In this document: one piece after another, positions 1 to 64,000 of the stretch
How the letters are laid out: every line of letters begins with the position of its first letter
Position numbering within the stretch: the stretch's first letter is position 1
DNA from: Escherichia coli
Lineage (GTDB): Bacteria > Pseudomonadota > Gammaproteobacteria > Enterobacterales > Enterobacteriaceae
Assembly (NCBI RefSeq): GCF_024700885.2
Contig: NZ_CP117016.1
Length of the DNA: 64,000 nucleotides
Reading direction: 5' to 3' (one strand)
Program-made: the position numbers and the translations under genes
Notes under the pieces: model-generated
Database searches by the model: none
What the model saw: the letters and a program-made list of their open reading frames with translations, nothing else
What the model was told of the DNA's origin: nothing

Positions 1-276
1 GCCATCGTGGAAGAACATGTCATCCAGCAGGGCACCATAATCCGGCTCGCTGATTTGCGAGCTGGCCTGCATCGCTTTCGAGGTCAGGCCGATTTTGTGG
101 CCTTTCAGCGTACGGCCTTCGGCAATTTTCAGGCGGACCCATTCGCGCTGTACGGCGTAGGCATCTTCGATGGTGATCTCCGGGTAATCCAGCGAGATCG
201 CGCGGATCTGTTCACGCTGTTTTTCTGCCTGATCCAGACGCTGGGCGATCAGGGTGTGGGTGTGTTTATCGAACAT
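1..276 (-). CDS. hpaH: 2-oxo-hept-ene-1,7-dioate hydratase HpaH, N-terminal part (gene runs off the window start)
   Basis: Minus-strand ATG at 274-276 translates [20 protein letters not shown]...; sits directly downstream of hpaF in the conserved hpa operon order. The listed plus-strand ORF 7..351 is its antisense shadow. Confidence 0.75.
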
Positions 277-343
277 GGCGATATCCTGTGGCATTGCCGG
301 ATGCGGCTGCGCCTTATCATCCGGCCTGGAAGCTGGTGCAAAT

Positions 344-724
344 TTATTTAAACAACGCGTGTACGTTGTTCTGTTTGAAATTCAACGTCGGGTGCAGCTC
401 TGCAATCTCAAATGAAAGCGCCAGGTAACGGCTCTCCATCAGTGAGGCGAAGTGCGTTTTAATCAGATCAAACAGCATTTCGCCCACTTTCTGACGGCTT
501 TCCAGACTGCGCCCGCTGCCGATTTTTAGCGTCATATGCACAAAGGCGTAATCGTGCTTGCCATCAGCCATTTGCCAGGTATCGATCCAGTGTGCCCGGC
601 TACGTATTCCCCCAAGCGGAAAAATCCCCGTCGCCGCCAGTGCGGTGTTAACACTGGCAAACAGCTCAGGTAAGCGGGCTTCTTGACGAATATTTTCAGT
701 ACATTCCACGATAAAGTGCGGCAT
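344..724 (-). CDS. hpaF: 5-carboxymethyl-2-hydroxymuconate delta-isomerase
   Basis: 126-aa ORF ([14 protein letters not shown]...) of CHM-isomerase size, ATG start, in hpa operon context. Confidence 0.85.
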
Positions 725-733
725 GGTGGTTCC

Positions 734-1585
734 TTACGCGGGAAGCGGGAAAACAGCGTTAACCTGACCAGTACCGGAGCTTGGGAACAGCTCGGTAATA
801 AACTCCACCTTGCCGTCGTATTTATCCCAGCCGAGCATCCCCAGCAGCATCACCGTGTCGTGCATATTGCCTTCGCCGTAGCAGTAGTCGGCGTACTCCG
901 GCAGCATATTGCAGAACTCTTTGAACTGGCCTTCGCGCCACAGCTTCACCACGCGCTCGTCCATCTGGCGGTCGAACTCGCGGGTGTAGCTGTTCATCCC
1001 TTCTTCTGCACGCTGATCGTCAATAAAGCGGTGCGATAACGAACCGCTGGCAAGGACCGCCACGGTACCGTCGTACTGTTCGATCGCTTTCAGAATCGCT
1101 TCGCCCAGCTTGCGGCTGTCGGCAAAATCGTGAACCGTGCAGAAAGCCGAAATGGAGACCACTTTGAAGTGCTTGTCTTCATTCATGTAGCGCATTGGCA
1201 CCAGCGTGCCGTATTCCAGTTTCAGGCTGGGAATATTGTGCGCTTTTGCCCGCACGCCGAGTTTTAAGGCTTCATCGGCAATAAGCTGCCCCAACTCCGG
1301 GTTGCCCTCGTAGTTGTAGGTCATGTCACGAATAAAATGCGGCAGCTCGTTACTGGTGTAGACGCCTTCAAAATGGTCTGCACAGTTGATGTGATAAGCA
1401 CTGTTGACCAGCCAGTGGGTATCGAAAACGATAATGGTATCGACGCCCATTTCCCGGCAACGCTTGCTGATCTCTTTATGCCCGTCGATCGCGCCCTGGC
1501 GGCAACCGTGGTTTTTCCCTGGCAGTTCAGAGAGATACATCGACGGTACGTGCGTGATCTTGGCGGCTAACGCTAACTTACCCAT
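734..1585 (-). CDS. hpaD: 3,4-dihydroxyphenylacetate (homoprotocatechuate) 2,3-dioxygenase
   Basis: 283-aa ORF (MGKLALAAKITHVPSMYL...), extradiol dioxygenase size and operon position. Confidence 0.88.
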   Translation of the reverse strand: MGKLALAAKITHVPSMYLSELPGKNHGCRQGAIDGHKEISKRCREMGVDTIIVFDTHWLVNSAYHINCADHFEGVYTSNELPHFIRDMTYNYEGNPELGQLIADEALKLGVRAKAHNIPSLKLEYGTLVPMRYMNEDKHFKVVSISAFCTVHDFADSRKLGEAILKAIEQYDGTVAVLASGSLSHRFIDDQRAEEGMNSYTREFDRQMDERVVKLWREGQFKEFCNMLPEYADYCYGEGNMHDTVMLLGMLGWDKYDGKVEFITELFPSSGTGQVNAVFPLPA

Positions 1586-1586
1586 A

Positions 1587-3053
1587 TCAGACTCCCCATT
1601 TCGGAATTGGATGGTCGCCCATGGAAATGCAGACGTTCTTCATTTCCGCGAACACTTCGAAGCTGTACTCACCGCCTTCACGCCCGGTGCCGGAGGCTTT
1701 TACGCCGCCAAACGGCTGGCGCAGGTCGCGCACGTTCTGGGTGTTGACGAACACCATGCCTGCTTCAATGCCACGCGCCAGGCGTAACACTTTGCTGACA
1801 TCCTGCGTCCAGATGTACGATGCCAGGCCGTACTCCACGTCGTTTGCCAGGCGTAAGCCTTCGGCTTCGTCTTTAAACGGCAGCAGGCAGGCGACCGGCC
1901 CGAAAATCTCTTCCTGGGCGACGCGCATACGGTTATCTACGTCTGCCAGCACGGTTGGGCGCAGGAAGTTGCCGCCTTTCAGATGTGCAGGCAGGTCAGA
2001 CGGTTTATCCGGGCCGCCCGCCAGCAGGGTTGCGCCTTCTTCAATGCCGAGACGGATATAGCCAGAGACTTTTTCCCAGTGCTGCTGGCTGATAAGCGCC
2101 CCAACCTGGGTATTCGGATCGTTCGGATCGCCCACGCGCAGACGGTTGGCGCGTTCGGCAAAGCGTTTAACGAATTCCGGGTAGATGCTTTGCTGAATAA
2201 AGATGCGCGAACCGGCGGTGCAGCGCTCGCCGTTGATCGAGAAGATGGTGAACAGGGCAGCGTCCAGCGCGCGTTCAATATCGGCATCTTCAAAAATCAG
2301 CACCGGCGATTTACCGCCCAGTTCCATGGAGTATTTTTTCAGCCCGGCGTTTTTCATGATGTTGCGCCCGGTGGCCGTACCGCCGGTGAACGACACGGCA
2401 CGTACGTCATGATGACGAACCAGCGCATCGCCTGCGGTTGCGCCGTAGCCCTGTACCACGTTCAGCACGCCCGCCGGAATACCGGCTTCCAGCGCCAGCT
2501 CACCCAGGCGGTCAGCGGTCAGCGGGGAGAGTTCCGACATTTTCAACACCGCGGTATTGCCCAGCGCCAGACACGGCGCGACCTTCCATGTGGCGGTCAT
2601 AAACGGCACGTTCCACGGCGATACCAGCGCACAAACGCCTACCGGTTGCACCAGCGTGTAGTTGAGCATCTTGTCGTCAACCGGATAGGTCTTGCCGTTC
2701 ATCTGCTGGCAGACTTCCGCGAAAAATTCAAAGTTGTGAGAAGCGCGTGGGATCAACACATTTTTGGTCTGATGGATTGGCAGGCCCGTGTCAGCGGTTT
2801 CCATCGCGGCGATCTCAGGCACGTTCTGGTCGATCAGATCGCCCAGACGGCGCATCAGGCGCGCACGCTCTTTCATCGGCAGATTGGCCCATTTCGGGAA
2901 CGCCTCTTTCGCTGCCGCTACCGCCTGATTGATCTCCGCTTCACCGCCAGAGGCCACATCCGCCAGCACTTCACCCGTTGCCGGATTGGTGGTCTGGAAG
3001 TAGTCGTTACCTGCAACATTTTTGCCGTTGATCCAATGATTTACTTTTTTCAT
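1587..3053 (-). CDS. hpaE: 5-carboxymethyl-2-hydroxymuconate semialdehyde dehydrogenase (NAD-dependent aldehyde dehydrogenase)
   Basis: 488-aa ORF with aldehyde dehydrogenase hallmarks (ELGGKSP; catalytic Cys in GERCTAGSR); 4-nt overlap with hpaG. Confidence 0.9.
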   Translation of the reverse strand: MKKVNHWINGKNVAGNDYFQTTNPATGEVLADVASGGEAEINQAVAAAKEAFPKWANLPMKERARLMRRLGDLIDQNVPEIAAMETADTGLPIHQTKNVLIPRASHNFEFFAEVCQQMNGKTYPVDDKMLNYTLVQPVGVCALVSPWNVPFMTATWKVAPCLALGNTAVLKMSELSPLTADRLGELALEAGIPAGVLNVVQGYGATAGDALVRHHDVRAVSFTGGTATGRNIMKNAGLKKYSMELGGKSPVLIFEDADIERALDAALFTIFSINGERCTAGSRIFIQQSIYPEFVKRFAERANRLRVGDPNDPNTQVGALISQQHWEKVSGYIRLGIEEGATLLAGGPDKPSDLPAHLKGGNFLRPTVLADVDNRMRVAQEEIFGPVACLLPFKDEAEGLRLANDVEYGLASYIWTQDVSKVLRLARGIEAGMVFVNTQNVRDLRQPFGGVKASGTGREGGEYSFEVFAEMKNVCISMGDHPIPKWGV

Positions 3054-4339
3054 TTCGCTGTTTCCTCACTCACAATTCGGTTCACCAGGCGGCCCACGCC
3101 TTCTACTTCCACTACTACTTCATCGCCAGGCACCACGTCAGATAAGCCTTTTGGTGTGCCGGTGGCGATCATGTCGCCCGGATTCAGGGTCATAAATTCG
3201 CTTAAGTAGGCGATCAGGAAGGGCACGCTGAAGATCAGATCGGCGGTGGTGCCTTTCTGGCGTAACTCGCCGTTGACGAAGGTGCGAAGGGTCAGATTAT
3301 GCGGGTCCGGGATCGCCTCTTTCGGCACGATGGTTGAAAGCATCGGCGTCAGTCCGTCGCGGCTTTTTACCCGCAGGTTAGGGCGGTAGTAGTTTTCCAG
3401 ATAGTCGCGAATGGCGTAGTCGTTACACACGGTGTAGCCCGCGACATAATCCATAGCATCGGCTTCGCTGACGTTACGCGCCTGCTTGCCAATCACCACC
3501 ACCAGCTCCGCTTCGTAGTGCATATACTCAATATTGTTCGGGCGCACGGAGGTCTGGTTATCGCCAGTGAGGGTATTCGGCGCTTTCAGGAACACCAGCG
3601 GTTCTTCCGGTGGCTTAAATTCCAGTTCGCTGGCGTGGTCGGCGTAGTTCAGGCCGAGGGCAAACAGCGTGCCGTGCGGGTGTGGCTGCGTTGGGAAGCT
3701 CTTGCGCGTGGTCACTTCACGTTCGTCCACTACCGGATTTTCCAGTGGCGGGAAACCTTCAGCGAGAACACGAACGCGATCGCCTGGCTGTATTTCCACG
3801 CGCGCCTGTGGCGTGCCGAGCAGAATGGCATCGCCTGGATTCAGCGTGGCAAATTCGCTCAGAGCGCTCAGCAACTGCGCGGCATTACGTTGTAAATCGG
3901 CGGTGTTCCAGTGATCGGCAGGACGTCCGTTGATCTCGGTATAGATGGTCAGATTATCGACATTGCTGAGAGCCACGGTTTCGCCAATGGGGCAGAATCC
4001 ATCACGACATTTTGCTTTGATTGCCGGGCGGTAAAAGCTCTCTTCCGGCAGGCTGACGTCGTTAGCCAGCGCATATCCGGCGATGTACTCTGCTGCATCT
4101 TCTTCACGTACTTTCGTCGCCGTTTTTCCCACAATCAGCGCAACAGTCGCACCGCTCAGTACCTTTTCACCCTGTGGAAAGGGAATCGGTTCACCGCAAC
4201 CAATCACCGTATTGCGCGGTTTAATAAACCAGACCGCAGTTTTAGGCGGGGCTTTGTAGGGGGATTGCTGGAACGCTTCCTGCCATGCATCAAGTTGGCT
4301 GCGATGGTTCAACGCTACGGCGAAGATAGTGCCTTTCAT
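3050..4339 (-). CDS. hpaG: bifunctional OPET decarboxylase / HHDD isomerase (FAH-family tandem domains)
   Basis: ORF 3050..4345; ATG at 4339 is preceded by GAGGAG and gives 429 aa (MKGTIFAV...); two FAH-like repeats are visible in the translation. Confidence 0.88.
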   Translation of the reverse strand: MKGTIFAVALNHRSQLDAWQEAFQQSPYKAPPKTAVWFIKPRNTVIGCGEPIPFPQGEKVLSGATVALIVGKTATKVREEDAAEYIAGYALANDVSLPEESFYRPAIKAKCRDGFCPIGETVALSNVDNLTIYTEINGRPADHWNTADLQRNAAQLLSALSEFATLNPGDAILLGTPQARVEIQPGDRVRVLAEGFPPLENPVVDEREVTTRKSFPTQPHPHGTLFALGLNYADHASELEFKPPEEPLVFLKAPNTLTGDNQTSVRPNNIEYMHYEAELVVVIGKQARNVSEADAMDYVAGYTVCNDYAIRDYLENYYRPNLRVKSRDGLTPMLSTIVPKEAIPDPHNLTLRTFVNGELRQKGTTADLIFSVPFLIAYLSEFMTLNPGDMIATGTPKGLSDVVPGDEVVVEVEGVGRLVNRIVSEETAK

Positions 4340-4345
4340 TACCAC

Positions 4346-4610
4346 TCCTCGGATTCGATCATCTTAATCATTAATATGTTAATGATTACTTTTATTCCCG
4401 ATTGCGTAGTTTGGCAAAAGTAAGTGATGTAAATGTGATCTAATTAACAAACTATTTACATTTAAAGATAATAAAATATTAAATATCAGTAAGTTAACAA
4501 AACATGCTCAATTTTGATAAAATGAAGAATTGCAGGGGCAGCGCAGTCCCGGTAACGTGATGATTAACTGTTTCTATATTAATGATTTTGAATTTTTCAG
4601 GGGGAAGATA
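4346..4610. promoter_or_regulatory. divergent hpaG / hpaR intergenic control region (AT-rich)
   Basis: 265-bp AT-rich spacer between divergently oriented hpaG operon and hpaR; promoters and operator are expected here but not mapped. Confidence 0.45.
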
Positions 4611-5057
4611 ATGCACGACTCACTAACCATTGCGTTGCTCCAGGCGCGAGAAGCGGCGATGAGTTATTTTCGCCCAATCGTTAAACGGCATAATTTGACA
4701 GAGCAACAGTGGCGCATCGTGCGTATTCTGGCGGAAAGCCCATCAATGGATTTTCACGATCTGGCGTATCGCGCCTGCATTTTGCGCCCAAGCCTGACCG
4801 GGATCCTCACGCGGATGGAACGCGACGGTTTAGTGTTGCGATTAAAGCCGATCAATGATCAGCGGAAGCTCTATATCTCGCTGACCAAAGAGGGGCAGGC
4901 CCTGTATAACCGCGCTCAGACACAGATTGAAGAAGCCTATCGGCAGATTGAAGCTCAGTTTACTGCCGAGAAAATGCAACAGTTAACCCATCTGTTAGAG
5001 GAATTTATTGCTCTGGGTAATTCCCGACAAGAAGACATTCCGGGCGATAATGAATAA
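4611..5057 (+). CDS. hpaR: MarR-family repressor of the hpa meta-cleavage operon
   Basis: ATG at 4611 after GGGGAAG; 148 aa (MHDSLTIALLQAREAAMSYF...), MarR-like winged-helix size, divergent from hpaG. Confidence 0.85.
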   Translation: MHDSLTIALLQAREAAMSYFRPIVKRHNLTEQQWRIVRILAESPSMDFHDLAYRACILRPSLTGILTRMERDGLVLRLKPINDQRKLYISLTKEGQALYNRAQTQIEEAYRQIEAQFTAEKMQQLTHLLEEFIALGNSRQEDIPGDNE

Positions 5058-5175
5058 CTTTTTAGTATCTGATAACCAGCATCTGGTTTTTCCATGGATG
5101 GCGGGTTACACCTTTTCATAAAGTTTTTGCTTTCCAGGCCGAAAATCTTGCATCGGTCCACAGGAAAGAGAAACC

Positions 5176-6840
5176 ATGTTAAAACGTATCAAAATTGTGA
5201 CCAGCTTACTGCTGGTTTTGGCCGTTTTTGGCCTTTTACAACTGACATCAGGCGGTCTGTTCTTTAATGCCTTAAAGAATGACAAAGAAAATTTCACTGT
5301 TTTACAAACCATTCGCCAGCAGCAATCCACGCTGAATGGCAGCTGGGTCGCGTTGTTGCAGACGCGTAACACCCTCAACCGCGCGGGTATCCGCTACATG
5401 ATGGATCAGAATAATATTGGTAGCGGTTCAACCGTTGCTGAGCTGATGCAGAGTGCCAGTATTTCGCTGAAACAGGCGGAAAAAAACTGGGCGGATTACG
5501 AAGCGTTGCCGCGTGACCCGCGTCAGAGCACCGCCGCAGCGGCAGAGATCAAACGTAATTACGATATTTATCACAATGCGCTGGCGGAGCTGATCCAACT
5601 GTTAGGTGCAGGCAAAATCAACGAGTTCTTTGATCAGCCGACCCAGGGATATCAGGACGGTTTCGAGAAGCAGTATGTGGCTTACATGGAGCAAAACGAT
5701 CGGCTCTATGATATCGCCGTCAGCGATAATAATGCCTCCTACAGCCAGGCGATGTGGATTCTGGTGGGCGTGATGATCGTCGTACTGGCGGTCATCTTCG
5801 CCGTCTGGTTCGGTATTAAAGCCTCGTTGGTAGCGCCAATGAATCGCCTGATTGACAGCATTCGTCATATTGCAGGCGGCGATCTGGTGAAACCGATTGA
5901 GGTGGATGGCTCTAATGAGATGGGGCAACTGGCAGAGAGTTTGCGCCATATGCAGGGAGAGCTGATGCGTACCGTCGGTGATGTGCGCAACGGGGCCAAT
6001 GCCATTTATAGCGGTGCCAGCGAAATCGCTACCGGCAATAACGATCTCTCTTCGCGCACCGAGCAACAGGCCGCTTCGCTGGAAGAGACGGCAGCCAGCA
6101 TGGAGCAACTGACCGCAACGGTGAAACAGAACGCCGAGAATGCGCGCCAGGCCAGCCACCTGGCGTTAAGTGCTTCTGAAACGGCGCAACGCGGCGGCAA
6201 AGTGGTAGATAACGTGGTGCAGACTATGCGCGATATCTCCACCAGTTCGCAGAAAATCGCCGATATTATCAGCGTAATTGACGGTATTGCCTTCCAGACC
6301 AATATTCTGGCTTTGAACGCGGCGGTTGAAGCAGCGCGCGCGGGTGAGCAAGGGCGCGGTTTTGCGGTGGTCGCGGGCGAAGTGCGTAATCTGGCCCAGC
6401 GCAGCGCCCAGGCGGCTCGCGAAATTAAAAGCCTGATTGAAGACTCGGTGGGGAAAGTGGATGTTGACTCTACGCTGGTCGAAAGCGCCGGGGAAACAAT
6501 GGCGGAGATTGTCAGTGCTGTGACCCGCGTGACGGACATTATGGGCGAAATAGCTTCTGCTTCTGATGAGCAGAGCCGTGGTATCGATCAGGTTGGCTTA
6601 GCGGTCGCTGAGATGGACCGGGTAACTCAACAGAACGCTGCGCTGGTGGAAGAATCTGCCGCTGCCGCCGCCGCGCTGGAAGAGCAGGCCAGTCGCCTGA
6701 CCGAAGCTGTGGCAGTGTTCCGGATTCAGCAACAGCAGCAACATCAGCGTGAAACATCGGCTGTGGTAAAAACCGTGACGCCAGCTGCGCCGCGTAAAAT
6801 GGCCGTAGCAGATAGCGGGGAGAACTGGGAAACGTTTTAA
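5176..6840 (+). CDS. tsr: methyl-accepting chemotaxis protein I (serine chemoreceptor)
   Basis: 554-aa ORF with N-terminal transmembrane segment, HAMP region, highly conserved MCP signalling domain and C-terminal NWETF pentapeptide. Confidence 0.92.
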
Positions 6841-6851
6841 TCGCCATAAAA

Positions 6852-6881
6852 ATGCCCGATAAGCAAAATGTTATCGGGCAT
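6852..6881. terminator. hairpin between convergent tsr and lgoT
   Basis: atgcccgataa...ttatcgggcat inverted repeat; the T-run lies on the minus-strand side, so mainly the lgoT terminator. Confidence 0.55.
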
Positions 6882-6888
6882 AGGGAGT

Positions 6889-8250
6889 TTAATCTTTACG
6901 CGGGTCGTTGATCGGCTGACGAACCAGGAAGATGTACGCCAGTGCCCCCGCTGCGGTGACGCAACCGCAGATGATTAGTGCCAGACGGAATGAGTGGGTG
7001 GTATCAACAATAAAACCAGTAATGATCGGCGCGAAAGAGGCGCAGATGAAGCTGGCAAAGTTCTGGATACTGCCCACCGACGCCGTCATGCGAGAAGCAA
7101 CTGCGACGTGGATCAAGCCCCAGCAGGATGTTCCGGCAAAGTGAATACAAAACAGTGCCATGCCAATCAGCAGAACCGCTGTCATGGATGTTGTCGCTTG
7201 CGGTACGACCAGCGTAAAGGCGGCAGAACAGAACATCCCGGCAATAATGCAGATCTTACGGCTTTTAATCGGAGCCATTCCCCCTTTGACCAGCCAGTCG
7301 GTAACGTAACCGTTGACCAGCATCCCGGCAGCCCCAAACAGGAAAGGGATAGCAGCCATCAATCCTGTGCTTTTTAAATCCAGGTTATAGGCTGTTTGCA
7401 GGTAACCAGGAAGCCAGGCCAGATACAGCCACGCAGTGTAGTTGATGCCACTGAATCCGAGCATCATTCCCCACATTGTGCGGTTACGGAACAGGCTGCG
7501 CCATTCGGCAAAACTGAGCGGATCTCGGCGGGCATTGACGCTACCTGCATTGAGATAAGCTTGTTCAACGGCAGTCAGTTCTACGTGCTCGCGGTTGCGA
7601 TAGAGCATATACCAGCCGATGGCGAGAAAAATCCCCAGTACACCAATGGTAATAAACATCCCGCGCCAGCCCATCACCAGCATCATCGCCGCCAGAATCG
7701 GTGGGCTTACGGCAACGCCAATGGTAGAAGCTGCGTTGAAGAAGCCCATCGGGCGTCCGCGCTCTTTGATGTTGAACCAGTCGTTAATGACTTTTACACC
7801 GCATGGGTTCATCGGCGCTTCACCAATCCCCATACCGATACGCACCAACACGAACTGCGTAAAGCTGTGAACCATGCCAGACATTGCCTGGAACAGTGAC
7901 CAGAAGAACATCCCCAGTCCCAGCATCAGGCGTGGGCCTTTACGATCCAATAGTGGGCCGCAAGGAAGTTGCGCAATGCCGTAAGCGAGTGAAAACACGG
8001 AGAGCAAAGCGCCGATTTCGGTGGCACTTAATCCCAATTCTTCACGAATTGTTAAATTTGCTACCGACAGCGAACTGCGGTCGAGATAATTGATTACCGC
8101 CGCAAAAAATAATAACAACATGGCGGTGGTTTGAATGCGTTTAATTCGGGTGCTGCGTTGAACTAATCCATCTGGTGGCACGGGAATATCTGCCGACGAA
8201 GATGGAGTAAATGAAGAACGCGGATCGAGGGTGATATTTTCTTTTTCCAC
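6889..8250 (-). CDS. lgoT: MFS transporter (L-galactonate transporter)
   Basis: 453-aa multi-TM ORF (MEKENITLDPRSS...), apparent GTG start; K-12 gene order tsr-lgoT-lgoR-lgoD. Confidence 0.85.
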   Translation of the reverse strand: MEKENITLDPRSSFTPSSSADIPVPPDGLVQRSTRIKRIQTTAMLLLFFAAVINYLDRSSLSVANLTIREELGLSATEIGALLSVFSLAYGIAQLPCGPLLDRKGPRLMLGLGMFFWSLFQAMSGMVHSFTQFVLVRIGMGIGEAPMNPCGVKVINDWFNIKERGRPMGFFNAASTIGVAVSPPILAAMMLVMGWRGMFITIGVLGIFLAIGWYMLYRNREHVELTAVEQAYLNAGSVNARRDPLSFAEWRSLFRNRTMWGMMLGFSGINYTAWLYLAWLPGYLQTAYNLDLKSTGLMAAIPFLFGAAGMLVNGYVTDWLVKGGMAPIKSRKICIIAGMFCSAAFTLVVPQATTSMTAVLLIGMALFCIHFAGTSCWGLIHVAVASRMTASVGSIQNFASFICASFAPIITGFIVDTTHSFRLALIICGCVTAAGALAYIFLVRQPINDPRKD

Positions 8251-8464
8251 GCCGGACTCCTGTATTTATAATTTTAATTGTTTACGTAATTGTGCATTAC
8301 GCAAGGTTGACATTAACGGCAGGTTAAAGTTTTAGGACTTTACTACCGCTCACAAAAACATTTTTAGTCGACTGATTGTGAGCATAGGTAAGCGGGAATT
8401 TCCCGGTATTTATCTTTTGATAAAACCGTGCACCCGCTAATAGTTTGCTGTTTTTAATCCGTAC

Positions 8465-9379
8465 TTAATGAGCATAACGCGTGTTCTCATTAATGGATCG
8501 AATCATTGATTGTTTAGCTGAATTCAAATGGTTACGGAGCGCAAGGGTGGCATCCAGGTCACTGCGGCAAATCAGAGCACTGAGAATGGTCATATGTTCA
8601 TCGACGGCAATGATATTGCGCTGTTTAAGATCGCTTTCGTCCCATTGATAGTGAAAATGAAAGATGACTGAGATGATCTCAAGCGATTGATCAAAAAAGA
8701 TATTGTCGGCAGCTGAAAGCAGTAAGGAGTGAAAATCTCTGTCAAGTTGCGAGAACATGCGAAAGCTATTGCCGATGTTGTCACGCAGTAGCCGATGACG
8801 TTCGAGCATGGTTTTCGCCTGCAGCCAGCGAGGATCATGATCAGGCAGGTTGAGAAAGTGCTGAAGTGAATGAGTTTCGAGCATTTCGCGTAGCTCAAAC
8901 AGCTGCTCAGCGTAGGATTGATCGAATTGCTTCATGCTCCACTGGCCGCGCTTTTCGCTTTGAATAAGATTATAACGGCCGAATTTTAAAAGATATTCTC
9001 TTACTACAACCGGGCTGACACCCGCGGCCCGAGCCAGTTGCAGTTCAGAAAAAGTTTCCCCAGGGCGTAACTGGCGCTGGTTTATCATCGTGAAAAAAGC
9101 CTGCTCAAACACTTTGTTTTGTTCACTCATTGAAGCGGTAGTACAGGCGAAACCGTCATCATGGTCAGGTTTACGCGCAATAACATAGTCGTTTCCAACC
9201 TGCGTTAAGACGCCGCATTCGCGTAAGTGGCTGAGAATATGACGCACTGTAGTGCGGCTGATGTTGTACATTTCCGCCAGCGCACTTTGCGATGGAAGTG
9301 GGGAAGGGATATGACCCCGCGCCATATCATCAATGACCTGGTTAATCACATTGTGGCGTAAATTTTGTGAACGACTCAT
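8465..9379 (-). CDS. lgoR: GntR-family transcriptional regulator of L-galactonate catabolism
   Basis: 304-aa ORF with N-terminal HTH (MYNISRTTVRHILSHL), AGGAGG RBS before the ATG. Confidence 0.85.
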   Translation of the reverse strand: MSRSQNLRHNVINQVIDDMARGHIPSPLPSQSALAEMYNISRTTVRHILSHLRECGVLTQVGNDYVIARKPDHDDGFACTTASMSEQNKVFEQAFFTMINQRQLRPGETFSELQLARAAGVSPVVVREYLLKFGRYNLIQSEKRGQWSMKQFDQSYAEQLFELREMLETHSLQHFLNLPDHDPRWLQAKTMLERHRLLRDNIGNSFRMFSQLDRDFHSLLLSAADNIFFDQSLEIISVIFHFHYQWDESDLKQRNIIAVDEHMTILSALICRSDLDATLALRNHLNSAKQSMIRSINENTRYAH

Positions 9380-9517
9380 ATTTTCCTCCTTGTGAGCCCA
9401 TTAAAACCCGATTTAAAACATTTTTATGCGTGTGTTTTCACAAAACAGATTTTCCGTTCCGCTGCCATTTTTCATTTTCATTGATATCTAAGGCAACAAA
9501 AAATGGAGAGCCGAATC

Positions 9518-10540
9518 ATGTCTACGATGAATGTTTTAATTTGCCAGCAGCCGAAAGAATTAGTCTGGAAACAACGCGAGATACCTATTCCGGGTGACAA
9601 TGAAGCATTAATAAAAATTAAGTCAGTCGGCATTTGTGGTACCGATATTCATGCCTGGGGTGGGAATCAACCATTTTTTAGTTATCCACGCGTTTTAGGC
9701 CATGAAATATGTGGGGAGATTGTTGGGCTGGGTAAAAATATTGCAAATCTTAAAAATGGACAGCAAGTAGCGGTGATCCCTTATGTTGCCTGTCAGCAAT
9801 GCCCGGCGTGTAAAAGCGGGCGTACCAATTGCTGTGAAAAAATTTCAGTCATTGGCGTGCATCAGGATGGCGGTTTTAGTGAGTATTTGAGCGTGCCGGT
9901 GGCGAACATTTTGCCCGCAGATGGTATTGACCCGCAGGCGGCAGCATTAATTGAACCTTTCGCTATTAGCGCTCATGCGGTGCGTCGCGCAGCCATTGCT
10001 CCCGGCGAGCAGGTGCTGGTGGTCGGGGCGGGGCCAATCGGTCTGGGCGCGGCGGCAATCGCTAAAGCCGATGGCGCACAGGTGGTGGTGGCGGATACCA
10101 GTCCGGCGCGCCGTGAACATGTGGCAACGCGTCTGGAATTACCTGTACTGGACCCGTCAGCCGAAGATTTTGACGCGCAGCTGCGGGCGCAGTTTGGTGG
10201 TTCGCTGGCGCAGAAAGTGATCGACGCGACAGGTAATCAACATGCGATGAATAACACCGTGAATCTGATTCGTCACGGCGGCACGGTGGTATTTGTCGGT
10301 CTGTTTAAAGGTGAGTTGCAGTTCTCCGATCCGGAATTCCATAAAAAAGAAACGACGATGATGGGTAGCCGCAACGCCACGCCGGAAGATTTCGCTAAAG
10401 TCGGTCGACTGATGGCGGAAGGGAAAATCACTGCCGACATGATGTTAACCCATCGCTATCCGTTCGCCACGCTGGCAGAAACCTACGAGCGCGATGTGAT
10501 TAACAATCGTGAGTTGATTAAGGGTGTAATTACTTTCTGA
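9518..10540 (+). CDS. lgoD: L-galactonate 5-dehydrogenase (Zn-dependent alcohol dehydrogenase family)
   Basis: ATG at 9518 (MSTMNVLICQQ...) gives 340 aa; GHE...GxVxxVG Zn-ADH motifs and Rossmann GAGPIG. Confidence 0.85.
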   Translation: MSTMNVLICQQPKELVWKQREIPIPGDNEALIKIKSVGICGTDIHAWGGNQPFFSYPRVLGHEICGEIVGLGKNIANLKNGQQVAVIPYVACQQCPACKSGRTNCCEKISVIGVHQDGGFSEYLSVPVANILPADGIDPQAAALIEPFAISAHAVRRAAIAPGEQVLVVGAGPIGLGAAAIAKADGAQVVVADTSPARREHVATRLELPVLDPSAEDFDAQLRAQFGGSLAQKVIDATGNQHAMNNTVNLIRHGGTVVFVGLFKGELQFSDPEFHKKETTMMGSRNATPEDFAKVGRLMAEGKITADMMLTHRYPFATLAETYERDVINNRELIKGVITF

Positions 10541-10566
10541 TAAGGCGAGATTATTAAAGTTGCCAT

Positions 10567-10602
10567 GCAGCGTCCGGGGAAGTGTTGGGCGCTGTTTTTT
10601 TT
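10567..10602 (+). terminator. rho-independent terminator downstream of lgoD
   Basis: GC-rich hairpin (cagcgtccgggg...gggcgctg) followed by T8. Confidence 0.6.
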
Positions 10603-10635
10603 GTTTCTTAATAGTGTGTTGTAAGCCGGAGAAGG

Positions 10636-10665
10636 CGTGTAGGTCGCACCTTATGCGACCTACAC
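10636..10665. repeat. REP-like palindrome
   Basis: gtaggtcgca-ccttat-gcgacctac palindrome in the lgoD/opgB intergenic region. Confidence 0.5.
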
Positions 10666-10677
10666 ATCAGTCAGGAA

Positions 10678-12969
10678 TTACCCTTCACGTTCTACCACTT
10701 TAATTTCCACCATGCCGATCCCGAGCTTACGCGGCGAGTGTCCGAGGATATTCCCTTCGTTGGTTGAGACAGGTTCCGGCGGCACAATTACCAGCGTGTC
10801 GGCATCGGTTGGGTTATCGAAATGCAGCGTGGTGGTGGTCACTTCATTGCCCAGCACAAGAGTTTGTTCTTCATTGCCTACGCGTACCGGAATAGGACGG
10901 CTGGCGTTATTGCCGTATGCTTTGGCGGTAATCACCAGGTCAAATTTCTTCGGCAGCGGATGCTTGTACTCGATTTTTACTTCGTCGCCCAGTTGCGCGT
11001 TGGACCAGCGGCCCCACGACTCCGGACGGGAAATCCCGCTAAACTGTTTCACCTCTTCTGGCGCACCGGCGACGTTAAAGATGAAACTGTCGGCTTTGTA
11101 GCGAATATCGTTATCAACAATCTTCAGCGTATCGACATTGCCTTTGTAACGCGCCATGTCGATGACCGTATCTTTAAATGCCGTTTTGCCCTTCCACATT
11201 GTTTTATCAACATGCTGGACAATTTGCTGACCGCCAAGCTGCCCTTGCGAGACACACCAGTCGGTGGAGAGTGCCAGTTCCGGAGCCCAAAGTTGTGCCA
11301 TCTTGTAGCAACGGTCAACCCAGACGAAATTGTCGCGTGGAGCGAAATCGGCCAGCTGGAAACGCAGCGGTGCTGAGTATTCGCTTTCCGGCAGCGGTTC
11401 CACGCGTTTGTCTGAAACCCGCAACAGCAGCGGCAAACGGAAATGGCTACCCGAGAAGGCAATCATGTTTTTCTGCTGGTCGATGGTGAACTCTTTCATC
11501 TCTTTAGGGAATTTCCACAGGCGGATGATATCCGGCTTCCACGCCAATGTTTTCTCTTTGATATTGAGGAAGATTTCCGACATTGACTGCCCGGATAAAC
11601 TGCTACGACCAAGTCCGAGATAGTTATCGCCACCGAGAATGTCCAGCACCGTCGCGCCGTTATCCATCGTGTTACGCTTCACCGCCAGCGTCTCTTGCTG
11701 CGGCTTGTCGCCACGGATGACAAAAAACAGGTTATTGCGATCCTGTTTATTAAGGTATTTCCACGCCGTGTTGTTCATCGCTAAATGGTCAGAAGAGACG
11801 ACGATGACGGTATCTTTAAACCACGGTGACGCTTTGATTTTGTTGATAAACGTCGCGATATTCTCCTGGCTGCAACTTACCGCGCTGAATGACTGATTCG
11901 GCTTACCGTCAAAATCATATTTTTTGCGGTTACAGGTACGCGAGATAAAACCATCCGGGTGATGGGTATCGACTGTCAGGGTAAACAGTGAGAATCGCTG
12001 ACCTGAGCGGGAAAGCTCTTCAAACTTTTTCCACGCTTCATCGAGAACGGTATCGTCGTAGAATCCCCAGTCGTTGCGATAGTGCGGGTCGGCTACCACG
12101 CTTTTCAGCTCTTCTGAGCCGTATAAGTGGTCGAAGCCATGCGACTTCAGGAACACATCTTTACCGGCAAAACGCAGATTTGCGCCCTGCACGAAATAGT
12201 TCTGATAACCCGAGTTTTTCAGGATATCTCCCAGACAGATGTTCTGCGGGAAGAAGCTGGAGACAGAGGCGGAGGCGTTGCCTTCAAAGGGGGCAAACAG
12301 CGGTATGCCGCACTGAGAAGCCACCATGCCCGCAATCGTGTAATCCGTTCCTGGCAGCTGCTGCGTGTGGCTGAAATCCAGGCCTTCATTTTTCAACGCG
12401 CCCAGTTCAGGCGTGAGATCCGGGAAAGCCTCGTTATCAAAATAGGTCCGCTCGAGACTTTCGCCGTAGATATAAACCAGGTTGAGTTTCGGGTCAGGGA
12501 TAGTTTTCGACGGCTCTTTATAATAAGCCGCAAAGTCCGGGTCGCCGTCGCGTGACTGGGATTTCACTAGTTCCGTTATCTGACGAAATGCCGGGCTGGC
12601 ATCCACTGAACCCAGCGCCAGTAAGAGTGCCAGCAGGCTGTAACCAAAATGGTGCGGATGATGGCGACGACGGCGCAGGATCCAGCCCAGCGCACCGAAC
12701 ACCGCCGTCAGCCCCAGCACAATGCCGATACCAGGCAGGATGTATTTACTGACACCAGCACCGGTCAGGCTGTTGGTTAAGGTATAGAGAACCGCGTCGT
12801 TAATACCATCGCCAGTAAAATAGTCGCTGGCAAACAGGGTGATATTTAAAACGACAAATAGCCCCAGTACCGTTAATGTGGCTGCAAACCACCAGGTGTT
12901 ACGTCCCGCTTTCCATGCGTAAATCAGCACAGAGGCGAGAAAAAGGGCGAAAGAGAGTAGTTCTGACAA
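10678..12969 (-). CDS. opgB: phosphoglycerol transferase I (osmoregulated periplasmic glucan biosynthesis)
   Basis: 763-aa ORF ([10 protein letters not shown]..., first codon TTG) with N-terminal TM segments and sulfatase-like domain. Confidence 0.9.
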
Positions 12970-13221
12970 CGGGCGATCCTCACTAAACCGGGCCGTTTAG
13001 CCAACGTTTAAGCTTTTTGAGAAGCACAATGTAATGGCGTCGCCATATTGCTGCAATTCTAGTGTCAAAAAAATGCGATGTTGTTAGGAATTAGTTTATA
13101 AACAGACTTTTTTGATTACGGTCGCTTCCCGTGTAACAGGGGAAAACCGTCCAGGAGCAGGGAAAAGGGCAGGAGAGAGCCGCGTCAGCCGGGTAACAGC
13201 TAAAACGCGGCGTTTCGCGGT

Positions 13222-13719
13222 TCAGGAAATGAAGTTCAGCCCCTGCTTTAACACCAGATCGCAGGCTTTGGTTTTCACCTTTTCTGCCAGCGGAGTCGTT
13301 CCGATATTATCCAGATTGAGTTGCTGACCATCTTTAGTTTTCAGCAACCCCTGAATGCCATCCAGATAATTGGTGTCTTCTTTTTGCTCTTCACTGTTCA
13401 GGCCCAGTTTTTCCAGTACCTGATTCTTGATGTTTTCGGCATCGGTTACCGAAGCCAGCTTTTGCTTCGCGCAGTATTGCAGAATGCCTGCGGCATTGTT
13501 CATGTTATCTGCGCTTAAGGCCTGGTTTCCGCTGCTAAGCAAGTTAGTTAATGACGCGAGCGACCAACCGCCTTCCTGTGTCGTGCTGTTTTGGTTGCCA
13601 AGTTCGCTGGCGGCGCTGGAGAGCGCATCTTTCCAGGACGCAGCATGCACCCCGGTGGAAATTAATGCGCTGGCGGCAATGGCACAGCACAGAAGATGTT
13701 TAACAGTTTTCATCATCAT
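13222..13719 (-). CDS. yjjA: uncharacterised secreted protein YjjA
   Basis: ~165-aa ORF with signal peptide (MKTVKHLLCCAIAASALISTGVHA); exact start among the MMM codons uncertain. Confidence 0.7.
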   Translation of the reverse strand: MMMKTVKHLLCCAIAASALISTGVHAASWKDALSSAASELGNQNSTTQEGGWSLASLTNLLSSGNQALSADNMNNAAGILQYCAKQKLASVTDAENIKNQVLEKLGLNSEEQKEDTNYLDGIQGLLKTKDGQQLNLDNIGTTPLAEKVKTKACDLVLKQGLNFIS

Positions 13720-13764
13720 TACTCAAGGTGGAATTGTGTCGCAGTATACCGCCAGAAACGGGGA

Positions 13765-14502
13765 TTAATACTCTTTACCCGTTACCCGGCTACGGTAGCT
13801 ATCCCAGTTGAAGATCACCCACAAACTGTTACCCAGGCGCATACGGTCCATCACGCGTTCGCCCAGCAACTTGGTCATCTCTTCCATATTACTGTTGGTC
13901 AGCATCCCGGTTGGGCGTTTGGAAGAAGAGCGGCGATCGACGATCTGGTTGATGATCACTTTTTCGTATTTCGATTCGGTCTGCACGCCGATCTCATCGA
14001 TCACCAGCAGATCAACGTTGCTCAGATCGTTAAGCAGTTGTTCTTCGCTGGTACCGCTATTCCTGAAGGTATCTTTCATCGCCGACATAATATCGGCCAC
14101 GGTGATGATCAATACGGATTTACCGCGTAGCAGCAGCTCGTTGCAGATTGCCGCCGCCAGATGGTTTTTGCCGGTTCCTGGCTTACCAGAAAAGATGAAG
14201 CTGGCGATGTTGCCGTCAAACTCTTCGACATACTGGCGCGCTTTGCTTAACGCATTCATCTGCCCTTCACACTCAACGCGATAGTTCTCAAAGGAGCAGT
14301 TCTGATGCAGTGGACGAATACCGGAGCGGTTAAAGGTGCGCTGCATTTTCATCGCCCGATTTTCACGTTCGAGAGCGGCGGAGCGGATCGCCCCTTGTTC
14401 TTTCTGCCAGGCCAGTAGTTCTTCACCCGTTTTGAAAGCAGGTTTGATATGGGCAGGCATCATTTTTTGCAGGCGTTGCATCAGGTCGCCAACGTTTTTC
14501 AT
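13765..14502 (-). CDS. dnaC: DNA replication protein DnaC (helicase loader)
   Basis: 245-aa ORF with Walker A GKPGTGKNHLAAA and the DnaC N-terminus. Confidence 0.92.
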   Translation of the reverse strand: MKNVGDLMQRLQKMMPAHIKPAFKTGEELLAWQKEQGAIRSAALERENRAMKMQRTFNRSGIRPLHQNCSFENYRVECEGQMNALSKARQYVEEFDGNIASFIFSGKPGTGKNHLAAAICNELLLRGKSVLIITVADIMSAMKDTFRNSGTSEEQLLNDLSNVDLLVIDEIGVQTESKYEKVIINQIVDRRSSSKRPTGMLTNSNMEEMTKLLGERVMDRMRLGNSLWVIFNWDSYRSRVTGKEY

Positions 14503-14504
14503 CG

Positions 14505-15044
14505 TTACCCTCTGAATCCTGGTGGAATTTGGCTGTCAGGTTCACTGACCGTATTCACATCTCGTTTCGGCAGTCCGCCGTTGCTGGCACGACCGATTTG
14601 CAGGCTGCGCGCCAGTTTTTGTTGCCACTGCACATGGTGAAAGACTTTACCTTCCGCCTGCCAGTAGGCAATGAATGAGGCCAGTTCTTCGGTGGTCACC
14701 GGCTCTCTTAGCGCCACGCCCCATAGCGCCGCCAGGCGGATAAAGTCGGCATCGGGTTGCCAGTCCGGATACATGGCGAATTTCCCCATGGGTACAGCTA
14801 CGGGAGCAGCTTGCGGTTCCTGATAGAGTTGATCGTCCAGAGCGACATCGCTTCCCGGACGCGCCAGCTTTTCTTCCAGCGCCAGCAGTTCAGCCAGGCG
14901 TGCAGGCGTGACGGCATAAAACGCCGGGGCATTGTTAGCAAATACGGCAACCACACCGCCTTCAGCTTTTGCCAGAACGGTTTGGTGATCGTGTACCAGG
15001 GCGTCAATACCAACGACGTCCGGGGTCAAAACTCTGGAAGACAT
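14505..15044 (-). CDS. dnaT: primosomal protein DnaT
   Basis: ATG at 15044 gives 179 aa ([19 protein letters not shown]...); directly upstream of dnaC. Confidence 0.9.
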
Positions 15045-15150
15045 ACTGTTTCTCAAATATGGAACGATGAACGAGAAGGGAGATAACTTTTATAGTAACA
15101 CACGGAGGAGAGGAGGCTGTCTCTCATCCGTGTGCTTAAGCGAGGCAATT

Positions 15151-15624
15151 TTATACGCGAGGGCGCTTGCGGTACAACCATAATCCAGGAATGGAAAGAC
15201 CGATGGATAACGCACCAACAATTGATGAAGCTGTAAGAAAGTTGGTTAACAGGGTAATCATCAACGGTTCGCTGTAACCTAGTTGGCTGATTTTTACCGC
15301 CGAAATCATTGCGGTATAAGCCGATATGCCAGGGAACATAGGAATAACAGCCGCCACGGTAAACACTTTCGGATGCGCCAGATACCAGCGCGACCATTGA
15401 ATACCAATGGTGCCGACCAGCATAGAAGCCATAAAAGTTGACCACTCAATATTCAGCCCGCTGGTCATTAAGATCATTCGGGAACCATGACCTATCGAGC
15501 CAAGCAGCGCACACCAGCGTAACGCCCGCACGGGAACGTTGAACACCATCGCAAAGCCGACCGCAGGAATGGCGGCGAGGATCATATCCTGCGCCAACGC
15601 TAACAGAAATTCGATCACACCCAT
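15151..15624 (-). CDS. yjjB: inner-membrane protein YjjB (ThrE-family companion)
   Basis: 157-aa hydrophobic ORF from the ATG at 15624; overlaps the yjjP 3' end. Confidence 0.8.
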
Positions 15625-16385
15625 CCGCGTAGCCCCCAAATCGTCAGTGCCATCACTACGCCGACGCAGGTAGCCAGTGTCAGCAGACTGGCGATCGCCC
15701 AGCGTGCCAGTCCGGTATTGATGTGGCCTTTAAACATATCGGCGACGGCATTAATCAACGGAAAACCCGGCACCAGCAGCAGAACGCTGGCGGCCATCGC
15801 GATAGTGGGTGTATTGCTGAAAGTGGGAAGTTGCAAAAGCAAACCGGAAATGGTGGTGGCGGCGAAAGCGGTGAGGCAAAAGTTGATCTGTGGATGAAGA
15901 TGACGTTGTGCCAGCAGCTGGCGGATATACATCGCGACCGTACTGGCAAAGAAGGTGATGACGGCACCATCCCAGCCACCTTTATTGAGTTTACAGAAAC
16001 AGGCGCAAGAAAGGCCGACCATTAAGGCTACCAGCCATCTCGGGTAACGTAATGGCTGAATTTGGCTAAATCGTTTCTCTACACCTTTGTAATCCAGCAG
16101 ATGATGCTCCGCCAGAATCACAATGTGCTGGACTTCAGTCACCACATGCATATTAATGCCGCGATCGTGATTTTTTCGTGTCGATGTCAGGCATTGCCCA
16201 TCTTTAATGGTTGTCAGCACTATGGCGTTCGAAGAGATAGAACTTTCGACGCTGTCCATTCCCAGCGCCCGACCCAGTCGTGAGGAAAGCTCATCAACCA
16301 ACGCGCTTTCCGCACCATGTTGCAAAAGAAATAATCCACACTGGATACAAAGCCGTGTTACGGCTCGCTGTTGCTCAGTTTGCAT
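15615..16385 (-). CDS. yjjP: inner-membrane protein YjjP (ThrE family)
   Basis: 256-aa ORF from the ATG at 16385 ([12 protein letters not shown]...). Confidence 0.8.
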
Positions 16386-16448
16386 AACTCGCCCTTTGTC
16401 ATAGACGTGATGCGTATTGTTCAGATAATGAGAATCCATTTGTATCAT

Positions 16449-17003
16449 GAAGCACGGTTGTTTTGCGGTAGGTTAAGATCAAAATTGCGCTGATTAATCT
16501 TGGTTATCAGGAGAAGCTCGGTGATAAAAAGCGAATTATCTCTCGTCGCAAACAAATTATCACATGAATATTATCACTATAATGAATTTATTGTTTAGCC
16601 TTTACGAATCAGGATAAAAGATAACTGGGCGCGTTTTTTAATTTTTACAAGTTAAAACTATCAGATTTTATTGAATAAATATTGATTGTGTGATCCCGCA
16701 TTCTGCGGGAAGGGATATCAGTTAATTATAAATTAAATGAATGAGAATTCTGTTTTTCATTAAGTATTTCTAACAACTTAATGTAGATATTTTAAATGTC
16801 TCCAGGCTATTTCACCAGGTTATCATTTGATGCTAACCTTCTGACACATGCAGTGGAGTTGTTGTGCAGCAGGAGTATGCTGATATGAAAGTGAATGCTA
16901 AGGATAATTTATTCGCTTAATCTATTAATTTGCTGGAAACATTTAAGGAATGAATATCCTGAATAAACCATCATGATTTATAGACAGTGGATGTGGAGGA
17001 AAT
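16449..17003. promoter_or_regulatory. AT-rich yjjP / yjjQ divergent intergenic region
   Basis: ~550-bp, very AT-rich spacer between divergent genes; an H-NS-type silenced promoter region is expected from K-12 knowledge. Confidence 0.4.
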
Positions 17004-17729
17004 ATGTTGCCAGGATGCTGCAAAAATGGAATTGTTATCAGTAAAATACCTGTTATGCAAGCAGGGTTAAAAGAGGTCATGAGGACTCACTTCCCTGAAT
17101 ATGAAATAATATCCAGCGCCTCTGCGGAGGACCTTACCTTATTACAATTACGTCGTTCCGGATTAGTCATTGCTGATTTAGCCGGTGAAAGTGAAGATCC
17201 ACGTTCTGTTTGTGAACATTATTATTCTTTAATCTCACAATATCGGGAAATTCACTGGGTTTTCATGGTGTCACGTTCCTGGTATTCCCAGGCAGTAGAA
17301 TTGCTCATGTGCCCTACGGCGACGTTATTGTCTGATGTTGAACCCATTGAGAATCTGGTCAAGACCGTTCGTTCCGGCAATACGCACGCAGAGCGTATCA
17401 GCGCCATGCTGACCTCTCCGGCAATGACTGAAACTCATGATTTTAGCTATCGCTCCGTCATTCTCACTCTTTCAGAGCGTAAAGTGCTGCGGCTATTAGG
17501 TAAAGGATGGGGCATCAACCAGATAGCTTCATTGCTTAAGAAAAGTAATAAAACTATCAGCGCCCAAAAAAACAGTGCGATGCGTCGACTGGCAATTCAC
17601 AGCAACGCTGAAATGTATGCATGGATAAATAGCGCGCAGGGTGCAAGAGAACTTAACTTGCCTTCTGTTTATGGAGATGCCGCAGAATGGAACACAGCCG
17701 AATTAAGAAGAGAAATGTCGCACTCATAG
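17004..17729 (+). CDS. yjjQ: LuxR-family transcriptional regulator YjjQ
   Basis: 241-aa ORF with C-terminal LuxR-type HTH. Confidence 0.85.
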
Positions 17730-18364
17730 AAAAATGCGTCATGAGTAGTATCGGTATTGAGAGTTTATTCAGAAAGTTTGCGGGTAACCCTTATAAGCTC
17801 CATACCTATACCAGTCAGGAGTCATTTCAGGATGCCATGTCGCGGATCTCGTTTGCGGCGGTCATTTTTTCTTTTTCTGCCATGAGAAGTGAGCGCAGAG
17901 AGGGATTATCATGCCTGACTGAACTGGCGATTAAGTTCCCGCGTACCCGGCGTTTAGTTATTGCGGATGATGATATTGAAGCTCGGCTGATTGGTTCATT
18001 GTCGCCATCACCGCTGGACGGTGTATTAAGTAAAGCGTCAACGCTGGAGATTTTTCATCAGGAACTCTTTTTGTCATTAAATGGTGTACGTCAGGCGACC
18101 GACCGACTGAACAATCAGTGGTACATTAATCAAAGCCGAACGCTAAGCCCGACGGAGAGAGAAATATTGCGCTTTATGTCGCGTGGCTACTCAATGACAC
18201 AAATTGCCGAGCAGCTTAAACGCAATATCAAAACGATCCGTGCACATAAATTTAATGTGATGTCGAAACTGGGCGTCAGTTCTGATGCAGGGTTGTTGGA
18301 GGCCGCAGATATTCTGTTATGTATGCGGCATTGCGAAGCAAGTAATGTGTTGCATCCCTATTAA
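17687..18364 (+). CDS. bglJ: LuxR-family transcriptional activator BglJ
   Basis: 225-aa ORF overlapping the yjjQ 3' end; C-terminal LuxR HTH ([18 protein letters not shown]). Confidence 0.85.
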
Positions 18365-18401
18365 TCCGCATGATGCCGGGTTTACTTCCCCGGCAGTGCT
18401 T

Positions 18402-19190
18402 TCATTTCAGCGTACAATCGCCACATTGCTGCACATCCGGTAACCGATAACGCTGGCAGCAAGTGCGGCGCACCAGCAGGCCGTCGCGCAGTACCACGGT
18501 ACGCCAGAGTGGATTATCTTCACCGTTCGTGAGCATTTTCTCAAAAAAGAGGGCATGGCGCAGCGATTCAACCGTCGCCTCGCCAAGCAGCTGCTTCATC
18601 TCAGTGAGATACCAGTTGATCAAATAACCGGTATTACTCCAGATAAGTTTGCCGTTGATCTCTCCCGTCGCTTCTAATGCCTGCACAACCGGAACCAGCG
18701 CCTGGCTGATTAACGTTTCCATTCGCTGCTGCGGCGAATGTAGTGTTGCGTTTTTATCTTCACACACATCGACCCAGAAACAGGCGGCGCGTCCGGTTTC
18801 GTGAAACTCAACGTGGAAATGTTCCGGCGACACATCTAATGCTTTTTCCTGCGTCAGCAGCGCCAACATTAATGGTTGCACCATCAGGCCGATATACCAT
18901 TGCGCCCATAGTGAGATCAGCGGTTTGTTCTCGCGGATCATCGTTGGTTGGTTGCGATAGATATGATCGGAATAGACCGCCAGTAGAGAACTTAGCGCAT
19001 TCGTTGATGACCATTGCGCCAGCGTCATGGCGTTAAGCGGAGCGGGTTCATCCAGGCGGATAAACTCGAGCAAATGTTCACGATGTTCGGCGATCGTCGT
19101 CCGTATGGCTTGTGCAAGCCCAGCATCCTGCGGCTGGAGATGCGTTCGCCAGATAACATCTTCATAGAGCGGTGCGGAACGATAGGCCAT
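18402..19190 (-). CDS. fhuF: ferric-siderophore reductase FhuF (2Fe-2S)
   Basis: 262-aa ORF ending in a C-C-x10-C-x2-C cluster (CCQRYRLPDVQQCGDCTLK). Confidence 0.9.
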   Translation of the reverse strand: MAYRSAPLYEDVIWRTHLQPQDAGLAQAIRTTIAEHREHLLEFIRLDEPAPLNAMTLAQWSSTNALSSLLAVYSDHIYRNQPTMIRENKPLISLWAQWYIGLMVQPLMLALLTQEKALDVSPEHFHVEFHETGRAACFWVDVCEDKNATLHSPQQRMETLISQALVPVVQALEATGEINGKLIWSNTGYLINWYLTEMKQLLGEATVESLRHALFFEKMLTNGEDNPLWRTVVLRDGLLVRRTCCQRYRLPDVQQCGDCTLK

Positions 19191-19330
19191 AATCGGGATA
19201 GTAATCTAAATGATAATGATTGCTAATCCTAGCGATAGGTTTACCCGATAGCAAGGGATTTCTCTGGCTTGCAAATGATAAAAATTATCATATGATATTA
19301 GTTATCATTATCAATGAAAGAGATGAAACC

Positions 19331-19567
19331 ATGTTGCAACGTACGCTGGGCAGTGGCTGGGGAGTGTTGCTGCCGGGATTGCTGATTGCAGGGCTGATGT
19401 ATGCGGATTTATCGCCGGATCAGTGGCGGATTGTCATTCTGATGGGATTAATATTGACGCCGGTGATGCTGTATCACAAACAGTTGCGGCATTACGTTTT
19501 GCTGCCATCGTGCCTGGCGCTTATTGCTGGCATCATGCTGATGATAATGAATTTGAATCAGGGATGA
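19331..19567 (+). CDS. yjjZ: small membrane protein YjjZ
   Basis: 78-aa ORF from the ATG at 19331 (MLQRTLGSGWGVLLPG...); position between fhuF and the leu tRNAs. Confidence 0.65.
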   Translation: MLQRTLGSGWGVLLPGLLIAGLMYADLSPDQWRIVILMGLILTPVMLYHKQLRHYVLLPSCLALIAGIMLMIMNLNQG

Positions 19568-19605
19568 AAAATCAGGGAAGAAACAAGAAAGGAAGTAAAG
19601 ATAAT

Positions 19606-19692
19606 TGGTGCGAGGGGGGGGACTTGAACCCCCACGTCCGTAAGGACACTAACACCTGAAGCTAGCGCGTCTACCAATTCCGCCACCTTCGC
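19606..19692 (-). tRNA. leuV: tRNA-Leu (anticodon CAG)
   Basis: 87-nt minus-strand tRNA: GCGAAGGTGGCGGAATTGGTAGACGCGCTAGCTTCAGGTGTTAGTGTCCTTACGGACGTGGGGGTTCAAGTCCCCCCCCTCGCACCA, with long variable arm and encoded CCA. Confidence 0.95.
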
Positions 19693-19726
19693 ACAGTCAT
19701 CTTACTTTTTTTGATATCGCCTCGTT

Positions 19727-19813
19727 TGGTGCGAGGGGGGGGACTTGAACCCCCACGTCCGTAAGAACACTAACACCTGAAGCTAGCGCGTCTACCAATT
19801 CCGCCACCTTCGC
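19727..19813 (-). tRNA. leuP: tRNA-Leu (anticodon CAG), variant copy
   Basis: Same 87-nt tRNA with one substitution in the variable arm (plus strand gtaagaac instead of gtaaggac). Confidence 0.93.
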
Positions 19814-19841
19814 CCAGTGCGAGCAATATCAACGTGGTTTT

Positions 19842-19928
19842 TGGTGCGAGGGGGGGGACTTGAACCCCCACGTCCGTAAGGACACTAACACCTGAAGCTA
19901 GCGCGTCTACCAATTCCGCCACCTTCGC
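19842..19928 (-). tRNA. leuQ: tRNA-Leu (anticodon CAG)
   Basis: Third tandem copy, identical to copy 1; first transcribed of the minus-strand leuQPV operon. Confidence 0.95.
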
Positions 19929-20049
19929 ATACCATCAATTCTTAAAAAGAATTGCTACCACGGAGGCGCATTCTAGTGGTTTTCAGCTTTTCGTCAATAG
20001 TTAATTATCGCCGGAGGTGTAATTGCTGGAAAAATGTCCATCAGGAAAC

Positions 20050-20215
<166 letters not shown>

Positions 20216-20228
20216 TGCGGCGGGATAC

Positions 20229-21260
20229 TTAACCTTTCTTCGCCTGGCGGGTCATAATGGCGCGATACACCTTGAAGCGCCCGGTTTGCGCGATCACTTC
20301 ATGGAAGCCAAATGTCTCATCCAGCACGTCCGGATAAGGCAGGAAGGCGTTCGCTACAATTCGCAGCTCGCCGCCGCTATTAAGATGACGCACCGCGCCG
20401 CGAATCAGCGTTTGCGCCGCATCGAGGCTGGTTTGCATCCCATCGTGGAACGGCGGGTTGGAGATGATCATATCAAAACGACCTTTCACCTCGGAAAAGA
20501 CGTTACTGGCAAAGACTTCACCTTCAACACCGTTGGCCGCAAGTGTTGCGCGGCTGGCTTCTACCGCTGGCGCAGAGACATCGCACAGAGTGAGACGAAT
20601 TTTCGGCGAATGGCGCGCAAAGGCAACAGAAAGCACGCCCGCGCCACAGCCGACATCCAGCACTTTACCTTTCGTGTGCGGAGTTAACGTCGAGAGCAGT
20701 AACTGGCTACCGACATCCAGACCGTCGCGGCTAAACACGCCCGGCAGCGTTTTGACCGTCAGGCCATCCACGTTATATTCGCCCCAGAATTTATCCGCAT
20801 CAAATTCCGGCTGTTTTTCCAGACGACCAAAATAGAGGCCGCAGCGACGGGCGCTGTCGACTTTATTCAACGGCGCATAATCTGCCAGCATCTGTTCGGC
20901 GCTGCGCACGCCGCTGCGGTTCTCGCCAACGACAAAAATATCCGTGCCCACCGGCAGCAGAGAAAGTAAATTCATCAACTGGAACTGGGCTTCCGGTTTA
21001 TTCTTCGGCCAGTAGTAGATCAGCGTATCGCAATCTGCGACGTCATCTGCCGTTGCGACCAGACTAAAACGGGCGTTATCCCCCATCTGGCGGCTTAACA
21101 CCTGCCAATGGTGGAATTGCTGGGTATGAGCACGGCTGGCCGCGGTATCTAAACGCGCGGGCAGGTCATCCTGTAAGTCTCCGGCAAACAGAATACGGCT
21201 TTGTTCGAAATCATCACTGTGACGCAGCAAGACTTCACTTGCCGGGGTAAATGCAGACAT
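20229..21260 (-). CDS. rsmC: 16S rRNA m2G1207 methyltransferase
   Basis: 343-aa ORF with SAM-binding [11 protein letters not shown] and NPPFH motif. Confidence 0.9.
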
Positions 21261-21362
21261 GGAATGCTCCTCAATTGATACTGGCGGCGATTATAGCCAT
21301 ATGTTGGCGCGGTATCGACGAATTTGCTATATTTGCGCCCCTGACAACAGGAGCGATTCGCT

Positions 21363-21776
21363 ATGACATCCCGACGAGACTGGCAGTTACAGCAACTGGG
21401 CATTACCCAGTGGTCGCTGCGTCGCCCTGGCGCGTTGCAGGGGGAGATTGCCATTGCGATCCCGGCACACGTCCGTCTGGTGATGGTGGCAAACGATCTT
21501 CCCGCCCTGACTGATCCTCTGGTGAGCGATGTTCTGCGCGCATTAACCGTCAGCCCCGATCAAGTGCTGCAACTGACGCCAGAAAAAATCTCGATGCTGC
21601 CACAAGGCAGTCGCTGCAACAGCTGGCGGTTGGGTACTGACGAACCGCTATCACTGGAAGGCGCTCAGGTGGCATCACCGGCGCTCACCGAATTACGGGC
21701 AAACCCAACGGCACGCGCCGCGTTATGGCAACAAATTTGCACATATGAACACGATTTCTTCCCTCGAAACGACTGA
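21363..21776 (+). CDS. holD: DNA polymerase III psi subunit
   Basis: 137-aa ORF (MTSRRDWQLQQLGITQWSLRRP...). Confidence 0.9.
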   Translation: MTSRRDWQLQQLGITQWSLRRPGALQGEIAIAIPAHVRLVMVANDLPALTDPLVSDVLRALTVSPDQVLQLTPEKISMLPQGSRCNSWRLGTDEPLSLEGAQVASPALTELRANPTARAALWQQICTYEHDFFPRND

Positions 21777-22191
21777 TTTACCAGCGGCTTACCACATTGA
21801 ACAACGCGCCCACGCCTTTCCGTGGAGTGAGAAAACCTTTGCCAGCAACCAGGGCGAGCGTTATCTCAACTTTCAGTTAACGCAAAACGGCAAAATGGCG
21901 GCGTTTGCGATTACGCAAGTGGTGCTGGATGAAGCTACATTGTTCAATATTGCGGTCGATCCTGACTATCAGCGTCAGGGATTGGGAAGGGCGCTGCTGG
22001 AACATCTGATCGACGAACTGGAAAAACGCGGCGTGGCGACGCTATGGCTGGAAGTCCGTGCCTCAAACGCTGCCGCCATTGCACTGTACGAAAGTTTAGG
22101 CTTTAACGAGGCGACGATTCGCCGCAATTACTACCCCACCACGGACGGTCGCGAAGACGCCATCATCATGGCGTTGCCAATCAGTATGTAA
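21745..22191 (+). CDS. rimI: ribosomal-protein S18 alanine N-acetyltransferase
   Basis: 148-aa GNAT ORF ([14 protein letters not shown]), overlaps the holD 3' end. Confidence 0.9.
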
Positions 22192-22205
22192 GACAAGGTG
22201 GAATA

Positions 22206-22883
22206 ATGAAGTGGGACTGGATTTTCTTTGATGCCGATGAAACGCTGTTTACCTTTGACTCATTCACCGGCCTGCAGCGGATGTTTCTTGATTACAGCGT
22301 CACCTTTACCGCTGAAGATTTTCAGGACTATCAGGCCGTTAACAAGCCACTGTGGGTGGATTATCAAAACGGCGCGATCACTTCATTACAGCTTCAGCAC
22401 GGGCGGTTTGAGAGCTGGGCCGAACGGCTGAACGTCGAGCCGGGTAAACTCAACGAAGCCTTTATTAATGCGATGGCGGAAATCTGTACGCCGCTGCCGG
22501 GCGCGGTTTCTCTGCTTAACGCCATTCGTGGCAACGCTAAAATTGGCATCATCACCAACGGCTTTAGCGCCTTGCAGCAAGTGCGTCTGGAACGCACGGG
22601 CCTGCGTGATTATTTCGATTTGCTGGTGATTTCCGAAGAAGTTGGCGTTGCCAAACCGAATAAGAAAATTTTCGATTATGCGCTGGAACAGGCGGGCAAT
22701 CCTGACCGTTCACGCGTGCTGATGGTTGGCGACACTGCCGAGTCCGATATTCTCGGTGGCATCAACGCCGGGCTTGCGACCTGCTGGCTGAATGCGCACA
22801 ATCGCGAGCAACCAGAAGGCATCGCGCCTACCTGGACCGTTTCTTCGTTGCACGAACTGGAGCAGCTCCTGTGTAAACACTGA
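22206..22883 (+). CDS. yjjG: HAD-family pyrimidine 5'-nucleotidase
   Basis: 225-aa ORF with HAD motif [10 protein letters not shown] and motif [14 protein letters not shown]. Confidence 0.9.
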
Positions 22884-22973
22884 TTGCCTCCCCCCCGTTG
22901 ATGGGTAAAATAGCCGCAATTTTTCGTTTTCAACAAGCGCGGCGCGATGCCGCTTACTCAAGAAGAAAGAATT

Positions 22974-23048
22974 ATGACGTTGTCTCCTTATTTGCAAGAG
23001 GTGGCGAAGCGCCGCACTTTTGCCATTATTTCTCACCCCAATAATTAA
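22974..23048 (+). pseudogene. prfC: 5' remnant of prfC (peptide chain release factor 3) interrupted by the prophage; attL region
   Basis: ATG at 22974 encodes [22 protein letters not shown], the RF3 N-terminus, then diverges inside the GTPase P-loop to NN-stop at 23046-23048. Confidence 0.75.
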
Positions 23049-23201
23049 GCCAAAATTAAAGCTCTTTTACTCTTTCAAAATCCTTTCAGTTAATTGAGGT
23101 TGAGCCATATAACTCATTTAAATACATTTAGTTATGTGGCTTCTTTAATTGAAAATTCTTTCATGTAACTTTAAATCGATCTGCTTGCTTTCATCAAAAA
23201 T

Positions 23202-23260
23202 CTGTACATGTGCTTGTACATAATGTACAAAACAGCAGAGGTGTTTTTTTATTTGTACAA
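23202..23260. promoter_or_regulatory. cluster of TGTACA-type palindromic sites upstream of int
   Basis: Perfect 17-bp palindrome ttgtacat-a-atgtacaa (23214-23230) plus flanking tgtacat and ttgtacaa half-sites within 60 bp, ending 9 bp before the int RBS. Confidence 0.5.
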
Positions 23261-23268
23261 GGTGAGTA

Positions 23269-24486
23269 ATGGCGCTGTCTGATGCGTGGTTGCGTTCAGT
23301 CGTTGGAAAGGAACGTGATAAGGTTTTGGTTAAATCCGATCGTGATGGTCTGTCTGTCAGAGTATCACCGAAAGGTCGCGTAGTGTTCCAATATCGTTAT
23401 CAATGGGCAGGGAAAGGTGAGCGCCTTGATATCGGAACTTACCCGGCAACTGGATTAAAAGAGGCCAGAGAAGAAGTTATCCGTCTCCGTGGTGAACTCG
23501 AGTCAAACCGCAATCCACGATTAGTCAGGCAGGCTGAAAAACGAAAAGCTACTGAAGCCATGACGGTAGAGTCTGTGATCCGTGCCTGGTATGAAGCATA
23601 TTGTGTAAAAAATAAAAAAGGTTCTGAACAGATACTCCGCTCGTTTGAGCTGCACCTGTTCTCTAAAATCGGGAATATCCCTCACGATGCAGCTACATTG
23701 CATGATTGGTTAGAAGTCCTGGAGCCTCTTAGCACTAAGACTCCAGCAATAGCAGACCGATTGCTAATTAACGCAAAGCAGGCCCATGTCTGGGCGTATA
23801 AGAGAAAGCTCATTGAAACTCGCCCACTGTCGGATATCACGGGTAAAGATATGGATATCCGTAAAGGTCAGAAGAAACGGTTTCTGACACATGATGAAAT
23901 TAAAATCCTTTATGCTGCGATCGATGGTTCTCGAATGGTTCCTAAATACCGGGCCTTCATTAAACTATTGCTGCATTTTGGCTGCCGTAGTTCAGAGCTA
24001 ATTACCGCCAGGGTGGACGATTTTGATTTCATTAATAAAGTATGGACTGTACCACCAGAACGACATAAGACTGGGGAGATAACAGGCGAACCGCTAAAGC
24101 GGCCCATTATTGAACCGGTTGAAGAGCTTATAAAGTACGCTATTTCTATGAACAATGGTTCCGATATGCTTTTTACTAAGGAAGGAAGCAGGGAACCCGT
24201 TGGTCGGACATCATTGCAGTCGCTGCCTTACAATTTAATGCAGTACGCATGGCGGCGTTTGGGGTATCAATTCCCTCATTGGTCTCTTCATGATTTGAGG
24301 CGAACAGCACGAACAAACTTTTCTGATCTTACTGCGCCTCATATTGCAGAAATAATGCTAGGTCATAAACTGCCAGGGGTATGGCAGGTTTATGACAAGA
24401 GCGATTATTTAGATGAACAGCGTAAAGCTTACCAGGCATGGTGGGAGAGAGTTGAATCGATAGTTACTTGTACTTGTTCAGACTAG
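23269..24486 (+). CDS. int: tyrosine site-specific integrase
   Basis: 405-aa ORF; C-terminal catalytic region with HDLRRTARTN and LGHKLPGVWQVYD (conserved R, H-x-x-R and Tyr); GGTGAG RBS. Confidence 0.9.
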   Translation: MALSDAWLRSVVGKERDKVLVKSDRDGLSVRVSPKGRVVFQYRYQWAGKGERLDIGTYPATGLKEAREEVIRLRGELESNRNPRLVRQAEKRKATEAMTVESVIRAWYEAYCVKNKKGSEQILRSFELHLFSKIGNIPHDAATLHDWLEVLEPLSTKTPAIADRLLINAKQAHVWAYKRKLIETRPLSDITGKDMDIRKGQKKRFLTHDEIKILYAAIDGSRMVPKYRAFIKLLLHFGCRSSELITARVDDFDFINKVWTVPPERHKTGEITGEPLKRPIIEPVEELIKYAISMNNGSDMLFTKEGSREPVGRTSLQSLPYNLMQYAWRRLGYQFPHWSLHDLRRTARTNFSDLTAPHIAEIMLGHKLPGVWQVYDKSDYLDEQRKAYQAWWERVESIVTCTCSD

Positions 24487-24619
24487 AACTGACATTTTGC
24501 ATAGGCAGAACGCAATTATGCATATTGCGGTATAATCCCCTTCTTAAAACTGTAAGAACTGCTTGCTAATCCTTGCAGTTTTTGATTATAACATTTTTAT
24601 TTGTTTATTAGGATTTTTG

Positions 24620-26752
24620 ATGGAACTGTTACAGGAACACGGGGCGATACTTAAAGTTGTAATCATGCCTACTACTGGGGAACAAACCATAATCCAAGGT
24701 TTCGATACTGGCCTCCTCAACCCAGAGATATCCAACATTCTTTTTTTATTGGCCAAAACACCAAAAGAAATTAGTGAGATTTTTGTCAATGAAAATGATA
24801 ACTTTCAGCCTACTCTAAGCGGGCTAAATCCTATTTTTTTAATATCTAAAGAAAATCTTGAAAAAATACCAGATATTTATCAAACGCCATTTTGCTTAAT
24901 TTTTTGTGCTAAAGAAGATTTTTCGTATGTTTGTGCTTTAAAAAAACATTTTGCTATACCACCTATAATTTGTTGCAATTCTAAACGCGCTGATCTACCA
25001 CTTAATAAGATTAATAGTATATACTCATTTGATAAGGTGCTCTTCTCTCGGTTGAAATTCATTGAGGATAAAATAAGAAAAAATCACAGTGAAAAGAAAA
25101 TATCAACGAAGTTGAAGCGAAGAGGGGCTTTATTTAATAAATCACCTTGGAGATCGACGCTTAACAATTCAACACTACCCAATGAGTTGTTAATTGAATC
25201 ACTTGGCTATATGCTATCTCCACCAAAAAGAATTAAAGATGGTAGTAGCAAAAGAGAGTTTATAGAAATAATACTTCATAGCGTTGATGCATACACCGAA
25301 TGTTTAAAGGAATTAGATATACCACTTCCAACGGAAGTCTTACTTTTTGCTCCGGGTATGCACTCTTTTTTATATGATAAAAATAATGACTTTTATGAGT
25401 TAATAACGGAAAATTTATCCACAATTGAGAAAAAATTCCTTATTGATGGAGTGTTGAGGAATCCAGGCTATTCTGGAATTAGACTTGATATAAATTCAGA
25501 TAGAAAAGAACTTTTTAAAAGTCCTGCTTTCCGTTACCTCACCTCACTAAGACGAGCTGAAATGCGATTAACAACAGCTGCGATTACTTTATTTAGCATA
25601 AATAAAAAAATCCCAGCAATAAGATTGCCAAATGCAATAAATCATTACTCCAATTATTTGAAAAATCTTGAAGATCTTGCAACTTCTTCTGGGATAAATA
25701 GTGAAGCATTCATCACTAAATCTAAAGCATTCAATACTGTTATTCGAAGAGCCCTTGGTTGCAAGTTGAGAACATATATAAGTAAAAACTATAGCGATTT
25801 GTCCTTTGTTTGTGATGTACCATTGGATTGGATTAGGTTTAATAACATACCTATAATGTTCAGTCATGAGATATCAAGAATAAATGCTACGCCTGGTAAC
25901 GTTCTTCTACAGAGCGCCTCTGCTTTTCCGCGCGTTTTAGTAAAAGCATCTGAGTTGAGAAAGGTTTTAGTTATACGTTCTTTTGAGCCTGATGATCACT
26001 TAAAGTTCATATTAGAGAACGCAATTGAGATATTTAAAAAACAGATGCCAGATCTTGATTGCGAGATTATTGATGTTAGATCGAAAGCTGAGTTTATTGA
26101 TGCTCTAAATCAATATCAAGGTCATATTCTTGTTATGGATTGTCATGGAAACCATGATGGCAATGGGAGTCATGGATGGTTAATAATAGGTGAGGATAAA
26201 GTGGACACTTGGAGTTTGAGAAAAATAGCAAGAATTCCTCCTATCGTAATTCTGAGTGCATGTTTAACATCTGCCCTAAGTGGTTCTCATGCCTCTGTTG
26301 CTAATGGCTTCGTTATAAGTGGTGCATTAAGTGTCATCGGAACATTACTGCCTGTAAATGCGATAGACTCTGCTGTTTTTGTAAGTCGGTTGATCTACCG
26401 GTTTTACGAGTTTCCTTCGACGCTATCTACAAATTTTACACATGTTAATGTAAGGCTTTTTCTTTCTGTTTTTCTTAGGATGTCCTATGCAAGCGATTTA
26501 ATAAGAGGATTTTTATCTGAAGATTTGATACCGAATAATTCATGGAAGAAAGATGCAGTTGATATTAACATGTATATAAACATGCTTCACCATGATTGGT
26601 ATGATTATGTAATTAACAAATTGACGATGTTAACGGGGCTCACGAAAAAAGATGTACTTGATTTTATCGATAGAAAATTATTCATAACCGAAACTATGTG
26701 CTATAGCCAAATTGGATTTCCAGATGCAATCACAATTAGTCTTAAAGATTGA
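24620..26752 (+). CDS. large AT-rich cargo protein with C-terminal caspase-like (CHAT-type) His/Cys protease signature; candidate defence protein
   Basis: ATG at 24620 (AGGA 6 nt upstream) gives ~710 aa. C-terminal region HILVMDCHGNHDGNGSHGWLIIGE...IPPIVILSACLTSALSGSH...GALSVIGTLLPVNAIDSAVFVSRLIYRFY has the His (HG) then Cys (SAC) spacing of clan-CD peptidases. N-terminal ~500 aa unassigned. Confidence 0.7.
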   Translation: MELLQEHGAILKVVIMPTTGEQTIIQGFDTGLLNPEISNILFLLAKTPKEISEIFVNENDNFQPTLSGLNPIFLISKENLEKIPDIYQTPFCLIFCAKEDFSYVCALKKHFAIPPIICCNSKRADLPLNKINSIYSFDKVLFSRLKFIEDKIRKNHSEKKISTKLKRRGALFNKSPWRSTLNNSTLPNELLIESLGYMLSPPKRIKDGSSKREFIEIILHSVDAYTECLKELDIPLPTEVLLFAPGMHSFLYDKNNDFYELITENLSTIEKKFLIDGVLRNPGYSGIRLDINSDRKELFKSPAFRYLTSLRRAEMRLTTAAITLFSINKKIPAIRLPNAINHYSNYLKNLEDLATSSGINSEAFITKSKAFNTVIRRALGCKLRTYISKNYSDLSFVCDVPLDWIRFNNIPIMFSHEISRINATPGNVLLQSASAFPRVLVKASELRKVLVIRSFEPDDHLKFILENAIEIFKKQMPDLDCEIIDVRSKAEFIDALNQYQGHILVMDCHGNHDGNGSHGWLIIGEDKVDTWSLRKIARIPPIVILSACLTSALSGSHASVANGFVISGALSVIGTLLPVNAIDSAVFVSRLIYRFYEFPSTLSTNFTHVNVRLFLSVFLRMSYASDLIRGFLSEDLIPNNSWKKDAVDINMYINMLHHDWYDYVINKLTMLTGLTKKDVLDFIDRKLFITETMCYSQIGFPDAITISLKD

Positions 26753-26859
26753 CAACTGTATGTAATAAATATGGCATACTTCCGGCACAGAGCGAATATA
26801 ACAGATCAGGTTTAGCTCTGTGCCATAGGTGTACCAACTCTCATCTGAGCTAATGCTCG

Positions 26860-27054
26860 TTACTCAATAACTCCCGCAAATTTGTAAATCTTGCGTGATG
26901 CCCATTTATTTGGGCATGATTTAATATCAGGATCTGGAAAGTCTGGCCTGTATTTCTGGCCAGTTCTCCTGTTTACGCTGTTCCAGCGAAGAACTGTCGA
27001 TACTGATACTCCACAGAAGTTGGCGACTTGTTTAGTTGTCATTAAGTTGTTCAT
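26860..27054 (-). CDS. small HTH DNA-binding protein, putative excisionase / early regulator
   Basis: 64-aa ORF (MNNLMTTKQVANFCGVSVSTVLRWN...) with strong GGAGGT RBS; start overlaps the upstream stop (TAATG). Confidence 0.5.
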   Translation of the reverse strand: MNNLMTTKQVANFCGVSVSTVLRWNSVNRRTGQKYRPDFPDPDIKSCPNKWASRKIYKFAGVIE

Positions 27055-27674
27055 TACTTTACCTCCTGCGGCGGCTCCGGTAGCGGCATCCAGTGGGTTA
27101 CTTTCGATGCCGGTTCTTCCACATCGTCAGTAACTGCCCACCATTTGTTTCTCGACCAATCGTAATACCCTTCGAAGGTATCGCACTCAGTCCAGCCGTA
27201 AGACTTCCCCCAACACCAAACATACTGTTTATCGTTCGGCATTCGCTCACTACAGCTTATCCAACCATCCGGAGTTACCGGAGAGTTGCCCGACAGCTCG
27301 TTCAACTTGTAAGTCTGGCTTACAGGTTTGGCACCATGAAGCATGGCGGCGCGGCAGGCGTTCCAGCCTTCATCAAAGCCGACTATGCCATTATTTAAAG
27401 ACGGAAGAGCATCCGGCACCACCGACACTGGCTGAGCCATATATAGCGGCTGAACATACCAGCCCTTTGATAACCAACTGTCAGCAATGTTTTTGCTCCT
27501 GGTTATTGCCGGAATACCTAAGCCATTGTCTGAATGAAGCCACGCCACCGGCTCTGCTTCCAGTGATGCCAGAGCAATTTCATAAGCAAGGCGCTCAACA
27601 TTGTCTCGCACGTCTAGGCTGCCGATTCGTTCTTTGATTTCTTTAATCTGTTCCTTATCGGTGTAAGTGGTCAT
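27054..27674 (-). CDS. phage protein with DUF551-like C-terminus
   Basis: 206-aa ORF ending ...KVTHWMPLPEPPQEVK, a motif I recognise from prophage DUF551 proteins. Confidence 0.65.
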   Translation of the reverse strand: MTTYTDKEQIKEIKERIGSLDVRDNVERLAYEIALASLEAEPVAWLHSDNGLGIPAITRSKNIADSWLSKGWYVQPLYMAQPVSVVPDALPSLNNGIVGFDEGWNACRAAMLHGAKPVSQTYKLNELSGNSPVTPDGWISCSERMPNDKQYVWCWGKSYGWTECDTFEGYYDWSRNKWWAVTDDVEEPASKVTHWMPLPEPPQEVK

Positions 27675-28030
27675 TATGCTCCAGCCTCCGGTGCTTTTGG
27701 CATTACTGCCCAGTGAGTGATATTAATATTTTCAAGGTCCCCGATCTGAAATGTCCACTGCCATTCTCCGGTTTCTTTTTGTCCCCAGGTGTACCAGAGA
27801 GAACGCCAGCCAATCAGCCAGCCTTCTCCGTTAGCATCAAATAACAGAACACTTTCATTTGCTGGTGGCAGTTCAACTGATACTGGTATTACTTTGTTTT
27901 CCTGTGCTGCACATTTAGCTTCAAGCGCATCGAATTTACGCTCCAGGTATTTAGCATCCGTTTCATTCACTTTCAGGTCTCGTGGTACACATCTCCCGTG
28001 AAGAAACCCTTCCATTTCGAAAACATTCAT
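27674..28030 (-). CDS. phage hypothetical protein (YfdS-like size and position)
   Basis: ~118-aa ORF; ATG at 28030 overlaps the upstream stop (ATGA coupling); the similar C-terminal ITHWAVMPKAP motif suggests relation to the neighbouring DUF551 gene. Confidence 0.55.
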   Translation of the reverse strand: MNVFEMEGFLHGRCVPRDLKVNETDAKYLERKFDALEAKCAAQENKVIPVSVELPPANESVLLFDANGEGWLIGWRSLWYTWGQKETGEWQWTFQIGDLENINITHWAVMPKAPEAGA

Positions 28031-28563
28031 GCGCATTTGCGTAACTCCGATAACTCGTTAAAACGTTCCATAAACATCCCGTAGGCATGGCCCGGAGCCA
28101 GTGGAATAACTTTGAACATCTCTGTTGCCGGGATACCTTCCAGTACTGGCCAGAAAGAGCCATCATCAAGCCCGAGGTCGCGGCGTTCAGTTGCCAGCAT
28201 GATGAGATCGGCATATTTCACAGGCGTGCTCATAACCGGGGGTAACCCGAATTTCTCACGGATTACGGCGTCTATTTTTTCTTCCATCCGTTTATAGTCA
28301 GGAAGAAGGCGTTTCAGTGGCGCGGGGATGTCCTGACAATACGCTTCTGTTGCATCATGCATTAACGCTTCAAAAGCAAACTCCTCCGGAACCAGTTTGC
28401 TGCAAAGCACCGCATGTTGGGCGACGCTGTAGAAGTGTGAAAGATGACCGGCAAAGCGACAGATATTTGAAAGGGAAACTGCGATATCGTTAATCACGAT
28501 GTCGTCTTTATTTATCCTGTCATAATAAAAATGCTTCCCGGAAAAAGTTTTAATAAATGACAT
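28027..28563 (-). CDS. HD-domain phosphohydrolase (YfdR-like 5'-deoxynucleotidase)
   Basis: ATG at 28563 preceded by GGAGAA; 178 aa; HD motif residues in RFAGHLSHFYSVAQHAV...LMHDATEAY. Confidence 0.75.
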   Translation of the reverse strand: MSFIKTFSGKHFYYDRINKDDIVINDIAVSLSNICRFAGHLSHFYSVAQHAVLCSKLVPEEFAFEALMHDATEAYCQDIPAPLKRLLPDYKRMEEKIDAVIREKFGLPPVMSTPVKYADLIMLATERRDLGLDDGSFWPVLEGIPATEMFKVIPLAPGHAYGMFMERFNELSELRKCA

Positions 28564-28657
28564 TTTGTTCTCCACTTTATATGCGCTGCACCGCGCTGAA
28601 TTTTGGTTAAAGAAAACCCTCGCCATCAGGCGATTATTGAGTTAATTACGTTTCCAT

Positions 28658-28679
28658 AAATGCCCCCGCAGGGGCATTT
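28658..28679. other. perfect 10-bp-stem hairpin between early-left genes
   Basis: aaatgccccc-gc-aggggcattt; it shares the 13-nt string tccataaatgccc with a site at 30300-30312. Confidence 0.35.
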
Positions 28680-28691
28680 GCAGTAATGAAA

Positions 28692-29516
28692 TCAGGCGGT
28701 GAAAGTACCAATAAAGGTTTCTACTTTGCTGTCTTTGAATTTTTCAACAAGCAGATCACGAAATTCGTTAGCCATTTCTTCCTGCACTGCTTCCAGCTGA
28801 ATAATGCGCAGAACCAGTACAGGGCGATCACCAGTGATAATGCTGAGGCGTAATTTAAACGGACGTTCTTTCAGGCCTTCAAACGGAACGCATTTAAACT
28901 CAAATGCTACTGGCATAATGTCTTTGGTTTTCGCTTCGACAGACTCCATCAGAGAGCGTTTGCCGCTGAAGTCATTGTCTTCAAAATCAGCGGTCTGGTT
29001 TGCTTCAATCGTGATTTTACGGACCGCCGCAGCCGCTTTTGTTGCCTGAATGGCGTCACCATTAGCATCAAAGCCCACAAGGTAGTCGGCCCAGTCTTCA
29101 ATCCATTCTGCCAGTGACTTCTGGGAGTTACGCTCGCCGTTAACAGACAACAGGGCAGAGAACGGTGCTGTCTTTTTCAGTTTGAGAGTGGCGGTGTTAT
29201 CTGCGTGACCTGGTTCATCAATAGTACCCAGGTTAAGCACACTGACGGCTCGCATATTATCAGCATCGATAAAGCAGCGGGTGCCTTCATCTGCAAGATC
29301 TTTAGAATAACGGGTAAAGTCATCGATGCTGGCAGTGGAAAGCGCACCACGGAAACGGAAGCGATTTAAATTAAATTTTTCCAGATCATGAATGCGGAAA
29401 TTCTCAGGCAATGCCACAGCATCGGCACCAATCTTACTGATAATTTCATTAACACCCTGAGCAGAAATAAGGGCATGGATTTGATTAATTGCGGTTGCGT
29501 CTAAGTTCTGAGACAT
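28692..29516 (-). CDS. phage protein, YfdQ-like (DUF2303-type)
   Basis: 274-aa ORF ([21 protein letters not shown]...), same length and order as CPS-53 yfdQ next to the HD-domain gene. Confidence 0.65.
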
Positions 29517-29581
29517 AATAAGTCCTCACTATATAAAGATATTCAGTGATGAGATAAATAATCAGTTTATTAAAAACGATA

Positions 29582-29944
29582 TTAACGACCTGCTGCGCGG
29601 AGTTTTCCGTCAGGTTCACCGGCAAGAGTCAGTAATTGTCCCTGGTCTTCCTGCAGAATAGTCAGGCGACCACCGCGATTGACATACATCGGCGTTTCGG
29701 TGGTGTCTTCTTCGGAAATTTTCCCGCGGTTAGTCGGGCGAACATATGAGAGTTTGTGTTTGATTTTTACACGGTTCTCATCAAACGGTTCGATTTCCAG
29801 GTTGAGCGAGACCTTACCTTTGGTTTTCGTGTTCATCACACCGGAAGCGACTTCACTGAGAACAGCGCCGATTTTGGTTTCAAATACGCCGCCGTCCAGC
29901 TCCCCGATAAATGCCTGCACATCAGTACTGCGTTCGCTAGCCAT
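29582..29944 (-). CDS. phage hypothetical protein (YfdP-like), first gene of the early-left operon
   Basis: ATG at 29944 preceded by GAGGAG gives 120 aa (MASERSTDVQAFIGELDGGVFETK...); the longer listed ORF 29582..30175 is an upstream extension. Confidence 0.6.
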   Translation of the reverse strand: MASERSTDVQAFIGELDGGVFETKIGAVLSEVASGVMNTKTKGKVSLNLEIEPFDENRVKIKHKLSYVRPTNRGKISEEDTTETPMYVNRGGRLTILQEDQGQLLTLAGEPDGKLRAAGR

Positions 29945-29992
29945 TTTGCTGCTCCTCATCATATCGACCCTGCAAGGTCGGTTGGTTTCTCC

Positions 29993-30127
29993 ACAAAACA
30001 GAGAAGAACACCTGCGGTGGCAGCCGCCCGGATGGATTGGGTTATGAGCCCGTCGTCCGGTGATGCCCTTCTCTGTTTTGTAAAAAGAGCGGTACCAGCC
30101 GGAAGCAAGTGTACAAACTGGTACCGC
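29993..30127 (-). other. two tandem stem-loops in the pL-proximal leader (candidate structured RNA element)
   Basis: SL-I has a 14-bp perfect stem, acaaaacagagaag (29993-30006) pairing with cttctctgttttgt (30068-30081). SL-II has a 10-bp perfect stem, gcggtaccag (30089-30098) pairing with ctggtaccgc (30118-30127). Neither is followed by a U-run on either strand. Confidence 0.35.
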
Positions 30128-30574
30128 CAAAGCAGTGGCTGTTGTGGTGGGGTTGTCACTCAGGCGTATGGTCAACCTGACAATCCGGTGTCCTCAACGG
30201 GGAAAGAGTAACCCCGCCATACTTACCGCCGCGCCATTTCGCGGATTACCACAACGCTGAGAGCACTTAGCCAGTTACGGCACCACACTTTGTCGCGGTT
30301 CCATAAATGCCCTCATCGTTGCACCCTGGTCTCTTCCCAGGCGTCAAACCGGATCGCCACGCTGGTTAGGCGTCTTATCAGCATCATCATTGACTTGCAC
30401 ATTCCGGCTACCTGGTTTGTTTGCCCGAGCAAGGAGTGGATTGTCCCCTTTAACGTCCCCAGACCGCTAACGACGCATGTGCCATACGCCGTGTTACAAC
30501 CAAATTTAGTTTAATCTTGCCTGTGTTATGTTTCTTTTAGATACATTATGTATCTCAAGGGTACATTGTCAAGT

Positions 30575-30599
30575 ATAAAAAAACCTGCCGAAGCAGGTT
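30575..30599 (-). terminator. rho-independent terminator of the cI transcript
   Basis: aacctgc-cgaa-gcaggtt hairpin followed on the minus strand by a U-run, just downstream of the cI stop. Confidence 0.65.
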
Positions 30600-30610
30600 A
30601 TAAATATTGA

Positions 30611-31285
30611 TTAGGCCTTTATTTTGTATCTTCTTGGTTTTCCCGAGAAAATCACTGTACCAATTATAGAGCAATTACCGTTAATCTTAATGTAAGGCTC
30701 AGGCCAGTTTGGGTTTAATGCTTTGAGATAACGCTGTGTTCCATCTTCTATCAATCGCTTGAAGGTGGTTTCGCCTGTATCGTGCATCAATGCAATAACG
30801 TCGTCACCGTGGCAGGCAGGGACTTCGGGATCAACAAAAATCATGTCTCCAGGGCGGTACTCATCAATCATTGAATCACCAATCACCCGCAAGATATAAG
30901 TCATTTCGCCACAGGGTACAGGGCAGGGGTAAGTTTCTGCTGTGCTCAAATCAACCTCAGAATAGCCAACTTCTTTCCATGCTCCGGCCTGTACCCATGA
31001 TATGACAGGGACTAACGTTATTTGTTTGTTAGTGATTGAAACATCAGGTTTTTTTGTGATGTTCGTGGTCTGGTGTTCTTGATCAAGCCATCCGACAGGC
31101 AGGTCGAAACATTTTTCGATGTGCCGCGCCATGCTGTCACCGATATTTTTAGTAGCACCATCTCCCATAAACCTGCTGGTCTGGGTTGGCTCGCGATCAA
31201 TCATGGTGGCAAAGGAAGAATTCCCGCCAACACCATCTCTCAGTTTTCTGGCGTTAGACCGCCGGATGTCATGGATTGTTTTCAT
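30611..31285 (-). CDS. cI: CI-type prophage repressor (HTH plus S24 LexA-like autopeptidase domain)
   Basis: 224-aa ORF; N-terminal HTH region and C-terminal S24 features (GDSM...; Lys in FKRL); divergent from cro. Confidence 0.85.
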   Translation of the reverse strand: MKTIHDIRRSNARKLRDGVGGNSSFATMIDREPTQTSRFMGDGATKNIGDSMARHIEKCFDLPVGWLDQEHQTTNITKKPDVSITNKQITLVPVISWVQAGAWKEVGYSEVDLSTAETYPCPVPCGEMTYILRVIGDSMIDEYRPGDMIFVDPEVPACHGDDVIALMHDTGETTFKRLIEDGTQRYLKALNPNWPEPYIKINGNCSIIGTVIFSGKPRRYKIKA

Positions 31286-31375
31286 AACGAAATTAAAACC
31301 TTTGTACCGATAAGGTACAAGTATCTTGAAGGTTCATTTCAATCATGTAATATGTATATCGGAGGTACATATTGT
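31286..31375. promoter_or_regulatory. cI / cro divergent promoter-operator region (pRM / pR)
   Basis: Palindrome ttgtacc-gataa-ggtacaa (31302-31320) plus ATGTA/TACAT half-sites around 31345-31375 that overlap the cro RBS. Confidence 0.6.
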
Positions 31376-31576
31376 ATGAAAGCGTATTGGGACTCTTTAA
31401 CCAAAGAACAGCAGGGCGAGTTGGCCGGAAAAGTTGGCTCAACACCTGGCTACTTACGGCTGGTTTTCAATGGTTATAAAAAAGCCAGTTTTGTGCTGGC
31501 GAAAAAACTTGAGCAATGCACGTCAGGTGCAATTACGAAATCTGACTTAAGACCGGATATCTATCCGAAAGATTAA
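31376..31576 (+). CDS. cro: Cro-like small repressor
   Basis: 66-aa ORF from ATG 31376 (GGAGG 10 nt upstream), divergent from cI; the longer listed ORF 31073..31576 is an upstream extension into the operator region. Confidence 0.7.
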   Translation: MKAYWDSLTKEQQGELAGKVGSTPGYLRLVFNGYKKASFVLAKKLEQCTSGAITKSDLRPDIYPKD

Positions 31577-31607
31577 CAGAACACCTTCAATTTTTAACCA
31601 CAGAACG

Positions 31608-32171
31608 ATGAGGCTAACCGTGGGTAAGTATCACTGGAAAGTAGAAAAACAGCCTGAGTGGTACGTGAAAGCTGTCAGAAAAACTATCGCAGCGTTGCCG
31701 GGTGGTTACGCTGAAGCAGCTGACTGGCTGGATGTAACAGAGAACGCATTATTTAACCGCCTTCGTGCCGATGGCGATCAGATTTTCCCGCTGGGATGGG
31801 CAATGGTTTTACAGCGCGCGGCTGGCACTCACTACATTGCGGATGCTGTCGCACAGTCTGCTGGTGGGGTGTTCGTATCGCTTCCTGAAATTGAGGAAGT
31901 AGAGAACGCCGATATAAACCAGCGCCTGCTGGAAGTCATCGAACAGATCGGGAATTACTCAAAGCAGATTCGTTCGGCAATCGAAGATGGGGTCGTGGAG
32001 CCACACGAGCAGACAGCAATTAATGATGAGTTGTATCTGTCAATTTCGAAGCTCCAGGAGCATGCAGCACTGGTCTACAAAATCTTTTGCGCTCCAGAAA
32101 AGAGTGACGCCCGCGAGTGTGCAGCTCCGGGCGTCGTGGCGTTTTGTGTCTGTGGAGAAACTAACGCATGA
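31608..32171 (+). CDS. CII-like / YdaT-like early regulatory protein
   Basis: 187-aa ORF in the cII position immediately after cro; family assignment is by position and weak resemblance only. Confidence 0.45.
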   Translation: MRLTVGKYHWKVEKQPEWYVKAVRKTIAALPGGYAEAADWLDVTENALFNRLRADGDQIFPLGWAMVLQRAAGTHYIADAVAQSAGGVFVSLPEIEEVENADINQRLLEVIEQIGNYSKQIRSAIEDGVVEPHEQTAINDELYLSISKLQEHAALVYKIFCAPEKSDARECAAPGVVAFCVCGETNA

Positions 32172-33004
32172 ACAGTTTAACGGCAAATAACCGTTTGTCG
32201 CAACAGCTGGTGGTCAGCGTCGCTGAACACCTGTTGTTACGGCATGAATGCAGATTACCAAATCACCTGGCTGTAAGTAACCACAGAGAACTTTACCTGA
32301 CTGTGGGGGGCGAGTTGTGCAAGAACTTAACCGCTGGTTTCGTGACGGAAGAGGGCTTTATGTCCATGTTATTCGTTGGGAGCCAGAAACACAGCGCGTT
32401 ATCTATCTTCGCAAAGACTACCCGCATGAGTGCTTTAGTCCTTTGTGGAAATTCAGGCGTGATTTTGTTGAGTGTGAAGGACCACCAGCACATTGATTCT
32501 GCCATTCCGGGACGTTACACTGTTCAGGCACCTTATAAAGCGGGTGTCGGGATTGGCGTCCTGGAATTGCATACGGCGACAATTGGCGCGTTAGCGTCTT
32601 TTTTGTTGCTACAACTCAGCTATACCCAAATTATGGTGGGCTGGGTGGGGGCACCGAAAGGTGCGCCGGTTTCCGTATGCGCCGGTTACGCCAACCCTGC
32701 TCAGTTCACCACCAGCGAAATTGGCGTTTCCGGTGGTGGAAGTTATCCATTGCATACGGAGGCTGCCATCATGGCTACTGTCCCAGCCCTCTCTCGTCTG
32801 AATGATGAAGACTTACATAAACTCAGTTATGTAACAACTGCACTACGTGCTCTGCGCAAGGTAACTCTTTCGGATCCGCAGGCGCATCAGGTTTTGGTAG
32901 AAACCCTTCTTAACTTGCAGGCTGAACGTATTCGTCTGGCGGATAAGGCTAATTTTCATATTCACCGTCTCCTGAATATCAGCGGAGGGCATCGTCATGC
33001 TTAA
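32168..33004 (+). CDS. phage hypothetical protein
   Basis: 278-aa ORF coupled to neighbours by ATGA overlap; no recognisable domain by eye. Confidence 0.45.
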   Translation: MNSLTANNRLSQQLVVSVAEHLLLRHECRLPNHLAVSNHRELYLTVGGELCKNLTAGFVTEEGFMSMLFVGSQKHSALSIFAKTTRMSALVLCGNSGVILLSVKDHQHIDSAIPGRYTVQAPYKAGVGIGVLELHTATIGALASFLLLQLSYTQIMVGWVGAPKGAPVSVCAGYANPAQFTTSEIGVSGGGSYPLHTEAAIMATVPALSRLNDEDLHKLSYVTTALRALRKVTLSDPQAHQVLVETLLNLQAERIRLADKANFHIHRLLNISGGHRHA

Positions 33005-33233
33005 TCCGTTGATCCTCAATATTTGCCGTTTGCTTCAGCGTAAAAAAACATCAATTCCTACAGTTGGGCAGTGGTACACCACACCTGCAGGGCATGTTCT
33101 ACGTGTTAGCTTGGTTGACCGTGAATGCCAGAAGGTGATTTGTGAACCGCTGGGCCGTAATTACCGCGTCAGTATGCCGCTTATAGCCTTTCGCTCCGGA
33201 AAAAACATGAAGCATCTCGGAGGTGCAGCATGA
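32997..33233 (+). CDS. phage hypothetical small protein
   Basis: 78-aa ORF with GGAGGG RBS; overlaps both neighbours. Confidence 0.4.
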   Translation: MLNPLILNICRLLQRKKTSIPTVGQWYTTPAGHVLRVSLVDRECQKVICEPLGRNYRVSMPLIAFRSGKNMKHLGGAA

Positions 33234-34048
33234 GTATGGAGCTGATGGTTAAAGCGATGAAAATTCGAGTGGGTAATCCATTGCGAAAACTGGTTCTGAT
33301 CAAGCTGGCTGATAATGCCAGCGATCAGGGTGAGTGCTGGCCCAGCTACCAGCATATTGCTGACCAGTGTGAGATTAGCAAACGTTCTGTGATGAATCAT
33401 ATTGCGGCCCTTTGTGAGTCCGGGCTGGTAAAAAAAGTCACCCGGAAAGGTGAAAAAGGTAACTCAAGTAATATCTATCTCCTTCATCTGGATGGTGCAG
33501 GAGATTCACTAGGGGGTAGTGCAAATAATTCACTATCTGGTGCAGCAAATTCACTAGGTAGTGCAGGAGTTGCACCAGGGGGTAGTGCAGGAGATTCACC
33601 CAGAACCAGTCACTCTTTTGAACCAGTCAAAGAACCAGTCAATGAACCAATAGCTGTTGGTGCATCAGTTGATGAGTCCGTGCGAGTTCGTTCAAACCGA
33701 CCGGAATACTCTCCGGAGTTTGAGCAGGCATGGCTGGCATATCCCAAACGTGCTGGTGGCAATTCAAAATCTGCAGCCTTCAAAGCCTGGAAAGCCCGTT
33801 TGAATGAGGGGGTAAACCCCGAAACCATGCTGGAAGGTGTGAAACGCTACGCGGGCTGGGTATCTGCGATGGGTAACAGCGGCACACAATTTGTGAAACA
33901 GGCTGTCACGTTCTTTGGTCCGGATCGTCATTTCGAAGAATCCTGGGAAGTTCCTGCGGTATCTGCAGCTAGACGTGAGGACCCGTACTTCAAAGCCAGT
34001 TACGACAACGTGGACTACAGCCAGATCCCGGCAGGATTCAGGGGGTGA
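33230..34048 (+). CDS. putative replication initiation protein (N-terminal winged-helix, Gly/Ser linker)
   Basis: 272-aa ORF; N-terminal segment LVLIKLADNASDQGECWPSYQHIADQCEISKRSVMNHIAAL resembles phage replication-initiator HTH domains; low-complexity GGSANNSLSGAANSLGS linker. Confidence 0.55.
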   Translation: MSMELMVKAMKIRVGNPLRKLVLIKLADNASDQGECWPSYQHIADQCEISKRSVMNHIAALCESGLVKKVTRKGEKGNSSNIYLLHLDGAGDSLGGSANNSLSGAANSLGSAGVAPGGSAGDSPRTSHSFEPVKEPVNEPIAVGASVDESVRVRSNRPEYSPEFEQAWLAYPKRAGGNSKSAAFKAWKARLNEGVNPETMLEGVKRYAGWVSAMGNSGTQFVKQAVTFFGPDRHFEESWEVPAVSAARREDPYFKASYDNVDYSQIPAGFRG

Positions 34049-34050
34049 TC

Positions 34051-34539
34051 ATGAGTCTTTTGAATGAAGTTCAGAAATTCATTGAAGCCCATCCGGGGTG
34101 TACTTCCGGAGACATTGCGGATGCTTTTGCAGGTTACTCACGGCAGCGCGTTCTGCAGTCAGCAAGCAAGTTACGTCAGAGTGGGCGTGTGGCTCACCGT
34201 TGTGAAGGAGATACACGCAGACATTTCCCACGCCTGACTGAGAGAGCGCAGGAGCCGGAACCACAACCAGTTCGTGAAACCAGACCTGTGCGCAATTTCT
34301 ATGTCGGCACTAACGATCCCCGGGTGATTTTGTGCCTGACCCGCCAGGCGGAAGAACTGGAGTCCAGGGGCTTATACCGTCGTGCTGCAACGGTGTGGAT
34401 GGCGGCATTCCGTGAAAGCTACTCCCAGCCAGAACGAAACAATTTTCTGGCGCGTCGTGAACGGTGTTTACGGAAAAGCAGTAAGCGGGCTGCATCAGGT
34501 GAAGAGTGGTATCTGTCAGGGAATTACGTGGGGGCTTAA
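34051..34539 (+). CDS. PerC-family transcriptional activator-like protein
   Basis: 162-aa ORF; segment AEELESRGLYRRAATVWMAAF matches the PerC-family core as I recall it. Confidence 0.5.
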   Translation: MSLLNEVQKFIEAHPGCTSGDIADAFAGYSRQRVLQSASKLRQSGRVAHRCEGDTRRHFPRLTERAQEPEPQPVRETRPVRNFYVGTNDPRVILCLTRQAEELESRGLYRRAATVWMAAFRESYSQPERNNFLARRERCLRKSSKRAASGEEWYLSGNYVGA

Positions 34540-34865
34540 TGACGACGTTAACTCAATGCCAGCAGCAGGTGCTGGATATGCTGATTTCTTACCAGAAAGA
34601 ACGTGGCTTCCCGCCAACCAATCAGGAGGTGGCAACCATGCTGGGATACCGTTCGGTGAATGCAGCGGTGGAGCATCTTCGCGCACTGGAGAAAAAAGGC
34701 GTCATCACGATAAAGCGTGGCGTGGCCCGGGGGATAACGCTTCATACCGCGGTGAAGGACGACGACAGCGAGGCTGTCGGGATTATCCGCTCACTGCTTG
34801 CCGGTGAGGAAAACGCAAGGCTGCGTGCAACCCACTGGCTACATGAGAGAGGCCTGAAAGTATGA
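34539..34865 (+). CDS. small protein with LexA-type N-terminal DNA-binding domain
   Basis: 108-aa ORF (MTTLTQCQQQVLDMLISYQKERGFPPTNQEVATMLGYRSVNAAVEHLRALEKKGVI...) closely resembling the LexA winged-helix domain; no peptidase domain. Confidence 0.55.
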   Translation: MTTLTQCQQQVLDMLISYQKERGFPPTNQEVATMLGYRSVNAAVEHLRALEKKGVITIKRGVARGITLHTAVKDDDSEAVGIIRSLLAGEENARLRATHWLHERGLKV

Positions 34866-35251
34866 AACTGATCCTGCCTTTCCCGCCCAGCGTGAATACG
34901 TACTGGCGACACCCTAACAAAGGGGCGTTTGCTGGTAAAAGCCTGATAAGCACGGCGGGGCGCAAATTCCAGAGCGCGGCGTGCGCAGCAATAGTTGAGC
35001 AGTTACGTCGTCTGCCGAAACCAACGTCGGCACCTGCTTCAGTGGAGATCGTGTTGTTTCCTCCGGATAACCGGATCCGCGATCTGGACAACTATAACAA
35101 GGCACTGTTTGACGCCCTGACCCACGCGGGTGTGTGGGAAGACGACAGTCAGGTGAAAAGAATGCTGGTGGAGTGGGGACCGGTTATCCCGGAAGGGAAG
35201 GTCGAGATCACTATCAGTAAGTACGAGAAAACGGCGGGTGCAGCCGCCTGA
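34862..35251 (+). CDS. rusA: Holliday-junction resolvase RusA
   Basis: 129-aa ORF with the RusA signature (PPSVNTYWR..., DLDNYNKALFDAL). Confidence 0.85.
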   Translation: MKLILPFPPSVNTYWRHPNKGAFAGKSLISTAGRKFQSAACAAIVEQLRRLPKPTSAPASVEIVLFPPDNRIRDLDNYNKALFDALTHAGVWEDDSQVKRMLVEWGPVIPEGKVEITISKYEKTAGAAA

Positions 35252-35270
35252 TTAAGAGGAGAAACGAAGT

Positions 35271-36080
35271 ATGAATAATCTGATGGTCATTGATGGTATT
35301 GAAGTTCGTCGTGATGCTTATGGACGTTATAGCCTGAACGATCTGCATCGCGCAGCAGTAGCATCTGGTGCAAATGCCAGAACCAAGGAGCCAGGAAAGT
35401 TTCTTTCCAGCCAACAAACTGTTGAGCTTGTTCATGAATTGACCAACACCCAGAATTTGGGTGTTGACCCGGTGAGTGTGATTCATGGGGGAAATGAACG
35501 GGGAACGTATGTCTGTAAGGAACTGGTGTATGCCTATGCAATGTGGATCAGCCCGTCATTCCATCTGAAGGTGATCCGTACTTTCGATATGGTAACCAGC
35601 GCACCGGAAAAATTATCCGGGCAGGCTGCTGACAAGATGCAGGCTGGAGTGATTCTGCTGGACTTTATGCGCAGGGAGTTAAACCTGTCTAACTCATCTG
35701 TGCTTGGGGCCTGTCAGAAACTCCAGGAGGCTGTTGGCTTACCGAATCTGGCACCGCGTTATGCCATTGATGCTCCTGCTGACGCGCCTGATGGCTCAAG
35801 CCGCCCCACGCTGTCACTGAGTGCACTGCTGAAGCAGTATGGTATCCGCCTGACGGCTAATCAGGCATATCACCAGATGGCGAAGCTGGGGATCGTCGAA
35901 CAGCGCGAACGATACAGCCGTACAGCGATTAACAACATCAAAAAATTCTGGTCGCTGACAGCGAAAGGCTGCATGTTCGGCAAGAACATCACCAGTCCCG
36001 CAAATCCGCGCGAGACGCAGCCGCATTTCTTCGAATCCCGATTCCCTGAGCTGTTAAAGCTGCTCGATACCGTTCATTGA
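35271..36080 (+). CDS. KilA-N domain protein
   Basis: 269-aa ORF; N-terminal KilA-N-like region (MVIDGIEVRRDAYGRYSLNDLHRAA...); AAGAGGAG RBS. Confidence 0.7.
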   Translation: MNNLMVIDGIEVRRDAYGRYSLNDLHRAAVASGANARTKEPGKFLSSQQTVELVHELTNTQNLGVDPVSVIHGGNERGTYVCKELVYAYAMWISPSFHLKVIRTFDMVTSAPEKLSGQAADKMQAGVILLDFMRRELNLSNSSVLGACQKLQEAVGLPNLAPRYAIDAPADAPDGSSRPTLSLSALLKQYGIRLTANQAYHQMAKLGIVEQRERYSRTAINNIKKFWSLTAKGCMFGKNITSPANPRETQPHFFESRFPELLKLLDTVH

Positions 36081-36081
36081 G

Positions 36082-37077
36082 GTGACCGTGAGAGCACTAC
36101 TGACCCCTGAAATTGCCCCGCGTATGGGGATCGTATTGTTCAGGCCAGGTTCAGAGCTGATGCCCCTGTTTATGCAGGGGCGTGTCCTGCTGGAGCCTGA
36201 GCCGGAACGTTATTCATCTTTCGCCAGTGGTGCCGTTCCGGCGGCATCACAACCGCTGGCGGATGATCCTGCCGTTCGGGCCGTGTTCCGCAATGAGGCA
36301 GTGATCCGTCGTGCTGGTGGCGTGGAATGTCTTGAAAGCTGGTTACTTCGTGAAAAAGGCTGCCAGTGGCCTCATTCCGACTGGCACAGCGAGAACATGA
36401 CCACAATGCGACACGCGCCGGGCGCAATCCGTCTGTGCTGGCACTGCGATAACCAGCTGCGCGATCAGTTCACGGAACGGCTGGAATCAATGGCAACGGA
36501 TAACTGTGCCCGCTGGGTGTTGTCTGTTGTGCGTCGGGATCTCGGTTTTGATGACAGTCACGTTGTGACAATGCCGGAACTGTGCTGGTGGCTGATTCGT
36601 AATGACCTGGCGGATGCCTTACCGGAAAGTGCAGCCCGTAAGGCACTGAGATTACCAAAGCCTGTTGTGCCGTCTGTCACCCGGGAAAGTGACCTTGTGC
36701 CTTCGGTTCCTGCCACCAGCATCATCCAGGATAAAGCGAAAAAGGTGCTGGCGCTGAAAGTGGATCCGGAGTCGCCGGAGTCTTTTATGTTACGCCCAAA
36801 ACGTCGCCGCTGGGTTAATGAAAAGTACACGCGCTGGGTTAAGACACAGCCGTGTGCATGTTGTGGAAAGCCCGCTGATGATCCCCACCACCTGATAGGT
36901 CACGGTCAGGGTGGAATGGGAACAAAAGCGCATGACCTCTTTGTGTTGCCTTTGTGCAGAAAGCATCACGACGAGCTGCATGCGGATACCGTGGCATTTG
37001 AAGAGAAGTATGGCTCTCAGCTGGAGCTGATATTTCGTTTTATCGATCGTGCGCTGGCAATTGGCGTATTGGCGTAA
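36082..37077 (+). CDS. DUF968-family phage protein
   Basis: 331-aa ORF (GTG start as listed, or ATG at 36124) with C-terminal C-x-C-C ... H-H motif (CACCGKPADDPHHLIGHG...LCRKHHDELH). Confidence 0.65.
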   Translation: MTVRALLTPEIAPRMGIVLFRPGSELMPLFMQGRVLLEPEPERYSSFASGAVPAASQPLADDPAVRAVFRNEAVIRRAGGVECLESWLLREKGCQWPHSDWHSENMTTMRHAPGAIRLCWHCDNQLRDQFTERLESMATDNCARWVLSVVRRDLGFDDSHVVTMPELCWWLIRNDLADALPESAARKALRLPKPVVPSVTRESDLVPSVPATSIIQDKAKKVLALKVDPESPESFMLRPKRRRWVNEKYTRWVKTQPCACCGKPADDPHHLIGHGQGGMGTKAHDLFVLPLCRKHHDELHADTVAFEEKYGSQLELIFRFIDRALAIGVLA

Positions 37078-37090
37078 GTGGAGAACGAGC

Positions 37091-37843
37091 ATGAACCTTG
37101 AAGCCTTACCAAAATATTACTCCCCAAAATCTCCAAAATTGAGCGATGACGCACCGGCGACAGGCTCAGGTGGTTTAACGATTACGGATGTGATGGCTGC
37201 GCAGGGGATGGTGCAGTCGAAAGCACCGCTTGGGTTTGCCTTATTCCTGGCAAAAGTTGGTGTTCAGGATCCTCAATTTGCGATTGAAGGTCTGCTCAAT
37301 TACGCGATGGCACTGGATAACCCGACATTGAACAAATTGAGTGAAGAAACCCGGTTACAGATCATCCCTTACCTTGTGAATTTTGCCTTTGCTGATTATT
37401 CCAGGTCTGCGGCAAGTAAGGCTCGCTGTGAGCATTGTGCTGGTACTGGATTTCATAATGTATTGCGCGAAGTGGTGAAACACTCCAGAAGCGGGGAATC
37501 TGTTATCAAGGAAGAGTGGGTGAAGGAACTATGTCAGCATTGTCATGGTAAGGGAGAAGTCAGCACAGCGTGCAGAGGGTGTAAGGGTAAAGGTATTGTC
37601 CTGGATGAAAAAAGGACCCGGCTTCATGGCACGCCTGTTTATAAGATTTGTGGGCGTTGCAATGGAAACCGGTTTAGCCGTTTACCAACCACACTGGCGC
37701 GGCATCATGTCCAGAAGCTGGTACCAGACCTGACGGATTATCAGTGGTACAAAGGATATGCAGATGTCATTGATAAACTGGTTACAAAGTGCTGGCAGGA
37801 AGAAGCATATGCAGAGATACAATTGAGAAATGTGACAAGATAA
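37091..37843 (+). CDS. putative late-gene antiterminator (Q-like, zinc-finger rich)
   Basis: 250-aa ORF from ATG 37091 (GGAG RBS); several CxxC pairs (CEHCAGTG, CQHCHGKG, CRGCKGKG, CGRCNG); sits immediately upstream of the tR'-like terminator and lysis cassette. Confidence 0.45.
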   Translation: MNLEALPKYYSPKSPKLSDDAPATGSGGLTITDVMAAQGMVQSKAPLGFALFLAKVGVQDPQFAIEGLLNYAMALDNPTLNKLSEETRLQIIPYLVNFAFADYSRSAASKARCEHCAGTGFHNVLREVVKHSRSGESVIKEEWVKELCQHCHGKGEVSTACRGCKGKGIVLDEKRTRLHGTPVYKICGRCNGNRFSRLPTTLARHHVQKLVPDLTDYQWYKGYADVIDKLVTKCWQEEAYAEIQLRNVTR

Positions 37844-37950
37844 ATGGTTTTCGCCGAAGATGACGACATGATGCTTGCATTTTTCAAAAAATATGGATAA
37901 GATTTTCCCAACGATGGGCTTTGTATGTCTACCGTTGATAAGATTTAAGA

Positions 37951-37975
37951 ACCCGCCACTGAGCGGGTTTTTTTG
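37951..37975 (+). terminator. rho-independent terminator (tR'-like), copy 1
   Basis: acccgc-cactga-gcgggt hairpin followed by T7. Confidence 0.7.
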
Positions 37976-38132
37976 TGCCAGATGTCTCATGAAACTATGA
38001 AATGGATTGGTGCGTTAAACATTTTTTCTTATTATCTTTTAGATTTTGGAGAGATGGTTAACGTCTGTATTCCAGAAACTCGATGATTATTTAATAAATT
38101 AGTTTCAATGATGCTTCTAGGTTATGACTGTA

Positions 38133-38549
38133 ATGAAAAAGGTATTAATAGCAGCGATAGGTTTTTGTTTAGTTGGTTGTGCAGGTATGAAATTACCTGA
38201 GTATTCGCAAGTTAAAGCAAGTCCGTATTATACAGATTGCCGTGCGTTTGCCATGGATGTTTATAAAAATGATGGATACAGCAAAATTGCGAAAACTACT
38301 ATCCTTAGCATGGATGATGTGAAGGCTAGATATATTGTGACAGGGTGTGTAGTTGCTATGGGGAAAAACACTGTAGAGGAAATCAAAGCTGATCTCTCTG
38401 CTAAAGGGAGTTCTTTTGGGCTTATCAGTGGAGCTTGTTCTAGTGCGGCATGTCGGGTTGATGTAGAGCAGCAAATGAACGCTTATGTACTTGGTAGTTA
38501 TTATGCTGCAAATAAAAAATTCCCGGATAAAATGAAAGCAGAGTTTTAA
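38133..38549 (+). CDS. AT-rich lipoprotein (moron)
   Basis: Signal peptide with lipobox MKKVLIAAIGFCLVGC; ~138 aa from ATG 38133 (ORF from 38124); markedly AT-rich; bracketed by two copies of the same terminator. Confidence 0.7.
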   Translation: MKKVLIAAIGFCLVGCAGMKLPEYSQVKASPYYTDCRAFAMDVYKNDGYSKIAKTTILSMDDVKARYIVTGCVVAMGKNTVEEIKADLSAKGSSFGLISGACSSAACRVDVEQQMNAYVLGSYYAANKKFPDKMKAEF

Positions 38550-38627
38550 GTAAACCTTGTTTTCGATTATATGTCGAAGATAAATGTTAGTAACGGCATA
38601 ATAAGTAAATATATAGCTGTGATAGCA

Positions 38628-38650
38628 ACCCGCCACTGAGCGGGTTTTTT
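38628..38650 (+). terminator. rho-independent terminator, copy 2 (duplicate of 37951-37975)
   Basis: Identical acccgccactgagcgggt hairpin followed by T6. Confidence 0.7.
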
Positions 38651-38748
38651 GTACCTGTAAACTTGGTGCAGTACAGTAAACACGCTGGTGGTCGTGAATA
38701 CTGACTTTTTATCTTGCTGGCTTTTTAGACAAGAGTTATTGGTATGTC

Positions 38749-38976
38749 ATGTTAACCAGAAGGGAAAAAGACATGCTAAAACAGCAAGATATGACAGAAA
38801 CCGCCGCCGCAGTCCTTCATTTCTTACCTGCTGACAAGTGGGTAACGCCACGCATGATGACGAGAACTACCGGAGTAAGCGAAGCCCGGTGCCAGTTAAT
38901 ACTGACTCAGTTAGTTCTGGCGGGTCTGGCGAAGGATAACGGCGGGTACGGGAATAAATTCAGACGCTGCCAGTAA
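38749..38976 (+). CDS. small putative DNA-binding protein
   Basis: 75-aa ORF (MLTRREKDMLKQQDMTETAAAVLHFLPADKWVTPRMMTRTTGVSEARCQLILTQLVLAGLAKDNGG...) with a winged-helix-like segment. Confidence 0.4.
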   Translation: MLTRREKDMLKQQDMTETAAAVLHFLPADKWVTPRMMTRTTGVSEARCQLILTQLVLAGLAKDNGGYGNKFRRCQ

Positions 38977-39126
38977 TGGCGGTTTCCTGCTGTGAAAATG
39001 GGCGGCTGGTGGGTGTTGGTAGCACCTGCCAGCCATTCGCTCATGCTTACTGGTCACAAGCGAACCATGGCCCACTGCTTTAGCGCAAAAGCAGAGTGAG
39101 CCTACCAGAGTTACGCTTACTGATTC

Positions 39127-40179
39127 ATGAAAAATACTGTAAAAATAAACAGTGTTGATTTAATCAACGCTGATTGCCTGCATTTTATTCAGTCCCTGCC
39201 TGATGATTCCATTGACCTGATTGTTACCGATCCGCCGTACTTCAAGGTGAAACCCAACGGCTGGGACAATCAGTGGAAAGGGGACGAAGATTACCTTAAG
39301 TGGCTGGACCACTGTCTGGCCCAGTTCTGGCGGGTGTTAAAACCTGCCGGAAGCCTTTACCTGTTCTGTGGGCATCGCCTGGCATCTGATATTGAGATCA
39401 TGATGCGTGAACGTTTCAACGTGCTTAACCATATCATCTGGGCGAAGCCGTCCGGACGTTGGAATGGGTGTAATAAAGAAAGTCTGCGCGCATATTTTCC
39501 TGCCACAGAGCGCGTTCTGTTTGCTGAACATTACCAGGGGCCATATCGCGGCAAAAGTGACGGCTATGCAGCAAAAGAAAGGGAACTCAAACAGCACATA
39601 ATGGCACCGCTGATATCGTATTTCAGGGATGCTCGTGCCGAACTGGGTATAACGGCAAAACAAATTGCCGAAGCCACAGGTAAGAAAAATATGGTTTCCC
39701 ACTGGTTTGGTGCCAGTCAGTGGCAGTTGCCGAATGAGGCTGACTATCGGAAGTTACAGGCACTGTTTTCCCGTATAGCGGCAGAGAAGTTTCAGGAACA
39801 ACAACTGGAACAACCACACCACCAGCTGGTGGCATCTTATGATTCACTGAATCGTAAATATTCTGAATTGCTGGATGAGTTTAAATCTCTCCGGCGCTAT
39901 TTCTCCGTATCAGTCTCCGTGCCTTATACCGATGTCTGGATGCATAAACCCGTTCAGTTCTACCCGGGGAAACATCCGTGTGAGAAACCGGCGGATATGC
40001 TCAGGCAAATAATCAATGCCAGTAGTCGACCTGGTGATCTGGTTGCTGATTTTTTTATGGGATCCGGTTCCACAATAAAAGCAGCAATGGCGCTGGGGCG
40101 TCGGGCCTTAGGTGTTGAGCTTGAGTCAGAGCGGTTTAACCAGACAGTGAAAGAGATAAACGAGCTGGTGGGGAAATAA
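39127..40179 (+). CDS. orphan DNA methyltransferase (N6-adenine or N4-cytosine class, DPPY motif)
   Basis: 350-aa ORF; catalytic motif IVTDPPYF near the N-terminus and a C-terminal SAM-binding region (FFMGSGST); no adjacent restriction endonuclease gene. Confidence 0.85.
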
Positions 40180-40246
40180 TCTGGTGGCCACGTCAGGTGG
40201 CCTTTTTATTTCCATTACACAGCACCCGCATCTGCGAGGTGGGGTT

Positions 40247-40462
40247 ATGAAATCCATGGATAAGTTAACAACGGGTGTCGCCTATGGCACCTCAGCAGGT
40301 AGTGCCGGGTACTGGTTTTTACAGTTGCTCGATAAAGTCACGCCCTCACAGTGGGCGGCAATAGGTGTGCTGGGTAGTCTGGTATTTGGCCTGCTGACGT
40401 ACCTGACAAACCTTTATTTCAAGATTAAAGAAGATAAGCGCAAGGCTGCGAGAGGTGAATAA
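40247..40462 (+). CDS. class II holin (phage 21 S-type pinholin)
   Basis: 71-aa [32 protein letters not shown]... with dual-start motif M-K-S-M and two TM segments; near-identical to S21 as I recall it. Confidence 0.8.
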
Positions 40463-40959
40463 TGCCTCCATCATTACGAAAAGCAGTTGCTGCTGCTATT
40501 GGTGGCGGAGCAATTGCTATAGCATCAGTGTTAATCACTGGCCCAAGTGGTGACGATGGCCTGGAAGGTGTCAGCTACATACCATACAAAGATATCGTTG
40601 GCGTATGGACTGTATGTCACGGACACACCGGAAAAGACATCATGCTCGGTAAAACGTATACCGAAGCAGAATGCAAAGCCCTCCTGAATAAAGACCTTGC
40701 CACGGTTGCCAGACAAATTAACCCGTACATCAAAGTCGATATACCGGAAACAACGCGCGGCGCTCTTTACTCGTTCGTCTATAACGTGGGCGCAGGCAAT
40801 TTCAGAACATCTACTCTTCTTCGCAAAATAAACCAGGGCGATATCAAGGGCGCATGTGACCAGCTACGTCGCTGGGCATACGCTGGCGGTAAGCAATGGA
40901 AAGGCCTGATGACTCGTCGTGAGATTGAGCGTGAGGTCTGTTTGTGGGGGCAACAATGA
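40462..40959 (+). CDS. SAR endolysin (lysozyme, phage 21 R-type)
   Basis: 165-aa ORF with N-terminal Gly/Ala-rich signal-anchor-release segment ([20 protein letters not shown]) and a T4-lysozyme-like domain. Confidence 0.85.
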
Positions 40960-41423
40960 GCAGGGTAACCGCGATTATCTCCGCTCTGGTTATCTGCATC
41001 ATCGTCTGCCTGTCATGGGCTGTTAATCATTACCGTGATAATGCAATCGCCTACAAAGAACAGCGCGATAACAAGGCCAGTGAACTGGAGAAGGCGAACG
41101 CCACCATTACTGACATGCAGCAGCGCCAGCGTGATGCTGATGCACTCGATGATAAATACACGAAGGAGTTAGCTGATGCGAAAGCTGAAAATGATGCTCT
41201 TCGGCGCAAGCTTGATAATGGTGGTCGGGTGCTCGTCAAAGGAAAATGCCCTGTGCCATCCTCAGCCGAAACCTCCAGCGCCTCCGGCATGGGCAATGAT
41301 GCCACCGTCGAACTCTCTCCAGTTGCTGGACGAAACGTTCTCGGTATCCGGGACGGAATTATCCGCGACCAAACAGCACTGAGAACGCTTCAGGAATACA
41401 TCAGGACGCAATGCCTTCGATGA
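40956..41423 (+). CDS. i-spanin (Rz)
   Basis: ATG at 40956 overlapping the endolysin stop; N-terminal TM segment then coiled-coil-like periplasmic region. Confidence 0.75.
41176..41382 (+). CDS. o-spanin (Rz1), embedded in the +1 frame of Rz
   Basis: 68-aa ORF entirely within Rz; lipobox (LIMVVGCSS) and Pro-rich mature part ([16 protein letters not shown]). Confidence 0.65.
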
Positions 41424-42238
41424 TAGCGATAATTTTACTCATCATCCTTCACATCTGGCTCTGTAGACAGGATGGTGATCACTTCTTGAGTGAATCCAGA
41501 TTAAACATCTCATTGCTGATGCTTGATATTGAGCATCTTGCGCGCGGTAAGGGGCTGCGTTGAGATAAGGGCCAGTCATTACAAATACCAGGATTTAGCC
41601 TCGCATTCGCGGGGCTTTTTATTGCCATTACAAAAGCCACTCCCTACAGAGTGGCTTTGATAATGGCTTATACCCTACACGGGATAGCTTAACTGATATC
41701 CCTTTTAACGGATAAAGGTATTCAAGCCTGACACATCATGCGCTGTATCGTCGCCGTATTCCCGTATTAACAGAGACCGTAGCCCGACGGGGAACTCCTT
41801 CTGCGCGAGTGTGCGGGAATAATCAAAAACGATGCACACCGGGTTTTTACCGCGTTTATGGTTCGCGGGTTTGTCCCTCATGCTCGCCAGTCCTGTGCGG
41901 GGGTGGAAGAAACAGGACACTTACACAGATTCTTGTGGGCACGATGCTATGCCTTTCTGGATTATCCCGATGCCATTCATGCAAGGCGTTGTATCAGACG
42001 TTCGTCAGAGCTGTCAGGCTGACGGGTCCTCCCGGTGGGGTGGCCTGCCACGGGGCGGGAGCGTCGTGGAAAAAGGCTAGTTTTTGAAATTTCATTCGTC
42101 ATCACCACTACTATAATGTATTGATATTACAGTGATTTTATTTTTATGGTGTCGATTTTGATTGTTTTTTGTTCACCACTAACACCGTTTGCCTAAAGTT
42201 GTTCGCAAAATGCATGTTTAAAACATTCTGGAGCGGGT

Positions 42239-42733
42239 ATGGATCGAGAGTTAAAAAATCTGACGCTGAATATCAGTCAACTGGCGGCACTGTCAGGTGT
42301 ACATCGCCAGACTGCTGCGGCAAGGCTGCAAAATCTACCCGTTGCAGGGGGGCATGAAAGCAACCTCAAGCTTTATCGGGTGGTTGATATTGTGTCGGCA
42401 TTTCTGGCATTACCACCGCCGGTTGCAGAAGGCGAAATGGACGCGCATGAGCGCAAAGCCTGGTATCAGTCTGAACGTGAGCGTCTTAAGTTCGAACAGG
42501 AAACGGCGCAACTCATTCCGGCCAGTGATGTCAGACGGGAGTTTGCCATCTGGGCAAAAGCGGTCGTGCAGGTGCTGGAGACATTACCGGATATTCTGGA
42601 ACGTGACTGCGGTCTGCAGCCTGCCGCTGTGAGCCGTGTTCAGTCCATTATTGATGATCTGCGCGATCAGATAGCCCTGCGGGTGACCGAAGCAGGTGCG
42701 GATGATGAGGAGGAATTACAGCAGGAGGAGTAA
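42239..42733 (+). CDS. terminase small subunit
   Basis: 164-aa ORF with N-terminal HTH-like segment (NISQLAALSGVHRQTAAARLQ) and acidic C-terminus; immediately upstream of the large subunit with overlap. Confidence 0.7.
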   Translation: MDRELKNLTLNISQLAALSGVHRQTAAARLQNLPVAGGHESNLKLYRVVDIVSAFLALPPPVAEGEMDAHERKAWYQSERERLKFEQETAQLIPASDVRREFAIWAKAVVQVLETLPDILERDCGLQPAAVSRVQSIIDDLRDQIALRVTEAGADDEEELQQEE

Positions 42734-44835
42734 TGCTGGATCAGGAAACCGCAAAGGCAGCACGAACCGATTCAGGTTATATCCTTCGCGCACCGAGACG
42801 AATGCGGGTTGCTGATGCCGTTGCTCAGTATATGCGGGTGCCCATGGGGGCAGGGAACTCAGTCCCGTGGGATCCGCTGGTGGCACCGTATGTTATTGAG
42901 CCGATGAACTGCCTGGCCTCGCGTGAATACGACGCAGTGATATTTGTTGGCCCGGCACGAACCGGCAAGACTATCGGCCTGATTGACGGCTGGGTGATTT
43001 ACAACGTGATTTGCGATCCTGCTGATATGCTGATCATTCAGATGACGGAGGAAAAAGCCCGCGAACACTCCAAAAAACGACTCGCCAGAACGTTTCGCGT
43101 CAGCCCGGAAGTGGTCAGTCGCCTGAGTCCGAACAAAAATGACAACAACGTTTATGACAGAACATTCCTTGCTGGTAACTACCTGAAAATCGGCTGGCCG
43201 TCAGTCAATATCATGTCCTCATCAGATTATAAATGCGTCGCGCTGACGGATTATGACCGTTTTCCGGAAGATATTGATGGCGAGGGGGATGCTTTCTCTC
43301 TTGCCTCAAAACGTACCACAACATTTATGTCCAGTGGTATGACGCTGGTGGAGAGTTCCCCCGGCAGGGATGTGAAGGATGTGAAATGGCGACGGACTTC
43401 ACCGCATGAGGCTCCACCAACCACGGGTATACTGTCGCTCTATAACCGTGGCGATCGCCGTCGCTGGTACTGGCCCTGTCCACACTGCGGTGAGTATTTT
43501 CAGCCCTGCGGCGATGTGGTTGCTGGTTTCCGTGATATTGCCGATCCCGTTCTGGCAAGTGAGGCGGCTTATATTCAGTGTCCTTCCTGTTCAGGACGGA
43601 TTATGCCTGAACAAAAACGTGAGCTGAACGGACGTGGGGTCTGGTTGCGGGATGGTGAATCCATCAATGCGGATGGCAGTCGTTATGGTGATCCCCGACG
43701 CTCACGTATTGCGTCATTCTGGATGGAGGGTCCGGCAGCTGCTTACCAGACACTCTCGCAACTCGTTTACAAACTGCTTACTGCAGAACAGGAATACGAG
43801 ACAACCGGAAGTGAAGAAACACTCAAGACGGTTATCAATACCGACTGGGGATTACCTTATCTTCCCCGCGCCAGCATGGAGCAACGAAAAAGTGAACTGC
43901 TTGAGCAGCGGGCAGAGCCAGTTCCTTCCCGCAGTGTGCCGGATGGCGTTAATTTCCTTGTGGCGACAGTGGATGTGCAGGCGGGACGTCATCGCCGTTT
44001 TGTGGTTCAGGTAACAGGCTATGGCAGCCGTGGCGAACGCTGGATTATTGATCGTTACAATATCACGCAGTCATTGCGCGGTGACAGCGACGGGGAGAGC
44101 CAGCGAATTGATCCGGCCAGCTATCCGGAAGACTGGGATGTCCTGCTGACGGATGTTTTTCATAAAAGCTGGCCGCTGGCCTCCGATCCTTCTCAACAAA
44201 TGCGACTGATGGCAATGGCGGTGGACTCCGGCGGTGAAGACGGGGTCACTGATAATGCCTATAAATTCTGGCGTCGTTGCCGTCGTGATGGCCTTGGTAA
44301 ACGTATTTACCTGTTTAAGGGCGACAGCATCCGGCGCGCAAAACTGATCACCCGTACATTCCCTGATAACACCGGACGAACGGGCCGACGGGCGCAGGCC
44401 GCAGGTGATGTGCCGCTCTGGCTTCTTCAGACGGATGCCCTGAAAGACCGGGTGAATAACGCGTTATGGCGTGACTCGCCAGGTCCAGGCTATGTGCATT
44501 TCCCTGACTGGCTGGGGAGCTGGTTTTACGACGAACTGACGTATGAAGAGCGGAGCAGTGACGGGAAATGGAGTAAGCCGGGTCGCGGTGCCAACGAAGC
44601 CTTTGACCTGATGGTGTATGCCGAGGCTCTGGTCATTCTGCATGGATACGAAAAGATCCGCTGGCCGGATGCACCGGAGTGGGCGAGCCGGGAAACCTGG
44701 CTGGAGTGTGTCCCGGACAGTACCGAACCGTCACCCTCACCGGAACCGGTATCCACGCCTGTTAAAAAACAAAAACGGAAGAAAACAGTAACTGACGATG
44801 TTAACCCCTGGCTGACTTCCGGAGGATGGTTATGA
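42733..44835 (+). CDS. terminase large subunit (lambda gpA-like)
   Basis: 700-aa ORF; ATPase Walker A region VGPARTGKT and C-terminal nuclease domain; GGAGGAG RBS. Confidence 0.9.
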   Translation: MLDQETAKAARTDSGYILRAPRRMRVADAVAQYMRVPMGAGNSVPWDPLVAPYVIEPMNCLASREYDAVIFVGPARTGKTIGLIDGWVIYNVICDPADMLIIQMTEEKAREHSKKRLARTFRVSPEVVSRLSPNKNDNNVYDRTFLAGNYLKIGWPSVNIMSSSDYKCVALTDYDRFPEDIDGEGDAFSLASKRTTTFMSSGMTLVESSPGRDVKDVKWRRTSPHEAPPTTGILSLYNRGDRRRWYWPCPHCGEYFQPCGDVVAGFRDIADPVLASEAAYIQCPSCSGRIMPEQKRELNGRGVWLRDGESINADGSRYGDPRRSRIASFWMEGPAAAYQTLSQLVYKLLTAEQEYETTGSEETLKTVINTDWGLPYLPRASMEQRKSELLEQRAEPVPSRSVPDGVNFLVATVDVQAGRHRRFVVQVTGYGSRGERWIIDRYNITQSLRGDSDGESQRIDPASYPEDWDVLLTDVFHKSWPLASDPSQQMRLMAMAVDSGGEDGVTDNAYKFWRRCRRDGLGKRIYLFKGDSIRRAKLITRTFPDNTGRTGRRAQAAGDVPLWLLQTDALKDRVNNALWRDSPGPGYVHFPDWLGSWFYDELTYEERSSDGKWSKPGRGANEAFDLMVYAEALVILHGYEKIRWPDAPEWASRETWLECVPDSTEPSPSPEPVSTPVKKQKRKKTVTDDVNPWLTSGGWL

Positions 44836-45044
44836 ATCAGAATGATATTGAAGCCATGATTCAGCGTTATACGGAAGCTGAAATGGCGGTGCTGGACGGA
44901 AAATCCGTCACCTTTAATGGTCAGCAGATGACCATGGAAAACTTATCTGAGATCCGGCAGGGACGGCAGGAGTGGGAGCGCCGCCTTGCGGCTCTGATTA
45001 CACGACGACGGGGGCATCCCGGGTACCGGCTGGCGAGGTTCTGA
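44826..45044 (+). CDS. head-tail joining protein (gpW-like)
   Basis: 72-aa ORF between terminase and portal; size and position as lambda W. Confidence 0.5.
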   Translation: MVMNQNDIEAMIQRYTEAEMAVLDGKSVTFNGQQMTMENLSEIRQGRQEWERRLAALITRRRGHPGYRLARF

Positions 45045-46552
45045 TGGCAATTCTTGATGATGTGATTGGCGTTTTTTCACCAGGATGGAAAGCGGCAAGG
45101 CTGCGTTCCCGTGCGGTGATCCAGGCTTATGAGGCCGTAAAAACGACGCGGACACACAAAGCCCGGCGGGAAAACCGAACTGCCGACCAGTTAAGCCAGT
45201 ACGGGGCCGTGTCGTTACGTGAGCAGGCCCGTTACCTTGATAACAACCACGATCTGGTTATTGGTGTATTTGACAAGCTGGAAGAACGGGTGGTGGGGAA
45301 AAACGGGATTATTGTCGAGCCACATCCGGTATTACGCAATGGGGCCATTGCCCGTGATCTGGCAGCGGAGATTCGCACCCGATGGAGTGAATGGTCTGTC
45401 AGCCCGGAAGTCACCGGGCAGTTTACCCGTCCGATGCTGGAACGTCTGATGCTGCGTACCTGGCTGCGCGATGGTGAGGTGTTTGCCCAGATGGTTTCCG
45501 GGCGCATAAACAGCCTGACGCCTTCTGCCGATGTTCATTTCTGGCTGGAGGCGCTCGAGCCAGACTTTATTCCCATGACCAGTGATGAGAGCAACAGGCT
45601 GAATCAGGGCGTGTTTGTTGATGACTGGGGGCGTCCCGAAAAATATCTGGTGTATAAAAGCCGTCCCGTATCCGGACGGCAGATGGAAACCAAAGAAGTG
45701 GATGCAGAGCGAATGCTGCATCTTAAATTTGTTCGCCGTCTGCACCAGATGCGCGGGACGTCTTTGTTGTCCGGTGTGCTGATCCGCCTCAGTGCCCTGA
45801 AAGAGTATGAAGATTCTGAGCTGACTGCAGCAAGGATCGCCGCTGCTCTGGGGATGTACATCCGGAAAGGCGACGGGCAGAGCTATGAACCGGATGGTAA
45901 TGGCAGCAAGGATAAGGAACGCGAGCTTACCATTCAGCCAGGCATTATTTACGACGATCTGAAACCCGGCGAAGAAATTGGAATGGTGAAGTCGGATCGC
46001 CCCAATCCTAATCTTGAAACTTTTCGTAATGGTCAGTTGCGTGCCGTGGCGGCGGGCAGTCGTCTGAGTTTTTCCAGTACGGCACGCAACTATAACGGCA
46101 CTTACAGCGCCCAGCGTCAGGAACTGGTTGAGTCTACTGATGGCTACCTGATCCTGCAGGACTGGTTTATTGGTGCCGTCACCCGCCCGATGTATCGTGC
46201 ATGGCTGAAACAGGCTGTGGCATCCGGTGTTATCAGGCTACCCCGTGATCTTGACCGTTCTTCACTGTATACCGCGGTGTATTCCGGACCAGTGATGCCG
46301 TGGATTGACCCTGTTAAGGAGGCTGAGGCCTGGAAAATCCAGATTCGTGGTGGAGCGGCGACAGAATCAGACTGGGTACGTGCTGGTGGTCGTAATCCGG
46401 ATGATGTCAAACGTCGGCGCAAGGCCGAAATTGATGAAAACCGCAAGCTGGATCTGGTATTTGATACCGATCCGGCCAGTGATAAAGGAGGCAGCAGTGC
46501 CGCAACGAAACGACAGGAGCCGCAGCACACCGACGACCAGTCCGAAGAATAA
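45044..46552 (+). CDS. portal protein
   Basis: ATG at 45044 overlapping the W stop (TGATG) gives 502 aa; position between terminase/W and the prohead protease. Confidence 0.8.
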   Translation: MAILDDVIGVFSPGWKAARLRSRAVIQAYEAVKTTRTHKARRENRTADQLSQYGAVSLREQARYLDNNHDLVIGVFDKLEERVVGKNGIIVEPHPVLRNGAIARDLAAEIRTRWSEWSVSPEVTGQFTRPMLERLMLRTWLRDGEVFAQMVSGRINSLTPSADVHFWLEALEPDFIPMTSDESNRLNQGVFVDDWGRPEKYLVYKSRPVSGRQMETKEVDAERMLHLKFVRRLHQMRGTSLLSGVLIRLSALKEYEDSELTAARIAAALGMYIRKGDGQSYEPDGNGSKDKERELTIQPGIIYDDLKPGEEIGMVKSDRPNPNLETFRNGQLRAVAAGSRLSFSSTARNYNGTYSAQRQELVESTDGYLILQDWFIGAVTRPMYRAWLKQAVASGVIRLPRDLDRSSLYTAVYSGPVMPWIDPVKEAEAWKIQIRGGAATESDWVRAGGRNPDDVKRRRKAEIDENRKLDLVFDTDPASDKGGSSAATKRQEPQHTDDQSEE

Positions 46553-46565
46553 TTCCTGGTTCAGG

Positions 46566-48524
46566 ATGCAGGCTGGTCACCAGAGTGACGCGGATATTTA
46601 TATTTATGACGAGATTGGTTTCTGGGGGGTTACAGCGAAGCAGTTTATCAGTGATCTGAATGCACTGGGCGATATCACCCACATTAATCTCCATATCAAT
46701 TCACCGGGTGGCGATGTCTTTGAAGGCATCGCCATTTTTAATGCGCTGAAAACACATGGTGCGTCCATTACCGTTTATGTCGACGGTGTGGCGGCGTCAA
46801 TGGCGTCGGTCATTGCGATGGTGGGAAACCCGGTCATTATGCCGGAAAACACCTTCATGATGATTCATAAACCATTTGGCTTTACGGGCGGTGATGCGGA
46901 GGACATGCGCACCTATGCCGACCTGCTCGATAAGGTTGAGGCGGTTCTGTTACCCGCTTATGCACAGAAAACCGGGAAAACCACCGATGAAATTGCTGCC
47001 ATGCTGGCGGATGAGACCTGGATGTCCGGAGCCGAATGTCTGGCTCATGGATTTGCTGATCAGGTAACGCCAGCCGTTAAGGCAATGGCATGTATTCAGT
47101 CAAAACGTACAGAGGAATTTAAAAAGATGCCGGAATCCATTCGAAACATGATTACTCCGCCACGCAACAGTGCTCCACGCGTACCGGATGATGAACCAGC
47201 AGCACCCCGGACGCCAGTGCAGGCAGCAGCACCAGTGGTGGATGAAAACAGTATCCGTGCGCAGGTACTGGCAGAGCAAAAAGCGCGTGTAAACGGTATT
47301 AATGATCTGTTTGCCATGTTTGGCGGACGTTATCAGGCGCTGCAGGCTCAGTGCCTTGCCGATCCTGAGTGTTCGCTGGAGCAGGCCCGCGAGAAGCTGT
47401 TGAACGAGATGGGGCGCGAGTCCACGCCATCCAATAAAAATACCCCGGCTCATATTTATGCCGGTAACGGTAATTTTGTGGGGGACGGGATCCGCCAGGC
47501 GCTGATGGCGCGTGCCGGATTTGAAAAAACCGAACGTGATAATGTCTACAACGGGATGACTCTGCGTGAATATGCCCGTATGTCACTGACTGAACGGGGT
47601 ATTGGGGTTTCCAGTTATAACCCGATGCAGATGGTCGGTGCGGCGTTCACACACAGTACGTCTGACTTCGGTAATATTCTGCTGGATGTTGCGAACAAAG
47701 CCATTCTGCAGGGCTGGGAAGATGCCCCTGAAACCTATGAACAGTGGACGCGGAAAGGTCAGTTGTCTGATTTTAAAATTGCCCATCGAGTGGGTATGGG
47801 GGGCTTCAGTGCTCTGCGTCAGGTGCGTGAAGGGGCGGAATATAAATACGTCACCACCGGAGATAAACAGGCCACTATTGCACTGGCGACCTATGGCGAG
47901 CTGTTCAGTATCACCCGTCAGGCCATTATCAATGATGATTTGAATATGCTGACCGATGTCCCGATGAAACTGGGCCGTGCGGCGAAATCCACTATTGCCG
48001 ATCTGGTTTATGCCATTCTGACGTCTAACCCGAAAATCTCCACAGATAATGTAAGTCTGTTCGATAAAGCGAAACATGCAAACGTACTGGAGAGCGCTGC
48101 AATGGACGTGGCATCGCTGGATAAAGCCCGCCAGTTGATGCGCGTTCAGAAAGAGGGGGAGCGTCATCTGAATATTCGTCCTGCGTTCGTACTGGTACCG
48201 ACGGCGATGGAGTCTGTTGCTAACCAGGTCATTCGCTCCTCAAGTGTCAAGGGGGCTGACATTAACGCCGGTATTATTAACCCGGTGAAAGATTTTGCGA
48301 CCGTTATTGCAGAGCCTCGTCTTGATGATAACAGCCAGACCACCTTCTACCTGGCTGCGTCAAAAGGCTCCGATACGATTGAAGTGGCTTATCTCAACGG
48401 TGTGGATACGCCATATATTGATCAGATGGAGGGCTTCAGTGTGGATGGCGTGACAACGAAAGTGCGTATTGACGCCGGTGTCGCGCCAGTTGATCACCGC
48501 GGTCTGGTGAAATGTACGGCGTAA
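46566..48524 (+). CDS. prohead protease (ClpP/S49-like) fused to major capsid protein
   Basis: N-terminal ~200 aa has the ClpP-family fold signature (INSPGGDVFEGIAIF...VAASMASVIAM...MIHKP); C-terminal ~350 aa is capsid-like. Start assigned to the first ATG after the portal stop; weak RBS. Confidence 0.75.
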   Translation: MQAGHQSDADIYIYDEIGFWGVTAKQFISDLNALGDITHINLHINSPGGDVFEGIAIFNALKTHGASITVYVDGVAASMASVIAMVGNPVIMPENTFMMIHKPFGFTGGDAEDMRTYADLLDKVEAVLLPAYAQKTGKTTDEIAAMLADETWMSGAECLAHGFADQVTPAVKAMACIQSKRTEEFKKMPESIRNMITPPRNSAPRVPDDEPAAPRTPVQAAAPVVDENSIRAQVLAEQKARVNGINDLFAMFGGRYQALQAQCLADPECSLEQAREKLLNEMGRESTPSNKNTPAHIYAGNGNFVGDGIRQALMARAGFEKTERDNVYNGMTLREYARMSLTERGIGVSSYNPMQMVGAAFTHSTSDFGNILLDVANKAILQGWEDAPETYEQWTRKGQLSDFKIAHRVGMGGFSALRQVREGAEYKYVTTGDKQATIALATYGELFSITRQAIINDDLNMLTDVPMKLGRAAKSTIADLVYAILTSNPKISTDNVSLFDKAKHANVLESAAMDVASLDKARQLMRVQKEGERHLNIRPAFVLVPTAMESVANQVIRSSSVKGADINAGIINPVKDFATVIAEPRLDDNSQTTFYLAASKGSDTIEVAYLNGVDTPYIDQMEGFSVDGVTTKVRIDAGVAPVDHRGLVKCTA

Positions 48525-48547
48525 ACGTCGCAGACAACAACTCTGAT

Positions 48548-48567
48548 GGCCCGTAAGGGCTTTTTTT
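48548..48567 (+). terminator. hairpin plus T-run downstream of the capsid gene
   Basis: gccc-gtaa-gggc (GNRA-type loop) followed by T7; a second hairpin cagcccc-tgaa-cggggctg follows at 48579-48597. Confidence 0.45.
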
Positions 48568-48610
48568 GTACCTGAAATCAGCCCCTGAACGGGGCTGTGC
48601 GGAGACAGTT

Positions 48611-48934
48611 ATGGCAAAGAATTTTGTAGAAGAAGGAAAAACGGTGGCGATTGTTGCCAGTGCAGCCATCAGCAGCGGAGATCTGGTGCAGGTGGGTGAT
48701 GTTTTTGCGGTGGCACTGACCGATATTCCACAGGGTGAAACAGGCGACGGCCTGACCGAAGGTGTGTTTATGCTGCCTAAGCTGAAAACGGATGACATGA
48801 AAACGGGTAAGAAGGTTTATCTGAAGTCCGGAAAAGTTCAGCTGACTAACAGCGGCTCTGATCCGCTGGTCGGGGTTGTCTGGGCAGATGCCGGAACCAG
48901 TGCAGAAGAAGTGCCGGTAAAACTCAATGTCTGA
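48611..48934 (+). CDS. small head protein (DUF2190-like, possible head decoration)
   Basis: 107-aa ORF from ATG 48611 (GGAG RBS), directly after the capsid gene. Confidence 0.45.
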   Translation: MAKNFVEEGKTVAIVASAAISSGDLVQVGDVFAVALTDIPQGETGDGLTEGVFMLPKLKTDDMKTGKKVYLKSGKVQLTNSGSDPLVGVVWADAGTSAEEVPVKLNV

Positions 48935-49202
48935 TCCCTTTTCCCGGCTGGCAGCGCGTATGGATGCGATCACGGTCAGAAAGATGGGAAAGACAGCCTC
49001 GATTAATGATGTCGATATGACTGTGATCCCGGGAGAAACACTGGCAGAGCTGAATGCTCTGTCCGGACCTGCGGTCTCTCTGGTGGTGTTTTCTTCGGGA
49101 TACCGCCCACGGCGCGGGGATCGCGTTGTTTATGACGGACAACATTGGACGGTCACACGGCATGAACGCTTTAACGGTAAGCCAATGATCTTTATTGAGT
49201 AA
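48927..49202 (+). CDS. head-tail connector / head completion protein
   Basis: 91-aa ORF between head and tail modules; assignment by position only. Confidence 0.4.
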   Translation: MSDPFSRLAARMDAITVRKMGKTASINDVDMTVIPGETLAELNALSGPAVSLVVFSSGYRPRRGDRVVYDGQHWTVTRHERFNGKPMIFIE

Positions 49203-49213
49203 AGAGGTGTGGG

Positions 49214-49792
49214 ATGAAGGGGCTTGAGAATGCCATCCGCAATCTGAACAGCCTTGATACCCGTATGGTGCCACAGGCCAGCGCATGGGCGATAAACCGT
49301 GTGGCACAGAAAGCGGTCTCGGTTGCCACCCGGCAGGTTGCCGGGAATACCGTTGCGGGAGATAACCAGGTGAAAGGGATACCCCTGAAACTGGTACGTC
49401 AGCGTGTCCGGGTGTTTAAAGCCAGTCCGTCAGGAAAAATGACGGCCAGGATCCGCGTTAACCGGGGCAATCTGCCTGCCATTAAGCTGGGGACCGCCCG
49501 GGTCAGACTGACCCGGCGTGGTGGAAAACTGCAGTACCGTGGCAGCGTGCTGAAGGTGGGTAAATATCTTTTCCGGGATGCGTTTATTCAGCAACTGGCG
49601 AATGGTCGCTGGCATGTGATGCGGCGTATTGATGGCAAAAATCGTTACCCCATTGATGTGGTGAAAATCCCGCTGTCCGGACCGCTGACACAGGCATTTG
49701 AAGATGCCCGCGACCGCATCATTGCTGCGGAAATGCCGAAACAGCTGGGGTATGCACTGAAACAACAACTGAGGTTATGGCTGACCCGATGA
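49214..49792 (+). CDS. tail completion protein (lambda Z-like)
   Basis: 192-aa ORF, same length and position as lambda gpZ. Confidence 0.55.
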   Translation: MKGLENAIRNLNSLDTRMVPQASAWAINRVAQKAVSVATRQVAGNTVAGDNQVKGIPLKLVRQRVRVFKASPSGKMTARIRVNRGNLPAIKLGTARVRLTRRGGKLQYRGSVLKVGKYLFRDAFIQQLANGRWHVMRRIDGKNRYPIDVVKIPLSGPLTQAFEDARDRIIAAEMPKQLGYALKQQLRLWLTR

Positions 49793-50190
49793 ACCGACAT
49801 ACACAAATCCGCCAGGCCGTACTGGCACGCCTTCGGGAACAGTGTGGAGACAGCGCCACGTTTTTTGACGGGCTTCCGGCATTTATTGATGCGCAGGAAC
49901 TGCCTGCCGTGGCGGTGTGGCTGAGTGATGCTCAGTACACCGGAAAAATGACGGATGAAGATGACTGGCAGGCTGTTCTGCATATTGCTGTCTTCATCCG
50001 GGCACAGGCACCGGATTCAGAGCTGGATATGTGGATGGAGAGCACCATTTTCCCGGCTCTGAATGATATACCGGCACTTTCCGGACTCATCGACACCCTG
50101 ATCCCTCTCGGTTTTAACTATCAACGTGATAATGAGATGGCCACCTGGGCGATGGCGGAAATCACGTACCAGATCACGTACACGAATTAA
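49777..50190 (+). CDS. tail terminator (lambda U-like)
   Basis: 137-aa ORF immediately upstream of the major tail protein gene. Confidence 0.55.
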   Translation: MADPMNRHTQIRQAVLARLREQCGDSATFFDGLPAFIDAQELPAVAVWLSDAQYTGKMTDEDDWQAVLHIAVFIRAQAPDSELDMWMESTIFPALNDIPALSGLIDTLIPLGFNYQRDNEMATWAMAEITYQITYTN

Positions 50191-50195
50191 AGGAG

Positions 50196-50945
50196 GTGGC
50201 AATGACCACACCAAATCCACTGGCAAAAACGAAAGGTGCGGGAACGACGTTCTGGATGTACACCGGCAAGGGCGATGCGTTTGCGAACCCTTTATCGGAC
50301 ACTGACTGGCTGCGTCTTGCGATGGTGAAGGATCTGCAACCTGGCGAAATGACCGCTGATGCAGAAGATGACACTTATCTCGATGATGAAGATGCAGACT
50401 GGAAAACGACAACCCAGGGGCAGAAATCCGTCGGTGATACTTCGGCGACGCTGGCCTGGCGTCCGGGTGACAGCGGACAGAAAAAACTGGTTCAGTTGTT
50501 CGACTCCGGTGAAGTCTGCGCGTTTCGTATCAAATATCCCAACGGCACTGTTGATGTTTTCCGTGGCTGGCTGAGCTCACTGGGTAAAACCATTGCCTCA
50601 AAAGACGTGATGACCCGCACCGTGAAAATCAGCGGTGTGGGGCGTCCGTATCTGGCAGAGGAAGGCACTGAAACAGTGAGCGTTACCGGGCTGACGGTGG
50701 CACCGGCATCTGCCAGTGTAAAAGTGGGAGCAACCACCACGCTGACCTTTACAGTAAAACCTGACGGAGCCAGTGACAAAGCGATCAGTGTGCATTCGAC
50801 AGATCCACAGACTGCCACGGTGACCCTGAACGGGCTTGTGGCCACGGTGAAAGGCGTGAAGCAGGGCAGTGTCAGCATTGTGGGCATGACTTCTGACGGC
50901 GATTTTGTGGCAGTGGCTGCGGTGGCTGTCAGCGCCGCAGGTTAA
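50196..50945 (+). CDS. major tail protein (lambda V-like) with C-terminal Ig-like domain
   Basis: 249-aa ORF; C-terminal ~90 aa is a Big_2-type Ig-like repeat (VSVTGLTVAPASASVKVGATTTLTFTVKPDGASDKAISVHSTDPQTATV...). Confidence 0.8.
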   Translation: MAMTTPNPLAKTKGAGTTFWMYTGKGDAFANPLSDTDWLRLAMVKDLQPGEMTADAEDDTYLDDEDADWKTTTQGQKSVGDTSATLAWRPGDSGQKKLVQLFDSGEVCAFRIKYPNGTVDVFRGWLSSLGKTIASKDVMTRTVKISGVGRPYLAEEGTETVSVTGLTVAPASASVKVGATTTLTFTVKPDGASDKAISVHSTDPQTATVTLNGLVATVKGVKQGSVSIVGMTSDGDFVAVAAVAVSAAG

Positions 50946-50965
50946 CAGGACGCTACTCATCATTT

Positions 50966-50989
50966 GCCCCGGTTATCCGGGGCTTTTTT
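50966..50989 (+). terminator. rho-independent terminator after the major tail gene
   Basis: gccccgg-ttat-ccggggc hairpin followed by T6. Confidence 0.6.
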
Positions 50990-51002
50990 GCAGGTGGAGA
51001 AC

Positions 51003-51392
51003 ATGATGTTTCTGAAACAGGGCACGTTTAATTATGAAAAGCAGTCCGTGGTGCTCAGTGAGCTGTCCGGGCTGCAGAGAATTGAATATCTGGCGTTTGT
51101 TCAGCAGCGAACGGCAAAGTTTGATGCCGAAGAGGGAGAACTGCCGGAGGCTGAACGACAGATTGCTTTTCTGCGGATGGGGATGGATATCAATGCCTGG
51201 CTGGTTTCCCGCTCACTGTGGAATGCGGAACAGTCTCAGGATGTTGAGACGCTTTGCGCATCCGTTATTACAACATGGTCGTATGATGCCCTGGGAGCGG
51301 GGGCGGAGATGGTTCTGTCGCTGAGCGGTATGGGAGCCATTGAGAATGCCGGGGATTTGGAGCATGAGGTGCTGACGCCGGAAAAGTCCTGA
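51003..51392 (+). CDS. tail assembly chaperone (lambda G-like)
   Basis: 129-aa ORF from ATGATG at 51003 (GGTGGAGA RBS), immediately upstream of the tape-measure gene. Confidence 0.7.
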   Translation: MMFLKQGTFNYEKQSVVLSELSGLQRIEYLAFVQQRTAKFDAEEGELPEAERQIAFLRMGMDINAWLVSRSLWNAEQSQDVETLCASVITTWSYDALGAGAEMVLSLSGMGAIENAGDLEHEVLTPEKS

Positions 51393-51730
51393 CGCGGGAA
51401 ATGCAGTTTGTCATGCGGCTTGCCCGGGAGTTCCGGCGGGCAGACTGGCGGCGGATGCTGTCGGAAATGTCGGCCACTGAGCTTGGTGAGTGGGGCGATT
51501 ATTTCCGGATGCAGAGCTTCAGTGATGTGTGGATGGATGCGCAGTTTGCCTCGCTGAAGGCATTGATCGTGAGAATGGTGTCCGGTAGCAGTGATGCTGC
51601 GGTGGCTGATTTCAGCCTTTTACCGGAAGAGAACGGGATACCGGAGCGAACGGACGAAGAACTGATGCATCTTGGGGAAGGTATTTCCGGAGGTGTGCGT
51701 TATGGACCAGATAGCCAACCTGGTCATTGA
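51003..51730 (+). CDS. predicted G-T fusion product made by programmed -1 ribosomal frameshift
   Basis: The -1 frame is open from before the G stop through 51730; heptamer G-GAA-AAG at 51380-51386 lies 4 nt before the G stop, the lambda GGGAAAG position. Confidence 0.5.
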
Positions 51731-54700
51731 TTTGGGGATTGATGCGGCAGAGTTTAAAAATGAAATTCCCCGTATCAAAAACCTTCTGAATGGTGCAGCC
51801 AGCGATGCAGAACGGTCTTCTGCCCGTATGCAGCGTTTTATGGAGCGTCAGACTCAGGCCGCCCGGCAGACAATGCAGGCGGCTTCTTCGGCTGCAACAG
51901 CCGCATCCGTCCATGCGCAGACGGTGGAGAAGAGCGCACAGGCTCATGAACGCATGGCCCGCGAGGTGGAGCAAACCCGCCAGCGTATGGAGGCACTGAG
52001 CCAGAAAATGCGCGAGGAACAGGCGCAGGCCATGGCTCTGGCGGAGGCTCAGGATAAAGCGGCTGCCGCGTTTTATCGTCAGATTGACAGTGTGAAACAG
52101 GCCAGTGCGGGGCTGCAGGAATTACAGCGTATTCAGCAGCAGATCCGACAGGCCAGAAACAGTGGCGGGATTGGTCAGCAGGATTATCTGGCGCTGATTT
52201 CTGAGGTTACGGCGAAAACCCGTGTTCTTACGCAGGCTGAGGCAGAGGCTACCCGACAGAAAGTGGCGTTTATCCGTCAGCTTAAAGAGCAGGCAACCCG
52301 CCAGAATCTTTCTTCTTCTGAGTTGCTTCGTGCTAAGGCTGCCCAGCTGGGGGTAAGCAGTGCTGCAGAAGTGTATATCCGCAAAATGGAGCAGGCAGGA
52401 AAAGCCACACATTCGCTGGGTCTGAAAAGTGCAGCGGCCCGCCAGGAGATAGGCGTTCTGATAGGTGAACTGGCTCGCGGCAATTTAGGTGCGCTGAGGG
52501 GATCCGGGATAACGCTGGCTAACCGTGCCGGATGGATAGACACACTGATGTCACCGAAAGGCATGATGCTGGGCGGGGTTATTGGCGGTATTGCCGCGGC
52601 CGTCTATGGTCTGGGTAAAGCCTGGTATGATGGTCAGAAGGAGGGGGAAGAATTTAACCGCCAGTTGTCGCTGACGGGGCATTATGCCGGAGTCACTGCC
52701 GGGCAGCTGTGGACGCTCAGTCGTGCTATTTCCGGGAATGGTATTACGCAACATGCTGCAGCCGGTGCGCTGGCTCAGGTGGTGGGGAGTGGTGCATTTC
52801 GTGGAAACGATATCGGTATGGTGGCGAGAGCTGCCGCACAGATGGAGCGATCGGTTGGCCAGTCGGTCAGCGATACCATAAATCAGTTTAAGCGGCTGAA
52901 GGATGATCCTGTAAATGCCGCGAAGGCTCTGGACAATGAGCTGCATTTTCTTACTGCCACTCAGCTTGAGCAGATACGCGTCCTTGGGGAACAGGGGCGG
53001 TCCAGTGATGCGGCACGGATAGCCATGTCTGCACTGGCAGAGGAAACCGGTCGGCGTACTGCGGATATTGATAATAACCTCAATGCGCTGGGCAGTACGC
53101 TGAAGTATCTGTCTGATTTATGGAGTCGTTTCTGGGATGCGGCCATGAATATTGGTCGTGAAGACTCGCTGGATGAACAGATTGCCGCTTTACAGGAGAA
53201 AGTGTCGCGGGCGAAAAGACTCCCCTGGACGGCATCATCTTCTCAGGTTGAATACGATCAGCAGCGTCTTAACGATCTTCAGGAGAAAAAACGCCAGAAG
53301 GATTTGCAGGATGCAAAAGAGCAGGCAGAGCGGAATTATCAGGAGCAACAGAAACGCCGTAATGCTGAAAATGCTGCACTGAACCGGATGAATGAAACGG
53401 AAGCAGCACGACATCAGCGTGAAATTGCGCGTATTAATGCCATGCAGTACGCCGATCAGGCTGTCAGGGATGCGGCGATACAACGTGAAAATGAACGTTA
53501 CGAGAAAGCCCTGGCATCCGGTAAGAAAAAAACACGCGAACCCCGTAATGATGAGGCCACCCGGTTATTGCTGCAGTACAGTCAGCAACAGGCACAGGTG
53601 GAAGGACAGATTGCTGCTGCCAGACAGTCAGCAGGCATTGCCACGGAAAGGATGACAGAAGCGCATAAACAGCTTCTGGCTCTGCAGCAGCGCATCAGCG
53701 ACCTGGACGGGAAAAAACTGACGGCAGATGAAAAGAGTGTGCTGGCCCGTAAAGATGAACTGATTCAGGCACTGACGCTGCTGGATGTAAAACAGCAGGA
53801 GCTTCAGAAACAGACGGCACTCAACGAGCTGAAGAAAAAAACAATTCAGCTGACCAGTCAACTGGCTGAAGAAGAGCGCGCTCAGCGTCAGCAACATGAC
53901 CTGGATATCGCCACGGTGGGTATGGGTGATCAGCAGCGGCAGCGATATCAGGTACAACTGAGTCTTCGCCAGAAATACCAGCAACAGCTGGAGCAGTTGA
54001 GGCGGGATAGTGAGCAGAAAGGAACATATAACACGGATGACTACAGAAAGGCCGAGCAGGCGCTGACGGAGAGCCTGAACCGACAACTGAATGAGAATCG
54101 CCGTTACTGGCAACAGCTTGAAGTTGTGCAGGGTAACTGGAAAAACGGAGTCCTGCGTGCATTTCAGGATTTTACCGTGGATGCAGATAATACGGCAGGA
54201 ACAGCAGAACAGGTGTTCTCGTCAGCCTTCAGCAACATGGGAAATGGCCTGGCAACTTTTGTCACTACCGGCAAACTCAATTTCAAATCCTTCACCTCTT
54301 CTGTGCTGTCAGATATGGCGAAAATCCTGGCGCAGGCAACCATGATGAAATCGATAAAAGGGATTGGCAGTGTACTGGGATTTGATCTCAGCAGCCTTTC
54401 CCTGAATGCCAATGGGGGGATTTATCAGTCTGCTGATTTGAGTCGTTACAGTGGCACGGTGGTTAACCGTCCGACGTTTTTTGCTTTTGCAAAAGGCGCG
54501 GGTGTGATGGGGGAAGCTGGACCTGAAGCCATTCTGCCACTGCGTCGTGATGCTGACGGTAAGCTGGGGGTTGTGGCGGATATTGGTGGTTCAGGTATGG
54601 CGATGTTTGCCCCGCAGTACAACATAGAGATCAATAACGATGGCACGAACGGGCAGATAGGTCCGGCTGCCCTGAAGGTGGTTTATGACCTCGGGAAAAA

Positions 54701-54767
54701 AGCAGCAGCGGACTTTATGCAACAGCAGGCCCGTGATGGTGGTCGGTTAAGTGGAGCATATCGGTAA
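51702..54767 (+). CDS. tail tape-measure protein (lambda H-like)
   Basis: ~1021-aa ORF from ATG 51702 (GGAGGT RBS); long coiled-coil-rich central region and Gly-rich hydrophobic segment. Confidence 0.9.
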   Translation: MDQIANLVIDLGIDAAEFKNEIPRIKNLLNGAASDAERSSARMQRFMERQTQAARQTMQAASSAATAASVHAQTVEKSAQAHERMAREVEQTRQRMEALSQKMREEQAQAMALAEAQDKAAAAFYRQIDSVKQASAGLQELQRIQQQIRQARNSGGIGQQDYLALISEVTAKTRVLTQAEAEATRQKVAFIRQLKEQATRQNLSSSELLRAKAAQLGVSSAAEVYIRKMEQAGKATHSLGLKSAAARQEIGVLIGELARGNLGALRGSGITLANRAGWIDTLMSPKGMMLGGVIGGIAAAVYGLGKAWYDGQKEGEEFNRQLSLTGHYAGVTAGQLWTLSRAISGNGITQHAAAGALAQVVGSGAFRGNDIGMVARAAAQMERSVGQSVSDTINQFKRLKDDPVNAAKALDNELHFLTATQLEQIRVLGEQGRSSDAARIAMSALAEETGRRTADIDNNLNALGSTLKYLSDLWSRFWDAAMNIGREDSLDEQIAALQEKVSRAKRLPWTASSSQVEYDQQRLNDLQEKKRQKDLQDAKEQAERNYQEQQKRRNAENAALNRMNETEAARHQREIARINAMQYADQAVRDAAIQRENERYEKALASGKKKTREPRNDEATRLLLQYSQQQAQVEGQIAAARQSAGIATERMTEAHKQLLALQQRISDLDGKKLTADEKSVLARKDELIQALTLLDVKQQELQKQTALNELKKKTIQLTSQLAEEERAQRQQHDLDIATVGMGDQQRQRYQVQLSLRQKYQQQLEQLRRDSEQKGTYNTDDYRKAEQALTESLNRQLNENRRYWQQLEVVQGNWKNGVLRAFQDFTVDADNTAGTAEQVFSSAFSNMGNGLATFVTTGKLNFKSFTSSVLSDMAKILAQATMMKSIKGIGSVLGFDLSSLSLNANGGIYQSADLSRYSGTVVNRPTFFAFAKGAGVMGEAGPEAILPLRRDADGKLGVVADIGGSGMAMFAPQYNIEINNDGTNGQIGPAALKVVYDLGKKAAADFMQQQARDGGRLSGAYR

Positions 54768-55096
54768 TGGAGACGTTTCACTGGAAAGTGCGCCCGGATA
54801 TGAATGTGGTATCAGAGCCGAAAGTGGTGACAGTGAAGCTGGGCGATGGTTATGAACAGCGTCGTGCGGCGGGACTGAATAACCAGTTGTCGACTTACAG
54901 CGTGACGATACGTGTTCGTAAATGTGAACACCCATCTTTAAAAGCCTTTCTGGAACGGCACAGTGGCGTCCGCGCATTTCAGTGGACGCCACCTTATGAC
55001 TGGAAGCCGATCAGGGTGGTTTGTCGTAAATGGTCGGCAAGCGTGGGGGCGCTGTGGGTAACCATAACGGCAGATTTTGAACAGGTCGTGGCATAG
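54767..55096 (+). CDS. minor tail protein (lambda M-like)
   Basis: 109-aa ORF, the length of lambda gpM, in the M-L-K-I order. Confidence 0.8.
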   Translation: METFHWKVRPDMNVVSEPKVVTVKLGDGYEQRRAAGLNNQLSTYSVTIRVRKCEHPSLKAFLERHSGVRAFQWTPPYDWKPIRVVCRKWSASVGALWVTITADFEQVVA

Positions 55097-55105
55097 GAGG
55101 CCCTG

Positions 55106-55804
55106 ATGCAGGATATTCCACAGGAAACACATCATGAGACGACACGCCTCACTCAGTCAGCCCAGGTGGTGCTCTGGGAAATCGATCTGACAGAGGTCGG
55201 TGGTGAACGTTATTTTTTCTGTAATGAGCAGAACGAAAAAGGTGAGCCGGTCACCTGGCAGGGGCGGCAGTATCAGGCATACCCCATTCAGGGGACAGGA
55301 TTTGAACTGAACGGCAAGGGCAGTGCTGCCCGTCCGACACTGACGGTTTCTAACCTGCACGGTATGGTCACCGGTATGGCGGAAGATCTGCAGAGTCTGG
55401 TCGGCGGAACGGTGGTCCGGCGTAAGGTTTACGCCCGTTTTCTGGATGCGGTGAACTTCGTCAACGGAAACAGTGATGCCGACCCGGAGCAGGAGGTGAT
55501 CAGCAGCTGGCGCATCGAGCAGTGCAGTGAACTGAGTGCGGTCAGTGCTTCTTTTGTACTGTCCACGCCGACGGAAACGGATGGCGCTGTTTTTCCGGGG
55601 CGTATCATGCTGGCCAACACCTGCACCTGGACCTATCGCGGTGATGAGTGCGGTTATAACGGTCCGGCTGTCGCGGATGAATATGACCAGCCGACGTCCG
55701 ATATCACGAAGGATAAATGCAGCAAATGCCTGAGCGGCTGTAAGTTTCGCAATAACGTCGGCAACTTTGGCGGTTACCTTTCCATTAACAAACTTTCGCA
55801 GTAA
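55106..55804 (+). CDS. minor tail protein (lambda L-like)
   Basis: 232-aa ORF, the length of lambda gpL; C-terminal Cys cluster (CGYNG...CSKCLSGC). Confidence 0.8.
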   Translation: MQDIPQETHHETTRLTQSAQVVLWEIDLTEVGGERYFFCNEQNEKGEPVTWQGRQYQAYPIQGTGFELNGKGSAARPTLTVSNLHGMVTGMAEDLQSLVGGTVVRRKVYARFLDAVNFVNGNSDADPEQEVISSWRIEQCSELSAVSASFVLSTPTETDGAVFPGRIMLANTCTWTYRGDECGYNGPAVADEYDQPTSDITKDKCSKCLSGCKFRNNVGNFGGYLSINKLSQ

Positions 55805-55809
55805 ATCCC

Positions 55810-56553
55810 ATGACAGAGACAGAATCAGCGATTCTGGCGCACGCCCGGCGATGTGCGCCAGCGGAGTCGTGCGGCTTCGTGGTGAGAACGCCGGAGGGAG
55901 AAAGATATTTTCCCTGCGTGAATATCTCCGGTGAGCCGGAGGCGTATTTCCGGATGGCTCCGGAGGACTGGCTGCGGGCAGAAATGCAGGGTGAGATTGT
56001 GGCGCTGGTCCACAGTCACCCCGGTGGTCTGCCCTGGCTGAGTGAGGCCGATCGGCGGCTGCAGGTGCAGAGTGATTTGCCGTGGTGGCTGGTCTGCCGC
56101 GGGGCGATTCACAAGTTCCGCTGTGTGCCACATCTTACCGGGCGGCGCTTTGAGCACGGGGTGACGGACTGTTACACGCTGTTCCGGGATGCATACCATC
56201 TGGCGGGAATTGAGATGCCGGATTTTCATCGCGGAGATGACTGGTGGCGTAACGGCCAGAATCTCTATCTTGACAATATGGAGGCGACTGGTTTTTACCG
56301 TGTCGCACTGACAGAGGCGCAGCCGGGCGATGTGCTGCTGTGCTGTTTTGGTTCATCGGTGCCGAATCATGCCGCCATTTACTGTGGTGATGGCGAGCTG
56401 CTGCACCATATTCCTGAACAACTGAGCAAACGAGAGAGGTATACCGACAAATGGCAGCGACGCACACACTCCCTCTGGCGTCACCGGGCATGGCACGCAT
56501 CTGCCTTTACGGGGATTTACAACGATTTGGCCGCCGCATCGACCTTCGTGTGA
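55810..56553 (+). CDS. tail tip assembly protein (lambda K-like; JAB/MPN plus NlpC/P60 domains)
   Basis: 247-aa ORF; JAMM motif HSHPGG and an NlpC/P60-like Cys/His region (GVTDCYTLF...HAAIY). Confidence 0.85.
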   Translation: MTETESAILAHARRCAPAESCGFVVRTPEGERYFPCVNISGEPEAYFRMAPEDWLRAEMQGEIVALVHSHPGGLPWLSEADRRLQVQSDLPWWLVCRGAIHKFRCVPHLTGRRFEHGVTDCYTLFRDAYHLAGIEMPDFHRGDDWWRNGQNLYLDNMEATGFYRVALTEAQPGDVLLCCFGSSVPNHAAIYCGDGELLHHIPEQLSKRERYTDKWQRRTHSLWRHRAWHASAFTGIYNDLAAASTFV

Positions 56554-57098
56554 AAACGGGGGCTGAAGCCATCCGGGCGCTGGCCACGCAGCTTCCGTCG
56601 TTTCGCCAGAAACTGAATGAGGGCTGGTATCAGGTGCGCATTGCCGGGCGTGATGCAGGCGAAAATGAATTATCTGCCCGTCTTAATGAGCCGCTGGAAA
56701 ATGGTGCCGTGATTCACATCGTGCCGCGTATGGCGGGAGCTAAAAGTGGCGGTGTGTTTCAGGTGGTGCTGGGGGCGGCGCTGATTGCGGTGGCATGGTG
56801 GAACCCTGTGGGCTGGCTGGGTGCTGCGGCTGTATCGGGCATGTATGCGGCAGGGGCCAGTATGATTCTGGGTGGTGTGGCCCAGATGCTGGCACCGAAA
56901 GCCAGGACGCCCACGGCAGCCAGTACAGATAACGGCAAACAGAACACCTATTTCTCCTCACTGGATAACATGGTTGCTCAGGGCAATGTTCTGCCTGTTC
57001 TGTACGGTGAAATGCGTGTGGGGTCGCGGGTGGTTTCTCAGGAGATCAGCACGGCAGACGAAGGTGACGGTGGTCAGGTTGTGGTGATTGGTCGCTGA
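56451..57098 (+). CDS. tail assembly protein (lambda I-like)
   Basis: 215-aa ORF from ATG 56451 (GAGAGAGG RBS) overlapping the K 3' end; ubiquitin-like N-terminus and Gly/Ala-rich hydrophobic C-terminus. Confidence 0.75.
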   Translation: MAATHTLPLASPGMARICLYGDLQRFGRRIDLRVKTGAEAIRALATQLPSFRQKLNEGWYQVRIAGRDAGENELSARLNEPLENGAVIHIVPRMAGAKSGGVFQVVLGAALIAVAWWNPVGWLGAAAVSGMYAAGASMILGGVAQMLAPKARTPTAASTDNGKQNTYFSSLDNMVAQGNVLPVLYGEMRVGSRVVSQEISTADEGDGGQVVVIGR

Positions 57099-57158
57099 TG
57101 CAAAATGTTTTATGTGAAACCGCCTGCGGGCGGTTTTGTCGTTTATGGAGCATGACGA

Positions 57159-60100
57159 ATGGGTAAAGGCAGCAGTAAGGGGCATACCCCGCGCGAAGCG
57201 AAGGACAACCTGAAGTCCACGCAGTTGCTGAGTGTGATCGATGCCATCAGCGAAGGGCCGGTTGAAGGTCCGGTGGATGGGTTAAAAAGCGTGCTGCTGA
57301 ACAGTACGCCGGTGCTGGACAGTGAGGGGAATACCAATATCTCCGGTGTCACGGTGGTGTTCCGGGCAGGTGAGCAGGAGCAGACACCGCCGGAGGGGTT
57401 TGAATCCTCCGGTTCCGAGACGGTGCTGGGTACGGAAGTGAAATATGACACGCCGATCACCCGCACCATCACGTCGGCAAACATCGACCGTCTGCGCTTT
57501 ACTTTCGGCGTGCAGGCACTGGTGGAAACCACCTCAAAGGGTGACAGGAATCCGTCGGAAGTCCGTCTGCTGGTTCAGATACAACGTAACGGTGGCTGGG
57601 TGACGGAAAAAGACATCACCATTAAGGGCAAAACCACCTCGCAGTATCTGGCCTCGGTGGTGGTGGATAATCTGCCGCCGCGCCCGTTTAATATCCGGAT
57701 GCGCAGGATGACGCCGGACAGCACCACAGACCAGCTGCAGAACAAAACGCTCTGGTCGTCATACACCGAAATCATCGATGTGAAACAGTGCTACCCGAAC
57801 ACGGCACTGGTCGGCGTGCAGGTGGATTCGGAGCAGTTCGGCAGCCAGCAGGTGAGCCGTAATTATCATCTTCGCGGGCGCATTCTGCAGGTGCCGTCGA
57901 ATTATAACCCGCAGACGCGGCAATACAGCGGTATCTGGGACGGAACGTTAAAACCGGCATACAGCAACAACATGGCCTGGTGTCTGTGGGATATGCTGAC
58001 CCACCCGCGCTACGGCATGGGGAAACGTCTTGGTGCGGCAGATGTGGATAAATGGGCGCTGTATGTCATCGGCCAGAATTGCGACCAGTCAGTGCCGGAC
58101 GGCTTTGGCGGCACGGAGCCGCGCATCACCTGTAATGCGTACCTGACCACACAGCGCAAGGCGTGGGATGTGCTCAGTGATTTCTGCTCGGCGATGCGCT
58201 GTATGCCGGTATGGAACGGGCAGACGCTGACGTTCGTGCAGGACCGACCGTCGGATAAGGTGTGGACCTATAACCGCAGTAATGTGGTGATGCCGGATGA
58301 TGGCGCGCCGTTCCGCTACAGCTTCAGCGCCCTGAAGGACCGCCATAATGCCGTTGAGGTGAACTGGATTGACCCGAACAACGGCTGGGAGACGGCGACA
58401 GAGCTTGTTGAAGATACGCAGGCCATTGCCCGTTACGGTCGTAACGTCACGAAGATGGATGCCTTTGGCTGTACCAGCCGGGGGCAGGCGCACCGCGCCG
58501 GGCTGTGGCTGATTAAAACGGAACTGCTGGAAACGCAGACCGTGGACTTCAGCGTGGGTGCGGAAGGGCTTCGCCATGTACCGGGGGATGTCATTGAAAT
58601 CTGCGATGATGACTATGCGGGTATCAGCATCGGCGGGCGCGTGCTGGCGGTGAACAGCCAGACCCGGACGCTGACGCTCGACCGTGAAATCACGCTGCCA
58701 TCCTCCGGTACCACGCTGATAAGCCTGGTTGACGGAAGTGGCAATCCGGTCAGCGTGGAGGTCCAGTCCGTCACCGACGGCGTGAAGGTAAAAGTGAGCC
58801 GTGTTCCTGACGGCGTTGCCGGATACAGCGTGTGGGGGCTGAAGCTGCCGACGCTGCGCCAGCGCCTGTTCCGCTGCGTGAGTATCCGTGAGAACGATGA
58901 CGGCACGTATGCCATCACCGCCGTGCAGCATGTACCGGAAAAAGAGGCCATCGTGGATAACGGGGCGCACTTTGACGGCGACCAGAGCGGCACGGTGAAT
59001 GGTGTCACGCCGCCAGCAGTGCAGCATCTGACCGCCGAAGTCACTGCAGACAGCGGGGAATATCAGGTGCTGGCGCGATGGGACACGCCGAAGGTGGTGA
59101 AGGGCGTGAGCTTCCTGCTTCGCCTGACCGTGGCAGCGGATGACGGCAGTGAGCGGCTGGTCAGCACGGCCCGGACGGCGGAAACCACATACCGCTTCAC
59201 GCAACTGGCGCTGGGACGGTACACGCTGACAGTCCGGGCGGTAAATGCGTGGGGACAGCAGGGCGATCCGGCGTCGGTATCGTTCAGGATTGCCGCACCG
59301 GTAGCACCGTCGCGGATTGAGCTGACGCCGGGCTATTTTCAGATAACTGCCACGCCGCATCTTGCGGTTTATGATCCGACGGTACAGTTTGAGTTCTGGT
59401 TCTCGGAAAAGCGGATTGCGGATATCAGGCAGGTTGAAACCACAGCCCGCTATCTTGGCACGGCGCTGTACTGGATAGCTGCCAGTATCAATATCAAACC
59501 GGGCCATGATTATTATTTTTACATCCGCAGTGTGAACACCGTTGGCAAATCGGCATTTGTGGAGGCTGTTGGCCAGCCGAGTGATGATGCATCCGGCTAT
59601 CTGGATTTTTTCAAAGGCGAGATAGGGAAAAGCCATCTGGCTCAGGAGCTGTGGACGCAGATTGATAACGGTCAGCTTGCGCCTGACCTGGCTGAAATCA
59701 GGACGTCCATTACGGATGTCAGCAATGAAATCACGCAGACCGTCAATAAGAAACTGGAAGACCAGAGTGCGGCAATTCAGCAGATACAGAAGGTTCAGGT
59801 TGATACAAATAATAACCTGAACAGCATGTGGGCTGTGAAGCTGCAGCAGATGCAGGACGGACGCCTTTATATCGCGGGTATTGGTGCCGGTATTGAGAAC
59901 ACCCCTGACGGCATGCAGAGTCAGGTGCTGCTGGCGGCGGACAGGATTGCGATGGTTAATCCTGCGAATGGCAACACAAAGCCGATGTTTGTTGGTCAGG
60001 GCGATCAGATATTCATGAACGAAGTGTTCCTGAAATATCTGACGGCTCCCACCATTACCAGCGGCGGTAATCCTCCGGCATTTTCCCTGACACCGGACGG

Positions 60101-60638
60101 GCGGCTGACGGCGAAAAATGCCGATATCAGCGGTAGCGTGAATGCGAACTCCGGGACGCTCAACAACGTCACGATTAACGAGAACTGTCGGGTTCTGGGA
60201 AAACTGTCCGCGAACCAGATTGAAGGCGATCTCGTTAAAACAGTGGGCAAAGCTTTCCCCCGGGACTCCCGTGCACCGGAGCGGTGGCCATCAGGGACCA
60301 TTACCGTCAGGGTTTATGACGATCAGCCGTTTGACCGGCAAATTGTTATTCCAGCGGTGGCTTTCAGCGGTGCCAGACATGAACGGGAGAATAGCGATAC
60401 TTATTCGTCATGCCGCCTGATAGTGAAGAAAAACGGGGCTGAAATTTATAACCGAACGGCTCTGGATAATACTCTGATTTACACGGGTGTTATTGATATG
60501 CCTGCAGGCAGTGGCGTAATGACACTGGAGTTTTCTGTATCAGCATGGTGGGTAAATGGCTGGTATCCCACAGCAAGTATCAGCGATTTGCTGGTTGTTG
60601 TGATGAAGAAAGCCACTGCAGGCATCACGATTAGCTGA
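57159..60638 (+). CDS. tail tip / host-specificity protein (lambda J-like)
   Basis: 1159-aa ORF, size and position of lambda J, with fibronectin-III-like central repeats. Confidence 0.9.
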
Positions 60639-60656
60639 ATTTTATAACCCAGATAC

Positions 60657-60682
60657 GGGCGCCAGAAATGGCGCCTTTTTTA
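60657..60682 (+). terminator. rho-independent terminator after J
   Basis: gggcgcc-agaaat-ggcgcc hairpin followed by T6. Confidence 0.6.
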
Positions 60683-60705
60683 TTGCAGAAAAGCGAGAGG
60701 TAATT

Positions 60706-61305
60706 ATGCGTAAATTATGTGCTGTTATTCTGTCCACAGTAGTCTGGCTGGTCGCCGCTGGTACGCCAGCGAGCGCAGCAGAGCATCAGTCCACACTAAG
60801 CGCCGGGTATCTTCAGACCCATACTGATATGCCCGGCAACGATGACCTGAAGGGCATTAACGTGAAATACCGTTATGAATTTACGGACACGCTGGGGCTG
60901 GTGACGTCATTCAGTTATGCCAATGCCAAAGATGAGCAAAAAACGCATTACAGCGATACCCGCTGGCATGAAGATTCAGTGCGTAACCGCTGGTTCAGCA
61001 TGATGGCGGGGCCGTCTGTACGCGTGAATGAATGGTTCAGTGCTTATGCGATGGCAGGTGTGGCTTACAGCCGTGTTTCGACTTTTTCCGGGGATTATCT
61101 CCGCGTAACTGACAGCAAGGGGAAAACGCACGATGTGCTGACCGGAAGTGATGACGGTCGCCACAGCAACACGTCTCTGGCGTGGGGGGCTGGCGTGCAG
61201 TTTAACCCGACCGAATCCGTGGCCATTGATATTGCTTATGAAGGCTCCGGCAGTGGTGACTGGCGCACTGACGGTTTCATCGTGGGTGTCGGTTATAAAT
61301 TCTGA
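60706..61305 (+). CDS. lom: Ail/Lom-family outer-membrane beta-barrel protein
   Basis: 199-aa ORF with signal peptide and the Lom-type C-terminus ...AYEGSGSGDWRTDGFIVGVGYKF. Confidence 0.85.
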   Translation: MRKLCAVILSTVVWLVAAGTPASAAEHQSTLSAGYLQTHTDMPGNDDLKGINVKYRYEFTDTLGLVTSFSYANAKDEQKTHYSDTRWHEDSVRNRWFSMMAGPSVRVNEWFSAYAMAGVAYSRVSTFSGDYLRVTDSKGKTHDVLTGSDDGRHSNTSLAWGAGVQFNPTESVAIDIAYEGSGSGDWRTDGFIVGVGYKF

Positions 61306-61331
61306 TTAGCCAGGTAACACAGTGTTATGAC

Positions 61332-61359
61332 AGCCCGCCGGTTCAGGCGGGCTTTTTTG
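61332..61359 (+). terminator. rho-independent terminator after lom
   Basis: agcccgcc-ggttca-ggcgggct hairpin followed by T6. Confidence 0.6.
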
Positions 61360-61369
61360 TGGAGTGGAT

Positions 61370-63769
61370 ATGGCAGCAGTAAAAATCTCAGGTGTGCTGA
61401 AAGATGGTGCGGGAAAACCAATACAGAACTGCACTATTCAACTGAAGGCAAAGCGTAACAGCACCACGGTACTGGTGAACACGGTGGCCTCTGAAAATCC
61501 TGATGAAGCCGGGCGTTACAGCATGGATGTTGAGTATGGCCAGTACAGCGTCACCCTGCTGGTTGAAGGTTTTCCGCCTTCACATGCCGGGACCATTACC
61601 GTCTATGAAGGCTCCAGACCAGGTACGCTGAATGATTTTCTCGGTGCCATGACGGAAGATGATGTCATGCCGGAGGCATTGCGTCGTTTTGAGGCAATGG
61701 TGGAAGAAGTGGCACGCAACGCCGAAGCCGCCTCTCAGAGCGCAGCGGCGGCAAAGAAATCCGAAACTGCAGCGGCATCATCAAAGAACGCGGCGAAAAC
61801 CTCAGAAACGAATGCAGCTAATAGTGCACAGGCGGCAGCGACCTCAAAGACTGCATCGGCAAACTCCGCGACAGCAGCCAAAAAATCAGAAACCAACGCG
61901 AAAAATAGCGAGACAGCCGCAAAGACGAGCGAAACCAACGCAAAGTCCAGCCAGACGGCAGCGAAAACCAGCGAAACGAATGCCAAAGCCAGTGAAACTG
62001 CGGCAAAAAACAGCCAGGTTGCAGCAGCCCAAAGCGAGAGCGCGGCAGCCGGTTCTGCGACTTCAGCAGCTGGATCAGCAACTGCTGCGGCTAACAGCCA
62101 GAAAGCTGCGAAGACGAGTGAAACTAACGCAAAGTCCAGCCAGACGGCAGCGAAGACCAGCGAAACGAATGCCAAAACCAGCGAAACTGCGGCGAAAAAC
62201 AGTCAGGATGCAGCAGCCCAAAGCGAGAGTGCCGCAGCTGGTTCTGCAAGTGCGGCGGCTTCTTCTGCCACTGCATCAGCCAACAGTCAAAAAGCTGCAA
62301 AAACCAGTGAAACCAACGCAAAGGCGAGCGAGACTGCGGCGGCTAACTCGGCGAAAGCATCCGCTGCAAGCCAGACGGCAGCTAAAGCAAGTGAAGATGC
62401 AGCCAGAGAGTACGCAAGCCAGGCTGCGGAGCCGTATAAACAAGTTTTGCAGCCGCTTCCCGATGTGTGGATACCGTTTAACGATTCACTGGATATGATT
62501 ACGGGCTTTTCGCCGTCATATAAAAAGATTGTTATTGGTGATGATGAAATAACGATGCCTGGCGATAAGGTTGTAAAGTTTAAACGCGCATCAACTGCCA
62601 CATATATCAATAAATCAGGCGTATTTAGTGTTGCTAAAATTGATGAGCCACGATTTGAAAAAGAAGGTTTATTGATTGAAGGACAGCGCACTAACTATTT
62701 TGTTAAATCCAATATCCCCGCTGAATGGACGAGTACCAGCAATATCGATAAAACTAATAATGGTGTTGATGAATTTGGTTTTTCATATGCCAAAATGCGA
62801 ACAAAAGATAATATGACAGGACAATCATCTGCACTTAGTCTGCATACATGCAGTGCATCCCGGGGGATTGATGTTAGTGGCGATAATAAGTATTGCACTG
62901 TTTCATGCAGGGTTAAAGCTCCTGATGGTCTTCGTTGTCGTTTGCGTTTTGAAAAATACGATGGGTCGGTTTATACATTTTTAGGAGATGCTTATTTAAC
63001 TTTCGGAACTCTGATAATAGAAAAAACTGGCGGAGCAGCCAATAGAATAGCAGCTACTGCAACTAAAGATCCGGTTACAGGGTGGATTTTCTATGAGGCA
63101 ACTATAGAAGCTGTTGAAGGTGAAACCTTAATTGGCGCAATGATTCAGTATGCGCCGAAAAAAGGTGGTGTAACTGAAGCGGGAGATTATATTTACCTTG
63201 CAACACCACAATTTGAAAACGGCGGATGTGCTTCATCTTTTGTTATTACGACAACTGTACCCGCAACCCGCTCCAGTGATATGGTGACGATCCCAACTGA
63301 AAATAATATCTATAATAGACCGCTTACGTGCCTGGTCGAGGTTAATAGAAATTGGGGCGATATTCCTCCTAATGTAGCACCGCGTATTTTTGATTTTTCT
63401 GGTGTGCCACCTATTGAGTCAATTACATACGCTTTTAACACAACTGAGAAATATTACGGTCAGCTTTATATGCAAACTTATAAAGCGTCGACAAGTACTT
63501 ACGTTTCTAGTGTGTTTGCTGGTCGAACTGATGTTCGAAAATTCATTGGTGGTTTTAATATTTATTCTGATGGTACTAAACGAGTAGTTTCTAACGGTGA
63601 GGCTACTAAAACTATGAAAACGGAGTGGACGGGCGTAAAAACACGGACCTTTATTCGAATTGGAGGTCAAGCCACATCGGGAACTCGTCATCTATTCGGC
63701 CATTTGAGAAATCTTCGTCTCTGGCATAAAGAATTAACTGATGCGCAAATGGGGGAGAGTATTAAATGA
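61370..63769 (+). CDS. stf: side tail fibre protein
   Basis: ~799-aa ORF from ATG 61370 (GGAG RBS); Ala/Ser/Thr-rich repetitive shaft (AAKTSETNAK...) and an AT-rich C-terminal domain of different composition. Confidence 0.8.
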   Translation: MAAVKISGVLKDGAGKPIQNCTIQLKAKRNSTTVLVNTVASENPDEAGRYSMDVEYGQYSVTLLVEGFPPSHAGTITVYEGSRPGTLNDFLGAMTEDDVMPEALRRFEAMVEEVARNAEAASQSAAAAKKSETAAASSKNAAKTSETNAANSAQAAATSKTASANSATAAKKSETNAKNSETAAKTSETNAKSSQTAAKTSETNAKASETAAKNSQVAAAQSESAAAGSATSAAGSATAAANSQKAAKTSETNAKSSQTAAKTSETNAKTSETAAKNSQDAAAQSESAAAGSASAAASSATASANSQKAAKTSETNAKASETAAANSAKASAASQTAAKASEDAAREYASQAAEPYKQVLQPLPDVWIPFNDSLDMITGFSPSYKKIVIGDDEITMPGDKVVKFKRASTATYINKSGVFSVAKIDEPRFEKEGLLIEGQRTNYFVKSNIPAEWTSTSNIDKTNNGVDEFGFSYAKMRTKDNMTGQSSALSLHTCSASRGIDVSGDNKYCTVSCRVKAPDGLRCRLRFEKYDGSVYTFLGDAYLTFGTLIIEKTGGAANRIAATATKDPVTGWIFYEATIEAVEGETLIGAMIQYAPKKGGVTEAGDYIYLATPQFENGGCASSFVITTTVPATRSSDMVTIPTENNIYNRPLTCLVEVNRNWGDIPPNVAPRIFDFSGVPPIESITYAFNTTEKYYGQLYMQTYKASTSTYVSSVFAGRTDVRKFIGGFNIYSDGTKRVVSNGEATKTMKTEWTGVKTRTFIRIGGQATSGTRHLFGHLRNLRLWHKELTDAQMGESIK
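61740..62350 (+). repeat. in-frame tandem repeats inside stf
   Basis: ~189-bp unit at 61921-62109 repeated at 62110-62298 with a partial third copy, superimposed on degenerate 11-codon SETNAK-type repeats from ~61740. Confidence 0.6.
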
Positions 63770-64000
63770 AAGATTTAACACTCAAATTTGCAGACAGGGC
63801 CGACTTTTCGGCCTTTATGGAGAGTATTGGCTATTATGATGACGAGTCGATGCAGGATGATATTCTTATTGACGTGATAGGTAACGTGTACAAAGAAACC
63901 GGAGAACTGACTGAAGATGGCGAACCGGTATGTGTTAAGGAAGACGGATATTTTGTAAACGTGCGCATCATTAATGATGTGAAAACACCGTCAATATTCG
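63766..64000 (+). CDS. hypothetical protein after stf (possible tail fibre chaperone), truncated by the window end
   Basis: ATG at 63766 overlaps the stf stop (ATGA) with GGGGGAGAG RBS; translation MKDLTLKFADRADFSAFMESIGYYDD... does not resemble the lambda Tfa N-terminus I recall. Confidence 0.4.
   Translation, partial: MKDLTLKFADRADFSAFMESIGYYDDESMQDDILIDVIGNVYKETGELTEDGEPVCVKEDGYFVNVRIINDVKTPSIF

What the first reader, a model, noticed from the sequence alone, without database searches (positions are those of the whole stretch)
38749..40179. Orphan DPPY-motif DNA methyltransferase and a small winged-helix protein inserted between the Q-like gene and the lysis cassette
A 350-aa MTase with the IVTDPPYF catalytic motif has no adjacent restriction enzyme gene, and is preceded by a 75-aa putative DNA-binding protein. 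Orphan phage MTases can protect against host restriction systems or alter host gene expression, and the target specificity is unknown.
Basis: partly seen in the sequence, partly recalled or inferred. Interest (0 to 1): 0.35.

Follow-up and report, generated by a model that had tools for sequence, protein, structure and literature searches.

The report
Late-operon non-specific adenine methylase cassette
The gene is an ordinary, very common prophage copy of the already characterised M.EcoGI/M.EcoGII family of DNA methylases that mark every adenine, but it is preceded by a conserved small winged-helix gene and by a folded RNA leader that I did not find described anywhere I could search and that probably restrains production of this toxic enzyme.

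Summary
Both ORFs are real. The 350-aa methyltransferase (39127-40179) has DPPY and FxGxG motifs in beta-class order and no restriction gene nearby. The small ORF more likely starts at 38773 (67 aa) and is predicted to be a winged helix.

The specificity is not unknown. The protein is 100% identical to the phage cdtI methylase, 81-82% identical over its full length to M.EcoGII/M.EcoGI of E. coli O104:H4, and about 88% to a reconstructed ancestor shown to be non-specific. Those enzymes methylate any adenine and are silent in lysogens. About 49% of complete E. coli genomes carry the gene.

It lies behind terminators in the Q-dependent late operon. The likely role is bulk m6A marking of phage DNA before packaging, to evade restriction.

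The 150-nt spacer between the two ORFs is a structured RNA of about 135 nt (38992-39129). It has strong covariation, no Rfam match, about 1:1 coupling to the methylase gene in E. coli, and homologues in Hafnia, Morganella, Serratia, N15-like, Vibrio and Aeromonas phages. The winged-helix gene is a similarly old companion. Their functions are inferred, not shown.

The parts
37091..37843 (+). Q-type late antiterminator gene. It is context for the cassette: it drives read-through of the terminators that precede the cassette.
   Evidence: Pfam PF03589 Antiterm, E 1e-53. Annotated as antitermination protein Q in phages Ayreon and mEp460.
37950..37976 (+). First intrinsic terminator after Q (tR'-like): AACCCGCCACTGAGCGGGTTTTTTT.
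   Evidence: Sequence read. Repeat family D1. Annotated as a terminator in Ayreon. A near-identical hairpin is annotated after the 'putative late promoter' in N15 and phiKO2.
38124..38549 (+). 141-aa lipobox ORF (moron) in an AT-rich insert. It is not part of the cassette proper.
   Evidence: ORF. phrog_4748, unknown function. GC 33-41%. Absent from loci L003, L004 and L250.
38627..38653 (+). Second, identical copy of the terminator hairpin, directly upstream of the cassette.
   Evidence: Terminator scan. 24/24 identical repeat. Annotated as a terminator in Ayreon.
38773..38976 (+). Small winged-helix protein gene, 67 aa. The open frame extends back to ATG 38749, giving 75 aa.
   Evidence: ORF. 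phrog_331, E 3e-26, unknown function. Family alignment with invariant MxxQxDMT..A and CQLILT. AF2 pLDDT 86 with winged-helix topology. Foldseek hits to Zalpha, TrmBL2, IclR and MarR winged helices. Found directly upstream of the leader in 96 loci. Distant homologues in N15-like and Vibrio phages: hhalign probability 94.6%, E 7e-8.
38992..39129 (+). Conserved structured RNA leader. P1 is 38999-39003 paired with 39070-39074 and closes a three-way junction. P2 is the hairpin 39005-39033. P3 is the hairpin 39036-39064. P4 is the hairpin 39075-39094. P5 is tentative: 39095-39101 paired with 39115-39121, next to the start codon at 39127.
   Evidence: More conserved than the flanking genes. Covariance model hit of 124.5 bits, E 3.5e-35, the only hit in the 64-kb window. 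On 51 distinct sequences, 88.5% of cells pair against 27-47% in slid controls, and 29 of 31 pairs show compensatory change. The structure is also supported on a MAFFT-only alignment. MFE -57 kcal/mol, z -3.78, reproducing P1-P5. No Rfam 15 match. P5 has weak support: mean duplex z of -1.2.
39127..40179 (+). Beta-class N6-adenine DNA methyltransferase of the M.EcoGI/M.EcoGII family, 350 aa.
   Evidence: PF01555, E 2e-42. phrog_67, E 2e-102. PADLOC MTase_II, E 3e-152. 100% identical to the cdtI phage methylase. 81% to printed M.EcoGII. 82% to the O104:H4 homologue. About 88% to Anc291.
40186..40209 (+). Intrinsic terminator between the methylase and the holin gene.
   Evidence: Terminator scan: GGCCACGTCAGGTGGCC followed by TTTTTATTT. 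Annotated as a terminator in Ayreon.
40247..40462 (+). S21-type holin with a dual start (MKSMDK). It is the first gene of the lysis cassette and marks the downstream boundary of the cassette.
   Evidence: PF04971, E 4e-35. Annotated as holin in the Ayreon and mEp460 records and as essD (phage lysis protein) in the E. coli RefSeq records.

Best explanation
The region holds a three-part late-operon cassette of a lambdoid prophage: a small winged-helix gene, a structured RNA leader and a methyltransferase.

The methyltransferase belongs to the M.EcoGI/M.EcoGII family of beta-class enzymes. These transfer a methyl group from SAM to N6 of adenine with essentially no sequence requirement. In the lysogen the gene is not transcribed, because it lies downstream of the tR'-type terminators. 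After induction, Q-modified RNA polymerase reads through them. The enzyme is then made together with the lysis and morphogenesis proteins and methylates replicating phage DNA at many adenines before packaging. Progeny DNA would then resist most type I, II and III restriction enzymes in the next host.

The enzyme is harmful when expressed constitutively, so a second layer of control is likely. The ~135-nt leader folds into a three-way junction plus hairpins. Its last, tentative helix covers the weak ribosome-binding region, which probably limits or times translation of the methylase. The conserved winged-helix protein is a candidate trans-acting partner.

What is shown and what is inferred:
- Shown here: family membership, gene order, terminators, and the conservation and covariation of the leader.
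- Taken from published work on close relatives: non-specific activity, silence in lysogens and toxicity.
- Inferred: late expression in this phage, the anti-restriction role, the regulatory role of the leader, and any role of the winged-helix protein.
For: Family membership: PF01555 at E 2e-42, with DPPY at residues 35-38 and FxGxG at 310-314 in beta-class order. Identity is 281/349 to M.EcoGII as printed in PMC11551740 Table S1. Identity is 284/348, without gaps, to the O104:H4 FDAARGOS_348 homologue, which is itself 94% identical to printed M.EcoGII. Identity is about 88% to Anc291, an ancestor shown to methylate DNA and RNA without a motif. The TRD region 160-237 is 79.5% identical.

Published properties of relatives: they methylate any adenine, are unexpressed in the native strain, slow growth when over-expressed, and were proposed to act against restriction (PMC5778455). 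Homologues gave no methylation signal, or were RT-PCR negative, in lysogens.

Context: the order is Q, terminator, (moron), terminator, wH gene, leader, methylase, terminator, holin-lysozyme-Rz. The same order occurs behind different antiterminators and ahead of tRNAs, stx or different lysis genes. Viable phages (Ayreon, mEp460, cdtI, SfV) carry the same gene at 98-100% protein identity.

Leader. In complete E. coli genomes the leader occurs at 3758 places in 2635 genomes, against 3782 places in 2640 genomes for the methylase 5' end. The spacing from the AGCCUA motif to the AUG is fixed at 22 nt in the enterobacterial loci. No usable Shine-Dalgarno sequence precedes the AUG. P5 pairs the region just upstream of the AUG. 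In Vibrio and Aeromonas relatives a Mu Com-type zinc-ribbon ORF sits between leader and methylase (PF10122). Mu Com is a translational activator of the mom DNA-modification gene (my own knowledge), so translational control of this methylase family has a precedent in kind.
Against: No experiment on this protein or on any phage carrying it was found, so non-specific activity is extrapolated from relatives at 81-82% identity. The M.EcoGII sequence used is a machine-read PDF table with visible reading errors. A site-specific enzyme, M.PflMI, exists in the wider cluster, though at only 27% identity to M.EcoGII.

My AlphaFold2 model of the methylase was poor (pLDDT 66 from an 8-sequence alignment), so the TRD fold was not confirmed structurally. 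The late promoter was not located with confidence: the best candidate, TTGCAT-17-TAAGAT at 37875-37903, matches only 7 of 12 consensus positions and was not called by the scan. No data here show that virion DNA is hypermethylated. Adenine-methylated DNA could also expose the phage to methyl-dependent restriction.

The leader's function is untested. P5 support is weak (mean z -1.2). A 5'-flank/start-codon helix seen in the window's MFE fold is not conserved. Some loci have the leader without a detectable wH gene within 1.2 kb, and one clade has a wH gene but a different leader. A specific wH-leader partnership is therefore not required by the data.
Confidence: 0.7

Rival explanations
1. The enzyme is a sequence-specific orphan methylase with its own unknown motif.
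For: Most PF01555 enzymes are site-specific. The nearest solved structures (RsrI, MboIIA, CcrM, PvuII) are site-specific. The wider cluster contains the site-specific M.PflMI. 18-20% of residues differ from M.EcoGI/GII, including about 20% of the TRD.
Against: Full-length, gap-free identity of 81-82% to two non-specific enzymes, and about 88% to a non-specific reconstructed ancestor. M.PflMI is only 27% identical to M.EcoGII and lacks the charged linker, whereas the linker regions align here. All six ancestors tested between M.EcoGII and the M.PflMI node methylated DNA and RNA in the bulk assays. Absence of a sequence motif was tested only for M.EcoGII, Anc291 and SUPREM.
Confidence: 0.07
2. 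The methylase acts in the lysogen as an epigenetic regulator or 'vaccine' that changes host gene expression or protects the chromosome.
For: Other prophage methylases do this, for example M.EcoGIII, which is reported to affect about 1,900 genes. A weak promoter-like site lies inside the small ORF at 38831-38858.
Against: The gene lies behind two strong terminators and in front of the holin in the late operon. Promoter-like sites in the region are no more frequent than in shuffled sequence: 4 found against 5.0 expected. M.EcoGI/GII homologues leave no signal in lysogen methylomes and M.EcoMV is RT-PCR negative. Constitutive expression slows growth.
Confidence: 0.05
3. The conserved spacer is not a functional RNA. 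It would be a DNA-level feature, such as a recombination linker between modules or a protein-binding operator, or simply recently shared sequence.
For: Lambdoid phages exchange modules at conserved junction sequences (established knowledge). Several blocks (AATGGGCG, GGCCCA, GAGCCTA) are invariant, as an operator would be. The winged-helix protein could bind DNA there.
Against: The helices keep pairing while their sequences change. 29 of 31 pairs show double changes, with up to 5 standard pair types at one pair. Pairing is 88.5% against 27-47% when partners are slid. The same holds on a structure-blind alignment. The element persists where the flanking genes have diverged to 50-60% protein identity. 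It always lies on the coding strand at a fixed distance from the AUG.
Confidence: 0.07
4. The small winged-helix protein is a DNA-binding transcription factor that switches the methylase or late genes on or off, like a controller protein of restriction-modification systems. It would not be an RNA-binding or protein-binding partner.
For: Most prokaryotic winged helices bind DNA. Structural neighbours include TrmBL2, IclR, MarR and IscR. Some database records name homologues 'TrmB family transcriptional regulator'. In N15 and phiKO2 the homologous gene lies upstream of the annotated late promoter, as a regulator of that promoter might. The recognition-helix residues RCQLILTQ are invariant.
Against: No operator-like inverted repeat was found in the region. 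In the lambdoid loci the gene is itself downstream of the late terminators, so it would be made only after the switch to late transcription. The best fold matches are stand-alone nucleic-acid-structure binders (Zalpha) and ribosomal-protein chains in ribosome entries (their identity as winged-helix RNA binders is my own knowledge). There is no Pfam, NCBIfam or PADLOC family.
Confidence: 0.3

Closest known systems
M.EcoGII and M.EcoGI of E. coli O104:H4 C227-11 (Murray et al. 2018, PMC5778455)
   Same: Length of 349-350 aa. Beta-class motif order with DPPY and FxGxG. 81-82% identity with no internal gaps. Prophage-borne. The same cassette (antiterminator, 65-67-aa wH gene, leader, methylase) occurs in an O104:H4 genome.
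   Different: 18-19% of residues differ, with the TRD 79.5% identical. Here the cassette is followed directly by the S21-type lysis genes, whereas in O104:H4 tRNA genes follow. An extra moron ORF lies upstream here. Activity of this allele is untested.
Annotated methylases of phages cdtI, mEp460, Ayreon, SfV (orf48), phiP27, 1720a-02 and Stx2a/Stx2c phages
   Same: cdtI is 100% identical, mEp460 99.7%, SfV 98.3%, and the others 81-85%. All occupy the same position between the antiterminator and the lysis or stx genes.
   Different: None of substance. These records carry only the generic annotation 'DNA methylase', and the small ORF is annotated 'hypothetical protein'.
Phage Mu com-mom module (own knowledge of the Mu literature)
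   Same: A toxic late DNA adenine-modification gene placed next to the lysis or late genes, with expression restrained after transcription by mRNA structure near the start codon. Vibrio and Aeromonas relatives of this methylase carry a Com-type zinc-ribbon ORF (PF10122) directly upstream.
   Different: Mom is not a SAM methyltransferase. The window has no Com ORF. The leader here is a larger multi-helix element upstream of the start. No trans-activator has been demonstrated.
Controller (C) proteins and autoregulating methylases of type II R-M systems (own knowledge)
   Same: A small nucleic-acid-binding protein encoded just upstream of a methylase, and the need to time methylase expression.
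   Different: C proteins are Xre-type HTH dimers that bind C-boxes and control a restriction gene. Here the fold is a winged helix, there is no restriction gene, and no operator repeat was seen.
Zalpha (Z-DNA/Z-RNA-binding) winged-helix domains, e.g. ADAR1 (PDB 1qbj)
   Same: Best structural match of the small protein: TM 0.84-0.87, rmsd 1.1-1.2 A over 64-65 residues, with the same size and topology.
   Different: Sequence identity is 10-18% and Foldseek E-values are only about 2e-3. By my manual alignment, the positions of ADAR1 K169, K170, N173, Y177, P192 and P193 (residue numbers from memory) are E, A, Q, T and no prolines here. Only the wing aromatic (W195, aligned to F/Y) is kept. The match may simply reflect that both are minimal stand-alone winged helices.

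Membership tests
Beta-class N6A/N4C amino-methyltransferases (Pfam PF01555) | Profile match above the curated threshold | tested here: met
   145.9 bits against a 26.7-bit cut-off, E 2e-42, covering profile positions 1-220 of 221.
Beta-class N6A/N4C amino-methyltransferases (Pfam PF01555) | Motif order: catalytic (D/N/S)PP(Y/F) at the N-terminus, central TRD, SAM-binding FxGxG at the C-terminus | tested here: met
   DPPY at residues 35-38, FMGSG at residues 310-314, with about 270 residues between them.
M.EcoGI/M.EcoGII non-specific adenine methyltransferase family | Close full-length sequence relationship to the characterised enzymes | tested here: met
   81% to printed M.EcoGII. 82% gap-free to the O104:H4 homologue, which is 94% identical to printed M.EcoGII. 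About 88% to Anc291. Caveat: the published sequences were machine-read.
M.EcoGI/M.EcoGII non-specific adenine methyltransferase family | Rossmann core split by a four-helix-bundle TRD (residues 160-237) and a long charged linker that is absent from the site-specific M.PflMI | tested here: inconclusive
   The regions align without gaps and the TRD is 79.5% identical. The AF2 secondary structure is helical over residues 145-254, but the model is poor (pLDDT 66).
M.EcoGI/M.EcoGII non-specific adenine methyltransferase family | Methylates adenine in any sequence context in dsDNA, ssDNA and RNA | not testable with these tools
   Needs expression plus SMRT/nanopore sequencing or restriction-protection assays. 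The property is published for M.EcoGII, Anc291 and SUPREM.
M.EcoGI/M.EcoGII non-specific adenine methyltransferase family | Prophage-borne and transcriptionally silent in the lysogen | tested here: inconclusive
   The prophage late-operon location behind terminators is shown. Expression state cannot be read from sequence.
Type II restriction-modification system | A cognate restriction endonuclease gene adjacent to the methylase | tested here: not met
   Neighbours are the lipobox ORF, the wH ORF and the holin. Opposite-strand ORFs are short overlaps with no family hits. Related phage records annotate none.
Winged-helix (wHTH) fold, small protein | H1-b1-H2-H3-b2-b3 topology | tested here: met
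   AF2 model with pLDDT 86 and pTM 0.73: H4-17, bridge at residue 24, H26-33, H37-49, E53-55, E63-65. All top Foldseek hits are winged helices.
Zalpha Z-DNA-binding domain family | Conserved Z-DNA contact residues on helix 3 and the wing (Lys-Lys-x-x-Asn-x-x-x-Tyr, Pro-Pro-x-Trp) | tested here: not met
   Manual alignment of RCQLILTQLV and the wing GNKFRRC to the ADAR1 motif (residue identities from memory). Only the aromatic in the wing is kept. Identity is 10-18%.
R-M controller (C) proteins | Xre-type HTH, a C-box operator and control of a restriction gene | tested here: not met
   The fold is a winged helix. There is no restriction gene, no inverted-repeat operator and no Pfam HTH_3 hit.
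Mu Com/mom-type translational control | A Com zinc-ribbon ORF directly upstream of the modification gene | tested here: not met
   There is no such ORF in the window. It is present in Vibrio and Aeromonas relatives: PF10122, E 5e-6 to 6e-12.
Mu Com/mom-type translational control | mRNA structure occluding the ribosome-binding site or start codon | tested here: inconclusive
   P5 pairs 39095-39101 with 39115-39121, 6 nt before the AUG. Across 50 sequences the duplex is only modestly better than shuffles: mean z -1.2, and 70% of sequences below -1.
Any curated RNA family (Rfam 15) | Covariance-model match at the leader | tested here: not met
   No hit with E of 1 or less at 38977-39126 in the window, nor at the homologous leaders of 9 diverse loci.

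The most novel reading that the evidence does not exclude
The ~135-nt leader (38992-39129) is an undescribed class of cis-regulatory RNA dedicated to non-specific adenine methyltransferases of temperate phages. It gates translation of a toxic enzyme, possibly in response to the conserved winged-helix protein, to the methylase itself or to a small molecule such as SAM or SAH. The logic would parallel Mu com-mom with different parts. It is present in about half of complete E. coli genomes and in Hafnia, Morganella, Serratia, N15-like, Vibrio and Aeromonas phages.
Probability: 0.4. Interest if true: 0.65.

Novelty: new member of a known kind. Interest (0 to 1): 0.42.

Why it matters
The methylase itself matters little as a discovery. 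It is an allele of a characterised family and is identical to genes already deposited for several phages. The value of identifying it is practical. The annotation can be improved from 'DNA methylase, specificity unknown' to 'M.EcoGI/GII-type non-specific adenine methyltransferase, late gene'. It also shows that a lysogen methylome would be the wrong test.

The two unannotated companions are of more interest. M.EcoGII is a widely used reagent for chromatin-accessibility and protein-DNA mapping (my own knowledge). Its biology in the phage has been left at 'silent in the lysogen, probably anti-restriction'.

A strongly covarying leader RNA is coupled about 1:1 to the gene in 2,635 of 5,426 complete E. 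coli genomes, and a winged-helix gene has travelled with the methylase across very divergent phages. Together they suggest a dedicated control circuit for a genome-wide DNA-modifying enzyme. That circuit is directly testable with reporter fusions, structure probing and binding assays. It would add a widespread RNA family to E. coli prophage annotation.

Tried and rejected
- Rfam 15 E-value scans of the window region and of nine diverse loci found nothing at the leader. The only window hits were sub-threshold terminator-like matches to Trp/Leu leaders at tR' and a sub-threshold STnc130 match on the minus strand at 38618-38754.
- Known prophage sRNAs were considered. AgvB/AsxR anti-sRNAs lie downstream of moron genes as convergent pairs. 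Pas sRNAs are unrelated in context. Both were rejected.
- Literature searches for the leader sequence string and for a methylase-associated RNA motif found nothing relevant. Searches on the phage biology of EcoGII-type enzymes also found nothing. Fang et al. 2012 could not be fetched under the id I guessed.
- RNAalifold on sequence-only alignments recovered only part of the structure, because the hairpins were out of register. I therefore built the structure by hand on a small seed and let a covariance model realign the rest.
- A helix between the 5' flank (GUGAA) and the start codon appears in the window's MFE fold. It is not conserved in relatives, so I dropped it.
- A sigma-70 late promoter could not be placed with confidence.
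- The AlphaFold2 model of the methylase from an 8-sequence alignment was too weak to use, so no fold search was run on it.
- The first related-loci scan returned only near-identical E. coli loci. Diversity came from re-querying with the phiKO2 and VHML proteins.
- PADLOC gave only generic MTase_II models and nothing for the small protein.
- The Zalpha resemblance of the small protein was considered and not adopted, because the contact residues are not conserved.
Full report
OBSERVATION. The 350-aa product has LIVTDPPYF at residues 30-38 and FFMGSGST at residues 309-316, which is the beta-class order of catalytic motif, then TRD, then SAM motif. It matches Pfam PF01555 at E 2e-42.

Its neighbours are as follows:
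- a Q antiterminator (37091-37843, PF03589);
- a 141-aa lipobox ORF;
- the small ORF;
- an S21-type holin, a lysozyme and Rz.

No restriction gene is present.

The small ORF most likely starts at ATG 38773, giving 67 aa. All homologues begin MLKQQDMTETA. Related phage records use that start. A GAAGGGA ribosome-binding site precedes it, and nothing comparable precedes 38749.

An AlphaFold2 model built from a 26-sequence alignment has pLDDT 86 and the H1-b-H2-H3-b-hairpin topology of a winged helix. Foldseek's best PDB matches are winged helices: Zalpha domains at TM 0.84-0.87, then TrmBL2, IclR, MarR and IscR. No Pfam, NCBIfam or PADLOC family covers it. PHROGs places it in phrog_331, of unknown function.

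WHAT THE METHYLASE IS. The DNA 38600-40250 is 99.9% identical to phage Ayreon, 99.5% to mEp460 and 98.9% to cdtI. It is about 90% identical to Stx2c phages over the first 92% of the query. At the protein level, the methylase is 100% identical to that of cdtI, 98% to SfV orf48 and 81-85% to those of phiP27, 1720a-02 and Stx2a/2c phages. It is 56-74% identical to those of Hafnia, Morganella, Serratia, phiKO2, PY54 and N15, and about 50% to those of Vibrio and Aeromonas phages.

The decisive comparison is with M.EcoGII.
- Murray et al. (PMC5778455) showed that M.EcoGII of E. coli O104:H4 methylates adenine in any sequence context in dsDNA, ssDNA and RNA.
- The same paper reports that M.EcoGII and its 333/349-identical sister M.EcoGI sit on prophages and are not expressed in the native strain. 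Forced expression slows growth. The authors propose that such enzymes defeat host restriction. They name phage 1720a-02 as carrying a very similar enzyme.
- The M.EcoGII sequence printed in Table S1 of PMC11551740 is 81% identical to the window protein. That table is machine-read and contains obvious reading errors.
- I therefore fetched a natural copy from an O104:H4 genome (L250). It is 94% identical to the printed M.EcoGII, as expected for M.EcoGI. It is 82% identical (284/348, no gaps) to the window protein.
- By domain, identity between the window protein and the L250 homologue is 89% for the N-terminal Rossmann half, 79.5% for the TRD (residues 160-237) and 78% for the C-terminal half.
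- The window protein is even closer, at about 88%, to the reconstructed ancestor Anc291. Anc291, like M.EcoGII and SUPREM, methylates without a discernible motif.
- The nearest site-specific enzyme in that study, M.PflMI, is only 27% identical to M.EcoGII and lacks the charged linker.

I therefore file the protein as a member of the M.EcoGI/GII family. I predict non-specific adenine methylation, with the caveat that no assay exists for this allele.

The family is very common. The first 300 nt of the gene occur at 3782 places in 2640 of 5426 complete E. coli genomes, with up to 8 copies in one genome.

WHEN IT IS MADE. About 107 nt after the Q stop codon lies an intrinsic terminator, AACCCGCCACTGAGCGGGTTTTTTT (37950-37976). 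An identical copy lies at 38627-38650. The 677 bp between the two copies are AT-rich (33-41% GC) and hold the lipobox ORF. This looks like a moron inserted at tR' with duplication of the terminator.

That ORF is absent from the diverged cassettes, where the small gene follows the antiterminator region directly. A third terminator separates the methylase from the holin (40186-40209). Promoter-like sites are no more frequent than in shuffled sequence.

The cassette is thus part of the Q-dependent late transcript. This fits published reports that M.EcoGI, M.EcoGII and their homologues leave no trace in lysogen methylomes and are RT-PCR negative.

Late expression in this phage is inferred from gene order, not shown. 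I could not place the late promoter with confidence. The best candidate at 37875-37903 matches only 7 of 12 consensus positions.

THE SPACER IS A STRUCTURED RNA. I aligned the 150 nt between the two ORFs from E. coli, Hafnia and Morganella phages. The spacer proved more conserved than either flanking gene, with apparent compensatory changes. Adding N15, phiKO2, PY54, Serratia and VHML gave the same blocks with different hairpin sequences.

The consensus reads: (U)GAAA(A/G)UGGGCG, hairpin, CCAU..C.CAUGC, hairpin, (G/A)GCCCA, hairpin, GAGCCUA.CA, an A-rich stretch, then AUG.

In window coordinates the model is:
- P1, 38999-39003 paired with 39070-39074, closing a three-way junction;
- P2, 39005-39033;
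- P3, 39036-39064;
- P4, 39075-39094;
- a tentative P5, 39095-39101 paired with 39115-39121, ending 6 nt before the AUG at 39127.

A covariance model built from an 8-sequence seed found the element in 72 of 100 sources. It was always on the coding strand, directly 5' of the methylase or of a small ORF preceding it. It occurred exactly once in the 64-kb window, at 124.5 bits and E 3.5e-35. A second model built from those hits again found one window copy.

The covariation figures are as follows.
- On the 51 distinct aligned sequences, 88.5% of cells form standard pairs, against 27-47% when partners are slid by 1-3 columns.
- 29 of 31 pairs show a change on both sides.
- The covariation score is 0.49, against 0.02-0.09 in the slid controls.
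- No shuffle out of 500 reaches any observed measure.
- That alignment is fitted to the model. On the structure-blind MAFFT seed alignment, the figures are 89.5% paired against 34-44%, and 15 pairs with double changes against 0-6.

The window sequence alone folds into P1-P5 at -57 kcal/mol, with z = -3.78. Rfam 15 has no match, either in the window or in nine diverse loci. Text searches for the sequence and for a methylase-associated motif found nothing relevant.

In complete E. coli genomes the leader occurs at 3758 places in 2635 genomes, against 3782 places in 2640 genomes for the gene's 5' end. This is essentially 1:1 coupling.

The distance from the AGCCUA block to the AUG is a constant 22 nt in the enterobacterial loci. 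The window has no usable Shine-Dalgarno sequence.

P5 would cover the only purine-rich stretch upstream of the AUG in most relatives. Its support is modest: the mean duplex z is -1.2 over 50 sequences. Several compensatory variants are visible, namely GAGCCU/AGGCUU, AGCGU/GCGCU and AGUCU/AGACU.

THE SMALL PROTEIN IS AN OLD COMPANION. An HMM of the family finds a homologue ending about 20 nt before the leader in every E. coli-, Hafnia- and Morganella-type locus, 96 loci in all. Between the window and the M.EcoGI-type loci the small protein has diverged much more (53% identity) than the methylase (82%). Even so, MLKQQDMTETA and RCQLILTQLV remain invariant.

The 75-97-aa proteins encoded upstream in N15, phiKO2, PY54 and Vibrio phages are distant homologues. 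Profile-profile comparison gives probability 94.6% and E 7e-8. In N15 and phiKO2 that gene lies upstream of the depositor-annotated late promoter and terminator, and the leader follows the terminator immediately.

The partnership with the leader is not obligatory.
- Some loci have the leader but no detectable wH gene within the 1.2 kb available.
- A Vibrio-like clade keeps a wH-like ORF but has a different conserved leader.
- In Vibrio ST2-1pr, Aeromonas PhAER-1 and related contigs, a Mu Com-type zinc-ribbon ORF (PF10122, E 5e-6 to 6e-12) sits between the leader and the methylase.

Com is the translational activator of the toxic Mu mom modification gene (my own knowledge). Its appearance here argues that post-transcriptional control of this methylase family is biologically needed.

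MECHANISM, WITH LEVELS OF SUPPORT.
(1) Shown: this is an M.EcoGI/GII-family beta-class methylase with intact motifs, in the late operon behind terminators. It has a conserved covarying leader and a conserved winged-helix neighbour.
(2) From the literature on relatives at 81-82% identity: it methylates adenines regardless of context, is silent in lysogens and is harmful when expressed constitutively.
(3) Inferred: Q-dependent late expression, bulk m6A marking of progeny DNA before packaging, and broad evasion of restriction.
(4) Hypothesis: the leader limits or times translation, most simply by occluding the initiation region through P5. It may respond to the winged-helix protein, to the methylase itself (which binds RNA) or to a metabolite.

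I put about 0.95 on family membership, about 0.8 on non-specific activity and about 0.6 on anti-restriction as the selected function. I put about 0.9 on the leader being a real structured RNA and about 0.65 on it regulating the methylase in cis. I put no more than 0.25 on a direct interaction between the wH protein and the leader.

RIVALS. Four alternatives were considered.
- A site-specific enzyme is unlikely given the identity levels and the retained linker.
- A lysogen-phase epigenetic role is contradicted by gene position and by published lysogen methylomes.
- A purely DNA-level explanation of the spacer is contradicted by the covariation.
- The small protein as an ordinary DNA-binding transcription factor remains quite possible (about 0.3).

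VERDICT. The finding as written is real but ordinary. It is an allele of a known and very common phage methylase family whose specificity, or lack of it, is known. The worthwhile residue is the uncharacterised leader RNA and the winged-helix companion. Both lie inside the flagged interval, and both are cheap to test.

Noticed in passing
window 37950-37973 and 38627-38650, flanking 38124-38549: Two identical 24-nt terminator hairpins flank a 677-bp AT-rich (33-41% GC) segment. The segment carries a 141-aa ORF with a lipobox (LVGC; phrog_4748, unknown function). It looks like a moron inserted at tR' with duplication of the terminator, and it is absent from the diverged cassettes L003, L004 and L250.
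   Followed up: partly
L094 1358-1468, L150 1062-1187, L095 ~1359-1550, L165 1038-1229: In Vibrio and Aeromonas phage relatives, a Mu Com-type zinc-ribbon ORF (PF10122) lies between the conserved leader and the methylase gene. The arrangement echoes the Mu com-mom pair.
   Followed up: partly
L152, L160, L184, L190, L200 (about 1010-1190 in each): A clade of methylase homologues lacks the leader described here. It has a different conserved upstream element instead (GCCTTGAGTACCTGAGACCCA..TGGAGAGGAAGCA..GC-rich hairpin..TATTCAAGGCTCT). In at least L152, L190 and L200 a wH-like small ORF still lies upstream. This may be a second leader class.
   Followed up: no
window 38773-38976 (protein model): The best PDB fold matches of the 67-aa protein are Z-DNA/Z-RNA-binding Zalpha domains (TM 0.84-0.87, rmsd about 1.1 A). 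The canonical Z-DNA contact residues are mostly not conserved (plus manual alignment).
   Followed up: partly
window 39120-39129, and the same site in L001, L002 and most relatives: Most relatives have a Dam site immediately before the start codon (TGATCCATG or TGATCTATG). The window has TGATTCATG and so lacks the GATC. The significance is unknown.
   Followed up: no
L005 3488-3802 (E. coli O157:H7 strain 7409): A 5'-truncated remnant of the methylase gene (annotated pseudogene) sits at the same place between the antiterminator and the lambda-type holin. This shows decay of the cassette in some prophages.
   Followed up: no
L003 5583-5832, L004 4730-4884, L250 4231-4480 and 5177-5366, L009 3943-4449: In other lambdoid prophages the cassette is followed by tRNA genes (Ile and Arg, or Ile and Lys). 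In 1720a-02 a Shiga-toxin 2 A-subunit gene follows, there next to an aminoglycoside 3'-phosphotransferase gene. In O104:H4 the sRNA STnc100 follows (132 bits). The methylase cassette is therefore the first unit of the variable 'moron' region downstream of Q.
   Followed up: no
window 40247-40262: The holin ORF has the dual-start motif MKSMDK typical of S21-type holin/antiholin pairs. Databases annotate different starts for it.
   Followed up: no
L096 1141-3013 (Aeromonas phage phiO18P): In this P2-like phage the homologous methylase gene is wedged between the holin and muramidase genes, with no leader and no gap. Linkage of the methylase to lysis genes therefore persists even where the leader is absent.
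   Followed up: no

Follow-up and report, generated by a model that had tools for sequence, protein, structure and literature searches.

In phage HK97 the maturation protease gp4, of the S78 type, and gp5, which comprises the delta domain and the capsid protein, are encoded by two genes, and the delta domain is removed by the co-encapsidated protease. The protease of phage lambda belongs to the S49 family and is not ClpP/S14-like, and both lambda C/Nu3 and Mu I/Z contain nested in-frame scaffold starts. Protease, scaffold and capsid protein can also be found in one gene of about 690 aa, as has been described in silico for gp5 of the Pseudomonas phage MD8 and for MD8-like phages, where nested initiation was not considered (PMC8508860). 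Capsid-protease fusions are likewise known from actinobacteriophages, namely from the Arthrobacter clusters AM, AU and AN and from Rhodococcus RRH1 (PMC5513430).

Here we analysed a gene of this kind in a window of 64,000 nt from Escherichia coli (contig NZ_CP117016.1), in which a prophage is integrated beside yjjG in the chromosome. The features identified are listed in Table 1; residues are numbered on the 675-aa protein unless stated otherwise.

Table 1. Features of the fusion gene and its immediate neighbours
Feature	Position	Strand	Basis or remark
Lambda-family portal gene, directly upstream	45044..46552	+	Pfam Phage_portal_2, E 6.4e-82; RefSeq annotation
Shine-Dalgarno AAGGAGG, 5 nt before GTG 46497	46485..46491	+	Duplex of -11.6 kcal/mol, strongest in frame
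Complete fusion gene: ClpP-like putative prohead protease, putative scaffold, major capsid protein	46497..48524	+	675 codons and TAA, 73.5 kDa
Overlap of fusion 5' end with portal 3' end, other frame	46497..46552	+	56 nt; portal CDS 45044-46552
ClpP-fold (S14-like) head-maturation protease domain, residues 21-192	46557..47072	+	Pfam, NF045542, AF2, Foldseek
Putative catalytic Ser101 codon, motif AASMAS	46797..46799	+	Aligns with ClpP active-site Ser motif
Putative catalytic His124 codon, motif MIHKP	46866..46868	+	Aligns with ClpP MIHQP motif
Glu173 codon, at ClpP catalytic Asp position	47013..47015	+	ClpP alignment
Candidate internal initiation region: GAGGA 47112-47116, A/U-rich spacer, ATG 47127 (Met211)	47112..47129	+	Conservation
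Pro/Ala-rich disordered linker, residues 223-245	47163..47231	+	AF2 pLDDT <50
Three-helix scaffold-like segment, residues 250-308	47244..47420	+	AF2 helices 250-273, 280-288 and 294-308, pLDDT 88-96
HK97-fold major capsid protein domain, residues 327-675	47475..48521	+	38 kDa; Pfam, AF2, Foldseek
Head decoration (cement) protein gene, DUF2190/Phage_cement_2, directly downstream	48611..48934	+	Pfam, PHROG, RefSeq

The fusion frame and its family

The frame beginning at ATG 46566 extends on the plus strand to 48524 and consists of 652 codons followed by TAA, with no stop inside. Pfam analysis of the 652-aa translation identified CLP_protease (PF00574) at residues 23-168 with an E value of 4.5e-36 and Phage_capsid_4 at residues 354-649 with an E value of 1.2e-54, and PF25209 scored 186.8 bits on the C-terminal capsid part against a cut-off of 27. 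Since both Pfam matches lie in a single stop-free translation, the protease and capsid domains are in one frame; a preliminary description of this DNA, which had proposed a 652-aa fusion of the two, was right on this point, and neither a stop codon nor a frameshift was found between the domains.

The protein matched the NCBIfam model NF045540, named 'ClpP-like prohead protease/major capsid protein fusion protein', with 986.7 bits (curated cut-off 475). The match covers the full length, residues 9-651 in 652-aa numbering corresponding to model positions 2-651 of 652, and PHROG 133 also matches over the full length. In comparison with four homologues, dN/dS was 0.04-0.30 in all regions including the protease, the linker and the capsid; by this measure all parts of the fusion are under purifying selection, and because of these values the ORF is far beyond what chance would produce. 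These sequence comparisons place the gene in a known protease/scaffold/capsid fusion family of lambdoid prophages, among whose members it is nothing unusual, and the fusion is not new.

Public annotations of the family are at odds over its name, given as protease, scaffold, Nu3 or major head protein, and they also place the start codon differently.

Translation start of the fusion gene

The fusion frame is open from 46296, and GTG 46497 is the only start codon in it that has a genuine ribosome-binding site. The Shine-Dalgarno (SD) energy at ATG 46566 is -2.2 kcal/mol, compared with -11.6 kcal/mol at the GTG. RefSeq annotates the GTG start, with the CDS WP_001442205.1 at the corresponding coordinates, in strain MLI114, the DNA of which is 100% identical over the 2.3 kb queried, and a start codon with a strong SD of the same motif occupies the same alignment column in Eeyore, CP-1639 and IMG/VR homologues. 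ATG 46566 itself encodes residue 24 of the 675-aa protein; this position is M, I, L or V in relatives and lies inside the conserved motif W-[FY]-x-[MI]-x-A. A scan for synonymous conservation, for which the overlap with the portal gene served as positive control, gave its strongest peak in the gene (z 3.7) at that overlap. On the sequence evidence, the true start is GTG 46497, located 69 bases upstream of ATG 46566, and the gene occupies 46497-48524. The earlier doubt about the ATG start, raised on account of its poor ribosome-binding site, was thus well founded, and the start has been moved.

Linker, scaffold-like segment and capsid domain

A fold search with the full-length AF2 model (pLDDT 86) returned ClpP matches only; therefore, residues 246-675 were modelled separately, giving a second AF2 model with a pLDDT of 90.5. 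The identity of the capsid domain had to be sought by fold, because a PDB sequence search with the C-terminal part yielded only marginal matches, to the gpT-domain capsids 8rkc and 8rkx (E 5.5e-4). The Foldseek search of the C-terminal model against PDB returned encapsulins and phage capsids with a probability of 1.0 and E values of 1e-9 to 1e-7, including phiXacJX1, P4, SU10, D3, HK97 Head II and T5. Together with the Phage_capsid_4 match, this bears out the capsid fold that had been proposed for the C-terminal region. The Pfam family Mu-like_gpT (PF10124) was matched with 33.5 bits (gathering threshold 20.1) over only 69 of its 289 profile positions, and Mu gpT is a distant relative of the capsid domain.

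The alignment varies most, and has the most gaps, in the linker. The helical segment that follows it has a dN/dS of 0.15-0.19 and directly precedes the HK97 fold, as in the delta-domain layout of HK97 gp5; from its position and predicted helicity, it may be a scaffold analogous to lambda Nu3 or to the HK97 delta domain. Cleavage at maturation probably takes place within the low-confidence segment 309-326. The presence of a cement gene downstream suggests that the shell is stabilised by cement rather than by chainmail cross-links.

A candidate internal start at Met211

The ATG of Met211 lies at the junction between the protease and the scaffold-like segment. This ATG was present in 32 out of 32 non-redundant homologues (47-100% identity), and all 32 carry AGGA 9-10 nt upstream of it; the weakest SD among them at this site was -5.4 kcal/mol, and by this measure no other of the 675 columns is as consistent. 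Codon 206 always has the form xAG in this set (GAG in 21 of 21 Glu codons and AAG in 5 of 5 Lys codons), and a synonymous-conservation peak with z of about 3 covers the site. The region is also the least-structured 60-nt window of the mRNA across the 32 homologues (mean z +2.36, rank 1-2 of 675), and in the present sequence the MFE there is -1.6 against a gene mean of -14.0. Similar signals were observed in the relatives fused to an S78 protease: in 9 of 11, the internal ATG with the best SD of the whole gene is at the protease/scaffold junction, with SD energies of -6.6 to -12.3 kcal/mol and a spacing of about 6 nt.

The SD energy taken by itself was rejected as a pointer to Met211. The internal SD in our window is weak (-6.0 kcal/mol, spacing about 10 nt) and ranks third among the internal ATGs, and only 2 of 10 distant members of the ClpP type have their best internal ATG at the junction. 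Since this ranking fails to single out Met211, the argument is based on the conservation of the site, on the constraint at synonymous positions and on the structure of the mRNA. The conserved ATG and AGGA, the synonymous peak, the low mRNA structure and the signals in the S78-fused relatives make nested products probable, and we consider it somewhat better than an even chance that the fusion ORF is a nested gene pair, in which ATG 47127 would give a protease-free capsid precursor.

The main alternative is that the 675-aa chain is the only product, so that the protease sits on all of the approximately 415 shell subunits and the ATG and AGGA at Met211 are a protein motif or a relic. We regard this as quite possible though not probable. 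It is favoured by the 5' SD, which is far stronger than the internal one (-11.6 versus -6.0 kcal/mol), by the third rank of the internal ATG, and by the wider ClpP-type family, where Met211 is replaced by A, V, I, P or T while F208 and P212 are kept as residues family-wide; the motif E-E/D-F-x-x-M-P could be conserved for protein reasons. By a rough estimate that was not derived from a structure, 415 copies of an internal part of 35 kDa would take up about half the space in a T=7 procapsid, which is dense but physically possible. Against a single product, codon 206 invariably ends in a synonymous G, whereas GAA and AAA occur at the Glu and Lys codons nearby. In the 32 homologues, the point of lowest mRNA structure in the gene coincides exactly with the Met211 ATG; a textbook SD with ATG is found at the same junction in S78-type relatives, and the nested scaffolds of lambda and Mu are well-known precedents.

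We found no mention of nested initiation in this gene class in the accessible literature, which describes the family in silico only; no N-terminal sequences, processing sites or mass spectrometry of virions or proheads for the family were found there. Relatives with unfused genes have a gene for a 240-aa ClpP-like protease that is followed directly by a capsid gene of about 390 aa. The protein P0166 (443 aa) and the protein P0228 (468 aa), which each begin with MP..SAK aligned to Met211-Pro212, looked like natural unfused scaffold-capsid proteins but were rejected and not counted as evidence for the internal start: of the two loci, L085 has a frameshifted fusion and L084 is cut by the contig end.

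The protease domain

The N-terminal domain matched NF045542 (Clp_rel_HeadMat, 'head maturation protease, ClpP-related') with 215.8 bits against a cut-off of 120. It was modelled by AF2 with pLDDT above 90, and Foldseek aligned it to ClpP structures in PDB with TM scores (target) of 0.74-0.82 over about 167 columns. Among 118 diverse homologues, Ser101 is kept in 116 and His124 in 117, and position 173, which is Asp in canonical ClpP, is acidic in 112 (Glu in 102 and Asp in 10). The score with the ClpP equivalog model TIGR00493 was 59.7 bits, far under the cut-off of 308.6. We concluded that the protease part has the ClpP fold and is not a cellular ClpP. Of the 'ClpP/S49-like' character given to it in the preliminary description, the ClpP half is confirmed by Pfam, AF2 and Foldseek and the S49 half has to be dropped, since the SppA model scored 22.4 bits against a cut-off of 155; a relationship to S49 and lambda C was rejected on the NCBIfam and Pfam scores.

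The domain identity, the conserved catalytic residues and the genomic position point to a protease of the prohead class, and the near-invariant Ser101 and His124, the acidic residue 173 and the established behaviour of prohead proteases suggest that the fusion would process itself. It might be supposed that the ClpP-like domain is a dead protease acting only as a bulky scaffold, with cleavage left to a host protease, given that the third triad residue is Glu instead of Asp and that the equivalog score is so low; this is quite improbable, as Ser101 and His124 are near-invariant across more than 100 divergent clusters and the head-maturation model NF045542 is matched well above its cut-off.

Distribution and genomic context

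DNA of the fusion gene was found in 2,124 of 5,426 complete E. coli genomes (39%) under the NF045540 family name, and a continuous ORF at a coverage of at least 80% in 2,017 complete genomes. A gene about 99% identical is present in the isolated phages mEp460, cdtI (98-99% for these two), Tritos, Ayreon and phi458. In the protein databases, the clusters of 675 aa have 8,230 and 357 members, and more than 100 clusters (at 50% identity) align to the fusion over its full length. The unusualness implied by the preliminary description was therefore overstated: the family is curated, widespread in E. coli genomes, present in isolated phages and represented in the literature (PMC8508860; PMC5513430).

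The order of the head module is terS, terL, a gpW-like gene, portal, fusion, decoration and tail genes. The flanks are lambda-like, as had been described, with a gpA-type terminase, a lambda-family portal and tail genes of the Z/U/V/G/T/H/M/L/K/I/J type. No separate capsid, scaffold or protease gene was found between the portal and the tail genes by Pfam, PHROG or the RefSeq annotation. The decoration gene matched Pfam PF09956 (E 3.6e-20) and PHROG 122 'head decoration' (E 7.9e-47); no match to the gpD family was seen for it, Pfam giving Phage_cement_2/DUF2190.

Defective prophages are common in E. coli, and IS629 insertions occur near the related CP-1639 and VT1-Sakai loci, so the fusion might be suspected to be a non-functional remnant of a decaying prophage. 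We think this very unlikely, because every part of the gene has a dN/dS well under 1, the catalytic residues are preserved, the surrounding head-tail module is complete and intact, and the phages carrying the gene with about 99% identity have been grown on E. coli C, K-12 and MC1061. That two genes only seem to be fused through a sequencing or assembly frameshift is refuted by the many complete genomes and independent phage isolates with the same ORF, by its continuity in homologues from many taxa down to 28-40% identity and by the purifying selection on the linker region, although broken copies do exist in databases, such as the copy in L085, which was called as two genes; that it is a frameshifted fusion follows from the capsid frame, which is open upstream through the homologous ...SNRIKDFHNM segment.

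Database proteins of 1,159 aa that join portal, protease and capsid prompted us to consider a programmed frameshift between the portal and protease genes. This was rejected; since the junctions differ between entries within 46296-46552, these proteins are independent 1-nt indels or errors.

Proposed assembly and maturation

As a whole, the observations are best explained by a fusion of the known family together with the following mechanism, to which we assign a probability of roughly 0.85. Translation would begin at GTG 46497, where it might be coupled to the portal gene's end, and would give the 73.5-kDa chain, in which the ClpP-fold serine protease, the flexible Pro/Ala linker, the three-helix scaffold and the HK97-fold capsid domain follow one another. 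The capsid domains would assemble the procapsid shell on the portal, with the N-terminal protease and scaffold facing inward; the protease would be encapsidated because it is covalently attached to the shell subunits. After assembly, it would cut off everything N-terminal of about residues 310-326 and digest itself and the scaffold, leaving a mature capsid protein of about 38 kDa, and the downstream DUF2190 decoration protein would then stabilise the shell. Initiation at Met211 would add a 50.6-kDa chain of scaffold and capsid without the protease, equivalent to HK97 gp5 with its delta domain, and only a fraction of the shell subunits would then carry the protease. Of this mechanism, the analysis shows the ORF and both folds, the conservation of the catalytic residues and of the start signals, and the family membership; the proteolysis, the place where it cuts, the role of the helices as a scaffold and initiation at the internal start are inferred.

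The fusion as such alters nothing; its family is curated and occurs in roughly two in five complete E. coli genomes as well as in cultured phages. The practical value of the analysis is that the start is settled at GTG 46497 and that a residue-level domain map is available, against inconsistent public annotations. The internal start, if true, would explain how about 415 proteases per procapsid are avoided despite the protease being on the capsid chain; how much protease the procapsid contains relative to capsid protein would be determined by the two start sites, and the nested-gene principle of lambda C/Nu3 and Mu I/Z would extend through the capsid gene. Because a nested start is apparently also present in the S78-type fusions, with stronger signals, the rule would then be a general one for this widespread gene class, and one that has not been described so far. 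The question also bears on the engineering of HK97-fold or encapsulin-like cages with tethered cargo.

Comparison with known systems

The closest relatives are the NF045540 members in mEp460, cdtI, Tritos, Ayreon, Fels-1, the long-tailed Stx phages and E. coli and Shigella prophages, which share both the architecture of the present gene and the gene order portal, fusion, DUF2190 decoration and tail, with no substantive difference. With the MD8-like phage BR233a, the protein shares 57% identity over 97% of its length, and the internal ATG with AGGAG is the same there; the MD8-like phages differ in their Pseudomonas host and in a longer linker. The NF045541 family ('prohead protease/major capsid protein fusion protein') shares the scaffold and capsid families, the layout and the size with the present gene, and residues 197-649 (652-aa numbering) scored 400.9 bits with this model, below its family cut-off of 525. 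It differs in having an N-terminal Peptidase_S78 of the HK97 gp4 type instead of a ClpP-like domain, and its internal SD and ATG are much stronger.

Like the C/Nu3/D/E genes of lambda, the present gene occupies the slot between a lambda-family portal gene and tail genes; a decoration protein is encoded here as well, the terminase and the tail genes are lambda-like, and lambda C is likewise a protease with a C-terminal scaffold segment. The arrangement is nevertheless unlike that of lambda, as stated in the preliminary description: lambda E is a separate gene, whereas the present frame continues from the protease through the capsid protein. HK97 gp5 resembles the present chain in carrying an N-terminal scaffold domain on an HK97-fold capsid, and the putative Met211 product would be its direct analogue; no sequence relationship to the HK97 capsid protein was detected, the similarity being in the fold alone (E about 1e-7, 15% identity). 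The actinobacteriophage fusions, like the present gene, combine a maturation protease and the major capsid subunit in one gene, and they show that such fusions arose repeatedly.

Start codon of the fusion gene

The preliminary description had placed a protease-capsid fusion gene at 46566-48524. Translation of this segment (+ strand) gives 652 stop-free residues with Pfam matches to CLP_protease (E 4.5e-36, residues 23-168 of the 652-aa translation) and Phage_capsid_4 (E 1.2e-54, residues 354-649), and a weaker one to Mu-like gpT; the two regions are indeed continuous in a single frame. The same description suspected that translation might begin elsewhere than at ATG 46566, which was also borne out. 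The frame is open from 46296, and a comparison of all in-frame starts showed that GTG 46497 is the only one with a real Shine-Dalgarno (SD) sequence (AAGGAGG, 5 bases upstream, -11.6 kcal/mol), the SD energy of ATG 46566 being only -2.2 kcal/mol. The window matches the chromosome of E. coli strain MLI114 at 100% (1-34569) and 99.996% (34400-60700), and the MLI114 CDS in RefSeq begins at the equivalent of 46497 and encodes 675 aa. In the Eeyore, CP-1639, Fels-1, BR233a and IMG/VR homologues, a start codon preceded by a strong SD occupies the same or a nearby alignment column. The position of ATG 46566 is occupied by M, I, L or V across relatives, within a conserved W-[FY]-x-[MI]-x-A motif, and tblastn alignments with stand-alone phage ClpP-like proteases start between residues 1 and 21 of the 675-aa protein, before this Met is reached. 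From the RefSeq start, the SD, the homologue starts and the conserved upstream residues, we concluded that the gene is 46497-48524 and starts at GTG 46497, not at ATG 46566. Its 5' end overlaps the final 56 nt of the portal gene. Residues are hereafter numbered in the 675-aa form, residue n lying at window nt 46497 + 3(n-1).

About a dozen proteins of 1135-1159 aa in public databases, some named 'phage portal protein', look like portal-protease-capsid fusions; such chimeras are possible because the fusion frame is open far upstream. The frame switch lies at a different place in each (window 46296-46552, the portal 3' end and fusion 5' overlap), and we therefore considered them to be independent 1-nt indels or sequencing errors, not one genuine fusion. 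Two apparent stand-alone scaffold-capsid proteins were likewise discarded, one being a frameshifted copy and the other a contig-end truncation.

Domain architecture and proposed processing

The full protein was modelled by AlphaFold2 from a 91-sequence alignment (mean pLDDT 86), and residues 246-675 were modelled separately (pLDDT 90.5). The segments are listed in the table together with the head module genes.

Features of the head module and segments of the fusion protein
Feature	Window position (nt)	Residues	Source or remark
Small terminase	42239-42733
gpA-type large terminase	42733-44835
gpW-like adaptor	44832-45044
Lambda-family portal	45044-46552
Disordered		1-17	AlphaFold2
ClpP fold		21-192	AlphaFold2
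Two short helices		203-219	AlphaFold2
Disordered Pro/Ala-rich linker		223-245	AlphaFold2
Three confident helices		250-273, 280-288, 294-308	AlphaFold2
Low-confidence segment		309-326	AlphaFold2
Large alpha/beta domain		327-675	AlphaFold2
DUF2190/Phage_cement_2 decoration protein	48611-48934		downstream of fusion gene
Lambda Z, U, V, G, T, H, M, L, K, I, J-type tail genes			after 91-aa protein gene

Foldseek against the PDB matched the N-terminal domain to ClpP (target-normalised TM 0.74-0.82, about 167 columns). Ser101 and His124 are kept in 116 and 117 of 118 homologues, respectively, and residue 173 is acidic in most (Glu in 102, Asp in 10); the three align with the ClpP triad. A PDB sequence search with the capsid part gave marginal matches. 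The assignment of the C-terminal region as a capsid held when its fold was checked: the model of residues 246-675 matched encapsulins and phage capsids (probability 1.0, E 1e-9 to 1e-7, about 290-300 columns), including phiXacJX1, FCWL1, P4 procapsid, SU10, D3, HK97 Head II and T5. The dN/dS values against four homologues were 0.06-0.20 for the protease part, 0.15-0.30 for the linker and scaffold, and 0.04-0.18 for the capsid part. Just before His124, at 46839-46859 (residues 115-121, MPENTFM), synonymous sites within the protease domain show a second conservation peak (z up to 3.4), besides those described below, and the homologue alignment contains no consistent SD-like motif there.

By what is established for head assembly in HK97, lambda and Mu, self-processing by the fusion protein is plausible. 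The capsid domains would build the procapsid shell with the protease and helical segment facing inward, so that the protease would be encapsidated through its covalent attachment to the shell subunit and not by means of a targeting tail. Once assembly is complete, cleavage dependent on Ser101/His124 would remove and degrade everything N-terminal of about residues 309-326, leaving a ~38-kDa capsid protein, and the shell would then expand and be stabilised by the decoration protein.

Head module and prophage surroundings

No second capsid, scaffold or protease gene was found in the head module. The 91-aa ORF after the decoration gene (48927-49202, +) bears the RefSeq name 'DNA breaking-rejoining protein'; over its full length it corresponds to PHROG 153 'minor tail protein' (E 1.8e-46), and the RefSeq label probably misleads. 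Up to about 23 kb the window consists of host genes (hpa operon, tsr, lgo, opgB, dnaTC), with three tandem tRNA-Leu genes at about 19606-19928, and the prophage is integrated beside yjjG (22206-22883; junction region ~22206-24486). At its attachment-site end, a gene for a 710-aa CHAT-domain protein (24620-26752, +; coordinates converted from the RefSeq annotation of MLI114, a 100% match there) adjoins the integrase gene (23269-24486) and is a candidate for an accessory or defence function. The antiterminator gene and the lysis cassette (essD/rrrD) flank a gene for a 350-aa DNA methyltransferase (39127-40179, +), a location typical of morons in lambdoid prophages.

Distribution and recombination

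The framing of the fusion as an unusual mosaic was overstated, since such fusions are already known. The protein scores 986.7 bits (cut-off 475) against the curated NCBIfam family NF045540, 'ClpP-like prohead protease/major capsid protein fusion protein', and 215.8 bits (cut-off 120) against NF045542, "head maturation protease, ClpP-related"; a PHROG 133 match spans it end to end. By Megablast, the fusion DNA is present in 2124 of 5426 complete E. coli genomes, annotated under the exact NF045540 name. Genes of ~99% identity occur in the isolated phages mEp460, cdtI, Tritos, Ayreon, phi458 and HannyBb, and genes of ~77% identity in CP-1639 and the long-tailed Stx phages. Scanning 1.84 billion cluster representatives yielded >100 full-length relatives at 36-60% identity, and 80 of the phage records matched by tblastn align with at least 80% of the protein. 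For Pseudomonas phage MD8, an in silico study has described the same architecture (PMC8508860), and independent protease-capsid fusions were noted in Arthrobacter and Rhodococcus phages (PMC5513430). Our literature searches found no experimental work on the NF045540-type family and no proteomic data.

Relatives that lack the fusion show its component parts: in Vibrio phage K272 and Paenibacillus phage ABAtENZ, a 240-aa ClpP-like protease gene directly precedes a ~390-aa capsid gene. With CP-1639 as the reference, dN is low in the protease part (0.07) and high in the capsid part (0.22); with Fels-1, which megablast matches over nt 955-2019 only, it is the other way round (protease 0.31, capsid 0.06). 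From this opposite pattern we infer intragenic mosaicism and place a recombination joint in the linker region, inside the one ORF. In four IMG/VR contigs (L059, L063, L067, L075) the same scaffold and Phage_capsid_4 module is joined to an HK97-type Peptidase_S78 protease instead of a ClpP-like one, an in-situ swap of the protease family inside a fusion gene; at the junction these genes have a strong SD with an internal ATG.

A candidate internal start at Met211

A check for an internal start, also proposed earlier, revealed a conserved candidate, ATG 47127 (Met211), precisely where the protease domain gives way to the linker. In all 32 non-redundant homologues (47-100% identity) the codon is ATG and AGGA stands 9-10 nt upstream; the weakest SD among them is -5.4 kcal/mol. 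This is the most consistently SD-like column of all 675, and the only conserved Met column with such a signal. The AG of AGGA comes from codon 206, which is GAG wherever it encodes Glu (21/21) and AAG wherever it encodes Lys (5/5), whereas the Glu and Lys codons nearby are GAA and AAA. A window of 7 codons there forms a synonymous-conservation peak (z about 3.0), comparable to that of the portal overlap used as a control (z 3.7). Of all 60-nt mRNA windows in the gene, the one centred on Met211 has the least structure (mean z +2.36 over the 32 homologues, rank 1-2 of 675; MFE in this gene's own sequence -1.6 against a gene mean of -14.0 ± 4.5 kcal/mol). In 9 of 11 S78-type fusions, the internal ATG with the best SD of the entire gene is at the protease/scaffold junction (-6.6 to -12.3 kcal/mol, ideal ~6-nt spacing).

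The SD of Met211 in the window gene is weak and distant, ranking third among internal ATGs, and Met211 is not conserved across the wider ClpP-type family (118-homologue alignment); the E-E/D-F-x-x-M-P motif might be conserved at the protein level instead of as a start signal. Taken together, the conserved ATG and AGGA, the synonymous constraint, the mRNA minimum and the S78 junction ATGs suggest, with a probability of roughly 55%, that initiation at Met211 yields a nested product of 465 aa (50.6 kDa) comprising scaffold and capsid without the protease. We consider the conserved internal initiation signal of more interest than the fusion as such. The putative Met211 product would resemble HK97 gp5, and the arrangement would resemble lambda C/Nu3 and Mu I/Z.

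What the first reader, a model, noticed from the sequence alone, without database searches (positions are those of the whole stretch)
51375..51410. G-T programmed -1 frameshift site with a variant heptamer GGAAAAG
The -1 frame is open across the end of G into the 109-codon T ORF. The heptamer at 51380-51386 is GGAAAAG rather than the lambda GGGAAAG, so the P-site codon GAA would re-pair on GGA. It is located 4 nt before the G stop, as in lambda.
Basis: partly seen in the sequence, partly recalled or inferred. Interest (0 to 1): 0.3.

Follow-up and report, generated by a model that had tools for sequence, protein, structure and literature searches.

The report
Phage tail chaperone G-T frameshift site
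This is the known ribosomal slip site that lets a lambda-like prophage of E. coli make a small amount of a fused G-T tail-assembly protein; its GGAAAAG sequence differs from lambda's textbook GGGAAAG but is the commonest form in this protein family and was already annotated in phage N15, so the finding is correct but ordinary.

Summary
GGAAAAG lies at 51380-51386, read as G_GAA_AAG in the G frame. G ends at TGA 51390-51392. The -1 frame is open from 51368 to 51730, and the 109-codon ATG ORF covers 51401-51730. The overlap is only 25 nt and contains no other slippery candidate.

G and T match Pfam's lambda G and T families and sit in a Z-U-V-G-T-H-M-L-K tail module 99.9% identical to phage Ayreon. 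The module occurs in 1847 of 5426 complete E. coli genomes.

In 244 related loci, G_GAA_AAG is the majority slip site (151 loci; 21 of 32 T clusters), while lambda's G_GGA_AAG fills 2 clusters. The three slip-site codons show no synonymous change, whereas the flanks vary. T-frame homology starts right after the slip. The ATG used by annotators lies downstream of an invariant Glu and is present in only 9 of 74 lineages.

The N15 GenBank record already labels GGAAAAG as the slippery sequence, and a 2016 review lists G_GA as a known near-canonical P-site variant.

"As in lambda" is wrong for spacing: 3 nt to the stop here, 15 nt in lambda. I found no conserved stimulator.

The open point is efficiency: in reconstituted E. 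coli translation this heptamer yields mainly zero-frame product. Interest is low.

The parts
51003..51392 (+). Gene G, the tail assembly chaperone. It has tandem ATG codons at 51003 and 51006, and PGAP uses 51006. The stop is TGA at 51390-51392.
   Evidence: Pfam Phage_TAC_2 with E = 1.8e-39. The exact 128-aa protein is named 'phage tail assembly chaperone G' and is seen on at least 1000 contigs.
51380..51386 (+). Slip site G_GAA_AAG. In the zero frame Glu (GAA) occupies the P site and Lys (AAG) the A site. After a -1 slip the codons read GGA AAA.
   Evidence: The same heptamer sits at the aligned position in 151 of 244 related loci. Synonymous identity is 1.00 at all three codons. The identical heptamer is annotated as the slippery sequence in N15.
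51365..51367 (+). TGA in the -1 frame. It sets the upstream limit of where a productive shift can occur.
   Evidence: the -1 frame is open only from 51368 onward, giving a 25-nt overlap with G.
51386..51730 (+). T segment, read in the -1 frame after the slip. The first codon is GTC at 51386-51388 and the stop is TGA at 51728-51730. The predicted fusion has 241 or 242 aa depending on which of the two ATG codons starts G; its junction reads ...LTPEK-VLTREMQFVMRLAREF...
   Evidence: Pfam Phage_tail_T with E = 3.9e-15. It aligns with lambda T from the first residue after the slip. Glu +5 and Phe +8 are invariant in 74 distinct N-termini.
51401..51403 (+). ATG used by PGAP and most phage records as an independent start for T. 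It is probably not the real way T is made.
   Evidence: It lies at position +6 after the slip, downstream of the invariant Glu +5. It is present in only 9 of 74 distinct T N-termini. In most lineages the first ATG is at +24, inside the conserved core.
51366..51371 (+). GAGGTG, a Shine-Dalgarno-like hexamer 8 nt upstream of the heptamer. It is a possible stimulator but is not supported as a selected element.
   Evidence: Anti-SD duplex energy of -9.3 kcal/mol, roughly in the top 2% of 8-mers in G genes. Against synonymous recodings p = 0.22. It is lost in the close relative mEp460 (GAGGCG), and no lineage reached p < 0.05.
50196..50945 (+). Gene V, the major tail tube protein, immediately upstream of G.
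   Evidence: Pfam Phage_TTP_12 with E = 6.4e-67, plus a Big_2 domain.
51702..54767 (+). Gene H, the tape measure protein, immediately downstream. Its start overlaps the end of T by 29 nt.
   Evidence: Pfam TMP_2 with E = 2.7e-49 and Tape_meas_lam_C with E = 3.2e-22. The PGAP start is shown.

Best explanation
This is the programmed -1 ribosomal frameshift site of a lambda-type G/GT tail assembly chaperone pair.

Most ribosomes translate G (51003/51006 to 51392) and stop at the TGA. A small fraction slip back one nucleotide while GAA (Glu) and AAG (Lys) are being decoded. tRNA-Lys re-pairs perfectly from AAG to AAA. tRNA-Glu re-pairs from GAA to GGA, with a G:U pair at the middle position. Translation then continues from GTC at 51386 in the T frame to 51730, producing a G-T fusion of about 241 aa.

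By analogy with lambda, G and the G part of GT coat the tape measure protein H, and the T part recruits the tail tube protein V.

What is shown here: the anatomy, the family membership, and the nucleotide-level conservation of the site. What is inferred: that the fusion is actually produced, how efficiently, and which tRNA movements are involved. The site needs no RNA stimulator that I could detect. Its efficiency is probably lower than lambda's few percent.
For: - Both ORFs belong to the lambda G and T families and lie between V and H in a Z-U-V-G-T-H-M-L-K module.
- The -1 frame overlaps G by only 25 nt, with a single slippery candidate.
- The slip-site Lys is an invariant column in the GT alignment, and lambda's proven G_GGA_AAG aligns to the same position.
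- In 244 loci the aligned site is always an A_AAR Lys codon. G_GAA_AAG accounts for 151 of them, spread over 21 of 32 T clusters at 90% identity.
- The three slip-site codons have synonymous identity of 1.00 in 25 and 56 distinct sequences of two clades, while flanking codons range from 0.3 to 0.9.
- Heptamer position 1 co-varies with the P-site codon. It is G in 100 of 103 contexts where that codon starts with G, across Ala, Pro, Leu and Val codons, and A in 3 of 3 contexts with AAA. GAA is used 72 times and GAG never. This argues that the P-site tRNA really does re-pair.
- T-frame residues directly after the slip are conserved (Glu +5 and Phe +8 invariant), and no start codon is conserved.
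- The N15 record annotates GGAAAAG as 'slippery sequence for -1 translational frameshift'. The Gifsy-1 record annotates its T as made by translational frameshifting, and it has the same CCG GAA AAG TCC TGA junction.
- Atkins et al. 2016 list G_GA as a recognised near-canonical P-site variant (PMC5009743).
Against: - There is no experimental evidence for the fusion in this phage group or, as far as I could find, in any G_GAA_AAG phage.
- In a reconstituted E. coli system, G GAA AAG served as the 'less slippery' control and gave mainly zero-frame product with wild-type EF-G (PMC6924986).
- A_AAG alone, without a stimulator, is barely above background in vivo: about 0.15% against 0.11% (PMC4066793).
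- No conserved stimulator was found.
- A few relatives have P-site codons that cannot re-pair (G_GCA_AAA, A_GAA_AAG), so P-site re-pairing is not indispensable in the family.
- Public annotation (PGAP, mEp460, Tritos) treats T as a separate gene.
Confidence: 0.85

Rival explanations
1. The shift is real but only tRNA-Lys slips, on A_AAG (the hexanucleotide NNA_AAG mechanism seen in B. subtilis cdd and IS1222). On this view tRNA-Glu does not re-pair, and the upstream G is irrelevant or acts only through context.
For: A_AAR is the only feature invariant across all 244 loci. Relatives with G_GCA_AAA or A_GAA_AAG cannot re-pair the P-site tRNA, yet keep an intact T frame. [quoted passage not shown] Atkins et al. 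describe productive use of G_CGA_AAG in IS1222.
Against: Heptamer position 1 is G in 100 of 103 contexts with a G-starting P codon, across four different preceding amino acids, and switches to A when the P codon is AAA. The preceding codon shows synonymous identity of 1.00. A pure single-tRNA slip would not constrain that base. All the variants that cannot re-pair have the stop codon directly 3' of the Lys codon, which suggests they need a different aid.
Confidence: 0.25
2. T is made as an independent 109-aa protein from ATG 51401, as PGAP and most phage records annotate it, and no frameshift is needed.
For: An ATG ORF of 109 codons exists. PGAP, mEp460, Tritos and cdtI annotate it as a separate CDS. 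The exact 109-aa protein is in the databases while the fusion is not.
Against: The ATG is present in only 9 of 74 distinct T N-termini. In most lineages the first ATG is at +24, beyond the invariant AREFGRPDWR core. Glu +5, upstream of the window's ATG, is invariant in the T frame. Homology to lambda T begins at the first codon after the slip. In lambda, T is known only as part of GT (PMC5009743). I also saw no SD at a normal distance: the sequence is GCGGGAAATG, leaving only two A's between GGG and the ATG (my reading of the sequence).
Confidence: 0.06
3. The frame change happens at the RNA level: RNA polymerase slips on the A run, giving mRNAs with one extra or one fewer A.
For: The site contains a short homopolymer (AAAA), and transcriptional slippage is used in some bacterial and phage genes (PMC5009743, general discussion).
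Against: Four A's is far below the run lengths that I recall supporting productive slippage (about 7 or more; this figure is from my own knowledge, not tested here). Lambda's proven site has only three A's. The conserved features, a G-ending Lys codon, an A-ending Glu codon and G at position 1, match tRNA re-pairing rules rather than a homopolymer-length requirement.
Confidence: 0.01
4. The frameshift is stimulated in the dnaX manner, by the upstream SD-like GAGGTG (51366-51371) pairing with 16S rRNA, which would compensate for the weaker heptamer.
For: GAGGTG is a perfect 6-nt match to the anti-SD at 8 nt from the heptamer (-9.3 kcal/mol). The 'stop at +3' GGAAAAG class shows stronger anti-SD pairing at 4-14 nt than background (mean -6.3 against -3.9 kcal/mol). 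Two clusters carry AAGGAGGTG. Sharma et al. searched for SD-like stimulators at 6-17 nt.
Against: With the protein sequence held fixed, the observed pairing is not unusual: p = 0.22 for the window, and no lineage below 0.05. The region simply encodes Glu-Val and Gly-Asp. mEp460 and most of the clade have the weaker GAGGCG. The phi80/N15 clade has essentially no pairing.
Confidence: 0.15

Closest known systems
Phage lambda G/GT frameshift (Levin, Hendrix and Casjens 1993; Xu, Hendrix and Duda 2004, 2013, 2014, as cited in PMC5009743)
   Same: Homologous G and T (about 34% identity over the fusion). Same gene order V-G-T-H. The slip is at the aligned Lys codon. Same A-site move, AAG to AAA. No detectable RNA stimulator.
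   Different: The P-site codon is GAA rather than GGA, so re-pairing needs a G:U pair at the middle position. The stop is 3 nt after the heptamer instead of 15 nt. T is shorter: 114 aa after the slip against 144, lacking lambda's duplicated C-terminal GGVRY repeat.
Phage N15 genes 14/15 (and phi80, mEp043, other Ravinvirus-like phages)
   Same: Identical heptamer G_GAA_AAG at the aligned position, annotated in NC_001901 as 'slippery sequence for -1 translational frameshift'. Same protein families.
   Different: N15 has lambda-like spacing of 15 nt to the stop, and GCG rather than CCG as the preceding codon. The G and T proteins are only about 38% identical to the window's.
Salmonella phage Gifsy-1 STM2596/STM2595
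   Same: Closest G outside the Ayreon/mEp460/cdtI group (55% identity). Identical junction CCG GAA AAG TCC TGA. The record states that T is made 'by translational frameshifting'.
   Different: Different host and diverged flanks. The record names no heptamer.
Hexanucleotide NNA_AAG sites: B. subtilis cdd (A_CGA_AAG) and IS1222 (G_CGA_AAG)
   Same: They rely on the shift-prone tRNA-Lys at A_AAG, with a 5' codon that is not of the XXY type. These are low-level -1 shifts in bacteria (PMC5009743).
   Different: In those sites the 5' tRNA cannot re-pair at all. Here G_GAA offers two Watson-Crick pairs plus a G:U, and position 1 appears to be under selection.
G_GA-type near-canonical heptamers of RNA viruses, and the mycobacteriophage site GGGGGAA
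   Same: The same kind of departure from X_XXY. G_GA is listed as a recurring intermediate between hexanucleotide and heptanucleotide motifs (PMC5009743). In GGGGGAA the tRNA reading GAA re-pairs on GGA through a G:U pair, and PRFect's 'twofour' XXYYYY motif describes GGAAAA (PMC10885494).
   Different: Different hosts and ribosomes, and different A-site codons. The RNA-virus sites usually have strong downstream structures, which are absent here.

Membership tests
Lambda-type G/GT tail assembly chaperone frameshift | Two consecutive ORFs between the major tail gene and the tape measure gene | tested here: met
   V 50196-50945, G 51003-51392, T frame 51368-51730, H 51702-54767.
Lambda-type G/GT tail assembly chaperone frameshift | Upstream ORF homologous to lambda G and downstream ORF homologous to lambda T | tested here: met
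   PF06894 with E = 1.8e-39 and PF06223 with E = 3.9e-15. The fusion aligns end to end with lambda GT.
Lambda-type G/GT tail assembly chaperone frameshift | Downstream ORF in the -1 frame, overlapping the end of G, with no conserved start codon of its own | tested here: met
   25-nt overlap. An ATG within +1 to +8 occurs in only 9 of 74 distinct N-termini, and conservation begins at +1.
Lambda-type G/GT tail assembly chaperone frameshift | A slippery sequence inside the overlap, conserved at the nucleotide level | tested here: met
   G_GAA_AAG is the only candidate. Synonymous identity is 1.00 at its three codons. It is present in 151 of 244 loci.
Lambda-type G/GT tail assembly chaperone frameshift | A G-T fusion protein is produced at a low fixed ratio and is required for tail assembly | not testable with these tools
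   This needs a western blot, mass spectrometry or genetics. No experimental report was found for a G_GAA_AAG phage.
Canonical X_XXY_YYZ simultaneous-slippage heptamer | YYY identical, so the A-site tRNA re-pairs cognately in the -1 frame | tested here: met
   A_AAG: AAG moves to AAA, read by the single E. coli tRNA-Lys (sequence; rule from PMC4066793 and PMC5009743).
Canonical X_XXY_YYZ simultaneous-slippage heptamer | XXX identical, so the P-site tRNA keeps its first two pairs in the -1 frame | tested here: not met
   The sequence is G_GAA: the -1 codon GGA differs from GAA at the middle position. Peng et al. call this a second-position mismatch.
dnaX-type stimulated -1 frameshift | Upstream SD-like sequence at about 6-17 nt that is conserved | tested here: inconclusive
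   GAGGTG is present 8 nt upstream. It is not beyond expectation given the protein (p = 0.22) and is not conserved in relatives.
dnaX-type stimulated -1 frameshift | Downstream stem-loop or pseudoknot 5-9 nt after the heptamer | tested here: not met
   Folding z-scores of -1.09 (90 nt) and +0.38 (50 nt). There is no downstream zone of synonymous constraint.
Hexanucleotide NNA_AAG single-tRNA slippage (cdd / IS1222 type) | A_AAG with a 5' codon whose tRNA cannot re-pair; efficiency set only by the wobble behaviour of that tRNA | tested here: inconclusive
   A_AAG is present. However, position 1 is conserved as G and co-varies with the P codon, which points to some P-site re-pairing. Deciding between the two needs an assay.

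The most novel reading that the evidence does not exclude
G_GAA_AAG is treated in ribosome biochemistry as a poorly slippery control, yet it is the predominant and strictly conserved slip site of the lambda-type G/T family. If these phages still reach a lambda-like G:GT ratio, some unrecognised stimulator must act at this site. Candidates are the acidic nascent G tail, the mRNA context, or the nearby stop codon. If they do not reach that ratio, then tail assembly in most of the family runs on a much lower GT dose than the 30:1 thought to be critical in lambda. The stop-adjacent variants (G_GCA_AAA_TAG, A_GAA_AAG_TAA) would then be a second solution, in which slow termination substitutes for P-site re-pairing.
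Probability: 0.25. Interest if true: 0.45.

Novelty: already known. Interest (0 to 1): 0.15.

Why it matters
For this window it matters little. It is a correct identification of a well-known recoding event in a very common E. coli prophage module.

Two practical points follow. First, automatic annotation (PGAP and most phage submissions) records T as a stand-alone 109-aa protein starting at a non-conserved ATG, and no source I queried holds the fused GT protein. The real product of a module present in a third of complete E. coli genomes is therefore missing from protein databases. Second, the family-wide census shows that lambda's canonical heptamer is the exception. This gives a natural, well-replicated test set for how much P-site mismatch a bacterial -1 site can tolerate, namely G_GGA, G_GAA, A_AAA, G_GCA and A_GAA, each followed by a Lys codon (AAG or AAA).

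Tried and rejected
- Upstream SD-like stimulator. GAGGTG at 51366-51371 looked promising: -9.3 kcal/mol, with class-level enrichment. The signal disappears when the protein sequence is held fixed and codons are resampled. It is also not conserved in mEp460-type relatives.
- Downstream hairpin or pseudoknot. Folding energies are no better than shuffles, and there is no block of synonymous constraint downstream.
- Independent initiation of T at ATG 51401. Rejected on conservation grounds.
- Other slip sites in the overlap. There are none. The only other partial match, AAAGTCC, is an XXX-only pattern that abuts the stop.
- +1 frame. It is open only from 51376 to 51480 and encodes nothing recognisable.
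- Transcriptional slippage. The A run is too short (four A's).
- Literature search for GGAAAAG or G GAA AAG as a phage slip site in the open-access library. Nothing was found on phages. One hit in an S. thermophilus phage paper was an unrelated RBS string. Xu et al. 2004 (Mol Cell), the paper most likely to tabulate it, is not held.
- Exact-match look-up of the fused GT protein. It is absent from the collection.

Full report
**What is in the sequence.** Positions 51380-51386 are GGAAAAG. In the frame of the upstream gene the text reads ACG CCG GAA AAG TCC TGA, so the heptamer is G_GAA_AAG and the stop is at 51390-51392. The -1 frame has a TGA at 51365-51367 and then stays open to a TGA at 51728-51730. 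The two frames overlap by only 25 nt. Among the in-frame heptamers in that stretch, G_GAA_AAG is the only one that lets an A-site tRNA re-pair. The string itself is common (13 copies in the window, 9.8 expected), so its meaning comes entirely from where it sits and how it is conserved.

**What the genes are.** The upstream ORF matches Pfam's lambda G family (Phage_TAC_2, E = 1.8e-39). The downstream ORF matches lambda T (Phage_tail_T, E = 3.9e-15). They are flanked by a lambda-type tail tube gene V and a tape measure gene H, within a complete Z-U-V-G-T-H-M-L-K module. The 801 nt around the site are 99.9% identical to phage Ayreon and about 98% identical to mEp460 and cdtI. They occur in 1847 of 5426 complete E. 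coli genomes. None of the records I inspected for this group joins G and T. PGAP, mEp460 and Tritos list T as a separate CDS from the ATG at 51401, and Ayreon calls it 'GpGT-like'.

**Comparison of junctions.** I extracted the junction from lambda and eleven other phage records, then from 240 further loci obtained with three scans of the viral contig collection seeded on different clades (scripts). In an alignment of predicted GT fusions the slip-site Lys is an invariant column, and lambda's experimentally established G_GGA_AAG falls at exactly that position. The 244 usable loci break down as follows:

| Heptamer | Loci | nt between heptamer and G stop |
|---|---|---|
| G_GAA_AAG | 151 | 3 in 104 loci, 15 in 46, 0 in 1 |
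| G_GGA_AAG | 76 | 15 |
| G_GCA_AAA | 10 | 0 |
| A_AAA_AAG | 3 | 15 |
| A_GAA_AAG | 3 | 0 |
| G_GAA_AAA | 1 | 0 |

Counted by T-protein clusters at 90% identity, G_GAA_AAG occupies 21 of 32 clusters and lambda's heptamer only 2. The sample is seeded rather than random, but it is clear that the 'variant' is the usual form in this family.

**Evidence that the site is under selection as a nucleotide sequence.** In two separate G_GAA_AAG clades (25 and 56 distinct sequences), pairs of sequences that share the amino acid also share the codon 100% of the time at the three slip-site codons (NNG, GAA, AAG). Neighbouring codons score 0.3-0.9. Across 106 distinct contexts, Glu is GAA 72 times and GAG never, against a background of 59% GAA in the same genes. 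The base before the P-site codon is G in 100 of 103 cases where that codon starts with G, although the preceding amino acid varies (Ala, Pro, Leu, Val). That base is A in all three cases where the P-site codon is AAA. This co-variation is what re-pairing of the P-site tRNA predicts. It is the main reason I favour a two-tRNA shift with a G:U pair (GAA to GGA) over a slip of tRNA-Lys alone.

**Evidence that T is not made on its own.** T-frame residues directly after the slip are conserved. In 74 distinct N-termini, Glu at +5, Phe at +8, Ala +13, Glu +15 and the RxDWR motif are invariant. The window's ATG is at +6, downstream of the invariant Glu, and an ATG within +1 to +8 exists in only 9 of the 74. 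In most lineages the first ATG in the T frame is at +24, inside the conserved core. An independent start therefore cannot be the family's way of making T.

**Search for stimulators.** The window carries GAGGTG 8 nt upstream of the heptamer, a perfect 6-nt match to the anti-Shine-Dalgarno sequence (-9.3 kcal/mol). The 'stop at +3' class as a whole shows more such pairing than background. This stretch encodes Glu/Asp-rich peptide, however. When the protein is held fixed and codons are resampled, the observed pairing is unremarkable (p = 0.22 for the window; no lineage below 0.05). Close relatives have the weaker GAGGCG, and the phi80/N15 clade has almost none. Downstream folding is no better than shuffled sequence (z = -1.09 and +0.38), and synonymous conservation falls to background within a few codons after the slip. 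I conclude there is no conserved RNA stimulator, as has been reported for lambda. That last point about lambda is from my own knowledge of Levin et al. 1993 and was not checked here.

**What is already known.**
- The N15 RefSeq record carries a feature 'slippery sequence for -1 translational frameshift' at 10027-10033, and that sequence is GGAAAAG.
- The Gifsy-1 record describes its T as made 'by translational frameshifting', and its junction is identical to the window's.
- Atkins et al. 2016 describe motifs intermediate between the NNA_AAG hexanucleotide and the X_XXY_YYZ heptamer, and name G_GA as a recurrent P-site variant (PMC5009743).
- The PRFect paper lists an XXYYYY motif and points out that the mycobacteriophage site GGGGGAA requires GAA-to-GGA re-pairing through a G:U pair (PMC10885494).

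So both the phenomenon and this particular heptamer are already on record. I could not find it discussed as a phage slip site in the open-access literature that is held, and the paper most likely to tabulate it is not held.

**What remains open.** Peng et al. 2019 used exactly G GAA AAG as the 'less slippery' comparison to G GGA AAG in a reconstituted E. coli system, and obtained mainly zero-frame product with wild-type EF-G (PMC6924986). Sharma et al. 2014 found A_AAG alone barely above background without a stimulator (about 0.15% against 0.11%), and heptamers without a stimulator at most about ten-fold above a 0.055% background (PMC4066793). The efficiency of this natural site is therefore unknown and may be well below lambda's. 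The variants whose P-site tRNA cannot re-pair all have the stop codon immediately after the Lys codon. That hints at slow termination compensating for the missing re-pairing, but the lineages are few and related, so this is only a lead.

**Verdict.** The feature is a member of a well-known system, with a heptamer that was already annotated in N15. Interest is low. The modest residual interest lies in the contrast between the heptamer's dominance in nature and its poor performance in vitro, and in the systematic mis-annotation of T as an independent gene: the fused protein is absent from a 15-billion-sequence collection, while G and T separately are each seen on at least 1000 contigs.

Noticed in passing
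window 50966-50989: A terminator-like hairpin, GCCCCGGTTATCCGGGGC followed by six T's, sits between the major tail gene V and gene G. The same position is annotated as a terminator in Ayreon, mEp460 and N15, so it looks like a conserved feature. It might lower expression of G, T and H relative to V.
   Followed up: partly
window 46305-48524 (Pfam scan on 46398-48521): A single long ORF combines a ClpP-type protease domain (E = 3.1e-36) with a phage major capsid domain (Phage_capsid_4, E = 2.3e-54). This is a protease-capsid fusion in one reading frame.
   Followed up: no
L069, L070, L074, L077, L078, L090 (CTG GCA AAA TAG); L081, L082, L084 (GCA GAA AAG TAA); L071 (CTG GAA AAA TAG): In relatives whose P-site codon cannot re-pair in the -1 frame, the G stop codon lies directly after the Lys codon. 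Canonical heptamers always have 15 nt before the stop. This may be compensation by slow termination, but there are few independent lineages.
   Followed up: partly
phi80/N15-clade loci, e.g. L093-L107 and L170, the 26 nt upstream of the heptamer: This clade has much less anti-Shine-Dalgarno complementarity upstream of GGAAAAG than synonymous recodings of the same peptide (p >= 0.97 in about 15 contexts). It could be avoidance or just shared ancestry. It is unexplained.
   Followed up: no
L032 (IMGVR_UViG_2551306526_000001): The T reading frame stays open for 517 codons instead of about 120, as if T were fused in frame to the tape measure gene. It could also be a sequencing error.
   Followed up: no
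window 51401-51730, and RefSeq record NZ_CP033762.1 (L253 1652-1981): PGAP and most phage submissions annotate T as an independent 109-aa protein from a non-conserved ATG. The predicted GT fusion is absent from a 15-billion-protein collection, although the module is in 1847 of 5426 complete E. coli genomes.
   Followed up: yes
window 51702-51730: The start of the tape measure gene H overlaps the end of the T frame by 29 nt. The same arrangement is annotated in Ayreon, mEp460, Gifsy-1 and N15.
   Followed up: no
window 51375-51400 (predicted protein junction ...LTPEK-VLTR-EMQ...): Trypsin would cut exactly at the frameshift junction and again four residues later.
   Followed up: yes
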